64,000 bases of DNA from an uncultured delta proteobacterium (GCA_963797235.1 CAWCOX010000006.1:191668-255667); one strand, 5' to 3'; shown: positions 1-64,000, numbered from the stretch's first letter. Numbers and translations: made by a program. Notes: generated by a model from the letters alone, not told the origin.

Positions 1-414
1 GGTGCGGGTGCCGCCCAGGGGTTCGAACTCCCGGGCCTGGAGGACCCGCAGGATCTTGGCCTGGGTGGTCAGGCTGAGTTCGCCGATTTCATCCAGGAAG
101 AGGCTGCCCCGATGGGCCAGGAGGAAGCGGCCGTCCTTGCGATTGACCGCACCGGTGAAGGCGCCCCGTTCGTGGCCGAAGAGCTCGGACTCCAGCAGGG
201 TTTCGGGAAGCGCGGCGCAGTTGACCACCACAAAGGGCCCCTGGGCCCGGGGGCTGCTGCCATGGATGGCATGGGCCACCAGTTCCTTGCCGGTGCCGGT
301 CTCCCCCAGGAGCAGGACATTGGCTTCCGAAGGCGATACCAGTTCCAGCAGATGAAAGATCTCTTGCATCCGCGGCGCGGCGCCCAGGACCCCGAAGTGC
401 TCAAAGTTCGCCAT
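1..414 (-). CDS. sigma-54-dependent transcriptional activator, AAA+ domain (3' part runs off window start)
   Basis: Own minus-strand translation from ATG 414-412: [54 protein letters not shown]...[15 protein letters not shown]. Walker A and the GAFTGA loop are present. It is absent from the ORF track because there is no stop in the window. Confidence 0.85.
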
Positions 415-416
415 GT

Positions 417-1202
417 TTATATTAGACCGGGGACGGGGGACCGGGGACCGAAGTTGCCCTCCTGTTCACCGTCCCTCCTTCTATGCTTCCGGGTTATCGG
501 ACCGAAGAACGAAGTTTGTTCTCCCGTCTCCCGTCCCCCGTCTCCCGTCCTGTTAAGCCCATGCACCACCCCGTGGCAGCGGCAGGCGGTAGCGATCAGG
601 AGCTTGCCGGCCAGGCCGGTCAGTTCCCGGCCCAGAGCCAGCAATTCCCCGGGGGGATAGCCCCCCACCCCGGGGGCCAGCTGCCGGCTGGGGATGACCC
701 GGGTGGCCCAGCCGGGCAGGTTCACGGCCGCCAGTTCGGCGGACAGGGGCGCCTCCCGGGACTCGCCGCTCACCGGACAGACTGAGTCCGGCTCGGGACA
801 ATCATCCGGGCAGAGATGGGCGGCCCGGCTCAGATAGAGCTGCCCCTCGGGGCCTCGGAACCCGACCTTCGCCAAATGTTCCAGTTCTCCAGGGACCGCC
901 GCGGTCTCCCAGCCGTTCAAGGGGCCGGCCAGGAGCCAGGCAGAGGCCACGTGTACCGGCACCATGGGTATTAACCAATCCCAGGGCGAATTATCCGCCA
1001 GGTTGGCGGCCAGGAAGGCAATGGCCTCCGCCGCCACCCACTCAACCTCAGGGATCGCCAGAGCCCGGGCCGCGGCCAGGGCCTCCGGCCGCTGTTCCAC
1101 CACCAGAAATGAGGCCGCCGCCTCTTGCCGGGCCAGACGCGCCAGGGCCAGGCGCCCGAATTTACCCGCCCCCAGGATGAGGTATCTGGCCATCAGGCTC
1201 AA
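417..1202 (-). CDS. NAD(P)-binding Rossmann-fold protein with Cys-rich C-terminal half
   Basis: ILGAGKFG dinucleotide-binding motif at the N-terminus. Cys clusters [13 protein letters not shown] and ACRCHG. The stop lies 2 nt upstream of the activator ATG. The last ~45 codons run through heptamer arrays, so the true C-terminus is uncertain. Confidence 0.55.
429..449. repeat. tandem heptamer array (GGGGACS)x3
   Basis: GGGGACG GGGGACC GGGGACC. Inverted relative to 522-549. Confidence 0.8.
522..549. repeat. tandem heptamer array (YCCCGTC)x4
   Basis: TCCCGTC TCCCGTC CCCCGTC TCCCGTC. Its reverse complement belongs to the same unit family as 429-449. Confidence 0.85.
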
Positions 1203-2044
1203 TCCTGACGCGGAAAGACCCCCACCACGGTGGGCAGCCAGTAAACCTTCTGGTCAAAGATACTCCCGAGGGAGTTCTCCCACGACGGAGGGGAAAAAAA
1301 TTCCAGGTCCTTGGTCTTGATCAACAACTGCGCTTCGGCGCCGCCGTCCAGGTTCAGGGCGGAGTCGATATTGAACTTGCTGTTCTTCAGGAATTGCGCC
1401 AACTCCTTCAGGGTGAAAAAACGGTTGGAGGTATTGAAGACCAGGATGTTGCCCACCCGGTCGGTGGCGATTACCGTGCGGTTGGACCTTTTGTCACTGT
1501 CCCGCACCCGGATGTTGCCCTTGTAGTCCAGCAGCAGTGGAAAGGATTGCACCCCCTGGGTCCAGGGCAGGTTCTGGGGATTGACGGGGGTGGCCTGGAG
1601 GTCCAGGATGGTGGCCCGGGGCAGGTCCGGGGAGATGCCCTTGGGCTCGGCCACAAACATGCCGCGCATCTGCCGGTTGTTGGCCGGGCCGATGGCCTGG
1701 CCGTCAGCCATGATCAGACCCACCGGTTGATTGTTGGGTCCATAAAAGCTGGCATTAAAGACGATGGGGGCCTTCAGTTGCTGCTGCCATTGGGTGATGC
1801 TCTGGGGGGCCTGGTGAAAGACCCGGAAGGCATTGGTGGCCGGATCGATCTTGACCACCGCCAGGCTGGCCACGACCTCGGTGACCTCGCCTTCCCGAAG
1901 CACGTCCACCCGGGCGAAACTGAGACCCCGGCCCAGCGTTTGCCATTGGGGCGCAGTGTGGCTCAAGCCGGCGGCCCCCGCGGTTAAGGGGGCCAGGAGG
2001 CAAACCCAGCAAATGAGGATGATGCTATAAAGCCAGGCGGGCAC
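1199..2044 (-). CDS. secreted phosphodiester glycosidase family protein (DUF2233/NAGPA-like)
   Basis: N-terminal signal peptide (LLAPLTAGAAG). C-terminal ALNLDGGAEAQL motif. ATGA start/stop overlap with the downstream gene. Confidence 0.7.
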   Translation of the reverse strand: MPAWLYSIILICWVCLLAPLTAGAAGLSHTAPQWQTLGRGLSFARVDVLREGEVTEVVASLAVVKIDPATNAFRVFHQAPQSITQWQQQLKAPIVFNASFYGPNNQPVGLIMADGQAIGPANNRQMRGMFVAEPKGISPDLPRATILDLQATPVNPQNLPWTQGVQSFPLLLDYKGNIRVRDSDKRSNRTVIATDRVGNILVFNTSNRFFTLKELAQFLKNSKFNIDSALNLDGGAEAQLLIKTKDLEFFSPPSWENSLGSIFDQKVYWLPTVVGVFPRQD

Positions 2045-2112
2045 CGCCTCTCCTTGCAGACTACGAAAATATGGGATATTTTACCATGGCAGGGATGATT
2101 CGTCCACAAAGT

Positions 2113-2147
2113 TCAGTGATTAGTGGCCAGTAGTCAGTGGTCAGTAA
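2113..2147. repeat. tandem heptamer array x5
   Basis: TCAGTGA TTAGTGG CCAGTAG TCAGTGG TCAGTAA. Confidence 0.85.
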
Positions 2148-2211
2148 ATTCTCAGCCGGGTAGACTTCCGGTAATGTTGGAAAATCCGGATGGGCCTGGC
2201 TGTTTAACTAA

Positions 2212-2232
2212 AAACTCGGAACTCGAAACTTA
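2212..2232. repeat. tandem heptamer array x3 abutting the tatD start
   Basis: AAACTCG GAACTCG AAACTTA. The last A is the A of ATG 2232. Confidence 0.6.
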
Positions 2233-3044
2233 TGTCTATCCGTCTGGCCGATTCCCACGCCCACCTGGACCTGGAGGAGCTGCTGGCCGATCAGGCCGCC
2301 GTGGTGAACCGGGCCCGGGAGGCCGGGGTGGCCTTGATCGTCAACGTCGCCACCGGCCTGGGGGACGCCCGCCAGGTGGTCGCCACGGCCGGGAGCTACC
2401 CCGGGATCCGGGCCGCGGTGGGGGTCCATCCCCATGGGGCGCAGACCATAACTGAGCAGGACCTGGAGACCCTGGCCGCCCTGGCGGCCCATCCCCGCGT
2501 GGCGGCCATCGGCGAGATCGGCCTCGATTTTTACCGCCTGCGTTCGCCGGCCGAGACCCAGGAGCACTGGTTCCGCCGCCAACTGGAGCTGGCTGCCGGT
2601 CTGAAAAAGCCGGTGATCATCCACACCCGGGAGGCCACGGCCGCGACCTTAAAGATTCTCCGGGAATATCGCGGCCGCCTCCAAGGCGGGATCATGCACT
2701 GTTTTGCCGGGAGTCTGGCAGAAGCCCATGATTTTTTGGACCTGGGCCTGCACCTCTCCTTTTCCGGCACCCTCACCTACCCCAAGGCCGGGCCGTTGCG
2801 GGAGGTGGCCAAAGAGGCGCCCCTGGACCGCCTGCTGGTGGAGACCGACTGCCCCTATCTGCCGCCGCAACCCTGGCGGGGGAAGCGCAACGAGCCGGCT
2901 TACGTGGTCGCCACGGCCCGGCAACTGGCCGAGGTCCGGGGCCTCAGCCTGGAAGAGGTGGCCCGGGCCACCTGGGAGAATACCCTGCGGGTCTTCGGGA
3001 TAGAGGAAGAAGAGGTTTTAGTGGCACAGGCCTCCGGCCTGTGA
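2232..3044 (+). CDS. tatD: TatD family metal-dependent hydrolase/DNase
   Basis: N-terminal DSHAHLD metal-binding motif, IGEIGLDF and a 270-aa length. The last codons and the stop lie inside a REP hairpin. Confidence 0.9.
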   Translation: MSIRLADSHAHLDLEELLADQAAVVNRAREAGVALIVNVATGLGDARQVVATAGSYPGIRAAVGVHPHGAQTITEQDLETLAALAAHPRVAAIGEIGLDFYRLRSPAETQEHWFRRQLELAAGLKKPVIIHTREATAATLKILREYRGRLQGGIMHCFAGSLAEAHDFLDLGLHLSFSGTLTYPKAGPLREVAKEAPLDRLLVETDCPYLPPQPWRGKRNEPAYVVATARQLAEVRGLSLEEVARATWENTLRVFGIEEEEVLVAQASGL

Positions 3045-3080
3045 AGGGCACCGGCGCGTAGGGTGCACACCGCGCACCCC
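3019..3080. repeat. REP-like hairpins (family R2 then R3)
   Basis: TAGTGGCACAGGCCTCCGGCCTGTGA, then GTAGGGTGCACACCGCGCACCCC. Confidence 0.8.
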
Positions 3081-3156
3081 TTATTAAGGGTACACGGATA
3101 CCTATCCACTGCTTTTTCTTGGGGATGAAAACCAATAAAGGTGCTCGCAAATATCA

Positions 3157-3838
3157 ATGAGCCAAATCGCCCAAAATTTAGAGGAAGTGCGTCGCCGCAT
3201 GGCCGCCGCGGCCCGGCGGGCCGGCCGGGACCCGGCTGGGGTGCGCCTGGTGGCGGTGAGCAAGACGGTGCCGGTGGAGCTGATCCGCCAGGCCGTGGCC
3301 GCGGGCCAGCGCCTCTTCGGCGAAAATTATTTGCAGGAGGCCCGGGGCAAGATCGAGGCCCTGGGGGAGGCGGCGAGCTGGCATTTTATCGGCCATCTGC
3401 AAAGCAACAAGGCCAAGGCTGCGGTGGGGTTGTTCGAGCTGATCCACGGGGTGGACCGCCTGAAGCTGGCCGAGGCGCTGAATTCTGCCGCGGCCTCCAA
3501 AGGAACCTTACAAAAAATCCTGCATGCAGGTAAACCTGGCGGGCGAGGCCTCGAAATCCGGGACCAGCCTGGAGGCAGCCGCCGAGTTGTGGCGTGAAAT
3601 CAGCCAGTTGCCGCACCTGCGGCTGGTGGGCCTGATGACCATGCCGCCCTTGCTCTCGCCCGAGGCGGTGCGCCCTTATTTCCGGGCCCTGCGGGAGCTG
3701 CGGGAGCGGCTGCAAGACCTGGGCGGGACCCCCTTGCCGGAGTTGTCCATGGGCATGTCCGGCGACTTTGAGGTGGCCATCGAGGCAGGCGCCACCCTGG
3801 TGCGGGTGGGCACCGCCATCTTCGGCAGCCGGCTTTGA
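3157..3838 (+). pseudogene. yggS: YggS-family pyridoxal-phosphate homeostasis protein, apparent frameshift
   Basis: ORFs 3157-3597 and 3524-3838 together give a full YggS (VAVSKT...HFIGHLQSNK then MQVNLAGEASKSG...MGMSGDF). The frames switch near the A6 run at 3512-3517. Confidence 0.8.
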
Positions 3839-3866
3839 CAGTGAGCAGTGAGCAGTGAGCGGTAAG
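3839..3866. repeat. tandem heptamer array (CAGTGAG)x3 plus a degenerate unit
   Basis: CAGTGAG CAGTGAG CAGTGAG CGGTAAG. It starts directly after the yggS stop. Confidence 0.9.
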
Positions 3867-3999
3867 GACCCTTCTGCGTCTTTTCCATAATCCGAACTTT
3901 TCCTCTCTTTCATTTTTTCCCGCTTTAGATATGCTATTATTATCTAAGAGATTAGAAGGACTACGAAAATATGGAGGACAGGCGCAAGCGCCTCCTGCT

Positions 4000-4027
4000 C
4001 CGGTCATCGGTCTCCGGTCTCCGGTCC
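4000..4027. repeat. tandem heptamer array (YCGGTCN)x4
   Basis: CCGGTCA TCGGTCT CCGGTCT CCGGTCC. It ends 13 nt before ATG 4041. Confidence 0.85.
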
Positions 4028-4040
4028 AAAAACGCAAACC

Positions 4041-5048
4041 ATGACCCTCATTAAACCACCGCCCCCCGGCGCCCGGGTGGGCTTCACCACCACCATCCCG
4101 GTGGAAGTGGTGCTGGCCGCGGGCCTGACTCCGGTGGACCTCAATAACCTGTTCATTGTCGAGGCCGGGGCCCGGGCCCGGGTGGCCGAGGCCGAAGCCG
4201 CCGGCTTCCCCCGCACCGTCTGCGCCTGGATCAAGGGCATTTACACCGCCTTGCAGAATCATCCCGAGATCCGCACGGTCATCGTCGCCTGCCAGGGCGA
4301 TTGTTCTTACACTCAGGCCCTGGGGGAGATTTTGCAGGCGCAGGGCCAGGACGTGGTCCACTTTAAGTTCCCTTATCCCCGGAACCGGGAGCAACTGGCC
4401 CAGGAAATTCACGCCCTGATGGCCCGTTTGGGGGCCACTGAGTCCGAGGTGGCCCGGGTTCAGGCCAGGCTGGCGCCTCTGCGGCAAAAGTTGCAACGCC
4501 TGGACCGGCTCACCTGGGAGACCGGCCAGGTCTCCGGCGAGGAAAATTTCCTCTATCTGATCTCCTCCTCGGACTTCGCCTCTGACCTTGAGGCCTACGA
4601 AAACCGGGTGACGAATTTCCTGCGAGACGCGGCCGGCCGTCCGAGCCGGAACTACCCGGTGCGCCTGGGCTTTGCCGGCATTCCGCCCATCTTCACCGAC
4701 CTGTGGGACTACCTGGAGGAACTGGGGGCCGGGGTGGTGTTCCACGAATTTCCCCGGCAGTTCAGCATGCCCCAGGCCGGCCCGGACCTGGCGGAGCAGT
4801 ACCTGCACTACACTTATCCCTACGACATCTTCGGGCGCCTGGCCGACCTGGAGGAGGCGGTGCGCACCCGGCGCCTGGACGGGCTGGTGCACTATACCCA
4901 GAGCTTCTGCTTCCGCCAGATGTTCGACCAGATCATCCGGGAGCGCCTGAATATTCCGGTCCTCACCATCGAAGGGGACCGCCCCTCCCCTCTCGACTCC
5001 CGCACCCGCATGCGCCTGGAGGCCTTCGTCGATGTCCTGCGGCCGTAA
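4041..5048 (+). CDS. 2-hydroxyacyl-CoA dehydratase/benzoyl-CoA reductase (HGD-D) family protein
   Basis: 335 aa with conserved Cys contexts (RTVCAWIKG, ACQGDCS, QSFCFRQ). The family assignment is supported by the adjacent activase-type ATPase. Confidence 0.75.
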   Translation: MTLIKPPPPGARVGFTTTIPVEVVLAAGLTPVDLNNLFIVEAGARARVAEAEAAGFPRTVCAWIKGIYTALQNHPEIRTVIVACQGDCSYTQALGEILQAQGQDVVHFKFPYPRNREQLAQEIHALMARLGATESEVARVQARLAPLRQKLQRLDRLTWETGQVSGEENFLYLISSSDFASDLEAYENRVTNFLRDAAGRPSRNYPVRLGFAGIPPIFTDLWDYLEELGAGVVFHEFPRQFSMPQAGPDLAEQYLHYTYPYDIFGRLADLEEAVRTRRLDGLVHYTQSFCFRQMFDQIIRERLNIPVLTIEGDRPSPLDSRTRMRLEAFVDVLRP

Positions 5049-5055
5049 TAAAATC

Positions 5056-5123
5056 TTGGGGGAGGGGGCTAAGGGGCACAGCCCCTTACCTTACAAAAAA
5101 CTCCCCCAGACCCCCTCCCCCAA
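5056..5123. repeat. long imperfect palindrome
   Basis: TTGGGGGAGGGGGC...GGGGCACAGCCCC...CCCCCTCCCCCAA, between the HGD-D and activase genes. Confidence 0.7.
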
Positions 5124-5177
5124 TCCCGTATATTTTTTGAGGGAGCTTGCTGTGGCCTGGACTTCGGCAGTCGTTAT

Positions 5178-5918
5178 GTGAAGATAGTCTATGCCGGTGA
5201 CAACAAGCCGCTGACCCGGCGCCGGTTGGATACCATCACCTTTTATCGCGACTATCTCCTCCGGGAGAATGGCCGTCTGGCCATTGATTGGCCGCGACTG
5301 GGGCTGCCGAAGCCCGAAGCCCTGGTGGTCACCGGCTACGGCAAGAATCTCTTGCAGAAAAATTTCCCGGCCATCACCGAAATCCGGGCCCATTTCCTGG
5401 GCGCCCGGCAGCAGACGGGCCTGGACCATTTCATCCTGCTGGAGGTGGGGGGCCAGGACACCAAGGTCCTTTATGTCAAAGACGGCCGGGTCTTCGATTT
5501 CCTCACCAACGACCGCTGCGCCGCCGGCACCGGCCGCTACCTGGAGAACATGGCCCGGTTTCTGAAGATGCCGCTGACCGAGTTCGCCGCGGCCTGGGCG
5601 GACCCGGTGGAGATCTCCCAGACCTGCGCCATCTTCGGGGAAAGCGAGCTGGTGGGGCATCTGCTGGAAGGGGTCGACCCGGGGCGCATCGCCGCCGGGG
5701 TCAATGCCTCCGTGGCCCGGCGAGCCCTGGCCATGGTGCGCCGTTACCGCTGCGCCACCCTGGTGTGCGTCGGCGGCGTGGCCCGCAACCGCGCCGTGAT
5801 TCATTTTCTCCAGGAAGCCAATAAATTCCGGGTGTTGGTGCCGCCGTATCCCCAATTCAACGGCGCCCTGGGTTGCTGCCTGGAGGCGGCCCGCCGGCCG
5901 GCGCCGGAGCGGCCGTGA
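5178..5918 (+). CDS. BadF/BadG/BcrA/BcrD-type ATPase (HgdC-like activase)
   Basis: Motifs EVGGQDTK, NDRCAAGTGRYLE and GGVARN. The in-frame upstream extension encodes the phosphate-1 motif GLDFGS (5154-5171) but has no canonical start codon, so the start is uncertain. Confidence 0.8.
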   Translation: MKIVYAGDNKPLTRRRLDTITFYRDYLLRENGRLAIDWPRLGLPKPEALVVTGYGKNLLQKNFPAITEIRAHFLGARQQTGLDHFILLEVGGQDTKVLYVKDGRVFDFLTNDRCAAGTGRYLENMARFLKMPLTEFAAAWADPVEISQTCAIFGESELVGHLLEGVDPGRIAAGVNASVARRALAMVRRYRCATLVCVGGVARNRAVIHFLQEANKFRVLVPPYPQFNGALGCCLEAARRPAPERP

Positions 5919-6934
5919 CCAGGTTGGCGCCGCAGGCCCCCCTGGCCCTGGCCCTCGGGCGGCTGCTGGCCCCGGCCGGGGCCCCTCCCCTGACCGGCGA
6001 GGTGGCCCGGGAAACGCTGCCGTCTTCCCGAGAGGTCTGCCGCTTCACCTTCCGCGGCAACGGCGCCGCCGTGGTGGGCAAATTTTATGGCGCCTATCCT
6101 GCCGCCACGCCGGCGGACCAGGGCCTGGTCCAGGAATATGACCACTATCTCCGGGCTGCGGAACTGGGACTGACCGAGGGCTTAGCCAGGATTCCGCGGC
6201 TTCTGGGCCGCCGGCCGGACCTCCGCCTGGGTCTGCTGCTGGAGGCCGTTCCCGGGCCGGACCTGGATCGCCTCATGCGCGGCGCCATCGAGCCAGGTAA
6301 GCTGGCCGACCTCGGTCGGGGCCTGGAAAGCCTGGCTGAACTCCTGGCCTTTTTTCACTCCCGCCCCTTGCCGGAGACCGCGGTGTCGGGCCGGGAAGCC
6401 TTGAGTTACCTGGACAAACTATTATTGCAACTGCGGCGGCAGGGCCTGCTTTCTCCTGAAGACGAGGGTGACCTGATCTCGGAGAGGGCCGCCTGGGAAG
6501 TCAGGCTGGCGCAATTTCCCGACCGGCAGGTGCTGGTGCACGGCGACGCCACCCCCACCAATTTTCTCTTCCCCGACCACGACGGGCGGGGAGGCCCGCC
6601 CCACGGGAGGGCGGTGGCCCTGGACCTGGAGCGCCTGCGGGCGGCGGACCGCCTCTGGGACCTCTCCTGGGTGGCCGGCGAACTCAAGCACGCCTGGGCC
6701 TGGCGCACCGGCCATGCGGCCGCGGCTGAACCCGCCATCGGCCATTTTTTGGCGGCTTATCTGGAGTCGCAGCCCCATAACCCGGACCTGGCGCAGCGCC
6801 TCTATCTCCTCAATCCCTTTTACATGGCCCTGGCGGAGCTGCGCATCGCCCGGAATGGTTATCTCGCCTGGGAGTACCGCCGCTGGCTGGTGGCCGAGGC
6901 TACAAGATGTTTGACTTACGGCAGGCGGTTATAA
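5915..6934 (+). CDS. aminoglycoside-phosphotransferase-like kinase family protein
   Basis: HGDATPTNFL (HGDxxxxN catalytic loop) and DLERL. GTG 5915 overlaps the activase stop (GTGA). Everything upstream of this GTG in the track ORF overlaps the activase. Confidence 0.65.
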   Translation: MTRLAPQAPLALALGRLLAPAGAPPLTGEVARETLPSSREVCRFTFRGNGAAVVGKFYGAYPAATPADQGLVQEYDHYLRAAELGLTEGLARIPRLLGRRPDLRLGLLLEAVPGPDLDRLMRGAIEPGKLADLGRGLESLAELLAFFHSRPLPETAVSGREALSYLDKLLLQLRRQGLLSPEDEGDLISERAAWEVRLAQFPDRQVLVHGDATPTNFLFPDHDGRGGPPHGRAVALDLERLRAADRLWDLSWVAGELKHAWAWRTGHAAAAEPAIGHFLAAYLESQPHNPDLAQRLYLLNPFYMALAELRIARNGYLAWEYRRWLVAEATRCLTYGRRL

Positions 6935-6947
6935 GAATTGCCTCTTT

Positions 6948-6999
6948 AGAGCCGGCGCCCTCGCCGGCTCTAAAACCGCCGGGGGCGGCGGTTCTACAT
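6948..6999. repeat. double-hairpin element, family R1
   Basis: AGAGCCGGCGCCCTCGCCGGCTCT AAAACCGCCGGGGGCGGCGGTTCTACAT. Confidence 0.85.
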
Positions 7000-7007
7000 T
7001 CTTTCCT

Positions 7008-7039
7008 CTGGCGTCTTTGCGCTTCTGCGCCTTGGCGTG
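7008..7039. repeat. tandem octamer array x4
   Basis: CTGGCGTC TTTGCGCT TCTGCGCC TTGGCGTG, followed by AGATA. Homologous to 33821-33861. Confidence 0.7.
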
Positions 7040-7075
7040 AGATACATTCTTTTTTGCATATTCACGGAGATTAGC

Positions 7076-8431
7076 ATGAAAACCGTCCTGATCATCGCCG
7101 GGTCCGACCCGGGGGCCGGCGCCGGCCTGCAGCAAGACCTGAAGGTGGCCACCCTGCTGGGCACTTACGGCCTGACCGTGCCCACCGCCCTCACCGTGCA
7201 GAACAGCCTCGGGGTCCAGGCGGTGCACCCGGTGGCCCCGGAGGTGGTGGCGGCGCAGTTGGATGCAGTGCTCAGCGACTTCCCGGTGGACGCGGTGAAG
7301 GTGGGCTTGCTGGCCACCCAAGAGATCGTCGCCATCGTGGCCTCCCGCCTGCAGAAGCTGGGGCCGGTCCCGGTGGTCCTGGACCCGGTCCTGGCCGCGG
7401 GCGGCGGCTTCCCGTTGCTGGACGAGGCCGGCATCGCCGCCATGCAAGACCAGCTTTTTCCACTGACCACCCTGCTCACTCCCAACGCCCCGGAGGCCGC
7501 CCGGCTCACCGGTCTGAATATCGACAACCCGGCTGACCTGGAAGCGGCGGCCCGGCGCCTGCAGGCTTTGGGGCCTCGCTGGGTCCTGGCCAAGGGCGGT
7601 CACCTGCCGAATGATCCGGTGGACGTCCTGACCGACGGGAACAATTGTTACCACCTCCCCGGGGCGCGCCTGGCGGCCCCACACCAGCACGGCACGGGCT
7701 GTCTGCTGGCCAGCGCCTGCGCTGCCGGTCTGGCTCAAGGATTAGCCCTGCCGGAGGCGGTGAATCAGGCCCGCCGCCTTACCCGGCAGGCCCTCAAATT
7801 CGGCCTGCCTTTGGGCCGGGGCTCCGGGCCGGTGAACCCCTATGCCCCCTTTGCCCGGGAGCTGGCCCGGTTTGCGGTTTTGGCCGATTTGCAGGCGGCC
7901 GCGGCCCGGCTGCAAGCCGAGGACCTCAGCCCCCTGATCCCCGAAGTCATGACCAATTTGGGATTTGCCGTCCCCTACCCCGAAGGGCCGCAGGATGTGG
8001 CGGCCTTCCCGGGCCGCCTGGTGAAGAGCGCTTCCGGGGTGATCATCCCGGCCGCGCCGGCCTTTGGGGCCTCCCGGCACGTCGCCGCCATCATCCTCAC
8101 CGCCCTGGCGACGCACCCGGAACTGCGCAGCGCCATGAACCTCAAATACGTGGCAGGGATCGAAGACCTGGCTCCGCTGCTGCATTTGCGGGTAGCGTGC
8201 TTCGACCGGGCCCAGGAACCCGCAGACGTGAAGAGCCGGGAAGGCGGCACCCTGGCCTGGGGCGTGGCCTCGGTGCTGAAGGCCGGCCGGCCGGCCCCGG
8301 ATATCATTTATGATAAGGGGGATTTAGGCAAGGAAGCCATGCTCCGCCTCCTGGGTCCCAGCCCCATGGCCGTGGCCGAAAAGGCCCTGGCGCTTAAGCA
8401 TGCCTTGCAGGCGGGAGGGAAGCTGGAATAG
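7076..8431 (+). CDS. thiD: bifunctional hydroxymethylpyrimidine/phosphomethylpyrimidine kinase ThiD fused to ThiN-type thiamine-phosphate synthase domain
   Basis: N-terminus: IAGSDPGAGAGLQQD and HGTGC (ThiD). C-terminus: IPEVMTNLG, FGASRHVAAIIL and DLGKEAMLRLLG (ThiN-like). RBS GGAGA lies before ATG 7076. Confidence 0.85.
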   Translation: MKTVLIIAGSDPGAGAGLQQDLKVATLLGTYGLTVPTALTVQNSLGVQAVHPVAPEVVAAQLDAVLSDFPVDAVKVGLLATQEIVAIVASRLQKLGPVPVVLDPVLAAGGGFPLLDEAGIAAMQDQLFPLTTLLTPNAPEAARLTGLNIDNPADLEAAARRLQALGPRWVLAKGGHLPNDPVDVLTDGNNCYHLPGARLAAPHQHGTGCLLASACAAGLAQGLALPEAVNQARRLTRQALKFGLPLGRGSGPVNPYAPFARELARFAVLADLQAAAARLQAEDLSPLIPEVMTNLGFAVPYPEGPQDVAAFPGRLVKSASGVIIPAAPAFGASRHVAAIILTALATHPELRSAMNLKYVAGIEDLAPLLHLRVACFDRAQEPADVKSREGGTLAWGVASVLKAGRPAPDIIYDKGDLGKEAMLRLLGPSPMAVAEKALALKHALQAGGKLE

Positions 8432-8468
8432 GTGAGCAGTGAGCGGTGAGCGGTGAGCAGTGAGCAGT
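8431..8468. repeat. tandem heptamer array (RGTGAGC)x5
   Basis: GGTGAGC AGTGAGC GGTGAGC GGTGAGC AGTGAGC AGTAA. It starts at the last base of the thiD stop. Confidence 0.9.
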
Positions 8469-8571
8469 AAAAGCAAAAGAATGAAGCGCATTCAAAATCG
8501 TCAGAATGACCATTCTCACTAAGAGCAGGTTTTAAAATGTCTTGTAGGTTGAAATATCTGATGGTTTTTCT

Positions 8572-8599
8572 GCTCACTGCTTACTGCTCACTGCTTACC
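8572..8599. repeat. tandem heptamer array (GCTYACY)x4, inverted partner of 8431-8468
   Basis: GCTCACT GCTTACT GCTCACT GCTTACC. Confidence 0.9.
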
Positions 8600-8990
8600 T
8601 CTCCATCATGATCACCTTATACAGGGCCAGGCCCACCAGGAGGTGGCCCACCAGGATGGTGATATCAGAAAAGGTAGTTTGCAGCAGCCAGCCGAAGAAA
8701 TTCACGTCGGGCATTACCTTGACCTGCCCGGCCAGGGTGGCGCTGAGGGAGAAGTCGGCCATCATGATGATGCCCAGGTAGGCCAGGAAGCTGTTGAGGA
8801 TGACGGCCAGGATGGCAGTGTACCGAAAGAGGAACAACGGGCACACCAGCAACACGGCGATCCAGGAGAAGAGGTTGGGCCAGATATCGCTGATCAACGG
8901 GCTCGGCGGGTGAATCCGCAGATGCAGCAGGGCGCCGCTCAACGCCAGGGCCAGCAGGGCCACCCACAGGAGATAACGGATGTTTTTCAT
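8595..8990 (-). CDS. hypothetical integral membrane protein (about 4 TM)
   Basis: 131-aa hydrophobic ORF with normal codon bias. No recognisable motif. Confidence 0.5.
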   Translation of the reverse strand: MKNIRYLLWVALLALALSGALLHLRIHPPSPLISDIWPNLFSWIAVLLVCPLFLFRYTAILAVILNSFLAYLGIIMMADFSLSATLAGQVKVMPDVNFFGWLLQTTFSDITILVGHLLVGLALYKVIMMER

Positions 8991-8997
8991 GAGGCGC

Positions 8998-9220
8998 CTA
9001 AAATTTCATGGTGTAGCCCAGGAGAAACAGCAGGGCGATGGCCGTGGCGTGGAGCAGGAACCAGCCCAACCTGGGAAACAGGACATGGGAGAAGAACCGG
9101 ATCATCTCGTCACCCTTTCAGATACGCGGCGGTCAGGCGGCCGGCGGCATAGACCAGGGAGAACCCCAGAAAATGCACCAGCCACCAGCGCCAGGAGAGA
9201 AATTGCCAGCCTGGTCTCAT
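8998..9220 (-). pseudogene. possible small 2-TM membrane protein, split by a frameshift
   Basis: Own translation: MRPGWQFLSWRWWLVHFLGFSLVYAAGRLTAAYLKG* followed in the +1 frame by MIRFFSHVLFPRLGWFLLHATAIALLFLLGYTMKF*. Both pieces are below the track size cutoff. Confidence 0.25.
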
Positions 9221-9384
9221 CGTTTCACCGCTCCCCCCGGATTCTCGAACTTAACGCCTCAAAAAGGTAAGCACGGGAAAGGGAAAAATCCAGGTTGGGC
9301 GAGACAGAAAAATATACTGCCCAAACTTTAAATAATCTGTCGGTATTTCTGGAGGATTTCTTAAAGGAAAAAGGCAGGAAGAAG

Positions 9385-9428
9385 GGGGCGCACTGCGCCC
9401 CAAAGGGCACCGGCTGGAAAGCCGGTGC
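9385..9428. repeat. two adjacent REP-like hairpins
   Basis: GGGGCGCACTGCGCCCC and GCACCGGCTGGAAAGCCGGTGC. Confidence 0.75.
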
Positions 9429-9440
9429 TGCCGGGGAAGA

Positions 9441-10049
9441 TCAAAACCCGGACAGGCGGGCGATCTGCACCATGAGTTCGGCAGTGAGGGCCGGAGCCTG
9501 TTTCGGGAGGGCGGCGCGCAGGGGCGGCCCCAGGTTGACCTCCACCCGGCAGCCCCGTTCCAGGGGGTGATAGGAGACCCCCACGGGCACGAAGGGCAGC
9601 AGCCCCAGGCCGTCTCGATGTTGGAGCTTGAGCAGCATTTGAATGAGGCGGTGTTTGCCGGGCCCCACACACCCCCGGACATAGGTGCCTTCCGGAAACA
9701 GGACCACGTAAGCCCCGTCTTGCAGCAGAGGCAGCAGGCGCTTGAACGAGGACAGGGTGGCCCGGGGTCTCTCGCGGTCCAGCGGCACCCCGCCCCAGGC
9801 ATAGAGCACGTCGCGGATCACCGGCTGCTGGAAAAGCTCCACCTTGGCGATGTAGTGCAGCGGCGGCGGCAGGGCCATGCCGACGAGCGGGATGTCCTCC
9901 CAGCGCTGGTGCTTGGGGCAGATGATGGCCGGGCCGCGGGCCGGCAGGTTTTCTAACCCCTGGACCTCGAGTGCGAAATAGCGCCCGAGGGTCTGCCGGC
10001 AAAACCAGCGGCCCAGACGGTAGAAGGTGGGGGAGAGGGTGTGGGTCAT
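9441..10049 (-). CDS. lysophospholipid (1-acyl-sn-glycerol-3-phosphate) acyltransferase family protein
   Basis: HQRWEDI (HX4D) and FPEGT motifs. Confidence 0.8.
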   Translation of the reverse strand: MTHTLSPTFYRLGRWFCRQTLGRYFALEVQGLENLPARGPAIICPKHQRWEDIPLVGMALPPPLHYIAKVELFQQPVIRDVLYAWGGVPLDRERPRATLSSFKRLLPLLQDGAYVVLFPEGTYVRGCVGPGKHRLIQMLLKLQHRDGLGLLPFVPVGVSYHPLERGCRVEVNLGPPLRAALPKQAPALTAELMVQIARLSGF

Positions 10050-10162
10050 GAGAAATTACGGTGACCATCGGCAGGCTAACGATTCCCGCCGATGATGATT
10101 TTTTAATGCTAAAATATCAGAGGCCAGAAGCAGGTGTCAATTCAAGAAGCGGAGGAGGGCCT

Positions 10163-11290
10163 ATGATCTACCTGGACTACAACGCCACCACGCCGGTGGC
10201 CCCGGAGGTGGCCGCGGCCATGCAGCCCTTTCTGGGGCCGGAGTTCGGCAACCCGAGCTGCGACTATCCCCTGGGGCTGAAGGCCCGGGAGGCGATGCAC
10301 CAGGCCCGGCGAGAGGTGGCGGGGCTCTTGAACTGCGCCCCGGATGAGGTGGTCTTCACCAGCGGGGCCACCGAGGCCAACAACCTGGTCCTCAAGGGCG
10401 TGGCCCTGAGCCGCGGTTCGGGCCTGATCATCACCGCGGCCACCGAGCATCCCGCGGTGCTGGCGCCCTGCCGGTGGCTGGCCTCGCTGGGCATCGGCTT
10501 AACGGTGCTGCCGGTGGACCCGCAAGGTTTAGTGGACCCCGAGGCGGTACGCCGGGCCCTGACCCCGGACACCATGCTCATCAGCATCATGCACGCCAAC
10601 AACGAGACCGGGGCCCTGGCGCCCCTCAAAGAGATTGCCGCCATCGCCCGGGAGGCCGGCGTGCCGCTGCATACCGACGCGGCCCAGAGCGTGGGCAAGG
10701 TCAGGGTGGACGTGGAGGAATTGGGGGTGGATTTTCTCACCGTGGCGGGGCACAAATTCTACGCCCCCAAAGGGGTCGGAGCGCTTTACCTGCGCCGGGG
10801 CCGGGAACTGACGCCCCTGCTGCACGGCGCCTCCCAGGAGGGCGGCCGCCGGGCCGGCACCGAGAACCTGCCCTATATGGTGGCCCTGGGTGAGGCCTGC
10901 CGCCTGGCAAAGGTGCGGCAGACGGCCGACGCCGCCCACCTCAAAGAGCTGCGGGACCTGCTGCACGCCAAGCTCAAGGCCGGCTTCCCCGGCCTGGTCC
11001 TGAACGGCCCCGAGTCCGCGCGCCTGCCCAGCACCTTGAACGTCTCCTTTCTCGGGATTTCCGGGGCCGAACTTATGGCCGGGGTGCCGGAGGTGGCCGC
11101 CTCTCTGGGGTCCGCCTGCCACGCCGGCCAGGAGTCCATCTCCCCGGTCCTGGCGGCCATGGGGGTCGCGGCCGCAGTCGCCCGGGGCGCGGTGCGCTTC
11201 AGTCTGGGCCGGCCCACCACCCGGGAGGAGATTGAAAAGGCTGCGGCCTTGATAGTGAAACAGGCTCTGGCCCTGGCCGCAAAAAAATAA
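10163..11290 (+). CDS. cysteine desulfurase (NifS/IscS family)
   Basis: MIYLDYNATTP start after RBS GGAGGA. SGATEANN, PLP-lysine context AGHKFYAPKG and catalytic Cys in SLGSACHAG. Confidence 0.9.
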   Translation: MIYLDYNATTPVAPEVAAAMQPFLGPEFGNPSCDYPLGLKAREAMHQARREVAGLLNCAPDEVVFTSGATEANNLVLKGVALSRGSGLIITAATEHPAVLAPCRWLASLGIGLTVLPVDPQGLVDPEAVRRALTPDTMLISIMHANNETGALAPLKEIAAIAREAGVPLHTDAAQSVGKVRVDVEELGVDFLTVAGHKFYAPKGVGALYLRRGRELTPLLHGASQEGGRRAGTENLPYMVALGEACRLAKVRQTADAAHLKELRDLLHAKLKAGFPGLVLNGPESARLPSTLNVSFLGISGAELMAGVPEVAASLGSACHAGQESISPVLAAMGVAAAVARGAVRFSLGRPTTREEIEKAAALIVKQALALAAKK

Positions 11291-11315
11291 GGGCGAACAC
11301 CAGGTTCGCCCCTAC
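11291..11315. repeat. REP-like hairpin, family R3
   Basis: GGGCGAACACCAGGTTCGCCCCTAC, between convergent genes. Confidence 0.75.
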
Positions 11316-11338
11316 GGGTTCCAAGCAAAAATGCTGAC

Positions 11339-11586
11339 TCAGCGCTTCAAGTTTGACTCTTCGATAAGGATCTCGGCCAGCTTGGCGGAATCGATCTCAT
11401 AGGTCCCCTGGTCGATGGCCTCTTTCAGGCGCGCCACCTGGTCCGGGCGGACTTCCGGGGTCTGGTAGACGACTTCCCGGGCCAGGCGCTTCAAGCCTTC
11501 CAGGCAATCATCGCCCACCTCGGGGGTTCTCCGCTCGAGATCGAGTCTGGCTGGCAGCCAGGATGCTGTTTCTCGTCATTACTCAT
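11339..11586 (-). pseudogene. flgM: FlgM-like anti-sigma-28 factor, apparent frameshift
   Basis: Own translation: MSNDEKQHPGCQPDSISSGEPP then, after a 1-nt slip at the G5 run 11522-11526, EVGDDCLEGLKRLAREVVYQTPEVRPDQVARLKEAIDQGTYEIDSAKLAEILIEESNLKR. The C-terminus matches the FlgM signature. Both pieces are under 60 aa, so it is absent from the track. Confidence 0.45.
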
Positions 11587-11694
11587 AATTTCGAGTTCAT
11601 TTTAATATTTATCAATCAGGCAATCAAGAAGATAAATTTCTGGTTAAATTCAAGCCGCGCCCCGCTGAGGCGCAATAGCCACTCCTAGTTAGTC

Positions 11695-11721
11695 TTATCG
11701 GATTTGGACGCCGGAGCTTGA
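11695..11721 (-). promoter_or_regulatory. candidate sigma-28 (FliA) promoter upstream of the flgM-like gene
   Basis: The minus strand reads TCAA-N15-TCCGATAA, against the consensus TAAA-N15-GCCGATAA. Confidence 0.3.
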
Positions 11722-11788
11722 ATTATTGGAGAGTGCCGCGAGCCGCCTCCGACTCCCGCCTGGCCGGTGAGCGCGAGTCGGACGCGGC

Positions 11789-12721
11789 TCAAGTTTCTCC
11801 GGCCAGCCAGAGATAGAGGAACTGGGGGCCGGCGCTCTCCAGCTCCGGGACCATGGAGTAGATATTGGGGCGGTAAGTGCCGGGCCGGTGATAGCGAACG
11901 ATCCGGGCCCCGGAGATGCCGGCCAGGGCCTGGGCCTCCTTCAGGGCGTCGTCCAGGTAGCCGATCTGGTCGATCAATTTCAGGTCCCGGGCCTGGGGGG
12001 CGGTGAAGATGCGGCCGTCGGCCACCTGCCGGACCTCTTTGAGGCTCATCTTACGGCCCTGGGCCACCACGTTGATGAAGTCCCGGTAAAATTCCTCGAT
12101 GATCTGCTGCATCATCTCTTTTTCTTGGGGGGTGGCGGCCCGGAAGGGCGACCAGAAATCCTTCCAGGCCCCGGTCTTCACTACGTCGGTATCCACCCCC
12201 ACCTTGTCCATTAGGCCCCGGAAGTTGAATTTCATGGCGATGACCCCGATGGAGCCGGTGATACAGGTGGGATAGGCCATGATGGTGTCGCCGGCCTGGG
12301 CCACGTAATAGCCCCCGGAGGCGGCCAGGCCCTCCAGGCAGACCACGATGGGCAGGTGGCGCTCGGCCTTGAAGCTCTGCAGTTCGTGGAGGATGACGTC
12401 CGCGGCGCTCACGGTGCCCCCCGGGGAATTGATCTTCAGGACCACCGCCTTGATGTGGTCGTCCTTGGCGGCCTTCTCCAGTTCCTCCTTCACCCGGCTG
12501 GGGGTGGTGACGCCCTTGAAGAGGCCCAGAAGGCGCTGGGGGCCACTTTCCACGACCATGCCGTGGATGTCCAGCAGCAGGACCTTGTCCCGGCCGTAGC
12601 CCGATACGGTCTTCTCCTTCAAGGGTTCGGCCTCTTCGAAGAGGGGGACTTTGACGGTGATGCAGCCGGCCAGCACCAGGAGAACTAGACTAATTATGGC
12701 CAGGATAATTTTGGGACGCAT
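11789..12721 (-). CDS. sppA: signal peptide peptidase SppA (36K type)
   Basis: N-terminal TM segment. NSPGGTVSA and GLAASGGYYVA serine-protease motifs. Confidence 0.85.
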   Translation of the reverse strand: MRPKIILAIISLVLLVLAGCITVKVPLFEEAEPLKEKTVSGYGRDKVLLLDIHGMVVESGPQRLLGLFKGVTTPSRVKEELEKAAKDDHIKAVVLKINSPGGTVSAADVILHELQSFKAERHLPIVVCLEGLAASGGYYVAQAGDTIMAYPTCITGSIGVIAMKFNFRGLMDKVGVDTDVVKTGAWKDFWSPFRAATPQEKEMMQQIIEEFYRDFINVVAQGRKMSLKEVRQVADGRIFTAPQARDLKLIDQIGYLDDALKEAQALAGISGARIVRYHRPGTYRPNIYSMVPELESAGPQFLYLWLAGET

Positions 12722-12751
12722 AAGCCGCCTTTCTGAACTGGGTTATTCTTG

Positions 12752-12778
12752 GTAGGGGCGGCTCGCGAGCCGCCCCAC
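12752..12778. repeat. REP-like hairpin, family R3
   Basis: GTAGGGGCGGCTCGCGAGCCGCCCCAC. The core is identical to 32528-32554. Confidence 0.85.
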
Positions 12779-13169
12779 AGCCGTAGCTTTATCTCCTTAT
12801 AGATGATGTGGCCCGCGGGTGCAATCCTTCATTTGACAGGGAGGGTGGGAAGACATTCTCAGGGCGCCTGCCGAGGTGGTCGGGCGGGCTGTCCCGGCCC
12901 ACCGGCACCGGTTTTGTGCACTTGTACAAGCCTTTTTGAAGCCCTAACCGATTTTAGTATTGGAGGGCTCCAGGGCGAAACGGCAAAGTTGGGTCCAGAA
13001 AGAAAAAAGCACTTGACACTTTTAAAATAGATGATAAACAATAATCGTTTCAGAACTATCACCTTATCAACCTCAATAATCTTCTTTAATTGAAAAGACG
13101 CAAGTCGCGTTAAGGGGGACGAGGTTATTGCGATAGGTGCTATCTGACACGGGAGGAGGCGATAATTGC

Positions 13170-13370
13170 ATGCCCGGCGTCAGGGTCAAACCCAACGAAC
13201 CTTTCGAGGTCGCCTTAAAGCGCTTTAAGAAGCAATGCGAAAAGGCCGGGATTCTCTCTGAGATTCGTAAGCGGGAACATTACGAAAAACCCAGCATAAA
13301 GCGGAAGAAAAAAATTTTGGCGGCCAAGAAGCGGGCCTTGAAGAAGATGCGCAAGATCGAGGGGTCATAA
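13170..13370 (+). CDS. rpsU: 30S ribosomal protein S21
   Basis: [53 protein letters not shown] lies upstream. Confidence 0.95.
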
Positions 13371-13816
13371 TGCCCCTTTATCCGCAGCTTGATCAGGCCC
13401 TCAAAACGGCCCTCAAAAGTCAACAGCCGGTGGCGGCGTCCACGTTGAGGATGCTGAAAAGCGCCATTCGCTATCGGGAGGTGGAGTTGAAACGCAGCCT
13501 ATCCGAAGACGAACTGCTCGCCGTGGTCGCCACCCAGGCCAAACAACGTCGGGAAGCCGTAGCGGAGTACGACAAAGCCGGGCGGCCCGACCTAGCCAAA
13601 AAAGAAGAGGAGGAGCTTAGCATCCTCCTCTCTTTTTTGCCGCAACAACTGACTAATGCAGAATGTGAAGCTGAAGTATCCGGGATCATTGCTGAATTGG
13701 GGGCGTCGGGGCCCAAGGATTTGGGCCGGGTGATGAAGGCCGTTATGGCCCGCCTGGCCGGAAGGGCCGACGGCAAGGTGATCCAGGAGATGGCGCGGCG
13801 GCGCTTGAGTTCGTAA
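13370..13816 (+). CDS. GatB/YqeY domain-containing protein
   Basis: 148 aa with family-typical LKSAIRYREVE and KDLGRVMKAVM. The ATG overlaps the rpsU stop (TAATG). Confidence 0.85.
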   Translation: MPLYPQLDQALKTALKSQQPVAASTLRMLKSAIRYREVELKRSLSEDELLAVVATQAKQRREAVAEYDKAGRPDLAKKEEEELSILLSFLPQQLTNAECEAEVSGIIAELGASGPKDLGRVMKAVMARLAGRADGKVIQEMARRRLSS

Positions 13817-13850
13817 TCCTTCCAACCTTTCACTTTAGACCTGGAGTGCT

Positions 13851-16205
13851 ATGGCAGAGCAATCCTTGAGCGCCCTGGAGTTTCCGGGGCTCATCCGGGT
13901 CGTGCAGCAGTACGCCGTCGCGCCCCTGGGTCGGGATTATCTCAGCACCCTGGCGCCCCTCACCGATCTAAGCCTGATTCAGGCAAAATTTCAGCAAATT
14001 AAGGAATGGCAGGAACTGGAGAACCGGGAGGGCGCCTCGCCCCTGGACGATTTCTCCGACCTGGCGCCATGGCTCACCAAGGTGACGGTGCGGGGCAGCC
14101 TCCTGCCGGCCGAGGCCTTCAACGAGATCTTGCAGGTGCTGCGCCTGGCCGGCCACCTGAAGACTTATCTCAAGTCGAACGAATCCCTGACGCCGCAGTT
14201 ATCGGCCCTGAGCGGCGGCCTCAAGGACCTCTCCCGCCTCCAGGAAGCCATCCAGCAGTGCATCAGCCCGCACCATTTCATCCTGGACCAGGCGAGCCCG
14301 GGGCTGGCCGGGGTGCGCCGGGAACTGACCGAGACCCGGGAGCGGGTCAACCGCCAGATCAAGCAGGATTTTTTCCGGCCGGAATACCAGAACGCCCTGC
14401 AAAACCCCATCATCTCCCAGCGCCACGGGCGCTATGTCATCCCCATCAAGGCCGACCACCGGGGGGCGATCCCCGGCATCATCCACGATCAGTCCCAGAC
14501 CAAGGCCACCCTGTTCCTGGAGCCTCTGGCCATCGTGGAGCACAACAACGCCCTCAACCTGCTGCATAATCGGGAAAAGCGGGAAGAGGAACTGGTGCTG
14601 CGGCGCCTCACGGACCTGGTGCGCGATGCGCTCGAGGATATTCGCCAGACCCTGGCCACCCTGGCCGAGGCCGACGCCCTGCAGGCCAAGGTGCTCTTTG
14701 CCCGGGATTTCAAGGCCATAGAGCCCCTCTGGCGGAGCCGCGGCGGCCTGGATTTCAAGCAGGCCCGCCATCCCCTGCTGATTCAGCGCCACCGGGAGGA
14801 CCCCGGGGCGCCGGAAGTGGTGCCCATCGACCTGACGCTCACCCCGGAAAACCGCTGGCTGATCATCTCCGGGGCCAACGCCGGCGGCAAGACCGTGGCC
14901 CTGAAGACCCTGGGCCTGCTCACCCTCATGGCGCAGAGCGGCATCCCCATTCCGGTGGCCGAAGGCAGCGAGTTCTGCCCCTTCGACCGCGTCTTCGCCG
15001 ACATCGGCGACCCCCAGGATTTGCACCAGAGCCTGAGCACCTTTTCGGCCCACTTGAAAAAGGCCCTGGAAGTGCTTAATAGCCTGCCGGGGAGGGATCT
15101 CATCCTGCTGGATGAGCTGGGTACCGCCACCGATCCTACCGAGGGGGGCGCGCTGGCGTTAGCTCTGCTGCAAGTCTTCTATCAGAGGGGTGCTTACGGG
15201 GCGGCGACGACCCATATTCCCCTGTTGAAGGGGTTCGCCCAACGCACCGAAGGCTTCGAGAACGTGGCGGTGGTCTTCAATGAGGAGACCCGGCGGCCCA
15301 CCTATGGCCTGGCCTACGGGGTGGTGGGGGCCTCCAACGCCCTGAAGATCGCCCGGGAGTTGGGCTTGAGCGCCGAGATTCTGGCCCAGGCCGAGCGCTA
15401 TCTCGACCAGGACGAACTGCGGGCCTACCGGCTCTTGGGCGAAGTCGAGGCGGCCCAGCAGGAGGTGGCCCGGCGCGAGGCGGAGCTGGCGGCCCACACC
15501 CGGGAACTGGAGGCCAGGAACCGGGAGTTGGAGGCGCAGCAACGGGAACTGGAGACGGAGCGGCAGCGGCTGGTAACTGAAGTGAAGCGCCATGCCCTGG
15601 ACAGCATCAAAGAGGCGGAGGGGCAATTTAAGGAGATCGTCAAGCGGCTGCAAAGCGGCGGCGAGTCCTGGGGCAGGCTGCGCCAGGAGTTCTCCCGGCG
15701 CCAGGCCGACCTGCTCCAGGAACTGACCCCCGCCCCGAGCCTGACGCCGCCTCCGAGGCCGGTCTATACTCCCGGCCAGAAGGTCTTTTTGCCGGCGTTG
15801 GGGCTGACCGGCGAGATTCTTGCGCAAGATAGTAAGGATGGACGCTTGCAGGTACAGGTGCGCCAGGTGAAGATCCGCGTGCTGCCTGAAGAAGTGGCCC
15901 CGGTCGGGGAGAAGGGCCGGCCCAAAAAGGCCGCGGCGGCGCCGGCTTTGGTCTGCCTGCCGCCCCGGGAATTGGTGCAAAATCTGAACATCATCGGCCT
16001 CCGGGTGGACGAGGCCCTGCCCCTGGTGGACCGGCTCCTCGACCAGGCGGTGCTGAACGGCGCCGAACACGTGGACATCATCCACGGCGTGGGCACCGGC
16101 CGCCTCAAAAAGGCGGTCTGGGAACACCTGAAGCGCCACGGCGCGGTGAAGGAACTCCACGCCGACGCCAACCCCGGGGTGACCGTGGTGGATTTAAAGG
16201 ATTAG
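13851..16205 (+). CDS. mutS2: endonuclease MutS2
   Basis: Walker A GANAGGKT, DELGTATDP and a C-terminal Smr domain (DIIHGVGTGRLK). Confidence 0.9.
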   Translation: MAEQSLSALEFPGLIRVVQQYAVAPLGRDYLSTLAPLTDLSLIQAKFQQIKEWQELENREGASPLDDFSDLAPWLTKVTVRGSLLPAEAFNEILQVLRLAGHLKTYLKSNESLTPQLSALSGGLKDLSRLQEAIQQCISPHHFILDQASPGLAGVRRELTETRERVNRQIKQDFFRPEYQNALQNPIISQRHGRYVIPIKADHRGAIPGIIHDQSQTKATLFLEPLAIVEHNNALNLLHNREKREEELVLRRLTDLVRDALEDIRQTLATLAEADALQAKVLFARDFKAIEPLWRSRGGLDFKQARHPLLIQRHREDPGAPEVVPIDLTLTPENRWLIISGANAGGKTVALKTLGLLTLMAQSGIPIPVAEGSEFCPFDRVFADIGDPQDLHQSLSTFSAHLKKALEVLNSLPGRDLILLDELGTATDPTEGGALALALLQVFYQRGAYGAATTHIPLLKGFAQRTEGFENVAVVFNEETRRPTYGLAYGVVGASNALKIARELGLSAEILAQAERYLDQDELRAYRLLGEVEAAQQEVARREAELAAHTRELEARNRELEAQQRELETERQRLVTEVKRHALDSIKEAEGQFKEIVKRLQSGGESWGRLRQEFSRRQADLLQELTPAPSLTPPPRPVYTPGQKVFLPALGLTGEILAQDSKDGRLQVQVRQVKIRVLPEEVAPVGEKGRPKKAAAAPALVCLPPRELVQNLNIIGLRVDEALPLVDRLLDQAVLNGAEHVDIIHGVGTGRLKKAVWEHLKRHGAVKELHADANPGVTVVDLKD

Positions 16206-16235
16206 AGGGGAAAAGGGAAGTAAGAAGGAAAAGAG
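16206..16235. repeat. purine-tract short repeat (GGGGAAAA-like units)
   Basis: GAGGGGAAAA GGGAAGTAA GAAGGAAAA GAG, directly after the mutS2 stop. Confidence 0.6.
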
Positions 16236-16255
16236 CACAGGCTGGAAGCCTGCGC
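16235..16255. repeat. REP-like hairpin, family R2
   Basis: GCACAGGCTGGAAGCCTGCGC. Confidence 0.7.
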
Positions 16256-16288
16256 TACCAAAAGCCGACAGAGGAATAAGTTAACCGA

Positions 16289-16325
16289 AACTGACAACTG
16301 ACCACTGACAACTAGGCAACTGACC
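16289..16325. repeat. tandem heptamer array x5 abutting the dnaG ATG
   Basis: AACTGAC AACTGAC CACTGAC AACTAGG CAACTGACC, then ATG 16326. Confidence 0.85.
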
Positions 16326-18089
16326 ATGGCGTTTATCCCGGAAGACAAGCTCCTGGAGATCAAGGACGCGGCCCGCATCGAAGAGGTGGTGGGGCAGTAC
16401 GTCCAATTGGTCCAAAAGGGCAAGAATCTTTTGGGACTCTGCCCCTTCCACGCCGACACCAGCCCTTCTTTCACGGTATCCCCGGAGAAGGGCATTTTTT
16501 ATTGTTTCGGCTGCGGCGCCGGCGGCAACGTCATCTCCTTTCTGATGCAGCACCAGCGCCTGAGCTTCCCGGAGGCGGCCCAGGAGCTGGCCCGGCGCTA
16601 CGGCATCCCGCTCTCCTTCCAGGAACTGGGGCCGGAGGGCTCGCAGCAGACCCGCAAGCGCACCCTGGCCTATGAGATCAACCAGGCGGCGGCCAGTTTT
16701 TACGAGGCCACTTTGAGCAGCGCCGCGGGCAAGCCCGGCCGGGACTACCTGGCCAGGCGCGGCCTGACGCCGGAGGTCATCAAGGCCTTTCACCTGGGCT
16801 ATGCCGTGGAGGAATGGGACGCCCTGCGCCGCCATCTGCAGGCCCGCGGCCTCTCTTTAGAGGCGGCCCGGGACGCCGGCCTGCTGATGCCCCGGACCAG
16901 CGGCGGCTTCTACGACCGTTTCCGGGACCGCATCATCTTCCCCATCTTCGACCGGCAAAGCCGGGTGATCGCCTTCGGCGGCCGGATTATCGGCGTTGGT
17001 GAGCCCAAGTACCTCAACTCCCCGGAGTCCCAGCTCTATTCCAAGGGCCGCAACCTCTACGGCCAGCCCCAGGCCGCCGACGCCCTGCGCCTCACCAAAG
17101 TGGCCCTGGTGGTGGAGGGCTATCTCGACCTCATCTCTTTGCAGACCCAGGGCATCGCCAACGTCCTGGCGACGCTGGGCACGGCGCTCACCCGGGAGCA
17201 GGTGCGCCTGCTCAAAAGCCTGGCCGATAAAGTGGTCCTGGTCTACGACGGCGACGCCGCCGGCCTCAAGGCCATGCAGCGGGCCTTTCCGCTCTTTGCC
17301 CAGGAGAGTCTGCCGGTCAGGGCCCTGGCCCTGCCGGCCGGGCAGGACCCGGACGACTACGCCCGCAGCCAGGGGGTGGAGATCTTTAAGAACGCCTGGG
17401 ACTCGGCCCAGCCCTGGTTCACCTTCCTGCTGGAAGGGCTGGTTGCCACCCATGGTCTGGAGGTAGAAGGCCGGGTGCGCATCCTGGAAGAGCTGCGGCC
17501 TTATTTCCAGGCCATCACCGAACCGGTGGAGCAGGATTTATGGCGCAAGGCCGCGGCCCAACGCCTGGGCGTGGACGAAGGCGTCCTGCGCCAGAGCCTG
17601 GCCTCCTGCGCCCCCATCGCCGCCAGCCGGATCAGGCGCACCGCCGGGGTGACCGTCAGTATGGAAAAGGCCCTGCTGCGCTGGGTCTTGTGTCACCCCC
17701 AGGCAATGGAACTGGAGGAATTGGAACACTGGGCCCTGGAGTTCGAAACCGGGGATTTAAAGGAACTCCTGGCCCTCATTATCGAGAATTGCCGGCAACA
17801 CGGCAGACTGGATCACGGCTTGCTGGTGCAGCAGGTGGAGAGGGAGAGCTTGCGCCAGCAAATCTGCGCCTTAACCCTCACAGAGGAGGACACGAGCGGA
17901 ACCGCAACAGATCTCCAGGCCGAAGACTTGCGTCGAATTCTAAAGGTTCGTCAGCTTAAGAAGGCCCGGGTTCAACTGAAAGAAAGAATGCATCATATTG
18001 GCACTACGCAAGTCAAGGAAGACCTGACAGACCTGCAAGTCCAATGGCAGGAGATCGACCGCCAACTTAAAGAACTTTCGGCTCATTAG
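16326..18089 (+). CDS. dnaG: DNA primase
   Basis: Zinc ribbon [30 protein letters not shown] and Toprim EGYLD. Confidence 0.95.
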
Positions 18090-18105
18090 CAAAAGGAGAG
18101 AATGG

Positions 18106-19833
<1,728 letters not shown>

Positions 19834-19843
19834 GGGCAGAGAC

Positions 19844-19871
19844 GGGAGACCGAGGACGGGAGGCGGGAGCA
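19844..19871. repeat. tandem heptamer array (GGGAGRC-like)x4
   Basis: GGGAGAC CGAGGAC GGGAGGC GGGAGCA, 10 nt after the rpoD stop. Confidence 0.75.
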
Positions 19872-19955
19872 AGCCCCGGTCTGCCGTCTTAAGTTGATTT
19901 CGCCATGATTGCCATCGCCCTATTGAAGAATTGCAGAGGAGAGTTATAATAAATC

Positions 19956-19992
19956 GAGGGGCGGGGAGACTACCCCGCCCCTCCCGATTTTT
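19956..19992 (+). terminator. rho-independent terminator downstream of rpoD
   Basis: 11-bp stem GAGGGGCGGGG/CCCCGCCCCTC with a 6-nt loop, followed by CCGATTTTT. Confidence 0.7.
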
Positions 19993-20082
19993 CGTAAGTC
20001 GGCATCAACCGAATATTTTGTCGGGGGCTAACCGGGTACCGCACCCGTGGCAAGTTAATGAGCTCCCACGAGCCCGATCTGC

Positions 20083-20158
20083 GGGCCCATAGCTCAGCGG
20101 TCAGAGCAACCGGCTCATAACCGGACGGTCCCTGGTTCAAATCCGGGTGGGCCCACCA
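20083..20158 (+). tRNA. tRNA with CAT anticodon (elongator Met or lysidine-modified Ile2)
   Basis: Acceptor stem GGGCCCA/TGGGCCC, D arm AGCTCAGCGGTCAGAGC, anticodon loop CTCATAA, T arm CCTGGTTCAAATCCGGG and an encoded CCA. Confidence 0.9.
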
Positions 20159-20227
20159 TTTGATCAGGAGAAACGGATATAAGCAAATATCCACAAGGAG
20201 CGGCAGTCTTAAAGGGGCCTGACCCCG

Positions 20228-20254
20228 GGGGTGCTTTCTGCGCACCCCTTTTTT
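20228..20254 (+). terminator. rho-independent terminator after the tRNA
   Basis: Stem GGGGTGC/GCACCCC with a 7-nt loop, then T6. Confidence 0.65.
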
Positions 20255-20261
20255 ATGTCCT

Positions 20262-21381
20262 ATGAGCGCCACGCTGCAAGAGATCATTAAGCTACTGAAT
20301 GCCCAATATCCAGCGGCCTGGGCGGCGCCAGGGGACCGCACCGGCCTCCAGGTGGGGCGCCCGGACAGTTCGGTGAGCACGGTGCTGGTGGCCCTGGAGG
20401 TCTCCCCGGCGGTGGTCCGGGAGGCCCAAGGTCTGGGGGCGCAGCTCCTCCTGACGCACCATCCCCTGATTTATCAGTCCCTGGCCGAGGTGCGCGAGGA
20501 CCAGCCCGGCGGGGAGTTGATCAGCGCCTTGATCCGGGCCGGGATTGCCTCGGTTTCCTGCCACACCAACCTGGACGTGGCCCCCGGAGGGCTGAACGAC
20601 TATCTGGCCCGGGCCCTGGAACTGACCGACCTGGAGGTGCTGGCGGAGACCGGCCGCGACCACCTGTACAAACTGGCGGTCTTTGTACCGCTCGCTTACG
20701 CCGACCGGGTGCGGGAGCAGCTGGCCGAGGCCGGGTTGGGGGTCATCGGCCGTTATTCCCACTGCAGCTTTGCCGTCCGGGGTCAGGGCACCTACCGGCC
20801 GTTGGAGGGAGCCCGGCCTTTCCAGGGCGAAGCGGGGCAACTCTCCCGGGCCGAGGAAGCCCGCCTGGAGATGCTGGCCCCCGAGTCCCTGCTGCCGGCC
20901 GCCCTGGCTCGGCTAAAAGAATCGCACCCCTATGAAGAAGTGGCCTACGATCTCTACCCTCTGAAAAATTGCCGGGGCGGCCCGGGGTTTCGGCCGCATC
21001 GGCAACTGGCCGGCAGCCAGGCCGGTCGCCGAGGTTATGTCGCTGGTCAAAACAATTTTCCAGGTGAGCGCCGTGAAGGTCTGGGGCGCCCCGCCCCAGG
21101 CGGTGCAGCGCCTGGCGGTGCTGGGAGGCAGCGGTGGCGAGTTCATCTCCGCGGCCCGGGACCGGGGGGCCCAGATCTATGTCACCGGGGAGGTGCGGCA
21201 CCATCAGGTCGCACCGGAGAGCCTGGAGGATTTTGCCGTCCTCGAGGTCGGCCATTACAGCAGCGAAGCAGTCTTCATGGGCCCCTGGGCCGAACAACTC
21301 AGGGGCTTTCTTGCGGCCGCGGGGCTGAAAGTGCAAGTCGAAGTGGCGCAGTCTTCCCAGGCGCCATTCGCATTTTTATAA
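20262..21381 (+). pseudogene. Nif3-like dinuclear metal centre protein (YqfO/YbgI family), apparent frameshift
   Basis: THHPLIY and CHTNLD in the first frame. GFGRIGNWPAARPVAEVMSLVKTIF...GEVRHH...LEVGHYSSE in the second frame. The slip is at the G4 run 20984-20987. Confidence 0.8.
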
Positions 21382-21409
21382 ACCGAAAACGGTATCACGG
21401 AGGTCGAAC

Positions 21410-22144
21410 TTGTTGCCGGAGTTAAGCAAACTTATTGAAGTCCAGGAGTTGGATAAAGTTATTCAGGAGGTCGTCGGGGAGTTGGAGCGGCTTCCGGGCG
21501 GACTCAAGACCGCAGAGGCGGCCCTGGAGGACCTGAAGGCCCAGCAGGCCGCCGGCTTGCAGGATCTGGAGGACCTGCAAAAGCAGCGACGGGACACGGA
21601 GACGGAAACCGCGGACATGGAAGACGGCATCAAAAAGAGCCGCGGCCGGCTGATGGAGATCAAGAGCAACATTGAATACAAGGCGATGCTTAAAGAAATC
21701 GCCTTCAAGGAAGATCAGCGGGACAAGCAGGAGACCCGCATGCTGGAACTCCTGGAGCAGGCGGAGGCCCGGAAGCGGACCCTGGCGGAGGTCGAGGCGG
21801 AAATTAAGGAGCGCCAGGACGTCCTGGCTCAGGAGTCGGGGAGAGTGGCGGTGGAGGTGAAGAAGCTGGAAGAGCGCCTGGCGGGCCTGGAGGAGCAGCG
21901 GAAAAAATTGCGCAAAAAGGTGCCGGCCCAACTCCTGAAGCGCTATGAGTTCATTCGCCAGCGCCGCAACGGCACCGCCATCGCCCCGGTCTACGAAGGC
22001 GTCTGCTTCGGCTGCCACATGAACATCCTGCCCCAGCAGTTCATCGACCTGCAGAAGGGCGTAGAGATTCTCCAGTGCCCGCATTGCCAGCGCATCCTCT
22101 ACTGGCAGGAGGAAGAGGCCGAAGGGACAGTGGCCCAATCCTGA
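21410..22144 (+). CDS. coiled-coil zinc-ribbon protein (COG1579 family, typical Nif3 neighbour)
   Basis: Long coiled coil followed by CFGCHMNILPQ...CPHCQRILYW. TTG start 6 nt after GGAGG. Confidence 0.75.
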   Translation: MLPELSKLIEVQELDKVIQEVVGELERLPGGLKTAEAALEDLKAQQAAGLQDLEDLQKQRRDTETETADMEDGIKKSRGRLMEIKSNIEYKAMLKEIAFKEDQRDKQETRMLELLEQAEARKRTLAEVEAEIKERQDVLAQESGRVAVEVKKLEERLAGLEEQRKKLRKKVPAQLLKRYEFIRQRRNGTAIAPVYEGVCFGCHMNILPQQFIDLQKGVEILQCPHCQRILYWQEEEAEGTVAQS

Positions 22145-22701
22145 AGGGAGCCGGCAGCCGGGCCGCGGTCTTCCGGGCCCTGGCGGAGGGACAGGACCCG
22201 GCCCGGGTGCGGGAGCGGTTCGGCCTCAGCGCCGAGGCCCTCCAGGACCTCTTTCGGGCGGCGGCCGACCATTATGCCGATCTGGAGGAAGGGGTGTGGT
22301 CCCTCTACTGTGACGGCGCCTCCCGGGGCAACCCCGGTCTCGCCGGGGCAGGCGTGGTCCTGATCGATCCGGGCGGCGAGGTCCGTGAGCAACAGAGTGA
22401 ATTCCTGGGGCAGGTTACCAACAACGTGGCGGAATACCGGGGCCTGCTCCTGGGCCTGAAAAGGGCCCGGGACCTGGGGGTCAAAAAAATCCGGGTCTAC
22501 TCCGACTCCGAACTGCTGGTCCGGCAGATCAACGGCTCCTATCGCGTCAAGCAACCCCACCTCCTGGTCCTCTGGCAGGAAGCCCACCGGGAATTGCAGC
22601 AGTTCGGGGCCTTTGAGGTGACCCACGTGCCCCGGGAATTAAATCGGGAGGCCGACCGTCTGGCCAATGAGGCCATTGACCGGAGAACGCCGCCGCGGTA
22701 G
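22075..22701 (+). CDS. ribonuclease H family protein (type 1 RNase H fold)
   Basis: YCDGASRGNPG, AEYRGLL, SDSELLVRQ and READRLAN (DEDD residues). The start is uncertain: ATG 22075 overlaps the upstream gene by 70 nt. Confidence 0.7.
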   Translation: MPALPAHPLLAGGRGRRDSGPILKGAGSRAAVFRALAEGQDPARVRERFGLSAEALQDLFRAAADHYADLEEGVWSLYCDGASRGNPGLAGAGVVLIDPGGEVREQQSEFLGQVTNNVAEYRGLLLGLKRARDLGVKKIRVYSDSELLVRQINGSYRVKQPHLLVLWQEAHRELQQFGAFEVTHVPRELNREADRLANEAIDRRTPPR

Positions 22702-22737
22702 AATGAATTTAGGCGAGGTTGTTATACCAATTTTGTA

Positions 22738-22782
22738 GCCGCAGGCTTTAGCCTGCGCCTGCACAGGCGAGACGCCTGTGCC
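22738..22782. repeat. two REP-like hairpins, family R2
   Basis: GCCGCAGGCTTTAGCCTGCGCC and GCACAGGCGAGACGCCTGTGCC, just upstream of rnpB. Confidence 0.75.
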
Positions 22783-22802
22783 ACGTTCGAATCTCAAAGG
22801 GC

Positions 22803-23170
22803 CGCGGAGCAGGCCAGATGATCGCCGGATGGGCGTCATGCCGCCGGAGGAAAGTCCGAGCTCCACAGGGCAGGGTGCTGGGTAATCCCCAGCGGGGGCG
22901 ACCCCAGGGAAAGTGCCACAGAGACCAGACCGCCGTGGTACGTCCACGGTAAGGGTGAAAAGGTGAGGTAAGAGCTCACCAGCGGCGGGGGCGACCCCGT
23001 CGGCTAGGAAAACCCCACCCGGAGCAAGACCAAATAGGGGAGCGCTTGAGGGTGGCCCGCCTGAAGCTCCCGGGTAGGTTGCTGGAGGCCCCGGGCAACC
23101 GGGGTCCTAGAGGAATGATCATCACCGGGGCAACCCGGGACAGAACTCGGCTTACGGCCTGCTCCGCGTT
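22803..23170 (+). ncRNA. rnpB: RNase P RNA, bacterial type A
   Basis: GGAGGAAAGTCCGAGCTCCACAGGGCAGGGTGCTGGGTAATCCCCAG..AGTGCCACAGAGA... and the 3' ACAGAACTCGGCTTAC (P4 pairing CCGAG/CTCGG). Terminal P1 pairing GGAGCAGGCC/GGCCTGCTCC. Confidence 0.9.
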
Positions 23171-23179
23171 TTCTTTGAG

Positions 23180-23216
23180 ACCACCGGCCACTTCAGGTGG
23201 CGGGTGGGTTTTTTTT
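23180..23216 (+). terminator. rho-independent terminator of rnpB
   Basis: Hairpin CCACCGGCCAC-TTCA-GGTGGCGGGTGG followed by T8. Confidence 0.8.
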
Positions 23217-23273
23217 AAAATAAATATTTTTCCACCAACAGAATCACATACATGCAACTTGTGGAGATGCAGC

Positions 23274-24164
23274 GTGCAGCTCAAAGGTGACACTCAAGCG
23301 CTATCCCAATTTCTCGATGATGGGATAACACGTGGTGATGCCTTGGACCTATTGCCACGCCTTCCCCAAGGCAGCATCGACCTTTTCTTCACGAGTCCCC
23401 CGTATGCCGATGCGCGAGCCTATAGTCGGATACACCCAGACCATTATGTTGAATGGTTCCTCCCGTTTGCCAAAGCGATGTTTGATGTTACGTGTGCAAG
23501 TGGTAGCCTCATCCTTAATATCAAGAATCGCGTAGCAAAACAGGGTCAACTAAAGGGTCAGAGGCACCCATACGTATATGAGTTGGTTCTTGCCATCCAA
23601 CGGCTGGGTTGGCGTTGGATTGAGACATACATATGGGCGAAACCCAATGCAGTTCCAGGTAGGTTTGGTCCAAGGACTAAAGATAGTTTTGAGTATGTTT
23701 ATCATTTTGCCCGTGGCGTCAGACCATATTTTGATCTGGATGCAGTTAGAGTTCCATATAAGGCAGACTGCGCAGAGATCGCCAGGCGAAAATTAGACAG
23801 ACTTGGCAGGCGAAATACCGAGGCCGGCTTTGGCCGTGATCGAACGAAGACCTATTTACTAGGTGGAGCGGACCCAGGAAACGTGGTGTCTGTTGCACAG
23901 ACGTACAACCAGTATCGAGGTGTAGCACACACAGCAGCAATGCCGGAGGGACTAGCCGAGTTCTTTATTAAAATCGCCAGCCCTATGGGCGGAATAGTAA
24001 TAGACCCGTTTGCAGGCGGGGGGACTACAATTGTTATAGCTCGTCGTCTTGGACGTAAGGCGGCGGGATTTGAAATTCACGAGCAATTCGTTGACGAGTC
24101 CCGTCGACGTATCGCCGAAAATTCTGCTAATGATATTCCCGGATATCTATTCAAGGTCGGATAA
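23274..24164 (+). CDS. beta-class DNA amino-methyltransferase (N4-cytosine or N6-adenine; SPPY favours m4C)
   Basis: Motif IV FTSPPY precedes motif I DPFAGGGTT (beta permutation). GTG 23274 lies 8 nt after GGAG. The track ORF 5' extension (23046-23273) overlaps rnpB and its terminator and is discounted. Confidence 0.85.
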   Translation: MQLKGDTQALSQFLDDGITRGDALDLLPRLPQGSIDLFFTSPPYADARAYSRIHPDHYVEWFLPFAKAMFDVTCASGSLILNIKNRVAKQGQLKGQRHPYVYELVLAIQRLGWRWIETYIWAKPNAVPGRFGPRTKDSFEYVYHFARGVRPYFDLDAVRVPYKADCAEIARRKLDRLGRRNTEAGFGRDRTKTYLLGGADPGNVVSVAQTYNQYRGVAHTAAMPEGLAEFFIKIASPMGGIVIDPFAGGGTTIVIARRLGRKAAGFEIHEQFVDESRRRIAENSANDIPGYLFKVG

Positions 24165-24169
24165 AATCA

Positions 24170-25276
24170 GTGTCGAATATCCAAGACACAATCAAAAAGA
24201 TTGCCGAAGCGCACAGTTGGGATCAGCGAATCGCTCAGATTCGATTAATTCCTATGAATCATGGGACAAACGAGCATACAAGCATTTACGCTGAAATTGC
24301 GCGATTGCTGTATGTGCCGCACCTTGCCCCTGATTTCGCGTACATACATGAAGACCATTTTTATGGACAAGAATATTTCGAGCAGGTATACGCCGATGCT
24401 TATGTGGCAACGAAAGGATTCACTAGAGTTGTGGAAGACGAGCTATTTTCGGTTCTCGAGAATAATCCCAGAACACTGCTGGTATTTCGTACCATCACGG
24501 GCCTCAGAAAAGCAGAATTCGCACACGCAACCATCATGGCTGGGGAGCCAATTGGCCTAAGCCCCTTGAGTTCGAATAAGGTGGACTCAATGGAGCGAGA
24601 CGGGACGCCAGCCACACATGAACAAGCCAGAGTCGCGGCCAAGACAATTTCCCAAATCATTGATGGTTCTCTTTTTGGTGTTCCACCCGGCGACCTTGTC
24701 AGCAAGCAAGCAAAACCGGACACCGAAAATGGTTGGCCAAGTGTACGCCGCTTTGCTTCCGCTGGTATTCCTTTCTCATTGTTTTTGCACCAACGTCACT
24801 ATGGGGGCTCGTTCCGGCAGATATTGGATGCCACATCAAAAAAACGCGGCGATCTGATTGAGGATGCAGTAGACGCGTTATTCAGACAGAATGGTATCCC
24901 ATACATTCGCACAGGCAGTCACAACCAGGGTGAAATCGCTAATCGGTTTGAGGTCAGGGTTACGCCGGCACCAGACTTTGTGGTTTTTGATCATTCAGAA
25001 ACACTTCGAGCGATCCTGGAATGCAAGACAATAAATGACGGAGGCACGGCTCGCGACAAGGCACCTCGCTTTACGAAACTGCGGGGAGAGTCGAATCGAC
25101 TGGGTGGAATCCCGCTGATCGCTATTTTAGGTGGCATCGGTTGGGCCCGAGTCAACGATGCCTTGGGACCCGTGGTTCGAGACACGGATGGTCGAGTTTT
25201 TACTTTATCGACCCTTTCGACAATGCTCGAAGTGGCACCCTTCCCATCACTGATTGGGCTTGAGCCGACCACATAA
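24170..25276 (+). CDS. putative type II restriction endonuclease (PD-(D/E)XK candidate)
   Basis: Starts 5 nt after the methyltransferase stop. C-terminal APDFVVFD-x10-LECK fits PD...ExK. The N-terminal ~250 aa have no motif I recognise. Same low-G+C composition as the methyltransferase. Confidence 0.55.
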   Translation: MSNIQDTIKKIAEAHSWDQRIAQIRLIPMNHGTNEHTSIYAEIARLLYVPHLAPDFAYIHEDHFYGQEYFEQVYADAYVATKGFTRVVEDELFSVLENNPRTLLVFRTITGLRKAEFAHATIMAGEPIGLSPLSSNKVDSMERDGTPATHEQARVAAKTISQIIDGSLFGVPPGDLVSKQAKPDTENGWPSVRRFASAGIPFSLFLHQRHYGGSFRQILDATSKKRGDLIEDAVDALFRQNGIPYIRTGSHNQGEIANRFEVRVTPAPDFVVFDHSETLRAILECKTINDGGTARDKAPRFTKLRGESNRLGGIPLIAILGGIGWARVNDALGPVVRDTDGRVFTLSTLSTMLEVAPFPSLIGLEPTT

Positions 25277-25299
25277 GAGGCAACGCTAAGGTAAAATTT

Positions 25300-26281
25300 A
25301 TGACCCCACAGGTCGCCCCTTTGAACACTAACTTGCCAGCCCCCTATATCTCCGTCATCATTCCCGTTTATAACGAAGAAGAGAACCTTCGGGAGTTGGG
25401 GGAGCGGCTGATGCAGACGCTTACCGGCGATGGACCGCCCCTTCGAAATCATCCTGGTGGACGACGGCTCCGGCGACCGCTCCTGGGAGATCCTCACCGA
25501 ACTGCACGCCAGGTATCCGGAAAACCTCCGGGCCTTGCAATTTAACCGCAATTTCGGCCAGCACCAGGCCATCTTTGCCGGCTTCCAGGCGGCCCGGGGG
25601 CAGGTGATGATCACCCTGGACGCCGACCTGCAAAACCCGCCGGAGGAGATTCCCCGCCTGGTGGCCAAGATCGAGGAGGGCTACGACACCGTGGGCGGCT
25701 GGCGGGAGAACCGCCGGGACTCGCTGTTCCGGAAACTCCCCTCCCAACTGATGAACGTGGTGATGTCCCGGGTCACCGGGGTCAAGCTGCGGGACTACGG
25801 CTGCATGTTGCGGGCCTACCGCCGGGAGGTGATTGACAGCATCAACCAGTGCCATGAATCCTCCAGTTTCATCCCGGCCCTGGCCAATCTCTTTTCCCGC
25901 CGGGTGGCGGAGATTCCCGTGGGCCACGCCGAGCGCGAGCGGGGCCAGTCCAAGTACGGCCTGATCAAGCTGCTCCGCCTCAACTTCGACCTGGTGACCG
26001 GCTTCTCCAACCTGCCCATCCACGCCGTGGGCTTCACCGGGGTGGCCATCGCCTTTTTGGGGGTGCTCTTCGGGTTCCTCCTGATCCTCCGCCGGCTGTT
26101 CGTGGGCCCGGAGGTGGAGGGGGTCTTCACCCTGTTCGCCATCCTGTTCGTCTTCGTGGGCCTCAACACCCTGGGCCTGGCCCTGATCGGCGAATACGTC
26201 GGCCGCATCTACCGGGAGGTGCGCGGCCGGCCGCGCTATGTCATTAGGCAGACCCTGGGGCCGGAACCGAAACAGCCATAA
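25300..26281 (+). pseudogene. arnC: undecaprenyl-phosphate 4-deoxy-4-formamido-L-arabinose transferase (ArnC-like GT2), apparent frameshift
   Basis: ISVIIPVYNEEENL in the first frame. MDRPFEIILVDDGSGD...LDADLQNPPEEI and 2 C-terminal TM segments in the second frame. The slip is near 25425-25431. Confidence 0.8.
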
Positions 26282-26292
26282 AACTTCTTTTA

Positions 26293-26320
26293 ACTGACTA
26301 CTGACTACTGGCTACTGATC
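26293..26320. repeat. tandem heptamer array (ACTGRYY)x4 abutting the formyltransferase ATG
   Basis: ACTGACT ACTGACT ACTGGCT ACTGATC, then ATG 26321. Confidence 0.9.
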
Positions 26321-27274
26321 ATGCGCCTCATTTTCATGGGTTACCACAACATCGGCCACGCCTGCCTGGAAGTCCTGATTGATCTCTGCCGCCATTGCGG
26401 CGACGAGATCGTGGCGGTGGTCACCCATGCGGACGACCCCCGGGAAAACCACTGGTTCGCCTCGGTCAGGGACCTGGCCTTCGAGAATTATCTGCCGGTC
26501 TACCAGCCCCGGGACCCCAACGCCCCGGAATTCGTCGAGGTCATGCGGAAGCTGGCGCCGGATTTTCTCTTTTCCTGCTATTATCGCCACATGCTGACCA
26601 AGCCGCTGCTCGATCTGCCCGCTAAAGGGGCGCTCAATCTGCACGGCAGCCTGCTGCCCCGCTACCGGGGCCGCTGTCCGGTGAACTGGGTCCTGATCCA
26701 CGGGGAGACCGAGACCGGCGTCACCCTGCACTACATGGAGGAAAAACCGGACAAGGGCGACATCGTCGGGCAGGAGCGGGTCGCCATTCAGCCGGAGGAT
26801 ACGGCGCTGACCCTGTTTGCCCGGATGACCGCGGCCGCCGGCACCTTAATGCGGGAGGTCTATCCCCTGCTGCGGGCGGGCACTGCCCCCCGGCTCCCCC
26901 AGGATCAGAGCCGGGCCTCCTATTTCGGCGGCCGCCAACCTTCAGACGGCCTCATTTCTTGGGACAAAGACGCCCTGGAGGTATATAATCTGGTCCGGGC
27001 CGTTACCCACCCCTACCCCGGGGCCTTCACCCACCTCCGGGGCAAGAGGCTGTTCATCTGGGCCGGCAAGCCCCTGGCGGAGCCGCCGGCCTCAGACCAG
27101 GCCATCCCCGGCAGGCCGGGGCTGGTATCGGGCTATTTGCCGGGGCAAGGGCTGCTGGTGACCACCGGCCGGGGCCACTTCCTCATCACCCAGGCCCAGT
27201 GGGAGGGGCAGCCGGAGTTTTTAGGGCCGGTCGTCGCCACCTGGGATTATCTGGTGGGGGAAAGGTTGGGTTAA
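26321..27274 (+). CDS. arnA: formyltransferase, ArnA N-terminal-domain type (stand-alone)
   Basis: HGSLLPRYRGRCPVNW formyltransferase motif and a C-terminal OB-like domain. 317 aa. Confidence 0.8.
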   Translation: MRLIFMGYHNIGHACLEVLIDLCRHCGDEIVAVVTHADDPRENHWFASVRDLAFENYLPVYQPRDPNAPEFVEVMRKLAPDFLFSCYYRHMLTKPLLDLPAKGALNLHGSLLPRYRGRCPVNWVLIHGETETGVTLHYMEEKPDKGDIVGQERVAIQPEDTALTLFARMTAAAGTLMREVYPLLRAGTAPRLPQDQSRASYFGGRQPSDGLISWDKDALEVYNLVRAVTHPYPGAFTHLRGKRLFIWAGKPLAEPPASDQAIPGRPGLVSGYLPGQGLLVTTGRGHFLITQAQWEGQPEFLGPVVATWDYLVGERLG

Positions 27275-27276
27275 GG

Positions 27277-27329
27277 ATGTAGCGCCGGGACGGTTCTGAG
27301 CTGAACCGCCGAGGGCGGCGGTTCTACAT
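27277..27329. repeat. double-hairpin element, family R1, with ATGTAG/CTACAT termini
   Basis: ATGTAGCGCCGGGACGGTTCTGAGCTGAACCGCCGAGGGCGGCGGTTCTACAT. Confidence 0.85.
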
Positions 27330-27383
27330 TTTTCTGGTCCCCAGCTCAACTTGGGACCGGATAACGATAAAATTAGGAACCTA

Positions 27384-28415
27384 ATGAAAATACTGATTCT
27401 AGGCGTCAACGGCTTCATCGGCAATGCCCTGACCCGGCGCATCCTCAAGGAGCGGGACTGGGAAGTCTACGGCATGGACCTCTACTCCAACAAGCTGGAC
27501 GAGTCCCTGGGCCATCCCCGCTTCCATTTCCTGGAAGGCGACATCGCCATCAACAAGGAATGGATCGAATATCACATCAGGAAATGCGACGTGGTCCTGC
27601 CCCTGGTGGCCATCGCCACCCCCATGACCTACGTGAAGCGGCCGCTCCGGGTCTTTGAGCTGGACTTCGAAGAGAACCTGCGCGTCGTGCGCCAGTGCGT
27701 CAAGTACGGCAGCCGCATCATCTTCCCGTCCACCTCCGAGGTCTACGGCATGTGCCCGGACGCCGAGTTTTCCGAGGACGACAGCACCCTGGTGCTGGGG
27801 CCCATCCACAAACAGCGCTGGATCTACAGCTGCTCCAAGCAGCTCCTGGACCGGGTCATCTGGGCCTACGGCGAGTCCGGGCAGCTCCGCTTCACCCTGT
27901 TCCGGCCCTTCAACTGGGTCGGCCCGAAGCTGGACGACCTCTACGCCGCCAAGGAGGGCAGTTCCCGGGTGGTGACCCAGTTCGTCCTCAACCTGATCCA
28001 GCGGGAGCCCATCCTGCTGGTGGACGGCGGCCATCAAAAACGCTGCTTCACCTACGTGGAAGACGGCATCGACGCCTTGATGAAGATCATCGAGAACCCC
28101 GGCGGCGTGGCCGACAGCCAGATCTTCAATATCGGCAACCCGGATTGCGAGGCCTCGATCAAAGAGTTGGCCCACCTGCTCCGGGACCTCTTCAAGGAGC
28201 ACCCGGACCATAAAGGCGACGGGGCCTACTCGGAGATCGTCGAGACCCGCCACGAGGACTATTACGGCAAGGGCTACCAGGACATCACCAGCCGCAAGCC
28301 CTCCATCGAGAAGGCGCGCCGGCTCCTGGGCTGGGAGCCAAAGACGGACCTGACCGCCTCCCTGAAGATCACCCTGGACTCGTTTTTGGAAGAGGCCAGG
28401 ACGGCCAAGGTCTAA
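27384..28415 (+). CDS. arnA: UDP-glucuronate oxidative decarboxylase, ArnA C-terminal-domain type (stand-alone SDR)
   Basis: [24 protein letters not shown] and YSCSK (YxxxK). Confidence 0.85.
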
Positions 28416-28574
28416 GAGTTGAGCTTAGCTTAGCGTCAGCAAGAAAGCTCTTTTGGGATTTCAGGTACGTATCCGTTGAAAACGTGGCGGTTCGTAAGAC
28501 CACCTAATCATATTTTTCCAAGTTACGGTAGTCAGGTTTCTTGGCTGAAGCTCCGCACTGAAGCTTTGGAGCCA

Positions 28575-29499
28575 ATGAGCGGCAAACTGGCCATCAAAGT
28601 AGACGTAGACACTTTGGAGGGTTACTGTAAGGGGGTGCCGGCCTTGTTGCGGGTTTTGGCCGAGCAGGCGGTCCAGGGCCAGCTTCTTCCTGGCCCTGGG
28701 GCCGGATAACTCCGGCCGCGCTATCTGGCGCGTCTTTCGCCAGCCGGGCTTCTTGCAAAAAATGTGGCGCACCCGGGCGCCGGCGATCTATGGCTTCAAG
28801 ACCATGTGTTACGGCACTTTGCTGCCCGCGCCCCTGATCGGGGCCGCGGCCCCGGAAATCCCCGGCCTGATTGCCGCGGCCGGCCACGAAGTGGGGCTGC
28901 ACGGCTACGACCACGTGCGCTGGCACGACCAGCTTTTCCGGCTGCCCCTCCGGGAGATCTCCCGGGAGATCGGGGCGGCCCAGGAGACGCTGGCCTCATT
29001 AACGGGTCGCCGGGCCGACTCCTTTGCAGCCCCGGGCTGGCAATGCAGCGAGGAGAGCCGCCAGGTGCAGGCAGCCCAGCATTTTCTTTATGCCAGCGAC
29101 ACCCGGGGCTTCACCCCCTATTTCCCCCGGTTCGGGAAGACCGTCTCGAAGGTATTGGAGATCCCCACCACCCTGCCCACTCTGGATGAGGTGTTGGGCC
29201 TGGACGGCTGCCGGCCCGGAGATTTCAGCGATCTGGTCCTGGCTCGCCTGAACCCGGAGCGGCCCCAGGTGCTCACCGTCCACGCCGAACTGGAGGGCGG
29301 GCCGTACCTGGATGACTTTGGCCGTTTATTGCAGCGCGGCCGCCGGCAGGGGGTGGAATTCTTCCGCCTGGAGGATTGGGCCCGGGAACTGTTGCAGGCG
29401 CCGGGTAAGATCCAGGTGGCGCCGGTCGCTTCCCGGCGCCTGCCGGGACGGGCCGGCACGGTTTCCTGCCAGGGTGCTCTGGAGGCCCCGTTATCATGA
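28575..29499 (+). pseudogene. arnD: 4-deoxy-4-formamido-L-arabinose-phosphoundecaprenol deformylase (ArnD-like polysaccharide deacetylase), apparent frameshift
   Basis: MSGKLAIKVDVDTLEGYCKGVPALL in frame 1. SFFLALGPDNSGRAIWRVFRQPGFLQKMW...HGYDHVRWHD in frame 2. The slip is at the G3 run 28676-28678. Confidence 0.75.
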
Positions 29500-30227
29500 T
29501 CGCCGCCATCGTCGCCGCCGCCGGCCTCGGCCTCCGCATGGGGAACGACACCCCCAAGCCTTACCTGGCCCTGGGGGGCAAACCCATCCTGGTCCACACC
29601 CTGGGGGTCTTCGAAAAGATCGCGGAGATCCGGGAGGTCGCCCTGGTGGTGCATCCCGAAGAACTGGACTACTGCCAGGAAAAGGTCATCTCCCCTTATG
29701 GGTTCAAGAAGGTGTTGCGCCTGGTGCCCGGGGGCAAGGAACGCCAGGACAGCGTTTACAACGCCCTCAAGGCCCTGAAGAATGAAGATGAACTGGAAAT
29801 CGTGCTGGTGCACGACGGGGTGCGGCCTTTCATCACCCCGGAACAGGTCTGCCGGGTCATTCAGGCGGCCCGGACCCACGGTGCGGCAGTCCTGGGCCTG
29901 CCGGCCCAGGATACCCTGAAGACCGTCACGGCGGAGGGTGAGGTCCGCCGGGTTCGCCAGACCCTGGAGCGCAAGGATGTCTGGCAGATCCAGACGCCTC
30001 AGGCCTTCCAGGCCGCGCTCTTGCGCCGGGCCTTTGTTACGGCCTACAGCCGCAATTTTTACGGCACCGACGAGGCCTCCCTGGTGGAGGCGCTCAACCA
30101 GCCGGTGGTGGTAGTCACCGGCTCACCCTTGAACCTGAAGATCACGACGCCGGATGACCTGGCCCTGGCCGAGGCCATCCTGCCCCTGATGAGGAAAAAG
30201 AGACGTGCGAGTCGGGATGGGGTATGA
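29496..30227 (+). CDS. ispD: 2-C-methyl-D-erythritol 4-phosphate cytidylyltransferase
   Basis: AAGLGLRMG, PGGKERQDSV and VLVHDGVRPF. Confidence 0.9.
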   Translation: MIAAIVAAAGLGLRMGNDTPKPYLALGGKPILVHTLGVFEKIAEIREVALVVHPEELDYCQEKVISPYGFKKVLRLVPGGKERQDSVYNALKALKNEDELEIVLVHDGVRPFITPEQVCRVIQAARTHGAAVLGLPAQDTLKTVTAEGEVRRVRQTLERKDVWQIQTPQAFQAALLRRAFVTAYSRNFYGTDEASLVEALNQPVVVVTGSPLNLKITTPDDLALAEAILPLMRKKRRASRDGV

Positions 30228-30678
30228 CGCCCACCGCCTGGTGGAGGGCCGCCTCCTGATTCTGGGGGGGGTGACCGTCCCCTATCATCTGGGCCTGTTG
30301 GGCCACTCGGACGCCGACGTCCTGAGCCACGCCATCGGCGACGCCTTCCTGGGAGCGGTGGGGGCCGGCGACCTGGGCCGCCATTTCCCGGATAAGTATC
30401 CGGCCTATGAAGGCATCTCCAGCCTGATCCTGCTGGAAAAAATCATGCAGATCGTGCGGCAGCGGGGCTTTGCGCCGGTGAACGTGGACGCCACCGTGGT
30501 CTGCGAGGCGCCCCGCCTGGGGCCGCATTTTCCGGAGATGATCGGCAAACTGGCGCCGATATTGGGCCTGGCCCCGGATGAGATTAATTTGAAGGCCACC
30601 ACCACCGAACACATGGGCTTTGCCGGCCGGGGGGAAGGGATGGCGGCGTACGCCGTGGTGCTGGTGAAGAAAGCCTAA
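30205..30678 (+). CDS. ispF: 2-C-methyl-D-erythritol 2,4-cyclodiphosphate synthase
   Basis: MRVGMGYDAHRL, GHSDADVLSHA and TTTEHMGFAGRGEG. GTG start overlaps ispD. Confidence 0.95.
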   Translation: MRVGMGYDAHRLVEGRLLILGGVTVPYHLGLLGHSDADVLSHAIGDAFLGAVGAGDLGRHFPDKYPAYEGISSLILLEKIMQIVRQRGFAPVNVDATVVCEAPRLGPHFPEMIGKLAPILGLAPDEINLKATTTEHMGFAGRGEGMAAYAVVLVKKA

Positions 30679-30698
30679 TCGAAGTTGATATTTGGTGA

Positions 30699-30773
30699 GC
30701 GAAGGGGTTAAAAGGGAAAATGATCCAAAGGTTAACAAGTTTTTACCCTTTCGCCTGTTCCCCTTTTTGCCCC
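30699..30773. repeat. inverted pair of A/G-rich and T/C-rich short-repeat tracts
   Basis: GCGAAGGGGTTAAAAGGGAAAA ... TTTTACCCTTTCGCCTGTTCCCCTTTTTGCCCC. Confidence 0.6.
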
Positions 30774-30788
30774 TGACTTAATGAAGAA

Positions 30789-31430
30789 ATGAAAATCATC
30801 CATGCTGCCCGGGCTGCTGAAAGAGCCCCGATATTACTGCCCACCTACGACGACTGTCTGGCCTTGATGGACGTCCACGCCATGCTGGACAACATCCGGG
30901 AGCACTCCTTCCGGGTGATGCAGGTGGCCGACCGGCTGGGCCAGGCCCTGGCCGCGGCGGGCCTGGTGCTGCATCTGCCCCTGATCAGCACCGGGGCATT
31001 GCTCCATGACCTGGGCAAGACCGCCTGCCTGGGCACGACCGAAAATCACGCCCAATTGGGCGCCGACATCCTGGCCTCCCTGGGCTTCCCGGAACTGGCC
31101 CAGGTGGTTAAAGAGCACGTGCGTCTGGAAGAGGAAATTAACGACCCCCGGCCGCTGCGGGAGTCCGAGGTGGTCAATTACGCCGACAAGCGGGTGCTCC
31201 ACACCCAGGTGGTCACCCTGGCGGAGCGCTTCGCCGACCTCCAGGTGCGCTACGGCCGGACGCCTGCGGCCCGAGGGCGCATCGCCGCCATGGAGATCCA
31301 GACCCAGGCCCTGGAGGAAAAGCTGTTTGCGCCCTTAAACCTTGGTCCCCTGGACCTGCTCCGGGAAAACAGCTATCAGCCGTCAGCTTTCCGCGGTCAG
31401 CCGGAATCGGCCAAGGGCGAAGGCCGCTAA
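30789..31430 (+). CDS. HD domain-containing phosphohydrolase
   Basis: HSFRV...GALLHDLGK...NYADKR (H-HD-D pattern). Confidence 0.7.
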   Translation: MKIIHAARAAERAPILLPTYDDCLALMDVHAMLDNIREHSFRVMQVADRLGQALAAAGLVLHLPLISTGALLHDLGKTACLGTTENHAQLGADILASLGFPELAQVVKEHVRLEEEINDPRPLRESEVVNYADKRVLHTQVVTLAERFADLQVRYGRTPAARGRIAAMEIQTQALEEKLFAPLNLGPLDLLRENSYQPSAFRGQPESAKGEGR

Positions 31431-31534
31431 ATGGGGATAGGATAAGCATTATTAAAGAACAGCCGAAGATAGCTGTTCTGCAATTGCTTTCACTTTGCCT
31501 GAAGAAATACCGTTCCTACGGAATTCTGTCTTGT

Positions 31535-31562
31535 GCTGAAAGCTGAAAGCTGACCGCTGAAA
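31535..31562. repeat. tandem heptamer array (GCTGAMM)x4
   Basis: GCTGAAA GCTGAAA GCTGACC GCTGAAA. Confidence 0.9.
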
Positions 31563-31586
31563 GCGATTTCTTAACCGGAGGGAAGC

Positions 31587-32519
31587 ATGGCAAAAATGCG
31601 GCTGGCCCTGATCGCCGGGGGTAAATCCTCGGAACGGGAAGTCTCCTTGAAGAGCGGGGCCCAGGTTTATGAGGCCCTGGATAAGAGCAAGTACGACATC
31701 CGGCGCTACGATCCCCGCAATGATCTGGCCCGGCTGGTGCAGGACGCCCCGGAACTCCAGGTGGCCTTGATCATCATGCACGGCCGGGGTGGTGAGGACG
31801 GCGCCATGCAGGGCTTCCTGGACCTCCTGGAGATTCCTTACCAGGGCTCCGGGGTCCTGGCCTCGGCCCTGGCCATGGATAAGGAACTGAGCAAGGCCCT
31901 TTATCAGATGGCCGGGCTCAGGGTGCCCACCGCCATGGCCTTTGGCCGCGAGAAGACCCCCACCCCGGCGGAGATCGGCGAGGCTTTGGGGCTGCCCGTG
32001 GTCATCAAACCGGCCACCGAAGGTTCCAGCATCGGTATCAGCCTGGCCCGCACCCTGGGAGAGTTGCAAACCGGGCTGGCCGCGGCCTTTCGCTATGATT
32101 CCCAGTTGCTGGTGGAGGAATTCATCCAGGGCATCGAGGTCACCGGCGCGGTCTTGGGGAACCGGGACCTCAAGGCCCTGCCCCTGGTGGAGATCGTCCC
32201 CGCCGAAAACTACACCTTTTTCGATTACGAGGCCAAGTACCAGCCCGGGGCCAGCCAGGAGATCTGCCCGGCCCGCCTCAGCCCGGAGTTGACCGCCCAG
32301 GCCCAGCGCTGCGCCCTCGAGGCCCACGACGTCCTGGGCTGCCGGGGTTACAGCCGCACCGACATGATCGTCCGGGACGAGCAGATTTATGTCCTGGAGA
32401 CCAACACCATTCCCGGCATGACCGCCACCAGTCTCTTTCCCCAGGCGGCCCAGGCCGCGGGGCTGGCCTTCCCGGCCTTATTGGACGAGCTCATCCGACT
32501 GGCGCTGGAAAAGGATTAG
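31587..32519 (+). CDS. ddl: D-alanine--D-alanine ligase
   Basis: GGKSSEREVSL, HGRGGEDGAMQG, EGSSIG and ETNTIPGMT. Confidence 0.95.
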   Translation: MAKMRLALIAGGKSSEREVSLKSGAQVYEALDKSKYDIRRYDPRNDLARLVQDAPELQVALIIMHGRGGEDGAMQGFLDLLEIPYQGSGVLASALAMDKELSKALYQMAGLRVPTAMAFGREKTPTPAEIGEALGLPVVIKPATEGSSIGISLARTLGELQTGLAAAFRYDSQLLVEEFIQGIEVTGAVLGNRDLKALPLVEIVPAENYTFFDYEAKYQPGASQEICPARLSPELTAQAQRCALEAHDVLGCRGYSRTDMIVRDEQIYVLETNTIPGMTATSLFPQAAQAAGLAFPALLDELIRLALEKD

Positions 32520-32527
32520 CGAAATAA

Positions 32528-32554
32528 TAGGGGCGGCTCGCGAGCCGCCCCTAC
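32528..32554. repeat. REP-like hairpin, family R3
   Basis: TAGGGGCGGCTCGCGAGCCGCCCCTAC. Confidence 0.85.
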
Positions 32555-32588
32555 AATCTATCAACATTGCGGTTTTCTCCCCACCGAT

Positions 32589-33705
32589 ATGGCCGACCGC
32601 TGGATTCCCTTAAAGCAACTTCTGGAAGACGGCCTGGCCCGAGGCGTCTACACCGCGGCCGTGGCGTGCGTGGGCTGGCGAGGGGAACTGCGGTGGCAGG
32701 CCGCCGTGGGCCGGGTTTCTCGGGACCCCGCGGCCTTACCCACGACGCTTGACACCAGCTTCGATCTGGCTTCGCTGACCAAACCCCTGGCCACCGCCCT
32801 GGCCCTGATGGTTTTGACGGAGGCCGGGAAACTCACGCCCGACGCCACCCTGGGGGAATTGCTGCCCGTCGCCTGGCTGCCGCCGGACAAGCGCTCCCTG
32901 ACCCTGGCCCAGCTTTTGGCCCACCGGGCCGGGCTGCCGGCCTGGGAGCCGTTTTACCGGGAAGTCCTGCCAGCCCCCCCCGAGGCCAGGGTGAGCCTCC
33001 TGCCGCGCCTGGCCGCGGCCACACCCCTGGCCCAGCCGCCGGATACCGCCACCCTCTACAGCGACCTGGGCTTCATGCTGCTGCAGGCGGTGGTGGAGGC
33101 CGTCTCGGGCCTGGGCCTGGATCGTTTTTGCCGGGAACAAATCTACCAGCCGCTGGGATTGAGACTCTGGGTTTCACCCCAGTTAAGCCAGGCCCGGCGG
33201 AAATACCTTGAGCTATGCCTGCACCGAGCCGGGGCTCATTCCGGGGCGCCACGTCTGCGGCGAGGTGCACGATGAAAACGCCTGGGCCGCCGGGGGCGTG
33301 GCCGGGCACGCCGGGCTCTTCGGCCGGGGCTCGGAAGTTTTCGCCTTGGTGGCGGCCCTGTACCGCGCTTTTCACGGGGAAGCCGGATTGCCCTGCTCTC
33401 CGGCAACGGTGCGCCGTTTTTTGACCCCGGTGGCCCCGGGAGCCCGGGCCTTGGGGTTCGACGTCCCCAGCCCTGCGGCCGCCCAGTGCTCGGCGGGGCG
33501 CTACTTCTCGCCCCGGAGTGTCGGCCACCTGGGCTTCACCGGCACCTCTTTTTGGCTGGACCTGGAACTGGGGCAGATGATAGTCTTACTCACCAACCGG
33601 GTGCACCTGGGCCGGGACGACAAGACCAGAATCCAGGCCTTCCGGCCGCGCTTTCATGAGGCGGCCTCGAGGGCCCTGGGGTTTGACCAAGGGTTTCGGA
33701 ATTAG
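32589..33705 (+). pseudogene. serine hydrolase (class C beta-lactamase/esterase family), apparent frameshift
   Basis: SLTKP (SxxK) and YSDLGF in frame 1. LSYACTEPGLIPGRHVCGEVHDENAW...GHAGLFG...GFTGTSFW in frame 2. The slip is at the A3 run 33201-33203. Confidence 0.75.
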
Positions 33706-33783
33706 TGTAATTGAGGAGACCTTAAACTCTCCATTGCAGTCGCTCATGGGCTTTTGGCCCACCCATAAATTATGAAAAGCTTT

Positions 33784-33810
33784 GGTGGGGCGGGCGTCCC
33801 TGCCCGCCAT
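33784..33810. repeat. REP-like hairpin, family R3
   Basis: GGTGGGGCGGGCGTCCCTGCCCGCCAT. Near-identical to 63470-63495. Confidence 0.8.
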
Positions 33811-33820
33811 TTTCTTTATT

Positions 33821-33856
33821 TTTGCGTCTTTCTTTGCGACTTTGCGTCTTTGCGTG
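33821..33856. repeat. tandem octamer array (TTTGCGWS)x4
   Basis: TTTGCGTC (TTTC) TTTGCGAC TTTGCGTC TTTGCGTG, followed by AGGTA. Confidence 0.85.
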
Positions 33857-33913
33857 AGGTAATCTTTTCGGAACAGGGAATCAAAAAGTTCAAAGGTGAC
33901 AGGTGCCCAAACC

Positions 33914-34249
33914 ATGAGAATAATTAACGCCTTCGCTCCCAGTGTGCCCATGTGGGAAATACATTATTTCCCGGCAGAAGATAAAACCTGGATTACCCCG
34001 ATAATCTGTATTGCTGTGGTTGAAACGCGCTATACCAGAGCGCATCCGGGGGAAGAACACACTTTAGAAACCGAATTGCGGCCTCTGGGTTTTATGGAAA
34101 GCGAACCCAATGGCTTGGATGCGTGGCATGAAAAATCTGATGCCATGGGCTATGCGCTGTCGCCTCTATCCGACGCCGAAATCAGAGAGAAATGGGCCGG
34201 CGAAATCGCCGCTTTGCAGCGCCAGCACGAAGCTGAGAAAACCAAATAA
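33914..34249 (+). CDS. hypothetical protein
   Basis: 111-aa ORF from ATG 33914. Lower G+C than its neighbours. No recognisable motif. Confidence 0.4.
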   Translation: MRIINAFAPSVPMWEIHYFPAEDKTWITPIICIAVVETRYTRAHPGEEHTLETELRPLGFMESEPNGLDAWHEKSDAMGYALSPLSDAEIREKWAGEIAALQRQHEAEKTK

Positions 34250-34280
34250 GGATTAACAGTAAGGACAAGACCTCCCACTG

Positions 34281-35759
34281 ATGAACTCCAAGGCAGCGCA
34301 ACATATCCATCTCCTGGGCATCTGCGGCACCGGCATGGCGGCGCTGGCCGGGATTCTTCAGGAACAGGGCTACCGGGTCAGCGGCTCCGACGAACACGCC
34401 TACCCGCCCATGAGCACTTTTCTGGAGGGTCTGGGCATCCGGGTGCAAAACGGTTACGCCGCGGCCAACCTGAATCCCCGGCCGGACCTGGCCGTGGTGG
34501 GCAACGTCATCCGCCGGGACAATCCCGAGGCCCAGGCCCTGTTGGCCGGCGACCTCCCCCGCCTGTCGATGCCGGAAGCGCTGAACCGCTTCCTGGTGGG
34601 CGAGCGCCGGAGCCTGGTGGTGGCCGGCACCCACGGCAAGACCACCACCACGGCGCTCCTCAGTTGGCTGCTCTACGCCCTCGGGCTCGACCCCGGCTTC
34701 ATGGTGGGCGGCATCGCCCGGAATTTCCAGGCCAACTACCGGGTGGGCCGCGGCCCCTACGTGGCCCTGGAGGGCGACGAATACGACACCGCCTTTTTCG
34801 ACAAGCGCCCCAAGTTCGTGCACTTCCGGCCCCGGGTGGCGATCCTCACCTCCATCGAATTCGACCACGCCGACATTTATACCGACCTGGACCACGTCAT
34901 CCGGGCCTTCGAGGCTTTCCTTGCGACGGTCGCTCCGGACGGCCGGGTCCTGGCCTGGGGGGATGCGCCCCTGGTGCGCCAGGTCTGCGGGCGCCGCGGG
35001 GCGCCGGTCTCGTTTTACGGCCAGGGCCCCGATTGCCAGTGGCAGGCCACGGATCTAGCCCCGGCCGCCGGCGGCATGCAGTTCAGCGTCCGGCGGGACG
35101 GCAAGCCGTGGGGCGAGTTTTTCCTGCCGATGATCGGCCGGCATAATGTCTGGAACGCCCTGGCCGCCCTGGCGGCCCTGGCGGAGGTGGGGGCCGAACC
35201 CGGGCCGCTGCAAGAGGCCCTGGCCGGCTTTAAGGGGATTCACAAGCGCCAGGAGGTGGCCGGGGAATTTCAGGGGGTGCTGGTCCTGCAGGATTTCGCC
35301 CACCATCCCACCGCGGTGGCCGTGACCCTGGCGGCGGTGCGCCAGGGCTACCCGGACCGCCGCCTGGTGGCGGTCTTCGAGCCCCGCACCAACACCTCCA
35401 GGCGCCGCATCTTCCAGGAGCACTACGCCAAGGCCTTCCAGGACGCCGACCTCATCTTGGTGCGGGAGCCGCCGGACCTGTGGAAGGTGGAGCCGGAGGA
35501 ACAGTTTTCCTCGCAGCAACTGGTGGCGGACCTGGAGCGCCAGGGCAAAACCGCCGCCTACTTTCCCGATACCGATCAGCTCCTGGCAGGATTGCTGCCG
35601 CGGCTCCAGCCCGGCGACCTGGTGCTGGTCATGTCCAACGGCGACTTCGACCACCTGGTGCCGCGCCTGTGCGAGGCGAAAGAAGATGCGGGGAGAAATA
35701 TAAATTATAAGGAAATGAAAATTCTGTGTCTTGGTTCTTATGTGAGATTTATAATCTAA
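34281..35759 (+). CDS. mpl: UDP-N-acetylmuramate:L-alanyl-gamma-D-glutamyl-meso-diaminopimelate ligase
   Basis: LGICGTGMAALA and GTHGKTTTT, Mur-ligase architecture. The last ~25 codons (KEDAGRNINYKEMKILCLGSYVRFII) are encoded by the AT-rich tract. Confidence 0.85.
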   Translation: MNSKAAQHIHLLGICGTGMAALAGILQEQGYRVSGSDEHAYPPMSTFLEGLGIRVQNGYAAANLNPRPDLAVVGNVIRRDNPEAQALLAGDLPRLSMPEALNRFLVGERRSLVVAGTHGKTTTTALLSWLLYALGLDPGFMVGGIARNFQANYRVGRGPYVALEGDEYDTAFFDKRPKFVHFRPRVAILTSIEFDHADIYTDLDHVIRAFEAFLATVAPDGRVLAWGDAPLVRQVCGRRGAPVSFYGQGPDCQWQATDLAPAAGGMQFSVRRDGKPWGEFFLPMIGRHNVWNALAALAALAEVGAEPGPLQEALAGFKGIHKRQEVAGEFQGVLVLQDFAHHPTAVAVTLAAVRQGYPDRRLVAVFEPRTNTSRRRIFQEHYAKAFQDADLILVREPPDLWKVEPEEQFSSQQLVADLERQGKTAAYFPDTDQLLAGLLPRLQPGDLVLVMSNGDFDHLVPRLCEAKEDAGRNINYKEMKILCLGSYVRFII

Positions 35760-36176
35760 AAGCAGGTAATAATTCGTTTAAGACTCTGAATTGAGCCTTT
35801 TACAAGACCTTTTTCTTTAAGAACGCTTTTGTAAAATGAGAACATGTTTGTGATGGCTACACTTGATGAATGTTAATTTCAGAAAAGTTAGTTTGATAGT
35901 AATCAATACCACTTATTGCGATATTATTAAGAAACTGGTTTTAGGCTTCTTTATTAAGTTAAGGTGATAAGATTAATAAGATAATTACAATAAGATATTT
36001 TATTGGTTTAATAAATTTTTTTCACACCATGAACAATCACCCCAAAGATATTATATTAAAAACTTTGCTCAACTATTCCATTAGATAGCACAACACGCAA
36101 TTTTAACGATTACTAAAGCTGTGCTTGAAAAGGGTAGTCCACACTGGGGAGCACCACATGTGCCTCACCCGGGAGA

Positions 36177-36280
36177 TGAAAATCTCCCCTCCCCCCGTTT
36201 TGCAAAGGGAGGGGTTAAAGTCCCCCTTTGAAAAAGGGGGATTTAGGGGGATTTGAAGTTTTCGCGCTAAAGTCTGCGGC
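36177..36280. repeat. ~100-bp composite palindromic element, family R4 (copy A)
   Basis: GAAAATCTCCCCTCCCCCCGTTTTGCAAAGGGAGGGG..TCCCCCTTTGAAAAAGGGGGATTTAGGGGGATTTGAAGTTTTCGCGCTAAAGTCTGCGGC. Confidence 0.9.
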
Positions 36281-36317
36281 AACCGGCATAGTAGCGCCGG
36301 TCTCCGGCCAGTGAAAG

Positions 36318-36373
36318 ACCACAGGCTGGAAGCCTGTGCCACTATGATTTGGGGCGACCCCGCTGGGTCGCCC
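36318..36373. repeat. REP-like hairpins (R2 then R3)
   Basis: ACCACAGGCTGGAAGCCTGTGCCACT, then GGGGCGACCCCGCTGGGTCGCCC followed by a T-rich run. Confidence 0.8.
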
Positions 36374-36383
36374 TTTAATTTTT

Positions 36384-37369
36384 TTAGATTAGCAAATCCT
36401 TGAAGCGGTCCTTAGGCGGCGCCTCCAGATATAGAACCCGAACGGACCCGCCAGCTTCCAGGCTCACCCGCACCGCCGCCCCTAAAGGCGCGTCGCTGTA
36501 GGCTGCGGCCAGGCCGGCGGCCTCCTGCAAGTCTCCCTCCGAAACCGATCCGATCACCAGGACCAGGGGTCCGGGATAATCCTCCACCTGCAAGCCGTGG
36601 TCTCCCGGCGCCATCAGGCCGGCGAGGGCCTCGTTATCCCGCTGGGTGCGGCCCACCGCGGCCTTGGCGCCGCCGGGCAGGCGGAAGTGCCGGCCCCACT
36701 CGCAGCAACTCCAGGTCCCGGCGGCCGGGCCTTTCCTGATGCCGCAACAGCTCCTTGATCCGCAGGGCGTAACCCGGGTCGGTCAGCAGACAGCCGCCGG
36801 CGGGGGCGGGATAGCGGGTGATGCCGTACTCCGCGGCCAGGGCGATCTGGCGCTTGCGCCCCCGGCCGCTGAGGTTCAGCAGGCGCTCCCGGTCCACCCA
36901 GCCCTCGAGTTCCGGCCGGGTGGTCTTGAGCATCCTGGCGCTCAGGGGCCTCAGCAGGAGTTCCTCCAGGCCGGACTCCCTGGCCACCACGTTCAGGGAG
37001 CCGCGGTTCTGGCTCATGGGCCGCTGCCCCAGGACCTCGCCGGTGAAGACGAAGTCGAAGCCCTCGGCCGCCATCACCGCCCCGGCCTCCCGGATCATCA
37101 GGGCGTGGCAGTCGATGCAGGGGTTGTGCCCCTTGCCGAAGCCGTGGGGCGGCGCATAGAGCAGAGGCTCGAATTTTTCAGTGAGATCAACTTCTTGCAG
37201 GGGCAGGCCGAGATGGGCCGCGGCCTCCCGGGCCTTCACCGCCCCGTAAAAGGGCGTGACGAAACAGATGAAGGTGACCGTCAATTCCCTGGGCGCGCAG
37301 CACCGCCCCGGCCAGCATACTGTCCAGCCCCCCGGACAGGAGGCCTAAGGCTTTGATTTTTCTAGGCAT
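36384..37369 (-). pseudogene. PP-loop ATPase (ThiI/MnmA-like putative sulfurtransferase), two apparent frameshifts
   Basis: MPRKIKALGLLSGGLDSMLA (SGGxDS), NPCIDCH and GGCLLTD. The pieces are 37369-37280, 37284-36634 and 36656-36384, with slips at CC 37278-37279 and the C4 run 36684-36687. Confidence 0.7.
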
Positions 37370-37385
37370 AATTGTTGATTTTGGC

Positions 37386-37412
37386 GTAGGGGCAGCGCTT
37401 GCTGCGCCCTTA
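37386..37412. repeat. REP-like hairpin, family R3
   Basis: GTAGGGGCAGCGCTTGCTGCGCCCTTA. Confidence 0.75.
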
Positions 37413-37430
37413 ATGATGCATGAGGAAAAA

Positions 37431-37535
37431 GAAAATCCCCCCTGCCCCCCTTTGTCAAAGGGGGGGTCCAAAAAGTCCCCCTTTGAAAAAGGGGGATTTA
37501 GGGGGATTTGAAGTTTTCACGCTAACGTCTGCGGC
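37431..37535. repeat. ~100-bp composite palindromic element, family R4 (copy B, same orientation as A)
   Basis: GAAAATCCCCCCTGCCCCCCTTTGTCAAAGGGGGGG..TCCCCCTTTGAAAAAGGGGGATTTAGGGGGATTTGAAGTTTTCACGCTAACGTCTGCGGC. Confidence 0.9.
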
Positions 37536-37582
37536 TATAAGTTTATCTACCCGGCCTCTTTTTCCGAAAGAGGAATAGGCTT

Positions 37583-38350
37583 TCATCTGGGCAAATCCAG
37601 GGAGAAGCGGCTGAAGCCCAGACGGAGCAAGTCCGCCATGAAACGGCTCGCCGGACCTGGGGGGCCAGGAAGGCCGGCCACTCCTCCGGGGCCAATTCCA
37701 GGCGGGCGGCCGCGGCCTCCGGCACCCGCAGGCGCACCTGGGAAAAACCCCGGCGTCGCAGCCAGGCCTCCCCCTGCCCTACCCGGCCCAGGTCTTCCCG
37801 GGTCAAGGTGGCGCCGTAAGGAAACCGGGTGGCCAGGCAGCTCTGGGGCGGCTTGAGAGGAAGGTTTAGGGCCCGGCTCAGGGCCGCGGATGGCCGCCTT
37901 ATCGAGCCCCGCAGCCAGCAAGGGGCTGGCTACCCCCAGTTCCCGGGCCGCCTGCAGGCCGGGGCGGAAATCCCCCAGGTCGTCCAGGTTGGTGCCGTCC
38001 CACAGGACCTCGGCGCCCTGCTCCCGGGCCACCTGCCAGGCCTGGGCAATGATGGCCCGTTTGCAGGCATAACAACGCCTGCGGCTATTTTCCCGAAAAT
38101 CGGGGAGGGCCAGGGGATCAAAGGCCCGCACCAGGTGCCTGACCCCGAGACGCCGGGCCAGGCCCCAGGCTGCGGCCAGTTCTCCGGGAACGAGATGCGG
38201 GCCGACCAGGGTAATGGCGCAGAGGCCGGGCCCCAGGGCCCGGGCCGCCGCGGCCAGCAGCAGGCTGGAGTCCAGGCCGCCGGAGAACAGCAGCGCCGCC
38301 CGGCGGTGCCGGCGGAGGTTGTTTGTCAAGTTCTCCATTAAGTCAGTCAT
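37583..38350 (-). pseudogene. larE: LarE-type ATP-dependent sulfur transferase, two compensating frameshifts
   Basis: FSGGLDSSLL and CYACK in the ORF frame. The neighbouring frame (ORF 37543-37806 and its upstream extension) gives LSRALNLPLKPPQSCLATRFPYGATLTREDLGRV, which contains the LarE cysteine motif. Confidence 0.75.
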
Positions 38351-38450
38351 TCCAGCAATTCCCCAGAATGAAAAAGGGCACGGTAGGCCGTGCCCTGATT
38401 ATAACATATTTCCACGTCATTTTTGAGCCGACAGGGTTGTAAAGGAAAAA

Positions 38451-38471
38451 GGCGGGCAACGCCCGCCCTAC
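38451..38471. repeat. REP-like hairpin, family R3
   Basis: GGCGGGCAACGCCCGCCCTAC. Confidence 0.7.
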
Positions 38472-38509
38472 CCTCTTGGCTTCCCGCCGGCGGCGCGAAT
38501 TTCGGCTTG

Positions 38510-38555
38510 CCCCGTTTTCCCCCTTCCCCTTTTCCCCTTTTCGCCTCCGCCTTTT
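38510..38555. repeat. short-repeat tract (CCCCTTTT-like units)
   Basis: CCCCGTTTT CCCCCTT CCCCTTTT CCCCTTTT CGCCTCCGCCTTTT. It abuts the stop of the COG1900 gene. Confidence 0.75.
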
Positions 38556-39762
38556 AACTGTCCCGGCTGGCGGTGGGGACGCAGTGTATCTGGTCGCTGC
38601 CGGGCAGCGGTTCCACCGGTTCGCCCAGCAGGAACTGGCCGGAAGTGATCCAGTCCTTCAGGAGATGGGCGATCTCCCGGGCCCGCACCATGCTGGACAG
38701 AGGCACGGTGGGCACTTCCTGGCCCTCCAGGATGAGGTGGCCCGTCTTCAATTGGGCGTAGCTCACCTGCCCCAGAACGCGGCCGGTGGCGGCGGGATAA
38801 TCGCTGCCGTAGTCCACGATGGGGGCCAGCAGCTCTTCGTCGGACAGCCCGCAAAAATGGGCGATCTCCTCATTCAGCATGGGGATAGGAATACCCGCCC
38901 CCACGCTCAGGGAGCAGCCGTAGCCCAGGAGACTCACCCCCACCAGGTAGCGGGAAGTCATATTTTTCAAATCGCCCATGAGGAACAGGGTGCCGGCCGG
39001 CCCCAGGGGCACGCCGTGTTCGGAGCGCGGCTTGCCGGGGTTGTGCTGGGTGCCGGGAAAGACGACGTAGCCCACCCCGCCTCCCAGGAAAATCCGGGTG
39101 CCGATGCCGATGGTGCGGTAATACGGGTCGTTGAACAGGGGGCTCAAGGCGCCGGCGGTGCAGAAATTGGCGTTGCCCGCCTTGGGCCGGAGCGGCCCCA
39201 TGTAAGTGTAAATGGTGCGCTTGGACAGGTTCACCGCCACATTGTAGTTTTGGTAGCAATTGCGGGGATTGCACAGCACCGCGTTGGTCATCTGCTTCAG
39301 GGTGATCTCCCGATCCAGCCGCTTATTGGGGTAACAGTCGGTGCCGTAGGCCTCGGCCTCCAGGTGCACGGCCTTGCCCGCCACCAGGTCCTGGATGACG
39401 TGGCCGCCGCCGTATTTGAATTCGCCCGGGTAGACCTTATTCAGAGGATCATCGACGGTGGGCTCGGTGGCCCCGATATAGACGTCCACCGCGGCCAGGC
39501 CGGCATAGGCCCGCACGTTGTTGATCCAGACCTTCGAGGCCTTGATGGGCGGCTTGCTGTGGCCGAAATTGAGGAAGGCCCCGGAAGAGCACATGGGCGA
39601 AAAGGTGCCGGTGGTGACCACGTCCACGGTGCGGGCCGCGGCCGCCTCGCCCTTGGTGCGCACGATATCGATCATTTCCTCGGCGGTGACCACGACCGCT
39701 TGACCTTTCCTGATTTTGTCATTAATTTCCTGATAGGTCTTATTCACCTGATAATTCGCCAT
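38554..39762 (-). CDS. COG1900/DUF39 homocysteine-biosynthesis-type sulfurtransferase
   Basis: 402 aa with VVTTGTFSPMCSSGAFLNFGH and NPRNCYQNYNVAVN, characteristic of the MA1821-like family. No NIL-ferredoxin partner is seen. Confidence 0.75.
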   Translation of the reverse strand: MANYQVNKTYQEINDKIRKGQAVVVTAEEMIDIVRTKGEAAAARTVDVVTTGTFSPMCSSGAFLNFGHSKPPIKASKVWINNVRAYAGLAAVDVYIGATEPTVDDPLNKVYPGEFKYGGGHVIQDLVAGKAVHLEAEAYGTDCYPNKRLDREITLKQMTNAVLCNPRNCYQNYNVAVNLSKRTIYTYMGPLRPKAGNANFCTAGALSPLFNDPYYRTIGIGTRIFLGGGVGYVVFPGTQHNPGKPRSEHGVPLGPAGTLFLMGDLKNMTSRYLVGVSLLGYGCSLSVGAGIPIPMLNEEIAHFCGLSDEELLAPIVDYGSDYPAATGRVLGQVSYAQLKTGHLILEGQEVPTVPLSSMVRAREIAHLLKDWITSGQFLLGEPVEPLPGSDQIHCVPTASRDS

Positions 39763-39794
39763 AACCCACCCTTCTCTTGAGGTAACCCTTCGCC

Positions 39795-39896
39795 ATGGCT
39801 CACAACTTCCTACCCATCTGGTCCATTTTTATCACCAGCCTGGTTTCTCTGTTCGTGATTCTCGACCCGCTGGGCAATATCTCATCCAGGGCCTGA
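39795..39896 (+). pseudogene. N-terminal remnant of a MarC/UPF0056 family membrane protein
   Basis: Own translation: MAHNFLPIWSIFITSLVSLFVILDPLGNISSRA*. The FxILDPxGN motif is typical of the MarC N-terminus. It is truncated after 33 codons next to the radical SAM gene's 3' end. Confidence 0.4.
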
Positions 39897-39918
39897 AGAG
39901 CGCCTTTCCCCGGCTGGC

Positions 39919-41256
39919 TCAATAAAAGTCCACCGGGTCGATCTTCCGCATCGCCGCCCAATGGAAAAAGAGGTTGCTGGGCAGCCCCTGAAAGATGTAA
40001 CCGGTGGGTGGCGACAATAACCGGTGCCAGATGGAACGGAAGGAGTAAAATTTCTGAAAGCACCGCCAGACGCCGGCTTCGCACTGGTCAGGGGTCATGT
40101 GCTTGGGGAAGAAGTTGCACACCATCCCCAGGTACTTTTCGGCGTCGGGGTTGTGCATCCGGCCTTCCTTATTGAGCTGGTCCCACATGGGGGTGCCCCG
40201 GCGGGGAGTGGCCACGTTGAAGAAGGCCATGGGCGCCTTGACCTTATCCAGGAAATCCAGGGTCTCGTCGAACAGCTCCTGGTGGTCGCCGTCCAGCCCG
40301 AACATGAAGTTCAGGGAATAAAAGATCCCCTTTTTCCGCAACTGGCCCAGGAGCCAGCCGTACTCCGCCACCGGGTTCTGCACCTTGTCGATGGAGGAGA
40401 TGGACTCGGAGCAGACGTTTTCGATGCCGATGTTGACGTGGCTGCAGCCGGAACGCTTGGCCAGGTCCAGCAGGTCCTCGTCCCGGGAGGTGTTGATGGT
40501 CCACAGGCAGCTCCAGTGGATCTTCAGGGGCATCAGGGCCTGGAACAGTTCCTTGGCGTAGTCCCGGTGGCCGGTGAGGTTGTCGTCGATGAAATAGATG
40601 TTTTTGAGGCCGGTGATGCGCACGTTGGCCTGAATTTCGGCGATCACCTCAGCAATGGGCCGCCGGCGATAGGTGTGGCCGTAGACGATGGGCACCTCGC
40701 AGAAGGCGCAGTGGTACGGACAGCCCCGGCTGGTCTGGGTGGGGAGGATCTTGACCCGGTAGTTCCGGTAATCCACCAACTCCAGGCGGGGCCGGGGCAG
40801 ACCGGCCAGGTCGTGAAAATCCGCGGCCTGGTAACGACGCTGCAGGCGTTTGACCCGGGCGTCCTCCAGGACCTGCTCCCAGACCGACTCCGCCTCGCCC
40901 ACCACCACGGCGTCGCAATGCTCCATGGCCTCTTCGGGGTGCAGGGTGACATGGAAGCCGCCCATGACCACCGGCACGCCCCGGCGGCGAAACTCCGCGG
41001 AAATTTCATAGGCCCGCTCGGCCGTGGCGCAGGTGGAGGTGATCCCCACCAGATCATACTGGCGGTGATAGGGGAGGTCCATTAGGCGGTCATCCGCCAG
41101 GTCCACCTGGATGCCGCGGGGCGTCAGCCCGGCCAGATAAGGCAGGGTGATGCCCAAAAGCCAGCGGGTGCGGCTGCGCAGCAGCTTCCGGTTCGGATAT
41201 TTAGTTGTGGGCTGAACCAGCAAAATTCTCATGGAAACGGGCATCTCCCGGCGCAC
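39919..41256 (-). CDS. B12-binding domain-containing radical SAM protein
   Basis: The N-terminal Rossmann-like B12-binding region (ILLVQP...VVMGGFH) is followed by SRGCPYHCAFCEV (CxxxCxxC). The start may instead be ATG 41232. Confidence 0.85.
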   Translation of the reverse strand: MRREMPVSMRILLVQPTTKYPNRKLLRSRTRWLLGITLPYLAGLTPRGIQVDLADDRLMDLPYHRQYDLVGITSTCATAERAYEISAEFRRRGVPVVMGGFHVTLHPEEAMEHCDAVVVGEAESVWEQVLEDARVKRLQRRYQAADFHDLAGLPRPRLELVDYRNYRVKILPTQTSRGCPYHCAFCEVPIVYGHTYRRRPIAEVIAEIQANVRITGLKNIYFIDDNLTGHRDYAKELFQALMPLKIHWSCLWTINTSRDEDLLDLAKRSGCSHVNIGIENVCSESISSIDKVQNPVAEYGWLLGQLRKKGIFYSLNFMFGLDGDHQELFDETLDFLDKVKAPMAFFNVATPRRGTPMWDQLNKEGRMHNPDAEKYLGMVCNFFPKHMTPDQCEAGVWRCFQKFYSFRSIWHRLLSPPTGYIFQGLPSNLFFHWAAMRKIDPVDFY

Positions 41257-41392
41257 ACAAGGGCAGTTGAATTTGGCTCACTCCAGACGCACAGAAAGCC
41301 TGCCGGCGCCAATCCTTGGCTAAAGCGAAAGCCGGCCAGGGATAGCCATTCTCAAAGAAAACCCCCCGGCTTCTGCAGGGAGGTTAGTCTCT

Positions 41393-41420
41393 ATTGTAAT
41401 ATATAGTATAGGCCTTTCAA
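41393..41420 (-). promoter_or_regulatory. candidate sigma-70 promoter for the radical SAM gene
   Basis: The minus strand reads TTGAAA-16 nt-TACAAT. Confidence 0.4.
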
Positions 41421-41466
41421 TGGGAAAAGTCATCAGCGGCCCGGTGAGGTTCTCAGGTAACCGCTT

Positions 41467-41527
41467 GTGTAAAACCGCCGCCCTCGGCGGTTCCTCTCAG
41501 ACGCCGGTGAGGGCGCCGGCGCTACAT
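41467..41527. repeat. double-hairpin element, family R1 (inverted orientation)
   Basis: The reverse complement reads ATGTAGCGCCGGCGCCCTCACCGGCGTCTGAGAGGAACCGCCGAGGGCGGCGGTTTTACAC. Confidence 0.85.
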
Positions 41528-41538
41528 TATTAACTAAT

Positions 41539-42291
41539 TCAATCCTTTCGATTGATCAACGCCGCCAGGAAGCCGGCGCCGAAGCCGTTGTCGATGTTGA
41601 CCACCGCCACTCCGGTGGCGCAGGAATTGAGCATGGCCAGCAGGGCCGCCAGGCCGCCGAAGGAAGCGCCGTAGCCCACGGAGGTGGGCACGGCGATCAC
41701 CGGCCGGTCCACCAGACCGCCCACCACGCTGGGCAGGGCGCCTTCCATGCCCGCCACCACCACGAAGACGGTGGCCTGGGCCAGCAGCTCCCGGTGGGCC
41801 AGCAGCCGGTGCAGGCCGGCCACCCCCACGTCATAGACCGGCTCGGCCCGGTGCCCCATGATGCGGGCCGTGAGCAGCGCCTCTTCGGCCACCGGGATGT
41901 CGGAGGTGCCGGCGGAGAGCACCACGATCACGCCCCGGCCCCGGTCGGGGACCTGGCCCCGGCTGAGGGTCAGCACCCGGGAATCGGGGTGGTAACGGGC
42001 CTGGTCGAATTCGGCCAGCAACACCGCGGCCTTTTCTCCGTCCAGGCGGGTCACCAGGACGTGGTCGGACCGGCGCGTCAGGGCCTCTATAATCCCCCGA
42101 ATCTGCTCCAGGCTCTTGCCCTCGGCGAAGACCACCTCCGGGAAGCCCTGGCGCAGCTGCCGATGGTGGTCCACCCGGGCGAAACCCAGGTCTTCGAAAG
42201 GCAAGGTCCGGAGCCGCTCCACCGCCTGATCGACGGACAATTGCCCCTCTTTAACTTCGGAGAGCAACTGCTCTAAAACTTTGATATCCAT
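41539..42291 (-). CDS. larB: LarB-type (PurE-like) nickel-pincer cofactor biosynthesis protein
   Basis: N-terminal extension with ARVDHHR. PurE-like core [13 protein letters not shown] and [16 protein letters not shown]. Confidence 0.8.
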
Positions 42292-42341
42292 GCATAATCC
42301 TTTATGAATCAGGGGTCAGGGAAAGCTTAATATAACTGCCT

Positions 42342-43490
42342 TCACTTTTCCGCGGCCACCAACTTGCCTTCCCGCGTCACCCGATAAGTTTTTCCGCCCC
42401 AGGTGACCCGATGGCCCAGGAAGCTCAGGGACCACAGAACGAAGGCCAGCAGGTCTTTCAGGGGCAGCAGCCACAAATCGCGCCTGGCCAGGTGGCCCCG
42501 GAGACAGGTCCACTCCGAGAAGCCGGCCAGGATCCAGCGCAGGGACAGGGTCGCCGCGGCCAGTCCCAGGGTCCAGGAGGCTGCCCCGGTGGCCCAGACC
42601 AGGATCAGGCTGTAGACCAGGGCGTGGGTGATGCCGTAGGCCAGGAAGCCCTTGGGGCGGCAGACCCGGTAAGTGCGGGCCCAACGCAGCTGGTGCACCA
42701 GATAATCCTTCAGGCTCAGGTCCGGATCTTGCGTCTCCACCACATAGGGGAGAATCTTCACCCCCAAAGCGGCCGCGGCCACCCGCCAGCCCAACTGGTA
42801 GTCATCCGCCAGGAAGTCGGCCAGGGGGGCCAGGCCGCCGATGGTCTGCAAGGCCCGGCGGTTCAGGGCCATGGCGGCCCCCAGGGCGAAGCGGATGCCC
42901 TCCACGTAGTGGGCCGTGGCCACCGAGGGGATGAAATCCGCGGCAATGGTCAGGGCCTCCAGTTTGGCCCCCAGGGTAGAGGCCGGGCCGCAACGATACG
43001 GACAGCTCACCAGGCCCATCTCCGGTTCCTGCAAGGCCGCGGCCACCCGGGAGAGGAAATCCGGCCCCACCTTGACGTCGGCGTCGGCAATGACCAGCAG
43101 GTCGTAGGCGGCCCGCGCCTCCATCTGCCGTAGCTTGCTGATCTTGGGGTTCAGCCCCAGGCTCTCGGGGCAAAAGACCAGGTCGGTCGCCAGGTCAGGA
43201 TGCGCCTGCTGGAGTTCCCGGAGCAGGCCCACCACCGGGTCCTCGGGGTCCCGGACGCCGAAAATTACCTGATAGGGCTGATAAGCCTGAGACAAAAAAC
43301 TCTCCAGGCACTCCCGGGTGTTGGACTCCAGGCCCTTCACGGGCTTGAAGACGGTGATGCCGGGGCCGGTCGCGGCCGCAGGCGGGGCGCCGGCCGGGGC
43401 GAAGAAACGCCGCAGGGATACCAGGGCCAGGAACTGGTAGCCGCAGGCGGCGATCAGAAGCAGGAGCACTAGGAAAGCCGGAATTCCCAT
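42342..43490 (-). CDS. glycosyltransferase, family 21/2 (ceramide glucosyltransferase/HpnI-like)
   Basis: N-terminal TM segment. ITVFKPVKG...VIFGV...ADADVKV (DxD). C-terminal TM bundle with QLRWARTYR. Confidence 0.7.
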   Translation of the reverse strand: MGIPAFLVLLLLIAACGYQFLALVSLRRFFAPAGAPPAAATGPGITVFKPVKGLESNTRECLESFLSQAYQPYQVIFGVRDPEDPVVGLLRELQQAHPDLATDLVFCPESLGLNPKISKLRQMEARAAYDLLVIADADVKVGPDFLSRVAAALQEPEMGLVSCPYRCGPASTLGAKLEALTIAADFIPSVATAHYVEGIRFALGAAMALNRRALQTIGGLAPLADFLADDYQLGWRVAAAALGVKILPYVVETQDPDLSLKDYLVHQLRWARTYRVCRPKGFLAYGITHALVYSLILVWATGAASWTLGLAAATLSLRWILAGFSEWTCLRGHLARRDLWLLPLKDLLAFVLWSLSFLGHRVTWGGKTYRVTREGKLVAAEK

Positions 43491-43665
43491 GATAGCCCAA
43501 GGGTGATCTCAATAAGGCCCAGACTTGCAATTCGCTCATCATATCACGAAGCTACAAAAAGAACAGATGCTACCGGGAAAAACGGCGGCACCGGGGCTGT
43601 CTGCCTTGCCTCGGGCCAGGAGCATCTTATCTTTAAGGACATCCTCGGCGTATAAGGAGAAAATC

Positions 43666-44010
43666 ATGACGGAAGCAGTGGTCTATTGGCGTGACAGTTG
43701 GAATGCGGCCCTGGAAGAAGCCAAAAAGGCCAACCGGCCTCTGGTGCTGGAACTCTATATGGAAGGCTGCCCCCACTGCCAGCATATGCACCGGGAGACC
43801 CATGCCGACCCGGCGGTGGCCGCGGCCTTGAACACCCGCTTCATTCCGGTGCGCCTGGAAGGGCGACAACACATGGATGTGGTGAAACAGTTCAACGTTA
43901 CCGGGGCGCCCACCACTATCATTGTATCGCCTGAGGGGAAGGAACTGCACCGCATTGCCGGGTTCCTCTCACCGGCGGAGTACCTCAAAGAGATAGAAAA
44001 ATACGGCTGA
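43666..44010 (+). CDS. thioredoxin-fold protein
   Basis: CPHC active-site motif. ATG 43666 follows AAGGAGA. The track ORF upstream part is discounted. Confidence 0.7.
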   Translation: MTEAVVYWRDSWNAALEEAKKANRPLVLELYMEGCPHCQHMHRETHADPAVAAALNTRFIPVRLEGRQHMDVVKQFNVTGAPTTIIVSPEGKELHRIAGFLSPAEYLKEIEKYG

Positions 44011-44090
44011 AGCGCCTCAAGGCGCGGAGATAAGTCGACCCGGCGTCAGCTTGGAGTCGAGGCGTCAACCAGGGCCCCAGGGAGTCAACC

Positions 44091-44116
44091 GGGCGGCCAA
44101 GCCCCGCCTTTTTTTT
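44091..44116 (+). terminator. rho-independent terminator
   Basis: Short stem GGCGG/CCGCC followed by T8. Confidence 0.5.
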
Positions 44117-44156
44117 CACGGAGTGCCGGAGAAAGGCTCGGAAGCGCCATTCTCAT

Positions 44157-44185
44157 TTGCCAAGCCGCGTTTTTTTTCGTATCAT
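44157..44185 (+). promoter_or_regulatory. candidate sigma-70 promoter for the carboxypeptidase gene
   Basis: TTGCCA-17 nt-TATCAT. Confidence 0.45.
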
Positions 44186-44248
44186 AATACAGCCGGTGGG
44201 CGCAGATATCCTGGTTCACCGGGCTAATCACGGCAGGCAAGAGGGCTC

Positions 44249-45232
44249 ATGAAACAAGGCAACAAATTGGCACTGGTGTTTTTCGGGTTGCTGGCGGTTT
44301 TGTGGTTGGCGGTGGCGCCGGCCGGCGCTCAGGATGAAGAGGGTTTTCAGGTTTCGGCCAAATCGTTCGTCCTGATGGATGCCAAAACCGGCCAGATATT
44401 ACTCTCCCTTAACCCCCAGCTGTTTATCCCTCCTGCCAGTACCATGAAGGTCATGACGGCCTTGTCGGTGGTGGAGCACCTGAAGATGGACGACACCGTG
44501 ACGGTGAGCGCCTACGCCGCCTCCGCCCCGGCCTCCAAGATCGGCATTAAGGCCGGAGAGACTTACACGGTTCAAGACCTGCTCTATGCCCTGCTGCTCT
44601 CTTCGGCCAACGACTCGGCCCGGGCCCTGGCCGAGAAGGTGAGCGGCAGCGAAGAGGCCTTTGCCCAACAGTTGACCCGGGAAGTCCGGCAATGGGGGGC
44701 CTACCGCACCACCCTGGCCACGGCCAACGGCCTGCCGGCGGACAACCAGTTTTCCACCGCCCAGGACCTGGCTCTGATGTTCAAGAAGGCCATGGAAAAT
44801 CCGGAGTTGGCCAAGATTATGGGGACCAAGTATTACACCATCAAGGGGGACAAGGAACTGCGCAACCATAACCGCTTCCTGTTCACTACCCCCCTGGCGG
44901 TGGCGGGCAAGACCGGCTATACCATAGCCTCCAAAACCACTTACGTCGGCGAGTTTCAAAAGGACGACAAGGCCGTAATCGTCGCCATGATGGGGAGTAC
45001 GAAGAAATGGGCCGACTTGCGGCCCCTCGTCGAGAAGGGCTTTGAACTGGAAGGCGCCCCCATCGCCAAGCTGCCGCCGGCGGAAGAAAAGCTCTATGTC
45101 GGCAGGGGCCACGGCACCGGGGTCGCGGCCCGGAGGTCCAAACGGAGCAAGGCGATCGGCTCCGCCGGCTGCCCTCCCAGGAAAAAGGCTTTGAGCCGGA
45201 AAAAGTCCAAGCAGAAGGAAGAGGAATCTTGA
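44249..45232 (+). CDS. D-alanyl-D-alanine carboxypeptidase (S11 penicillin-binding protein)
   Basis: Signal peptide. ASTMK (SxxK), SSAND (SxN) and GKTGYT (KTG). Confidence 0.85.
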   Translation: MKQGNKLALVFFGLLAVLWLAVAPAGAQDEEGFQVSAKSFVLMDAKTGQILLSLNPQLFIPPASTMKVMTALSVVEHLKMDDTVTVSAYAASAPASKIGIKAGETYTVQDLLYALLLSSANDSARALAEKVSGSEEAFAQQLTREVRQWGAYRTTLATANGLPADNQFSTAQDLALMFKKAMENPELAKIMGTKYYTIKGDKELRNHNRFLFTTPLAVAGKTGYTIASKTTYVGEFQKDDKAVIVAMMGSTKKWADLRPLVEKGFELEGAPIAKLPPAEEKLYVGRGHGTGVAARRSKRSKAIGSAGCPPRKKALSRKKSKQKEEES

Positions 45233-45242
45233 GGCGAGGGTT

Positions 45243-45518
45243 ATGAGGCCCGCCAAGGGTTTGTTCAATAAAGTCAAGAACCTGCCTACCCGCCGGCGGT
45301 TTGTGATTTCCACCATCAAGAAGGAAGAGGGCCGCTTCGAAACCGCGGTGTTTGAGGCCGGCTTCTTTTACACGCCCCGGCACCTGTCCAAGCCCGATCT
45401 GGCGGTGGAGAACCACTCGCAAGAAGAGGCCTGGGACCTGCACTACCGCCTGACCGTCCGTTTGGCCCAGGAATACCCAACCAGGGTTTTCGAAGATTAC
45501 CGTCAGCCGCCCGCCTGA
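45243..45518 (+). CDS. hypothetical protein
   Basis: 91-aa ORF with host-like codon bias, 10 nt after the upstream stop. Confidence 0.5.
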   Translation: MRPAKGLFNKVKNLPTRRRFVISTIKKEEGRFETAVFEAGFFYTPRHLSKPDLAVENHSQEEAWDLHYRLTVRLAQEYPTRVFEDYRQPPA

Positions 45519-45752
45519 ACCACCACCGGATTAAAGCCTCCCGGTCAAAGAGCCGAATCTAATAACAGGCCGGTGGCCGCCGCGCCGCGGGGACCGGCCC
45601 CGCCAGACGCCGCGGGCCTCTGGACCGGATCAGTGGCCACCTGTAACCATCGCCAAAAGCTCCTGCCGGTTTATCCCCACTGCCCCAATGGGTGAGGAGG
45701 ATGAGGGGGAATAAGCAAAAACTTTTGGCAATTCCTGTAACCGGGTCGGATC

Positions 45753-46259
45753 ATGGCTAGGCCGAAATTTGCTCGGGTGGGCGGAGGCTGGGGCGAAACG
45801 GGTAACGTCGTGGTGGAATTGGCCCTGGTCCTCCCCCTGCTGCTGCTGATGTTGGCCGGCATTGTCGACCTGGGCACCCTTTACTGGGAAAAACAGATCC
45901 TGACCGACGCCGCCGACGAGGGGGCCAGGGTGGCCTCGTGGGCCGCCGCCGACGGGTCTGCGGCCCAAAACGCCGTGCAAGTCATGCAGATCGTCCAGGG
46001 CCAATTGGACCAATACCACCTGCGGGACGCCGGCGGCAGCCGGATCGTCTTGACCTCGGGCAGCAACTTCAACTACCATTGGGATGCTACCGTTACCCCG
46101 GTGGTGTTGTGGGTGGAGATTAAGAACATTCCGGTGGGGATGCTGCTGCTGCCTAATGTGCTGCCGCTTTTTGGGAGTGGCGGCAATTTCAGCCCGCCGG
46201 CCTTGCAGGCCAAAACCACGGTGGCGGCGGAGTGGACCACCCCGCCGCCTCTGAGGTGA
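45753..46259 (+). CDS. TadE/TadG-like pilus assembly protein
   Basis: N-terminal GNVVVELALVLPLLLLMLAGIVDLG, typical of TadE-like pseudopilins. No other tad genes are in the window. Confidence 0.6.
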   Translation: MARPKFARVGGGWGETGNVVVELALVLPLLLLMLAGIVDLGTLYWEKQILTDAADEGARVASWAAADGSAAQNAVQVMQIVQGQLDQYHLRDAGGSRIVLTSGSNFNYHWDATVTPVVLWVEIKNIPVGMLLLPNVLPLFGSGGNFSPPALQAKTTVAAEWTTPPPLR

Positions 46260-46305
46260 GGGCTTTGTTTCGGGGGCGGCCCCAAAGTGGCCTTGAAGGT
46301 CTCGC

Positions 46306-46986
46306 CTAAAAGTCCAAATCCACGCTTTTCACCCCCTCCATAGCAAAGACCTCCTGCAAGACCTCCCGGCTGGGATGCACGGTGCGCATCCGTAAGAGAA
46401 AGCTGGCCCGCACCTCTTTTCTCTCCAGGTCTTTTTTCAAACCGAAGTTGACGATCTCGAATTGATTCTTAGCGATGATCTCCTGAATGCGGTTGAGTTG
46501 GCCGGCTTCGTCTCGGGCCACTACGGTCATCTCCTTATACCAATCCTTCTTCAGCCGCCGCTCCAGGGCCTTGAGCCCCACCAGAGACACCAGGGTGAGG
46601 CTGGTCACCGCGCCCCCGAAGAGATAAAACCCGGCGCCGATGGCCAGACCGACGGCGCAGGCCACCCAAATGGCGGCCGCGGTGGTCAGGCCGCGGATGG
46701 TGTCTTTATAACGCAGGATGACGCCGGCCCCCAAAAAGCCGATGCCGGTGATGGCCTGGGCCGCGATGCGCCCCGGGTCGGCCCGCAGGATGTCGGTCAG
46801 CCCCTTGGCCTCATATTTGAAAAAGAGCAATTCCGAGACCACCATGATCAGGGCCGAGCCCATGCACAGGAGCAGATAGGTCCGGATGCCGGCCGGCCGG
46901 CCGTGCACCTCCCGTTCGAGCCCCACCACCGCACCCAGGATCGCGGCCAGGAACAACCTGAAGAGAATCTCGTAATTGCTTACCAT
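46306..46986 (-). CDS. mgtC: MgtC/SapB family membrane protein
   Basis: GAVVGLEREVHGRPAGIRTY, 4-5 TM segments and a C-terminal ACT-like domain. Confidence 0.85.
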   Translation of the reverse strand: MVSNYEILFRLFLAAILGAVVGLEREVHGRPAGIRTYLLLCMGSALIMVVSELLFFKYEAKGLTDILRADPGRIAAQAITGIGFLGAGVILRYKDTIRGLTTAAAIWVACAVGLAIGAGFYLFGGAVTSLTLVSLVGLKALERRLKKDWYKEMTVVARDEAGQLNRIQEIIAKNQFEIVNFGLKKDLERKEVRASFLLRMRTVHPSREVLQEVFAMEGVKSVDLDF

Positions 46987-47034
46987 GGTCGGCTCCTTGC
47001 TTGGAGGAATGCGGGATTTTGTCCAGTTTTCTTT

Positions 47035-47838
47035 TTAAACTCCCCAGACCGCGATCTTGGCCCGATTGGCGGCGGTGAGCATCTGGTCGCGGTCGAAGGT
47101 GAGGGTTTTGTGGGCTTCGAGGGCCAGGACCGCGGCCTGGGCCTCGATCATGGATTGGATGGTGTCCAGGCCGACGGCGGGGACGTCGAAGCGCAGGTCC
47201 TGGTTGGGTTTGCTCGTTTTCACCACCACCGTGCCGGGTCCGGCCAGGGCGCCTGCCCGGCGGATGCAGGCGTCGGTGCCTTCGACGGCCTCCAGGGCCA
47301 CCACCACGTGATGGCGGACTACCACGGTCTGGCCGATGTCGAGGGCGCCGATCTCCTTGGCGATTTGGAAGCCGAAGTCGATGTCCTGCAGCTCTGCCTG
47401 GGTGGGGGAGCGTTTGCCCAGTTTGCCGGCGGGAGCCAGGAGGTCGTCCAGAAAGAGGGTGGAGGGGGCGATGCTGATGCCTTCGGACTCGAATTCGGCG
47501 GCCACCGCCTGGAGCAGGCGGTCGTCCTGACCGGCCCCGGCCCGGCGGACGACGCTCAAGGCGCGGAGGTCCGGGCGGAACTCCCGGAAGAGGCGGCCCC
47601 GGGTGATGCCCCCGGCCATCACGGCCCGCTGCACCCCGGCATCCTTAAAGATGCGGATCATCTTGCCCAACTGGCCGACGTAGATCCAGTGGATTTCGTC
47701 CACCAGGTCGGCTAAAGAAGGATCGGTCTCATAATGGTGCGCCACGGCGATGACCCGGGCCCCGTGGTCCCGGGCGGCCTGGGCGAAGAGCCGCGGAAAC
47801 TGGCCTTTACCCGCGATTAAGCCGATGTTCTCGGACAT
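47035..47838 (-). CDS. lpxI: UDP-2,3-diacylglucosamine diphosphatase LpxI
   Basis: IGLIAGKGQFP and DIGQTVVV...LEAVEGTDACIRR. Position downstream of lpxA. Confidence 0.8.
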   Translation of the reverse strand: MSENIGLIAGKGQFPRLFAQAARDHGARVIAVAHHYETDPSLADLVDEIHWIYVGQLGKMIRIFKDAGVQRAVMAGGITRGRLFREFRPDLRALSVVRRAGAGQDDRLLQAVAAEFESEGISIAPSTLFLDDLLAPAGKLGKRSPTQAELQDIDFGFQIAKEIGALDIGQTVVVRHHVVVALEAVEGTDACIRRAGALAGPGTVVVKTSKPNQDLRFDVPAVGLDTIQSMIEAQAAVLALEAHKTLTFDRDQMLTAANRAKIAVWGV

Positions 47839-48616
47839 CTGCCGGCAGCAGCCCCCGTTCCGAGGTCTCCAGGAAGTGCAGGAATTCCTGGACCTCCGGA
47901 TTTTCGGGGAATTCCTGGCGCACCTGGTCCATGGCCTCTTTCAGCTTGAGGTCGGAGAGGAACAGCAGTTCGTAGGCCCGTTTCAGGCCGTGCAGGGAGG
48001 AGTCGGTGAAGCCGGCCCGTTTCAGGCCCACCAGGTTGAGGCCGACGATCTTGGCCCGGTTGCCCACCGCCATGGCGTAGGGCGGCACGTCCCGGTGCAC
48101 CGCGGAGCAGCCGCCCACGAAGGCGTAGCGGCCGATGCGGCAAAACTGGTGCACCGCCGACAGGCCCCCCAGGTTGGCGTGGTCACCCACGGTGATGTGG
48201 CCCCCCAGGGTGGCGTTGTTGGACATGATGACGCCGTCGCCCACCCGGCAATCGTGGGCCACGTGGGTGTAGGCCAGGAAGAGGTTGCCCCGGCCCACGC
48301 TGGTGACGCCGCCGCCGCCGGCCGTGCCCCGGTGCATGGTGGCAAATTCCCGGATGGTGTTGTCGTCGCCGATGACCAGCCGGGTTTCTTCGCCCTTAAA
48401 CTTCAAGTCTTGGGGAACTTCCCCCAGAACGGCGAACTGAAAAATCTGGCAGCGGCTGCCGATGGTGGTGAAGTCCCGGATCACCACGTGGGGGCCGATG
48501 TGGGTGTCGGGTCCGATGGCGACCCGGCCCTCAATGATGCTGAACGGACCGACGGTGACCCCGTCGGCCAATTGCGCCGCCGGATCCACCAGGGCGGTGG
48601 GATGGATCGTGGCCAT
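47807..48616 (-). CDS. lpxA: acyl-ACP--UDP-N-acetylglucosamine O-acyltransferase
   Basis: IHPTALVDP start, hexapeptide repeats and MHRGT. Confidence 0.95.
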   Translation of the reverse strand: MATIHPTALVDPAAQLADGVTVGPFSIIEGRVAIGPDTHIGPHVVIRDFTTIGSRCQIFQFAVLGEVPQDLKFKGEETRLVIGDDNTIREFATMHRGTAGGGGVTSVGRGNLFLAYTHVAHDCRVGDGVIMSNNATLGGHITVGDHANLGGLSAVHQFCRIGRYAFVGGCSAVHRDVPPYAMAVGNRAKIVGLNLVGLKRAGFTDSSLHGLKRAYELLFLSDLKLKEAMDQVRQEFPENPEVQEFLHFLETSERGLLPADVREHRLNRG

Positions 48617-48618
48617 CC

Positions 48619-49077
48619 TCAGGCCTCTTCCTTGCTCACCGCGGCGATCATCTCCCCTTCCATCACCAGGGTATCGTTGACGTAAACCTTACCGCGCATC
48701 TTCCAATACTTTTTACCGGAGCGCAGAGTCTCCACCTCCAGCCGCATTTGATCACCCGGCACCACCGGCTGCCGGAAACGCACCTTGTCCAGACCCATGA
48801 GGTAAACGGAGGGACTGCCCATATTTTCCGGGGTGGACAGCAGGGCCAGGATGCCGCCCACCTGGGCCAGGGACTCCACAATGAGCACCCCGGGCATGAT
48901 GGGGCGTCCGGGAAAGTGCCCCTGGAAGAAGGGCTCGTTGATACTGACGTTCTTCAGGCCGACGATGCTTTTTCCCGGTTCCAGGGCGATGATCCGGTCC
49001 ACCAGGAGGAAGGGAAAGCGGTGCGGCAGGATGCGTTGAATCTCTTCCACGTTCAGGGGAAGCGGCGGCAGGCTCAT
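48619..49077 (-). CDS. fabZ: 3-hydroxyacyl-ACP dehydratase
   Basis: [13 protein letters not shown] and [16 protein letters not shown]. The start was chosen at MSLPPLPLN (ATG 49077). Confidence 0.95.
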
Positions 49078-50117
49078 GTTTCCGGCTCCTTGTCCAGCCC
49101 GGCGGCCAGTTCGGCCAGTTGTTTTTCCACGAGTTTCAATCTCCGATAGAGGTCCGGAAGTTTGGGGATATGGCCCATGCTCTTGAGCCAATCTTTATGG
49201 GAAAAGGCGGGGCTGCCGGAGACGTCCTGGCCGGCGGGCACGGAATGGTTGACCCCGGATTGGGCCCCCACCCGGACGCCGTCGCCCAGTTCGATGTGGC
49301 CCACCAGGCCCACCTGGCCGGCCAGGATCACCTTCCGGCCCAGTTTGGTGGAGCCGGACACCCCCACCTGAGCCACCAACAGGGAGTGCTCGCCCACCGT
49401 GACATTGTGGGCCAGGTGCACCAGGTTGTCAATCTTGACCCCCCGGCCGATCCGGGTTTCTCCCAGGGCGCCCCGGTCAATGGCGCAGTTGGCCCCGATC
49501 TCCACTTCGTCTTCGATGACCACCGTACCCAGCTGGGGGATCTTCTCATTGCCGGCCGGGGTGGGGACAAAGCCGAAGCCGTCGGAGCCGATGACCGTGC
49601 CGCTGTGGATGAGGCAACGCCGGCCCACCTGGCAGCGCTCCAGGATGGTGACGTTGGGATAGATCAGGGTGCCGGCCCCGAGGTGCACCTCATCACCCAG
49701 ATAGCAGCCGGGCATGACGGTAACTCCGTCATCCAGGCGCACCCGGTCGCCGATGAAGACCAGGGGAGCGATGGAGACCTCCCGGCCCAGCTTCAGGTCC
49801 CGGCCCAGGGAGGCTTGGTCGCTGATGCCGGCCCAGCGCCGTGGGGCCGGGGCAAAGAGAGCCGCCACCCGGGCATAGGCCAGATAGGGGTGGGGCACGA
49901 TGATCAGGGGCCGGGGCAGGTCAGCCAGGTCCGGGGCCACGATGAAGGCCCCGGCCCGGCTGCTGCTCACCAATCGGGCATAGCGCCTTTGGGCGATAAA
50001 GGTAATTTCCCGGGGACCGGCGCCTTCAACCGCAGCGATACCCTCGAGCTCCAGGTCAGGGGGGCCTTTTACTTCCCCTTGCAGCAGGGCCGCCAGTTCT
50101 CCCAGGGTGCGTTTCAT
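49074..50117 (-). CDS. lpxD: UDP-3-O-acylglucosamine N-acyltransferase
   Basis: N-terminal LpxD domain, hexapeptide repeats and a C-terminal helix. Confidence 0.95.
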
Positions 50118-50125
50118 GCCATCAT

Positions 50126-50635
50126 TTAATGACCGAATGCGGCTTGCACTTTGTCATTGACGTCCAAGGCTTTATTGCCCAGATATAAAACCATCCTCTT
50201 ATCCAGAATCAGATCCAGCTTTTCATTCTTGGCAACCTGTTCCATGGCGCTATCCATCTTCTTGGACAGCGGGGCCAGCTGACTTTGCTTGAACAGGTTT
50301 AGCTGTTTTTCGGCGTCGGCCGCCTGCTTTTCAAACTCCTGGGCCTTCTTTTCCAACTCCTGGCCCTTGGTCTTCCTGGCGTCTTCCTTCATCATGCTGG
50401 CCTGCTTTTGGAATTCCTCCATTTGCCGGCCGATATCCTGCCGTTTGGTACTCAGGGGCTTGCCCAGTTCCTCGGCCTTCTTCTTGATGGAATCCTGGAC
50501 CGATTTGCCGGCGGGGGAGTTCATCAGGATGCTATCGGGATCGGCTACCCCGATTTTAAGCTCAGCGGCCACGGCCGCCAACGGGCCGAACATCAGGGTC
50601 ATGGCTAATAAGGCGCTAACAACTAATTTAAGCAT
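50126..50635 (-). CDS. skp: OmpH/Skp family periplasmic chaperone
   Basis: Signal peptide and a Lys/Glu-rich coiled region. Located between bamA and lpxD. Confidence 0.85.
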
Positions 50636-50776
50636 TTAAACCTCCTGACGGTTCAATTAAATTTATCCCTGGCGGAGGTCTAAAGACTCGCCGCCGGAAG
50701 TAATTCCTAAAATGGAGTCGGTTTTGCCGGGACTTTTCCCATTCCCCTTTGGGGGAGTTACCTGGCCCTGTAGTGT

Positions 50777-50811
50777 AACCGAAAACCGCAGACAAAGAAC
50801 TGAAAACTGCC
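50777..50811. repeat. tandem heptamer array x5
   Basis: AACCGAA AACCGCA GACAAAG AACTGAA AACTGCC, in the bamA-skp spacer. Confidence 0.7.
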
Positions 50812-50868
50812 ATTCTTCGTCCCGGCCTCGCTCCCGGAGCTTTACCCGAAGGCCTGCCTCCGGCTTTC

Positions 50869-53527
50869 CTAGAACGAGCCGCCCATGGTGAATTCCCAGA
50901 CGCTCTTTTTCTCACCGTTCTTGTGGGTTAGATTGTAGCCCCATTCCACCCGCAAGGGACCCATGGGCGAAAACCAGCGCAACCCGGTACCCACCGTGGG
51001 CCGCAAAAATGGCTCCGCCATCCCTTGGCCGTAAACATTGCCGGCGTCGAAAAAGAGCGTGCCCATCAGACCCAGCTTCTTATAGACCGGGAAACGGATC
51101 TCTTGGTTCAACTGGATAAACTTGTCGCCGCCGATACGCTCGTTGGTGGACGGATCACGGGGACTGATATCAGCATATTTAAAGCCGCGGATGGTGTCAA
51201 TGCCACCCAGGTAGAACTTTTCATAGACGGGCAACGCACCCAAGCCGGGCAGATTTTGCATATAGCCCACCCGGCCGTGGAGCACACCCACCAGGTTCCA
51301 TTTCAAGGGAATGTACCAGCCCGACTCGGCGATATACCTCATAAAGGCGACATCGCCGCCGATGCCGGCCATTTCCGTGGAAATACTGTTGTCCGAGCCG
51401 TGGGTGGGGGCGAACAGGGAGTCCCGGGAGTCCCGCCGAAAGGTAAAGGAGGTGGCGCTGGTATTATGGAGCTTGGAGGCCTCGACGATGGACGGAGCGG
51501 GGTTGACGGCCAGGTTTGTGAGCTTCACATATTCGTAGCGGTACATCCAAAAAAGGCGGGTATATTGCCACTTCATCGGATGACTCAGGCGCAAGTCCCC
51601 ACCGGCGCTTATCCGGGTATATTCATCATAGGCCCGCTCCCAGTTAAAGGCGTCGACGCCGGCGCTCAAGGGTCGGTCGAAGAGATACGGTTCGGTGAAG
51701 GAGGCGCGGTAGCGGTGGGAAATGGAACCGATGATCCCCTGGATCTTGACCTGCTGGCCCCGGCCGAACAGGTTATTCTGGCTGACTTCCACCATGCCCA
51801 CCAGGCGGTCCTGGGTGCTGTAACCGGCGCCGACCCCGAAGGTCCCGGTGGGCCGCTCCTTCACGGTGATCTTCAGATTCATGCGGTCGGGGGCCGACCC
51901 TGGCGTGGTGCTGAAGTTGACGTCTTCAAAATACTCCAGGCGCCGCAGGTTTTTAATGCTCTCCTTGAGTTTGGTGGCGGAGAAAAGTTCCTGTTCATAC
52001 ACCCGCAGTTCCCGCCGGATCACCTTATCCCGGGTCTTGACATTGCCGGCGATGTCGATGCGTTCGTAATAGACCTTATTGCCTTGATGGATGTCGAAGG
52101 TCACATCCACCTTGAGGGTCTGATCATTTTCCTTGATCAGCGGGGCGATATCGGCGTTGGCATAGCCCTTGTCGGCGTACAGGTCGGACAGGGTGGTCAG
52201 GTCCGCCTGCAACTCCTCCCGGCTGTAAATTTTGCTCTTGGAAATTGCGAGCTTTTCCAGAAGCTTTTCTTTGTCCTCCATGAGATCCCCCTGGAAGTCG
52301 ATCTTGCCGACCAGGTATTGGGGGCCTTCCTGGATGGCAATGGTGATATAGATGTATTTCCCTTTGATGTCTACCTTGGGTTCGGCCACTTTGGCCTTGA
52401 TGTAGCCGTGGTTGTAATAGAAGGCCGCCAGCTTTTCACTGTCCCGTTCCAGGACGTCCTTGGTTAATTTTCCGGACCCGGTGATCCAGTTGATCGCAAA
52501 GAACCAGGACTTTTCTTTGGTCTCCATCACGTCCCGAAGTTCCTTGGCCTTGAAGTGCTCATTGCCTTCAAAGTTGATCTCCTTGACGATCATCTTGCCG
52601 CCTTCGTCTATCTTCAGCACCAAATTGACTTCGGTATTGGTCACGGGGATCAGTTCATAAGCTGATGTGGACCTCGTAGAAACCCTTCTCCCGGTACATG
52701 CTCTGGATTTTGTTGATGTTTTCCCGGATAGCGCCCTCCGAGGCCACCGAAAAGGGCTTGATGTCCATGACTTCCAGGATCTTGTCATGCTTCACCTTAT
52801 GGTTGCCCTTGGTGATGATCTCTTTAATGGCGGGCTTTTCCTTCACCAGGACCGTGAGCACCAGGCCTTCCGGGGTATCGCTGACGTCCATCTTGACGTC
52901 GGTGAAGTAGCCCATCTTATAGACGGCTTTTAAATCCTCCCGCAGGCGGGCCGGGTTGACGGTCTCGCCTTCCCTGGTCTGCATGACCCCCAGGATGGCG
53001 TCTTTTTCGATGCGGCGGTTGCCTTTGACGTTGAGATGGGCCACCTTCTCTTTGCCGAGGATCTTCAGGCTCAACTCCTGGGCCAGCTGTTTGCTCAGGC
53101 CGGGGAGGGCCTTAAGCCCGGTCCCTTGGGCCTTCAAGGTTTGCAAAGGCAGCCGGCTGCTCAGATCCACCAGACGGCCTTCCAGGGACAGGACGTCGCC
53201 CACCTTGACCAGGGTGCCGTAGATGACGATATCGGCCCCCGTCTTTCTGCCGATCTCCTTGGCCGCGGCGTCATCCAGCGGTTCCTTCCGGCCGGCCAGC
53301 GCCTTGACCAGGTCGGCCTGGGACACCAGGGAAAAGCCGTCGGATTTGAGGCGTTCCTCAATATCCTGCCGCACTTTGTCTCCCAGGGTTTCCAAGGGTT
53401 CCCGGCTGGCCACGGTAAAGGGAACGACCGCCACCTTCTTGAGGACCACCTCTTCTTCCTGCGCCAGGGCTGTGTGGGGCAGAGACATTACCACCAGAAG
53501 GACTAAAAGTATGAGCCGTCGTAACAC
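50869..53527 (-). pseudogene. bamA: outer membrane protein assembly factor BamA, apparent frameshift
   Basis: POTRA repeats and a C-terminal barrel ending WEFTMGGSF. ORFs 52655-53527 and 50869-52788 join as ...GFYEVHIS/YELIPVTNTEV. The slip is at 52659-52660. Confidence 0.9.
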
Positions 53528-53528
53528 C

Positions 53529-54239
53529 TTATTCTCCCTGCATAACCACGGCCTTGCCGTCCATCAGGGTTATGCGTCGGTCCAGGGCTTGGGCCAACTC
53601 CAGGTTATGAGTGACGATCACCGAAGTGAGCCCCCGCTCTCGATTGAGTTCCAAAATGAGTTCCTGCACCCGGGCGCCGCTCTTGGGGTCCAGGTTGCCG
53701 GTGGGTTCGTCCGCCAGCAGGACTTCCGGGTCCAGGACCAGGGCCCGGGCCACCGCCACCCGCTGCTGCTCGCCGCCGGACAGGGTGGTGACCCGGTGCG
53801 TCAGGCGCTCCTTCAGACCGACCCGCACCAGGATGGCTTCGGCCTTCTCCCGGGCCGCCCCTTGGGGCTGCCGGGCAATGAGGGCCGGCATCATGACGTT
53901 TTCCAGGGCATTGAACTCGGACAGCAGGTGATGAAACTGGAAGACAAAACCCACCTTGCGATTCCGAAAGGCCGCCAAAGGCTTATCCTCCATGGCGAAG
54001 ATATCCAGTCCTTCCCACAGAACCTGTCCGCGGCTGGGCCGCTCCAGGGTTCCCAGGATATGGAGGAGGGTGGATTTGCCCACCCCTGAGGCCCCGACCA
54101 CCGCCAGGGTCTCTCCCTGAAATACGTCCAGGTCTATCCCGGTGAGCACCGGCACCTGGATGCCGTTGTTCTTAAAGGTTTTGGCCAGTCCCCTGATCTT
54201 AATCTTCACCGGGGTCTCAGGTCCGCTGCGTTCTGCCAT
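53529..54239 (-). CDS. lolD: lipoprotein-releasing ABC transporter ATP-binding protein
   Basis: GASGVGKSTL, LSGGEQQRVAVARAL and LLADEPTGNLD. Confidence 0.9.
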   Translation of the reverse strand: MAERSGPETPVKIKIRGLAKTFKNNGIQVPVLTGIDLDVFQGETLAVVGASGVGKSTLLHILGTLERPSRGQVLWEGLDIFAMEDKPLAAFRNRKVGFVFQFHHLLSEFNALENVMMPALIARQPQGAAREKAEAILVRVGLKERLTHRVTTLSGGEQQRVAVARALVLDPEVLLADEPTGNLDPKSGARVQELILELNRERGLTSVIVTHNLELAQALDRRITLMDGKAVVMQGE

Positions 54240-54307
54240 GTCCGCCCATTACCGCGCTAAGCACCTTACCACTTTTCATACGGGTGCGTCAATGCCGCGG
54301 AGTCTTA

Positions 54308-54342
54308 AGTTTCGAGTTTCGAGTTTTGACTTTTCAGTTTGG
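54308..54342. repeat. tandem heptamer array x5
   Basis: AGTTTCG AGTTTCG AGTTTTG ACTTTTC AGTTTGG, in the lolC-lolD spacer. Confidence 0.85.
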
Positions 54343-54386
54343 TTGACGGCCCAACCCTGCACCAACTGCAAAACCGCTGATCGTGC

Positions 54387-54410
54387 AACTGACTAGGCCT
54401 GGCTACTACT
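54387..54410. repeat. degenerate ACTGACT-family array
   Basis: AACTGAC TAGGCCT GGCTACT ACT, overlapping the lolC stop. Confidence 0.45.
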
Positions 54411-55641
54411 CATAACGAATCGCTTCCACCGGGTCCATCCGCGCCGCCTGCCAGGAGGGGTAAAGGGTGGCCAGAAAGCTGATGGCCATGGCGGCCAGGA
54501 CGATGGACAACACGTCCAGGGGCTGAATCAGCACCGGCAAGGTGGAGATGGGATAGACGTCTTTGGGCAAGTGGATGAATTCATAGCGTTTCAGCAGGCC
54601 GCAGAGCGCCAGGCCCAGGATCAGGCCCAGGCCGGTGCCCAGGCCCCCGATGACCAGGCCGTTCAGCATGAAGATCTTCATGATCGACTGGCGGGTGGCG
54701 CCCATGGACTTGAGGATGGCGATATCCCGGGTCTTTTTCATCACCATCATGAACAGGGTGCTGGCGATCCCGAAGGCGGCCACCAGGACGATGAGGGTGA
54801 GGATGACGAACATGGTGACCTTTTCCAGCTTCAGGGCCGCGAAGAGGCTGGCATTCATCTGGATCCAGTTCTTGGTGTAGAAGCCGGGCCCCAATTTTTT
54901 CAGAATTTCCTGGGATATCTGAGGCGCGGCGTAAATATCCTTGATCTCCACCTCCAGGCCGGTGATGCGGCTCCCCAGCCCCAGGAATTCCTGGAGTGCC
55001 GGGATGCTGGTGAAGACCAGGGAGTTATCGAATTCGTACATGCCGGAGTGGAAGATGGCGCTCACGCGGAAGGCCTTCATCCGGGGCATGCGTCCCATGG
55101 GAGTGAGGGTTCCCAGGGGCGAGATGATGTTCAGATAATCTCCCACGCTGAGATTGAGGTTGCGGGCCATCTCGTTGCCGATGGCGATGCGGGGCGGGTC
55201 TTCTGGCGAGCCCTCCGCCAGGTCGGCGAACCGCCCTTGCAGTATCTTCAGGGTCGCGGGGCCGCCCCGGCGGATGATTTCCGGGTCGAGCCCCCGGATC
55301 ACCCCGCCCGAGACGTTGCCCGGCGCCGAGAACATCACCTGGGTGTAGATAAAAGGGGTGGCGGAGACCACGCCGGGGATCGCCTTGATCTCGGCCTCTT
55401 CCTTCTGGTAGGCAGTGAGGGCGCCGCCGGCCTTCAGGGCCAGGACATGGGCATTGACGCTGAGGATCTTGTCCTTCAACTCCTGGGTGAAACCGGTCAT
55501 CACCCCGATGACGATGATCAGGGCCATGACCCCCACGGCCACCCCGGCGGTGGAGATGAAGGTGCTGAGCGACAGGAAGCCTTTCTGACGTTTGACTCCC
55601 CGCAGCAGGCGCAGGGCCACGAAGGTTTCAAAAAAACCCAA
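54406..55641 (-). CDS. lipoprotein-releasing ABC transporter permease (LolC/E family)
   Basis: MacB/FtsX-type topology. ILKSMGA motif. Adjacent to lolD. Confidence 0.9.
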   Translation of the reverse strand: MGFFETFVALRLLRGVKRQKGFLSLSTFISTAGVAVGVMALIIVIGVMTGFTQELKDKILSVNAHVLALKAGGALTAYQKEEAEIKAIPGVVSATPFIYTQVMFSAPGNVSGGVIRGLDPEIIRRGGPATLKILQGRFADLAEGSPEDPPRIAIGNEMARNLNLSVGDYLNIISPLGTLTPMGRMPRMKAFRVSAIFHSGMYEFDNSLVFTSIPALQEFLGLGSRITGLEVEIKDIYAAPQISQEILKKLGPGFYTKNWIQMNASLFAALKLEKVTMFVILTLIVLVAAFGIASTLFMMVMKKTRDIAILKSMGATRQSIMKIFMLNGLVIGGLGTGLGLILGLALCGLLKRYEFIHLPKDVYPISTLPVLIQPLDVLSIVLAAMAISFLATLYPSWQAARMDPVEAIRYE

Positions 55642-55643
55642 GA

Positions 55644-57139
<1,496 letters not shown>

Positions 57140-57234
57140 TTTTTAGCCTGTTCCAAGGGAGAAGATGGACTCGCGCCGAGTTTGCTCAAACTTCAAATTT
57201 TTAGATTATTCCGCCGCCATAGTCAAGCCTTAAT

Positions 57235-57269
57235 GGACCGGGGACGGGAGACGGAGGACCGGGGAGCAG
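57235..57269. repeat. tandem heptamer array x5
   Basis: GGACCGG GGACGGG AGACGGA GGACCGG GGAGCAG, upstream of lysS. Confidence 0.75.
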
Positions 57270-57496
57270 AGCGAAGTTTGGTGATCCGGGCCTCCGCGCC
57301 CGCCGCCGGCCTCAATCTTTAGACTTAGAGGGCTGCCGCTTCGTTAAAATCATAAAATCGACGGGTCGGGGCTTATTGGACGGAAGCAGGCATTGGTGGC
57401 AGGGGCTTCCAGTCTGTGCCTGGACGACCGGTGGGCGCTGCTGTAACTGCGGCAAAAAAACCGGCGGATTAGGCTGAGGAAAATATTGCGTTATGC

Positions 57497-57525
57497 TTGA
57501 CGTAACGAATAAAGTTGAATAAAAT
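57497..57525 (+). promoter_or_regulatory. candidate sigma-70 promoter of higBA (possibly a leaderless transcript)
   Basis: TTGACG-17 nt-TAAAAT. The -10 ends 5 nt before ATG 57531 and there is no SD. Inverted repeat CGTTA...TAACG flanks the -35. Confidence 0.5.
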
Positions 57526-57530
57526 AGATC

Positions 57531-57698
57531 ATGATCGTCAGTTTCAGAGACAAGCGAACCCGTGAATTCGCCGAAGCGCTTAAGGGGACGCGCCAGGGCC
57601 AATACAGTATACGCCTCAATGACCGCTGGCGGATTTGCTTCGCCTGGCCAAAAGGCTCTCCGGGGCCGGTCAATGTTGAGATTGTCGATTACCATTGA
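57531..57698 (+). pseudogene. higB: HigB-like (RelE/ParE superfamily) toxin with an internal in-frame deletion
   Basis: Own translation: MIVSFRDKRTREFAEALKGTRQGQYSIRLNDRWRICFAWPKGSPGPVNVEIVDYH (55 aa). The N-terminal and C-terminal family signatures are present, but the central ~35 aa of the ~92-aa family are missing. Confidence 0.6.
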
Positions 57699-57708
57699 GA
57701 GGTGCATT

Positions 57709-58035
57709 ATGGCACGCACAGCCATCCATCCCGGCGAGCATCTCGCCGAACAACTCGAAGCGCTGGGCATGAGCGCCGCGGAATTGGCGCGCCAGTTAAG
57801 GGTGCCAACCAACCGCATCACGCAAATCCTCAAGGGCCAGCGCGCCGTAACCGGCGACACGGCCCTGCGCCTGGGGCATTTCTTCGGAACGAGCCCGGAA
57901 TTCTGGCTGAATCTCCAGAAAATCTACGAGCTCCGCCAGGCCGAAAAGCAGACCGGAGAAACCATCAAGGACTTGCCGACCCTCGCCACGGCGACGAAAA
58001 AACCGGGTGCTGCTGCCCTGCCGCACCCCCATTAA
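57709..58035 (+). CDS. higA: HigA family antitoxin (XRE-type HTH)
   Basis: IHPGEHLAEQLEALGMSAAELARQLRVPTNRITQILKGQRAVTGDTALRLGHFFGTSPEFWLNLQ. Confidence 0.85.
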   Translation: MARTAIHPGEHLAEQLEALGMSAAELARQLRVPTNRITQILKGQRAVTGDTALRLGHFFGTSPEFWLNLQKIYELRQAEKQTGETIKDLPTLATATKKPGAAALPHPH

Positions 58036-58167
58036 ATGGAAAAATTATCCTTTCCTAGTTTTTTCGGATATTTGTCTTTACCCCCGGCGGGTCATTTTAT
58101 GATAGAATTTCTGGGTGACTAGATAGTTGTGGCTATTAATTTTTTCTGGTAAAATCCGCTCGCTTAG

Positions 58168-58605
58168 ATGTTTTTTCTGAAAACCTTTAATCTGGAAATG
58201 CAGACCACGGCGGGGACCGATATTTTGGACCTCACCGGGCCGGTTCAGGAACGGGTGCAGCAAACCGGGGTGACCGCCGGTTTATTGACCCTGTTCATCC
58301 CCGGCTCCACCGCGGCCTTGACCACCATCGAATATGAGAGCGGTGCAGTGCACGACTTAAAGGCCGCCGTCGAGCGGCTTTTTCCCCAAGACCTGGACTA
58401 CGCCCACGACCGCCGCTGGGGGGATGGCAACGGCTATGCGCACGTCCGGGCGGCCTTCCTCAAGCCGTCACTCAGCCTCCCCATCGACCAGGGACGGCTC
58501 CAGTTGGGAACCTGGCAGCAGATCGTGCTGCTGGATTTCGACAACCGTCCCCGGCAGCGCCAGATCCGGGGCCAGGTCCTGGGATTCACGCCAGCCAACG
58601 GATAA
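58168..58605 (+). CDS. yjbQ: YjbQ/UPF0047 family protein (secondary thiamine-phosphate synthase)
   Basis: DITGPVQ, PGSTAALTTIEYESG and NGYAHVRAAFL...QQIVLLDFD. Confidence 0.8.
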   Translation: MFFLKTFNLEMQTTAGTDILDLTGPVQERVQQTGVTAGLLTLFIPGSTAALTTIEYESGAVHDLKAAVERLFPQDLDYAHDRRWGDGNGYAHVRAAFLKPSLSLPIDQGRLQLGTWQQIVLLDFDNRPRQRQIRGQVLGFTPANG

Positions 58606-58630
58606 AGCTCACCTTACCTAAACTCCCACC

Positions 58631-59606
<976 letters not shown>

Positions 59607-59617
<11 letters not shown>

Positions 59618-62057
59618 AGAACCGGGCGGCACCATCCGCCACATCTTCGGCCTGGAGCGCCTGCGCTCCCGCCTGCCCCGCTCACTAAGCAAGTTGGCGC
59701 CGCCCACCTGGGATGAACGGCTCATCAAAGTGGCTCTGCTCCTGGTCCTGAGCCTCGGCCTGGCCTTCGTGCTGGCGCCCAGGACCTCCACCACCTCCCG
59801 GCAGTACCATGTGGGGGATATCGCCCGGGAGAACGTCAAGGCCACCGGCGAGTTCCTGGTGGAGGACGTGCAGACTACCGCGCAGCGCCAGCAGGAACTC
59901 CTGGCCCAGACCCCGCCGGTCTTCGACCTGGAAGAGCAGATGGCCGACAAGGTGCAGCAGCGCCTCCAGAAGGCCATGGACTACATGCGCCGTCTTTCCC
60001 AGGAAAACGCCGGCATTGAGCGGCCGACCGCCGACGCCAAGGCCAAGCCCAAGGCCAAGGCCAGGCCCAAACCGGCCGGCCCTCACAAGGTGTTCATGGA
60101 GCATAAGGCGGAGTTTGACAAGCTCCTGGGGGTGTCCATCCCCAATCCCACCTTTCAGCTCCTGGTCAAGGGGGATTTCTCCCCTTACCTGGAGGCCATG
60201 ACCAGTCAGGTTTTAACCCAATTTTTCAATCAGGGAGTGGTCAGCAGCCGCAACGTCCTGCAGCCGCCTCCCAAGGAACTCGTGGTGCGGCGCCTGCCCT
60301 CCAAGAAGGAAAAGCTGGAACGGGCACCCTTCCCCTTCCTGGAGATCGATGAGGGGCGCAAATCCGCCGCGGGTTATTGCCGGGAGAACGCCGTGGAGGT
60401 TTCCCCGGCGGATCGTTGGGTGGTCTGCGACCTGACCCAGTATCTGCTGGTTCCCAACGTCTCGCCCAACTGGGCCGAAACCCAGGAACGCCAGCAGGCC
60501 AAGCTGAAGGAATTGCAGCCGGTCTACTTCAAGGTCAAACGGGGCGAGATGCTCATCCGGGAAGGCGAGCCCATCACCGCCCTGCACCTGGCGCAACTGC
60601 ATGCCCAGAGCATGCTCTACCCCCGCAGCCGGGCCGTGATGATCTTTCTGGGCATATTTTTCTGCCTGGTGGTGCTGCTGTCGGTGTTTTATCAGCTGGC
60701 CAGCCTCTCCCTGCGGAATTTCTCCCAGCGCCCCCGGGACCTGGCTTTTCTGGCCGCCTTGCTGCTCACCAGCGCCCTGGCGAATAAATTTCTCCTATTT
60801 CTAGGTGACCACCTGGCTCGGAACTTGCCGGCGGTGGGCCTCAACCTGGTCTATCTGCTGCCCCTGGGCCTGCCCGCCATCTTCGCCGCCATGTTCCTGG
60901 GCCTGGAAACCGGCGTAGGCGTAGCCTTTCTCAACGCCACCTTCACCGCCCTGATGGTGCCCCGGCCCTTCCCCTTATTCCTCTATTTTGTCATCGGCGG
61001 TCTGGTAGCGGTCTGGGGCGTCAAAAACAGCCGCCGCCGCAACTCCCTGATCAAGGCCGGCCTGGACATCAGCCTGGCCAACATTTGTCTTCTGGCGGCC
61101 TTCAAGATGCTGGAATATCCCTTCGCCTGGCGGGATTTACTCGATGGCGAGGTCTTCGCCCTCTTCGGAGGCCTGCTCACCGGCATCCTGGCCTTGGGCT
61201 TAACCCCCATCATGGAGGCGACCTTCCGCTATTCTTCCAACATCCGCCTCCTGGAACTCCTGAACCTGGACCAGCCGATCCTCCGGGAATTTATGCTGGT
61301 GACCCCGGGCACCTACCACCATTCCCTGGTGGTGGGCCAGATGGTGGAGGCCGCCGCCGAGACCATCGGCGCCAACCCCATGCTGGCCAAGGCCGCGGCT
61401 TACTACCACGACGTCGGCAAGATCAAGAAGCCGGTCTATTTCGTGGAAAACCAGATGGCCGGGGAAAACAAGCACGAAAAGCTGGCCCCGTCCATGAGCA
61501 GCCTGATCCTCATCGCCCACGTCAAGGACGGAGTGGAACTGGCCCGGAAACACCATCTGGGCGAGGCCATCGTCGACATCATCCGCCAGCACCACGGCAC
61601 CAGCTTCATCAGCTATTTTTATCACAAGGCCAAGGCCCAGGCCGCCAATCCCCAGCAGGTGAACATCGAGGACTATCGCTATCCCGGTCCCCGGCCCCAA
61701 ACCAAGGAAGCCGGCCTGGTGCTCCTGGCGGACCAGGTGGAGGCCGCCTCCAAAACCCTGACCGAGCCCACCCCGGCCCGCATCCAGGGACTGGTGCAGA
61801 AGATCATCAACAACGTCTTCGCCGACGGCCAGTTGGACGAATGCGAACTGACCCTGAAAGACCTGCACCACATCGCCAAGAGCTTCCACAAGATCCTGGG
61901 GGGCATCTTCCACCAGCGTATCCAATACCCCCAGTCCGCCGAAAAGAAAAAGAGCAATGAAGATCTGGATAAGCAACCGCCAAAGAAAAACGGCCATAAA
62001 CCCGGAGAGGGTCAGGAAAAGAGCCGGGAAGATCTTAAGCGCCTTGGGATGGTCTGA
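59607..62057 (+). CDS. 7TM-receptor HD/HDIG phosphohydrolase (YqfF-like)
   Basis: Extracellular domain, 7 TM helices, then HHSLVVG...YYHDVGK...HHGT. GTG 59607 overlaps the phoH stop. The track ORF 5' part lies inside phoH. Confidence 0.85.
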
Positions 62058-62445
62058 GGCCGAACTGAGCCTCACCCTGCTGGGCGACCGGGCCATGGCC
62101 CGCCTCAACCGGGAGACCTTCGGCCGCCGGGGTCCCACCAACGTCATCTCCTTCCCTATGGATGGAGAACAGGCGCCCTCGCCGGTTCATTTACAGCCGA
62201 GGGCGGCTGTTCCACATCCCTCGCCCCTCTTGGGCGAAGTGGCCATCTCCATCGAAACCACCCGCCGCCAGGCCAAAGAATTCGGCTGGCCCTGGCAGGA
62301 ACTCTTCGACTTTTTCCTCATTCACGGTATATTACATCTGATGGGCTACGACCACGGCGCCCCCGGGGAAGAAACGGCCATGACCGCCAAAACCTGGGAG
62401 CTGATGAAACTGCTGCATCCCAAAATAGTAGTCAGTGGCCAGTAG
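61957..62445 (+). CDS. ybeY: rRNA maturation endoribonuclease YbeY (contains an in-frame repeat insertion)
   Basis: GPTNVISFP and HGILHLMGYDH. About 16 extra residues (QAPSPVHLQPRAAVPHP) are encoded by a REP-like element. Confidence 0.9.
   Translation: MKIWISNRQRKTAINPERVRKRAGKILSALGWSEAELSLTLLGDRAMARLNRETFGRRGPTNVISFPMDGEQAPSPVHLQPRAAVPHPSPLLGEVAISIETTRRQAKEFGWPWQELFDFFLIHGILHLMGYDHGAPGEETAMTAKTWELMKLLHPKIVVSGQ
62171..62217. repeat. degenerate family R1 element embedded in frame in ybeY
   Basis: AGGCGCCCTCGCCGGTTCATTTACAGCCGAGGGCGGCTGTTCCACAT aligns with 6952-6999. Confidence 0.7.
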
Positions 62446-62459
62446 TCAGTTGCCAGTAA
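62425..62459. repeat. tandem heptamer array x5 containing the ybeY stop codon
   Basis: ATAGTAG TCAGTGG CCAGTAG TCAGTTG CCAGTAA. It shares AGTGGCCAGTAGTCAGT with 2113-2147. Confidence 0.85.
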
Positions 62460-62521
62460 AAGCTTTCTTAAACTGTGAGGTTGCATTTGAAAATGCAGCC
62501 GATAGCTTTACCGCGAAAAAA

Positions 62522-62606
62522 CAAAATCCCCCTGCCCCCCTTTTTCAAAGGGGGACTTAAACCCCCCTTTGAAAAAGGGGGGCAGGGGGGATTTGAAATT
62601 TGCTTG
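62522..62606. repeat. composite palindromic element, family R4 (copy C)
   Basis: CAAAATCCCCCTGCCCCCCTTTTTCAAAGGGGGACTTAAACCCCCCTTTGAAAAAGGGGGGCAGGGGGGATTTGAAATTTGC. Confidence 0.85.
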
Positions 62607-62635
62607 ACTTATTAGTTCGCCAGCCGAAGATCAAA

Positions 62636-62663
62636 GCTGACCACTGGCTACTGACTACTGAAA
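62636..62663. repeat. tandem heptamer array x4, inverted relative to 62425-62459
   Basis: GCTGACC ACTGGCT ACTGACT ACTGAAA, followed by RBS GGAGA for pdxJ. Confidence 0.85.
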
Positions 62664-62675
62664 GGAGACACCGGC

Positions 62676-63392
62676 GTGCCTCGACTGGAAGTGAACGTTG
62701 ACCATATTGCCACCCTGCGGCAGGCCCGGCTCATTGACGAACCCGACCCGGTGACCGCCGCTGCCCTGGCGGAGCTGGCCGGGGCCGACGGCATCATCGT
62801 GCACCTCAGGGAAGACCGGCGCCATATCCAGGACCGGGATTTGCGGCTGCTGCGCCAGACCATCAAGACCCGCCTCAACCTGGAAATGGCCGCCACCCAG
62901 GAGATGCTGGAGATCTCCACCGAGGTGAAGCCCGACCTGGTGACCCTGGTGCCGGAGCAGCGCCAGGAACTCACCACCGAAGGCGGCCTGGAAGTGGCGG
63001 GCAACCGGGCCTTTTTGAAGGATTACCTCCGGCAACTGCAAGCTGGGGGCCTCAGGGTCAGCCTCTTCGTGGACCCGGTAACCCCCCAGATCGACGCGGC
63101 CAAGGAAGTGGGGGCCGAATGGGTGGAATTGCACACCGGCGCCTATGCCGACGCCCCCAGCCGGCACGAAGCCACCCAACTCTTCCAGGAATTGCTCAAC
63201 GCCGCCCGGCACGCCCGGAGCCTCGGCCTCAAGGTGAAATGCGGCCACGGCCTCAACTATCGCAATATCAAACCCTTCCGGGGCCGGGAGGAATTCGCCG
63301 AATATTCCATCGGCCACGCCATCATGGCCCGGGCCATCCTGGTGGGGCTCGAACGGGCCGTCCGGGAGATGATCGAGCTGATCCGGGGCTAA
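62676..63392 (+). CDS. pdxJ: pyridoxine 5'-phosphate synthase
   Basis: [24 protein letters not shown] and GHGLNY. GTG start after AAGGAGA. Confidence 0.95.
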
Positions 63393-63400
63393 ATTTTCAT

Positions 63401-63586
63401 AGTGGCACAGGCTTCCAGCCTGTGTGTCTCACAGGCCGGAGGCCTGTGCCACTAAGATTGCAGCTCCATGGTGGGGCGGGCGTCTCGCCCGCCATCGGTG
63501 TAGGGTGCGCACTGCGCACCATTATTCAACGACCGGTCGCACAGGCGTCTCGCCTGTTTACTAATAGAAGGTGCGCAGTGCGCACC
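63401..63586. repeat. cluster of at least five REP-like hairpins (R2 double hairpin plus four R3-type)
   Basis: AGTGGCACAGGCTTCCAGCCTGTGTGTCTCACAGGCCGGAGGCCTGTGCCACT; GGTGGGGCGGGCGTCTCGCCCGCCAT; GTAGGGTGCGCACTGCGCACC; GCACAGGCGTCTCGCCTGT; GGTGCGCAGTGCGCACC. Confidence 0.85.
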
Positions 63587-63607
63587 CTGCACGGAAATAG
63601 ACGAAAT

Positions 63608-64000
63608 ATGGCAGCAAAGGACAAACCCGACCGGGAGAACCTGAAAGGCCTCGCCTTCGGCATGGTCAGCGATCTCAGCCGGCTCATGGCGGATCACGGC
63701 CTGGCCGACCGGCCCATCGACCTGGTGGAGGCCCTGGCCTTTGCCATGTTTATCGTGGCCGACACCTATTCCCTGGCCAAATGCGACCAGGATCAGGCCA
63801 TCGCCGTAATCCACGGGTTTTATGATGAGGTGCAGGATTATTTCATCAAGCAGATCATTATTAAGGACCGCCGGATTGCCGAGGCCGACGAGATTCAGGC
63901 CCTGGCCGCTAAATTTCACGACCTCAGCCGCCGCCGCTTTGAGGAGTATGGGAAACGATTCAAACAGGACGTTCTGGACCCCATGTCCATGTCCTGCCCG
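63608..64000 (+). CDS. hypothetical protein (5' part; runs off window end)
   Basis: Own translation from ATG 63608: MAAKDKPDRENLKGLAFGMVSDLSRLMADHGLADRPIDLVEALAFAMFIVADTYSL..., open to the window end with host-like codon bias. Preferred over antisense ORF 63452-63919, which runs through REP hairpins. Confidence 0.5.
   Translation, partial: MAAKDKPDRENLKGLAFGMVSDLSRLMADHGLADRPIDLVEALAFAMFIVADTYSLAKCDQDQAIAVIHGFYDEVQDYFIKQIIIKDRRIAEADEIQALAAKFHDLSRRRFEEYGKRFKQDVLDPMSMSCP

Follow-up and report, generated by a model that had tools for sequence, protein, structure and literature searches.

The conserved RNase gene ybeY of an uncultured delta proteobacterium carries, in frame, a 56-nt copy of a palindromic repeat, R1, that is also dispersed between genes. 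The copy lies in a 64-kb stretch of DNA, here called the window, and positions are counted from its first nucleotide. We consider it probable, at roughly three chances in four, that a REPIN mobilised by a REP-associated tyrosine transposase (RAYT) landed in a permissive loop of YbeY, survived in frame and is decaying as weakly constrained coding sequence. The reading of a preliminary description of the same DNA, namely a dispersed repeat that is tolerated in frame within a conserved RNase, is supported. Loci fetched for comparison carry L numbers.

Results

An R1 copy within the ybeY reading frame

The gene ybeY has a 7TM-HD gene on one side and pdxJ on the other. Its ORF, 61957-62445, runs unbroken through the insert, with the frame kept and no stop codon. 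The ORF shares its first 101 nt (61957-62057) with the tail of the preceding 7TM-HD gene, and many YbeY homologues conserve the N-terminal strand MKIWISNRQ... In many database YbeY entries of the clade the annotated start lies about 29 codons too far downstream, giving 133-aa versions; avoidance of the 7TM-HD overlap by gene callers is the probable cause. The features to which the text refers are the following.

61957..62445, plus strand: ybeY, 162 aa, host of the insertion (Pfam PF02130, E 3.5e-29)
62158..62229, plus strand: variable YbeY loop between ...GPTNVISFP and LGEV; 24 codons, MDGEQAPSPVHLQPRAAVPHPSPL
62162..62217, plus strand: R1-derived insert, REP doublet (REPIN) of 56 nt, ATGGAGAACAGGCGCCCTCGCCGGTTCATTTACAGCCGAGGGCGGCTGTTCCACAT (nhmmer E 3.5e-9)
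62164..62187, plus strand: left REP arm; degenerate head GGAG, stem AACAGGCG, loop CCCT, stem CGCCGGTT
62193..62217, plus strand: right REP arm; stem ACAGCCG, loop AGGG, stem CGGCTGT, tail TCCACAT (canonical form TCTACAT)
62323..62355, plus strand: metal-binding motif HGILHLMGYDH, intact, 3' of the insert (from the translation)
6947..6999, plus strand: intergenic R1 copy, 13 nt past ORF 5873-6934; two adjacent hairpins, -37.1 kcal/mol, z -5.7
27277..27329, plus strand: intergenic R1 copy, 3 nt past the stop of ORF 26321-27274; left arm degenerate
41468..41528, minus strand: intergenic R1 copy, 10 nt past the stop of ORF 41539-42291, same strand

A profile HMM of R1 was trained on 44 full-length copies, all of them from genomes other than that of the window. 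In the window it matched just four loci. The ybeY copy scored 33.1 bits (E 3.5e-9) over model positions 3-58 of 58, and the other three loci were the intergenic copies at 6947-6999 (E 2e-16), 41468-41528 (1.6e-15) and 27277-27329 (3.1e-9). A search for the 21-nt core CCGMSGGCGGCGGTTCTACAT with at most three mismatches gave the same picture, with four window sites (6979, 27309, 41467 on the minus strand, and 62197) against an expectation of 0.01 from shuffles. The ybeY copy and the R1 family consensus are of equal length and align ungapped with 44 of 56 positions identical. The resemblance of the ybeY segment to the intergenic copies, noticed in the preliminary description, is thus far beyond chance under a proper alignment statistic. 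Its extent had been given as 62171-62217; the element begins 9 nt further upstream, at 62162 (ATGGAGAAC...), because both the HMM match and the ungapped consensus alignment reach this position. The earlier figure of about 16 extra residues is too low, the element covering about 19 codons (D-GEQAPSPVHLQPRAAVPH). The copy folds into a single long hairpin of -38.4 kcal/mol (z -5.4).

The insert is presumably translated in vivo, across EQAPSPVHLQPR. The metal site downstream of it is intact and the identification of the gene as YbeY holds, both as described before; H123, H127 and H133 are invariant in an alignment of YbeY homologues, and the H-x3-H-x5-H motif is present. An AlphaFold2 model built on a 39-sequence alignment reached a pLDDT of 86.6 and a pTM of 0.81. 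Its core lies above 90, and residues 70-86, between the strands 63-67 and 91-98, lie below 50. Foldseek matched the model to 1oz9 (TMt 0.87), 1xm5 (0.81) and 7y7o, each with a probability of 1.00. Alignment to the solved YbeY structures leaves a gap at the insert, of 13 residues versus 1oz9 and 10 versus 1xm5. In the model, therefore, the insert is a predicted disordered surface loop between two strands and is compatible with the YbeY fold.

Anatomy and spread of R1

Judged by its sequence, R1 is a compact REP doublet (REPIN) of about 56 nt, in which two GTAG-headed imperfect palindromes are placed in inverted orientation with a spacer of 4-6 nt. The consensus is ATGTAGCGCCGGCGCCCTCGCCGGCGCaGGAACCGCCGAGGGCGGCGGTTCTACAT, which over 44 copies resolves into the parts ATGTAG-CGCCGGCG-CCCT-CGCCGGCG-cagg-AACCGCCG-AGGG-CGGCGGTT-CTACAT. 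The GTAG ends of both palindromes point outward. Lone arms exist as well, beside other GC-rich palindromes. R1 folds in two ways: the segment 6945-7005 gives two hairpins (-37.1 kcal/mol), the ybeY copy a single long one. The preliminary description had called the family MITE-like on account of ATGTAG/CTACAT termini in the intergenic copies. The sequences of the three window copies confirm these inverted termini, and GTAG-tagged REP doublet is the more exact name for an element whose arms each consist of GTAG plus a palindrome and which flanks RAYT genes in related MAGs.

The three intergenic window copies lie 3-13 nt downstream of gene ends, a position typical of REPs. In the fetched loci, 111 of 140 profile matches span at least 49 of the 58 model positions. 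When one genome per species was scanned, more than 111 stretches with the R1 core were found; among the matches listed, nearly all cores came from Desulfobaccales or 'delta proteobacterium' MAGs. An exact core with a full doublet was also seen in L042 (6439-6460), a contig binned as Thermoanaerobaculia (Acidobacteriota), for which mis-binning or transfer is possible. In several relatives, a full doublet occurs in the ybeY-pdxJ spacer (L192 10501-10556, L193 2920-2975, L194 10468-10522, L138 5650-5706); the spacer of the window holds other palindromes in its place.

R1 is mostly extragenic. Among about 140 matches in the sampled related MAGs, clearly intragenic copies were restricted to ybeY and PolB. 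A screen of the fetched loci gave 31 R1 matches within long stop-to-stop ORFs, and the ten longest candidate ORFs were checked against Pfam. Only three of these ten, all DNA_pol_B ORFs, hold R1 in a recognised coding region; five gave no Pfam match. Aldedh (L044) and ProRS (L067) were discarded as hosts, their R1 copies lying 5' of the real start.

Association of R1 with RAYT genes

Transposase-like ORFs beside R1 copies were located by a phmmer search of all fetched loci, the window included. L060 6070-6705 and L096 6625-7203 are ORFs of REP-associated tyrosine transposases (86.5 and 94.2 bits to NCBIfam NF047646, cut-off 80), and each has R1-type REPs on either side. The REP arm downstream of the L060 gene is identical to the right arm of the ybeY copy at 25 of 25 positions. 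In L096 the flanking doublet is of the 'ACAG...CTGT' subfamily, matching the variant of the ybeY copy. The search found no RAYT gene in the 64-kb window, and the link between R1 and RAYT hence rests on the related MAGs. From this association we infer that a RAYT acting in trans moves R1 by cutting and rejoining single strands.

Two further candidates were rejected. Apparent compensatory changes in the hairpin of the ybeY copy were considered as a sign of selection. The ACAG/CTGT pairs are, however, also found in the RAYT-flanking R1 of L060 and L096, so the ybeY copy had them from its source subfamily. In L192, a RAYT gene (11920-12650, 116 bits to NF047646) that lies downstream of pdxJ was considered as a local source of R1; it stands between GTTCCCAAGC...GCTTGGGAAC hairpins, its own flanking REPs, which are of a different family. 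This gene sits between two copies of about 30 nt (TGGGCCGGCTGCGTGCAGTCGTTTAAAGG) that include the 3' end of an upstream 175-aa gene, an arrangement that looks like a REPtron insertion with target duplication.

Descent and decay of the ybeY copy

In YbeY homologues of the clade, a hypervariable loop separates GPTNVI[AS]FP from LGEV. Among 178 distinct sequences it measures 13 to 78 residues, and 54 of them have a basal loop of 13 residues, e.g. LDDAPSPGGPPAL. Loops of orthologues differ by whole codons (13, 22, 24, 27, 32 and 36 residues), in a sample that is biased because it was picked by similarity to the R1-bearing query. Outgroup YbeY proteins have 13-residue loops without R1 similarity. 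Comparison with R1-less relatives likewise favours the insertion that the preliminary description had proposed: the flanks of R1-loop loci held seven further R1 matches in 175 kb, and the sampled flanks of loci with the short basal loop held none in 123 kb. The 13-residue loop LDDAPSPGGPPAL was also considered as a deletion remnant of R1, with which it has 'APSP' in common. This was rejected, since its Ser codon is AGT versus TCG in R1 and outgroup loops of this length show no R1 similarity.

The syntenic locus L192 (GCA_040960995.1) has a loop of 32 residues, i.e. the 13 basal ones plus 19, or 57 added nt. Both of its hairpins are intact (AACAGGCG/CGCCTGTT and ACAGCC/GGCTGT). The element itself measures 56 nt versus a loop growth of 57 nt, the extra base perhaps coming from a variable spacer or from the flank. 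In the window and its closest relative L196 (95% identity) the loop has 24 residues and the R1 part is retained; both are without about eight codons downstream of it (TPAISAGE), and owing to this later loss the window loop is just 11 residues above the basal 13. L196 reads ATGTAG where the window reads ATGGAG, its left arm thus still having the GTAG head, and in L196 and L192 a head GTAG/GCAG is kept together with the perfect stem AACAGGCG/CGCCTGTT.

The element stands at the same codon and in the same ACAG/CTGT variant in five syntenic phoH / 7TM-HD / ybeY / pdxJ loci (L196, L192, L197, L198, L199). The same holds for the metagenome loci L118 and L115, whose surroundings were not included. 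Orthologues with the insert span 64-95% identity. With divergence, the identity of their copies to the consensus drops from 45/56 to 29/56 and the fold energy weakens from about -32 (down to -38) to -18 kcal/mol. On this comparison of orthologous sequences the ybeY insertion is ancient and inherited, a point absent from the preliminary description, as is the presence of other repeat families in the loop of relatives.

Between the window and L199 the insert has diverged by 0.27 at codon positions 1+2 and by 0.42 at position 3, compared with 0.14 and 0.37 in the core. Its divergence is intermediate between core positions 1+2 and core position 3, and the weaker contrast between positions 1+2 and position 3 than in the core indicates relaxed constraint. 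Between the window and L197 the insert has diverged by 0.071 and synonymous core sites by 0.223. This lower divergence among close relatives might point to some constraint or to homogenisation.

A bootstrapped tree built from the adjacent 7TM-HD protein interleaves the loop types. The window (R1) is sister to L194 with a hybrid loop (bootstrap 96), L197 (R1) to L116 with other repeats (bootstrap 100), and L115 (R1) to L142 with a basal loop (bootstrap 100). A single insertion followed by vertical decay is therefore insufficient, and replacement, loss or recombination is needed as well. The tree of the YbeY core (about 97 residues) is too poorly resolved for counting events.

Other repeats in the YbeY loop, in PolB and in the window

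The loop DNA of relatives was searched against 1.3 Mb of loci after the loops in these had been masked. At least four other palindromic repeats occupy the same YbeY loop, after loop codon 3-4. In addition to the R1-containing hybrid of L194, the following were found.

GTAGGGGCGGTTCGCGAACCGCCCCTAC: loop repeat in L117, L119 and L113; up to 18 matches
GTAGGGGCACGGCTTGCCGTGCCC: loop repeat in L125 and L138, and twice in L156
GTAGGGGTACAGCGAGCTGTGCCCCTAC: loop repeat in L112; REP-like structure, no further copies in the compared loci
C-rich palindrome: in the loops of L114, L116, L125 and L138; 37 matches, family also at window 62522-62595
GGTGGCACAGGC...GCCTGTGCC: loop repeat in L116; related copy at window 63400-63455

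In the composite L194 loop (10115-10213) an R3-like REP is joined to the right half of R1, whose reading frame is shifted. Two further loops are composite as well: that of L138 (5196-5423) has 76 residues and three repeat types, and that of L156 (2037-2270) has 78 residues and two tandem copies of a longer unit with GTAGGGGCACRGCTTGCCGTGCCC. The loop sequences and the interleaving of loop types indicate that this part of YbeY underwent repeated gain, nesting, replacement, loss or recombination.

Repeat nests were also found in a family-B DNA polymerase of three Desulfobaccales MAGs (L006 3-2315 and L030 4130-6541, both minus strand; L079 1-1683, plus strand). Here two variable regions with conserved flanks are packed with in-frame repeats, among them a single R1 arm, the R3 family (CRGGSRTAL), a heptamer repeat and the C-rich palindrome. 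One of the variable regions directly follows the DFASMYPTIMA...NISPETVNC motif.

The window contains further repeats of this kind. A heptamer-type repeat, (CAGTRGY)n, forms 23-nt inverted arms on either side of the ybeY-pdxJ spacer, at 62427-62449 and 62637-62659. YbeY takes its final residues and its stop (IVVSGQ*) from the left arm. Copies also occur at 2121-2144, 16291-16314 and 26294-26317, there being nine window matches versus 0.02 expected; within the PolB gene of related MAGs the heptamer repeat is read as QWSVVS. The C-rich palindrome at 62522-62595, of the perfect type, has 33-nt arms, 94% complementary, and an 8-nt loop (AAAATCCCCCTGCCCCCCTTTTTCAAAGGGGG...). It belongs to a dispersed family with members at window 36221-36238 and 37448-37493, which is translated in frame in the four YbeY loops listed above and in PolB of L006 and L079 (PLFQRG). 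Directly after pdxJ, at window 63400-63600, lies a cluster of GC-rich palindromes (GTGGCACAGGCTTCCAGCCTGTG..., GGGCGGGCGTCTCGCCCGCC, and GTAGGGTGCGCACTGCGCACC with an inverted partner). By these sequences, the genome of the window carries several REP-like families.

Discussion

The origin that we favour for the ybeY insert would begin with R1 being moved by a REP-associated tyrosine (HUH/Y1) transposase that acts in trans. In an ancestor of the window's lineage, a copy from the ACAG/CTGT subfamily would have landed between the codons for the NVISFP strand and those for the LLGEV strand. It would have survived because the length added is a multiple of three (57 nt, 19 codons), because the frame avoids the TAG inside GTAG (GTA-GAA, i.e. 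Val-Glu) and because the loop is permissive, disordered and at the surface. Afterwards the copy would have been inherited as ordinary, weakly constrained coding DNA, its GTAG head and hairpins eroding with divergence, and the sublineage of the window would have deleted about eight codons immediately downstream. The insert is most likely a tolerated passenger without function of its own, and presumably neutral.

A Pro/Ala/Gly-rich loop in a genome of 62% GC gives GC-rich, partly palindromic DNA, so one may ask whether the likeness arose by chance or convergence in coding DNA, or whether R1 derived from the ybeY loop. We regard this as next to impossible in view of the full-length profile match (E 3.5e-9, identical length), the 25/25 identity to a RAYT-flanking arm, the ATGTAG head intact in L196, more than 100 extragenic copies in many genomes, and the 13-residue loop of outgroups, which has no such sequence. 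The nature of R1 is a second matter. As a classical MITE it would have come by deletion from an insertion sequence, have terminal inverted repeats, be moved by a DDE transposase and leave a target-site duplication, and the ybeY copy would be one of its insertions. ATGTAG...CTACAT termini do form inverted repeats, and most copies are flanked by AT...AT in an A/T-rich context, a possible 2-bp duplication; but the reverse complement of AT is again AT, the dinucleotide could be part of the inverted repeat, and these flanks therefore do not separate a duplication from an extended inverted repeat. Each arm by itself is a GTAG-plus-palindrome unit, lone arms occur, and the RAYT genes of L060 and L096 have members of the family on either side. 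On incidental inspection, the 140 R1 matches in 1.37 Mb of loci showed no larger parent element with such termini, and the transposase genes adjoining R1 in the fetched loci were RAYTs only, with no DDE-type parent element seen. We therefore hold a MITE origin to be quite improbable. Hardly better are the chances that the insert has been co-opted, either through its hairpin of about -38 kcal/mol as a cis-acting element of ybeY mRNA (in stability, ribosome pausing or self-regulation of an RNase gene), or through its Pro/Ala-rich peptide as a functional extension, e.g. in partner binding. Co-option would account for the retention of the insert across orthologues of 64-95% identity, the fairly well conserved N-terminal EQAPSPV, a divergence below that of synonymous core sites in close relatives and the fold z-score of -5.4. 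Yet the hairpin is steadily lost as orthologues diverge, down to -18 kcal/mol and 29/56 identity; the apparently compensatory ACAG/CTGT pairs stem from the source subfamily rather than from changes within ybeY; close relatives have replaced the insert, are without it or have unrelated repeats at the same spot; the window has lost eight adjacent codons; and the region is predicted to be disordered.

Rather doubtful, though better placed than these, is a reading that overlaps with the main one. In it, several REP/RAYT systems actively target the YbeY loop through its sequence or structure, and the loop is a nest of fast turnover; the R1 copy would be not a fossil but one state of this nest, with gain, replacement and perhaps precise excision. 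At least five different palindromic repeats at the same position in relatives speak for it, as do the interleaving of loop types on the bootstrapped neighbour-gene tree, the hybrid L194 loop of an R3-like REP and the right half of R1, the comparable multi-family nests in PolB and the different REPs at one recB site (PMC3733652). Against this, the R1 copies of distant orthologues have their position and derived changes in common, in keeping with descent; clustering without targeting is also predicted if selection leaves few permissive sites; the orthologue sample is biased to the R1-bearing query; and recombination between ybeY alleles could give a mosaic. A shade more doubtful still is the wider proposal that the 13-residue YbeY loop and the two PolB loops are preferred REP/RAYT landing sites in Desulfobaccales, with insertion, nesting, swapping and perhaps seamless excision. 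If the landing-site reading were true, REPINs would be a standing source of length variation in protein loops and not one-off accidents.

In-frame insertion of a RAYT-mobilised REPIN, the origin we prefer, has precedents. GTAG-tagged REPs, their 'HH' dimers and REPINs with RAYT transposases have been described (Nunvar 2010; Bertels & Rainey 2011, PMC3116915, PMC3337134; Di Nocera et al. 2013, PMC3733652). Among intragenic GTAG REPs, dimers that encode 20-30 residues are already on record, and there is a bias to replication and repair genes (PMC3733652). R1 resembles these systems in its GTAG head with imperfect palindrome, its inverted units with the GTAG ends outside, its folding as two hairpins or one long one, the many copies just 3' of genes, the R1-type units flanking RAYT genes in related MAGs and the occasional intragenic dimers encoding about 20 residues. 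It differs in that the 64-kb window itself has no RAYT and that R1 is very compact (56 nt, spacer of 4-6 nt). REPINs of Pseudomonas are about twice as long. A further difference is that Desulfobaccales and ybeY are absent from the published host lists.

Protein genes are also in-frame hosts of Rickettsia palindromic elements (RPEs; Ogata et al. 2000; review in PMC10969869). Like R1 in ybeY, RPEs are palindromic mobile repeats in conserved housekeeping genes, the extra peptide being translated and judged compatible with the fold. RPE-1, however, measures about 100-150 bp; RPE-4 and RPE-6, short repeats of Rickettsia, carry a CGTC tag and have no known transposase (PMC3733652); none of these elements is related to R1 in sequence; and R1 is mostly extragenic in the sampled related MAGs. 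Prokaryotic MITEs such as Correia, ERIC and Nezha (PMC10969869) are likewise small and non-autonomous, have inverted termini and can fuse in frame with ORFs; R1 differs from them in its modular GTAG-hairpin build and RAYT association, and in having no demonstrable target-site duplication or IS parent. In recB, different REPs occupy about one position in Xanthomonas campestris versus X. oryzae (PMC3733652), which parallels the distinct repeats in the YbeY loop of relatives. The YbeY case differs in its at least five families, its order-level clade, its nested and hybrid states (L194, L138, L156) and its target, a 13-residue loop of a small RNase. In the literature we found no report of repeats in YbeY, and Desulfobaccales were not covered. 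The insertion is therefore of a known kind in a new host gene and clade, and the multi-family hotspot in the YbeY loop is a modest extension of existing knowledge.

For annotation the case is a warning, since gene callers and aligners will mishandle such loops. It is also a natural experiment on the insertion tolerance of the YbeY loop, and the recurrent use of this loop by different repeats could help to test REP targeting versus selection filtering. REP/REPIN-RAYT systems are extended to Desulfobaccales. With the source family, the probable transposase and a series of decaying orthologous copies all identified, the R1 copy in ybeY offers a clean, datable example of selfish repeat DNA that has turned into part of a conserved housekeeping protein.
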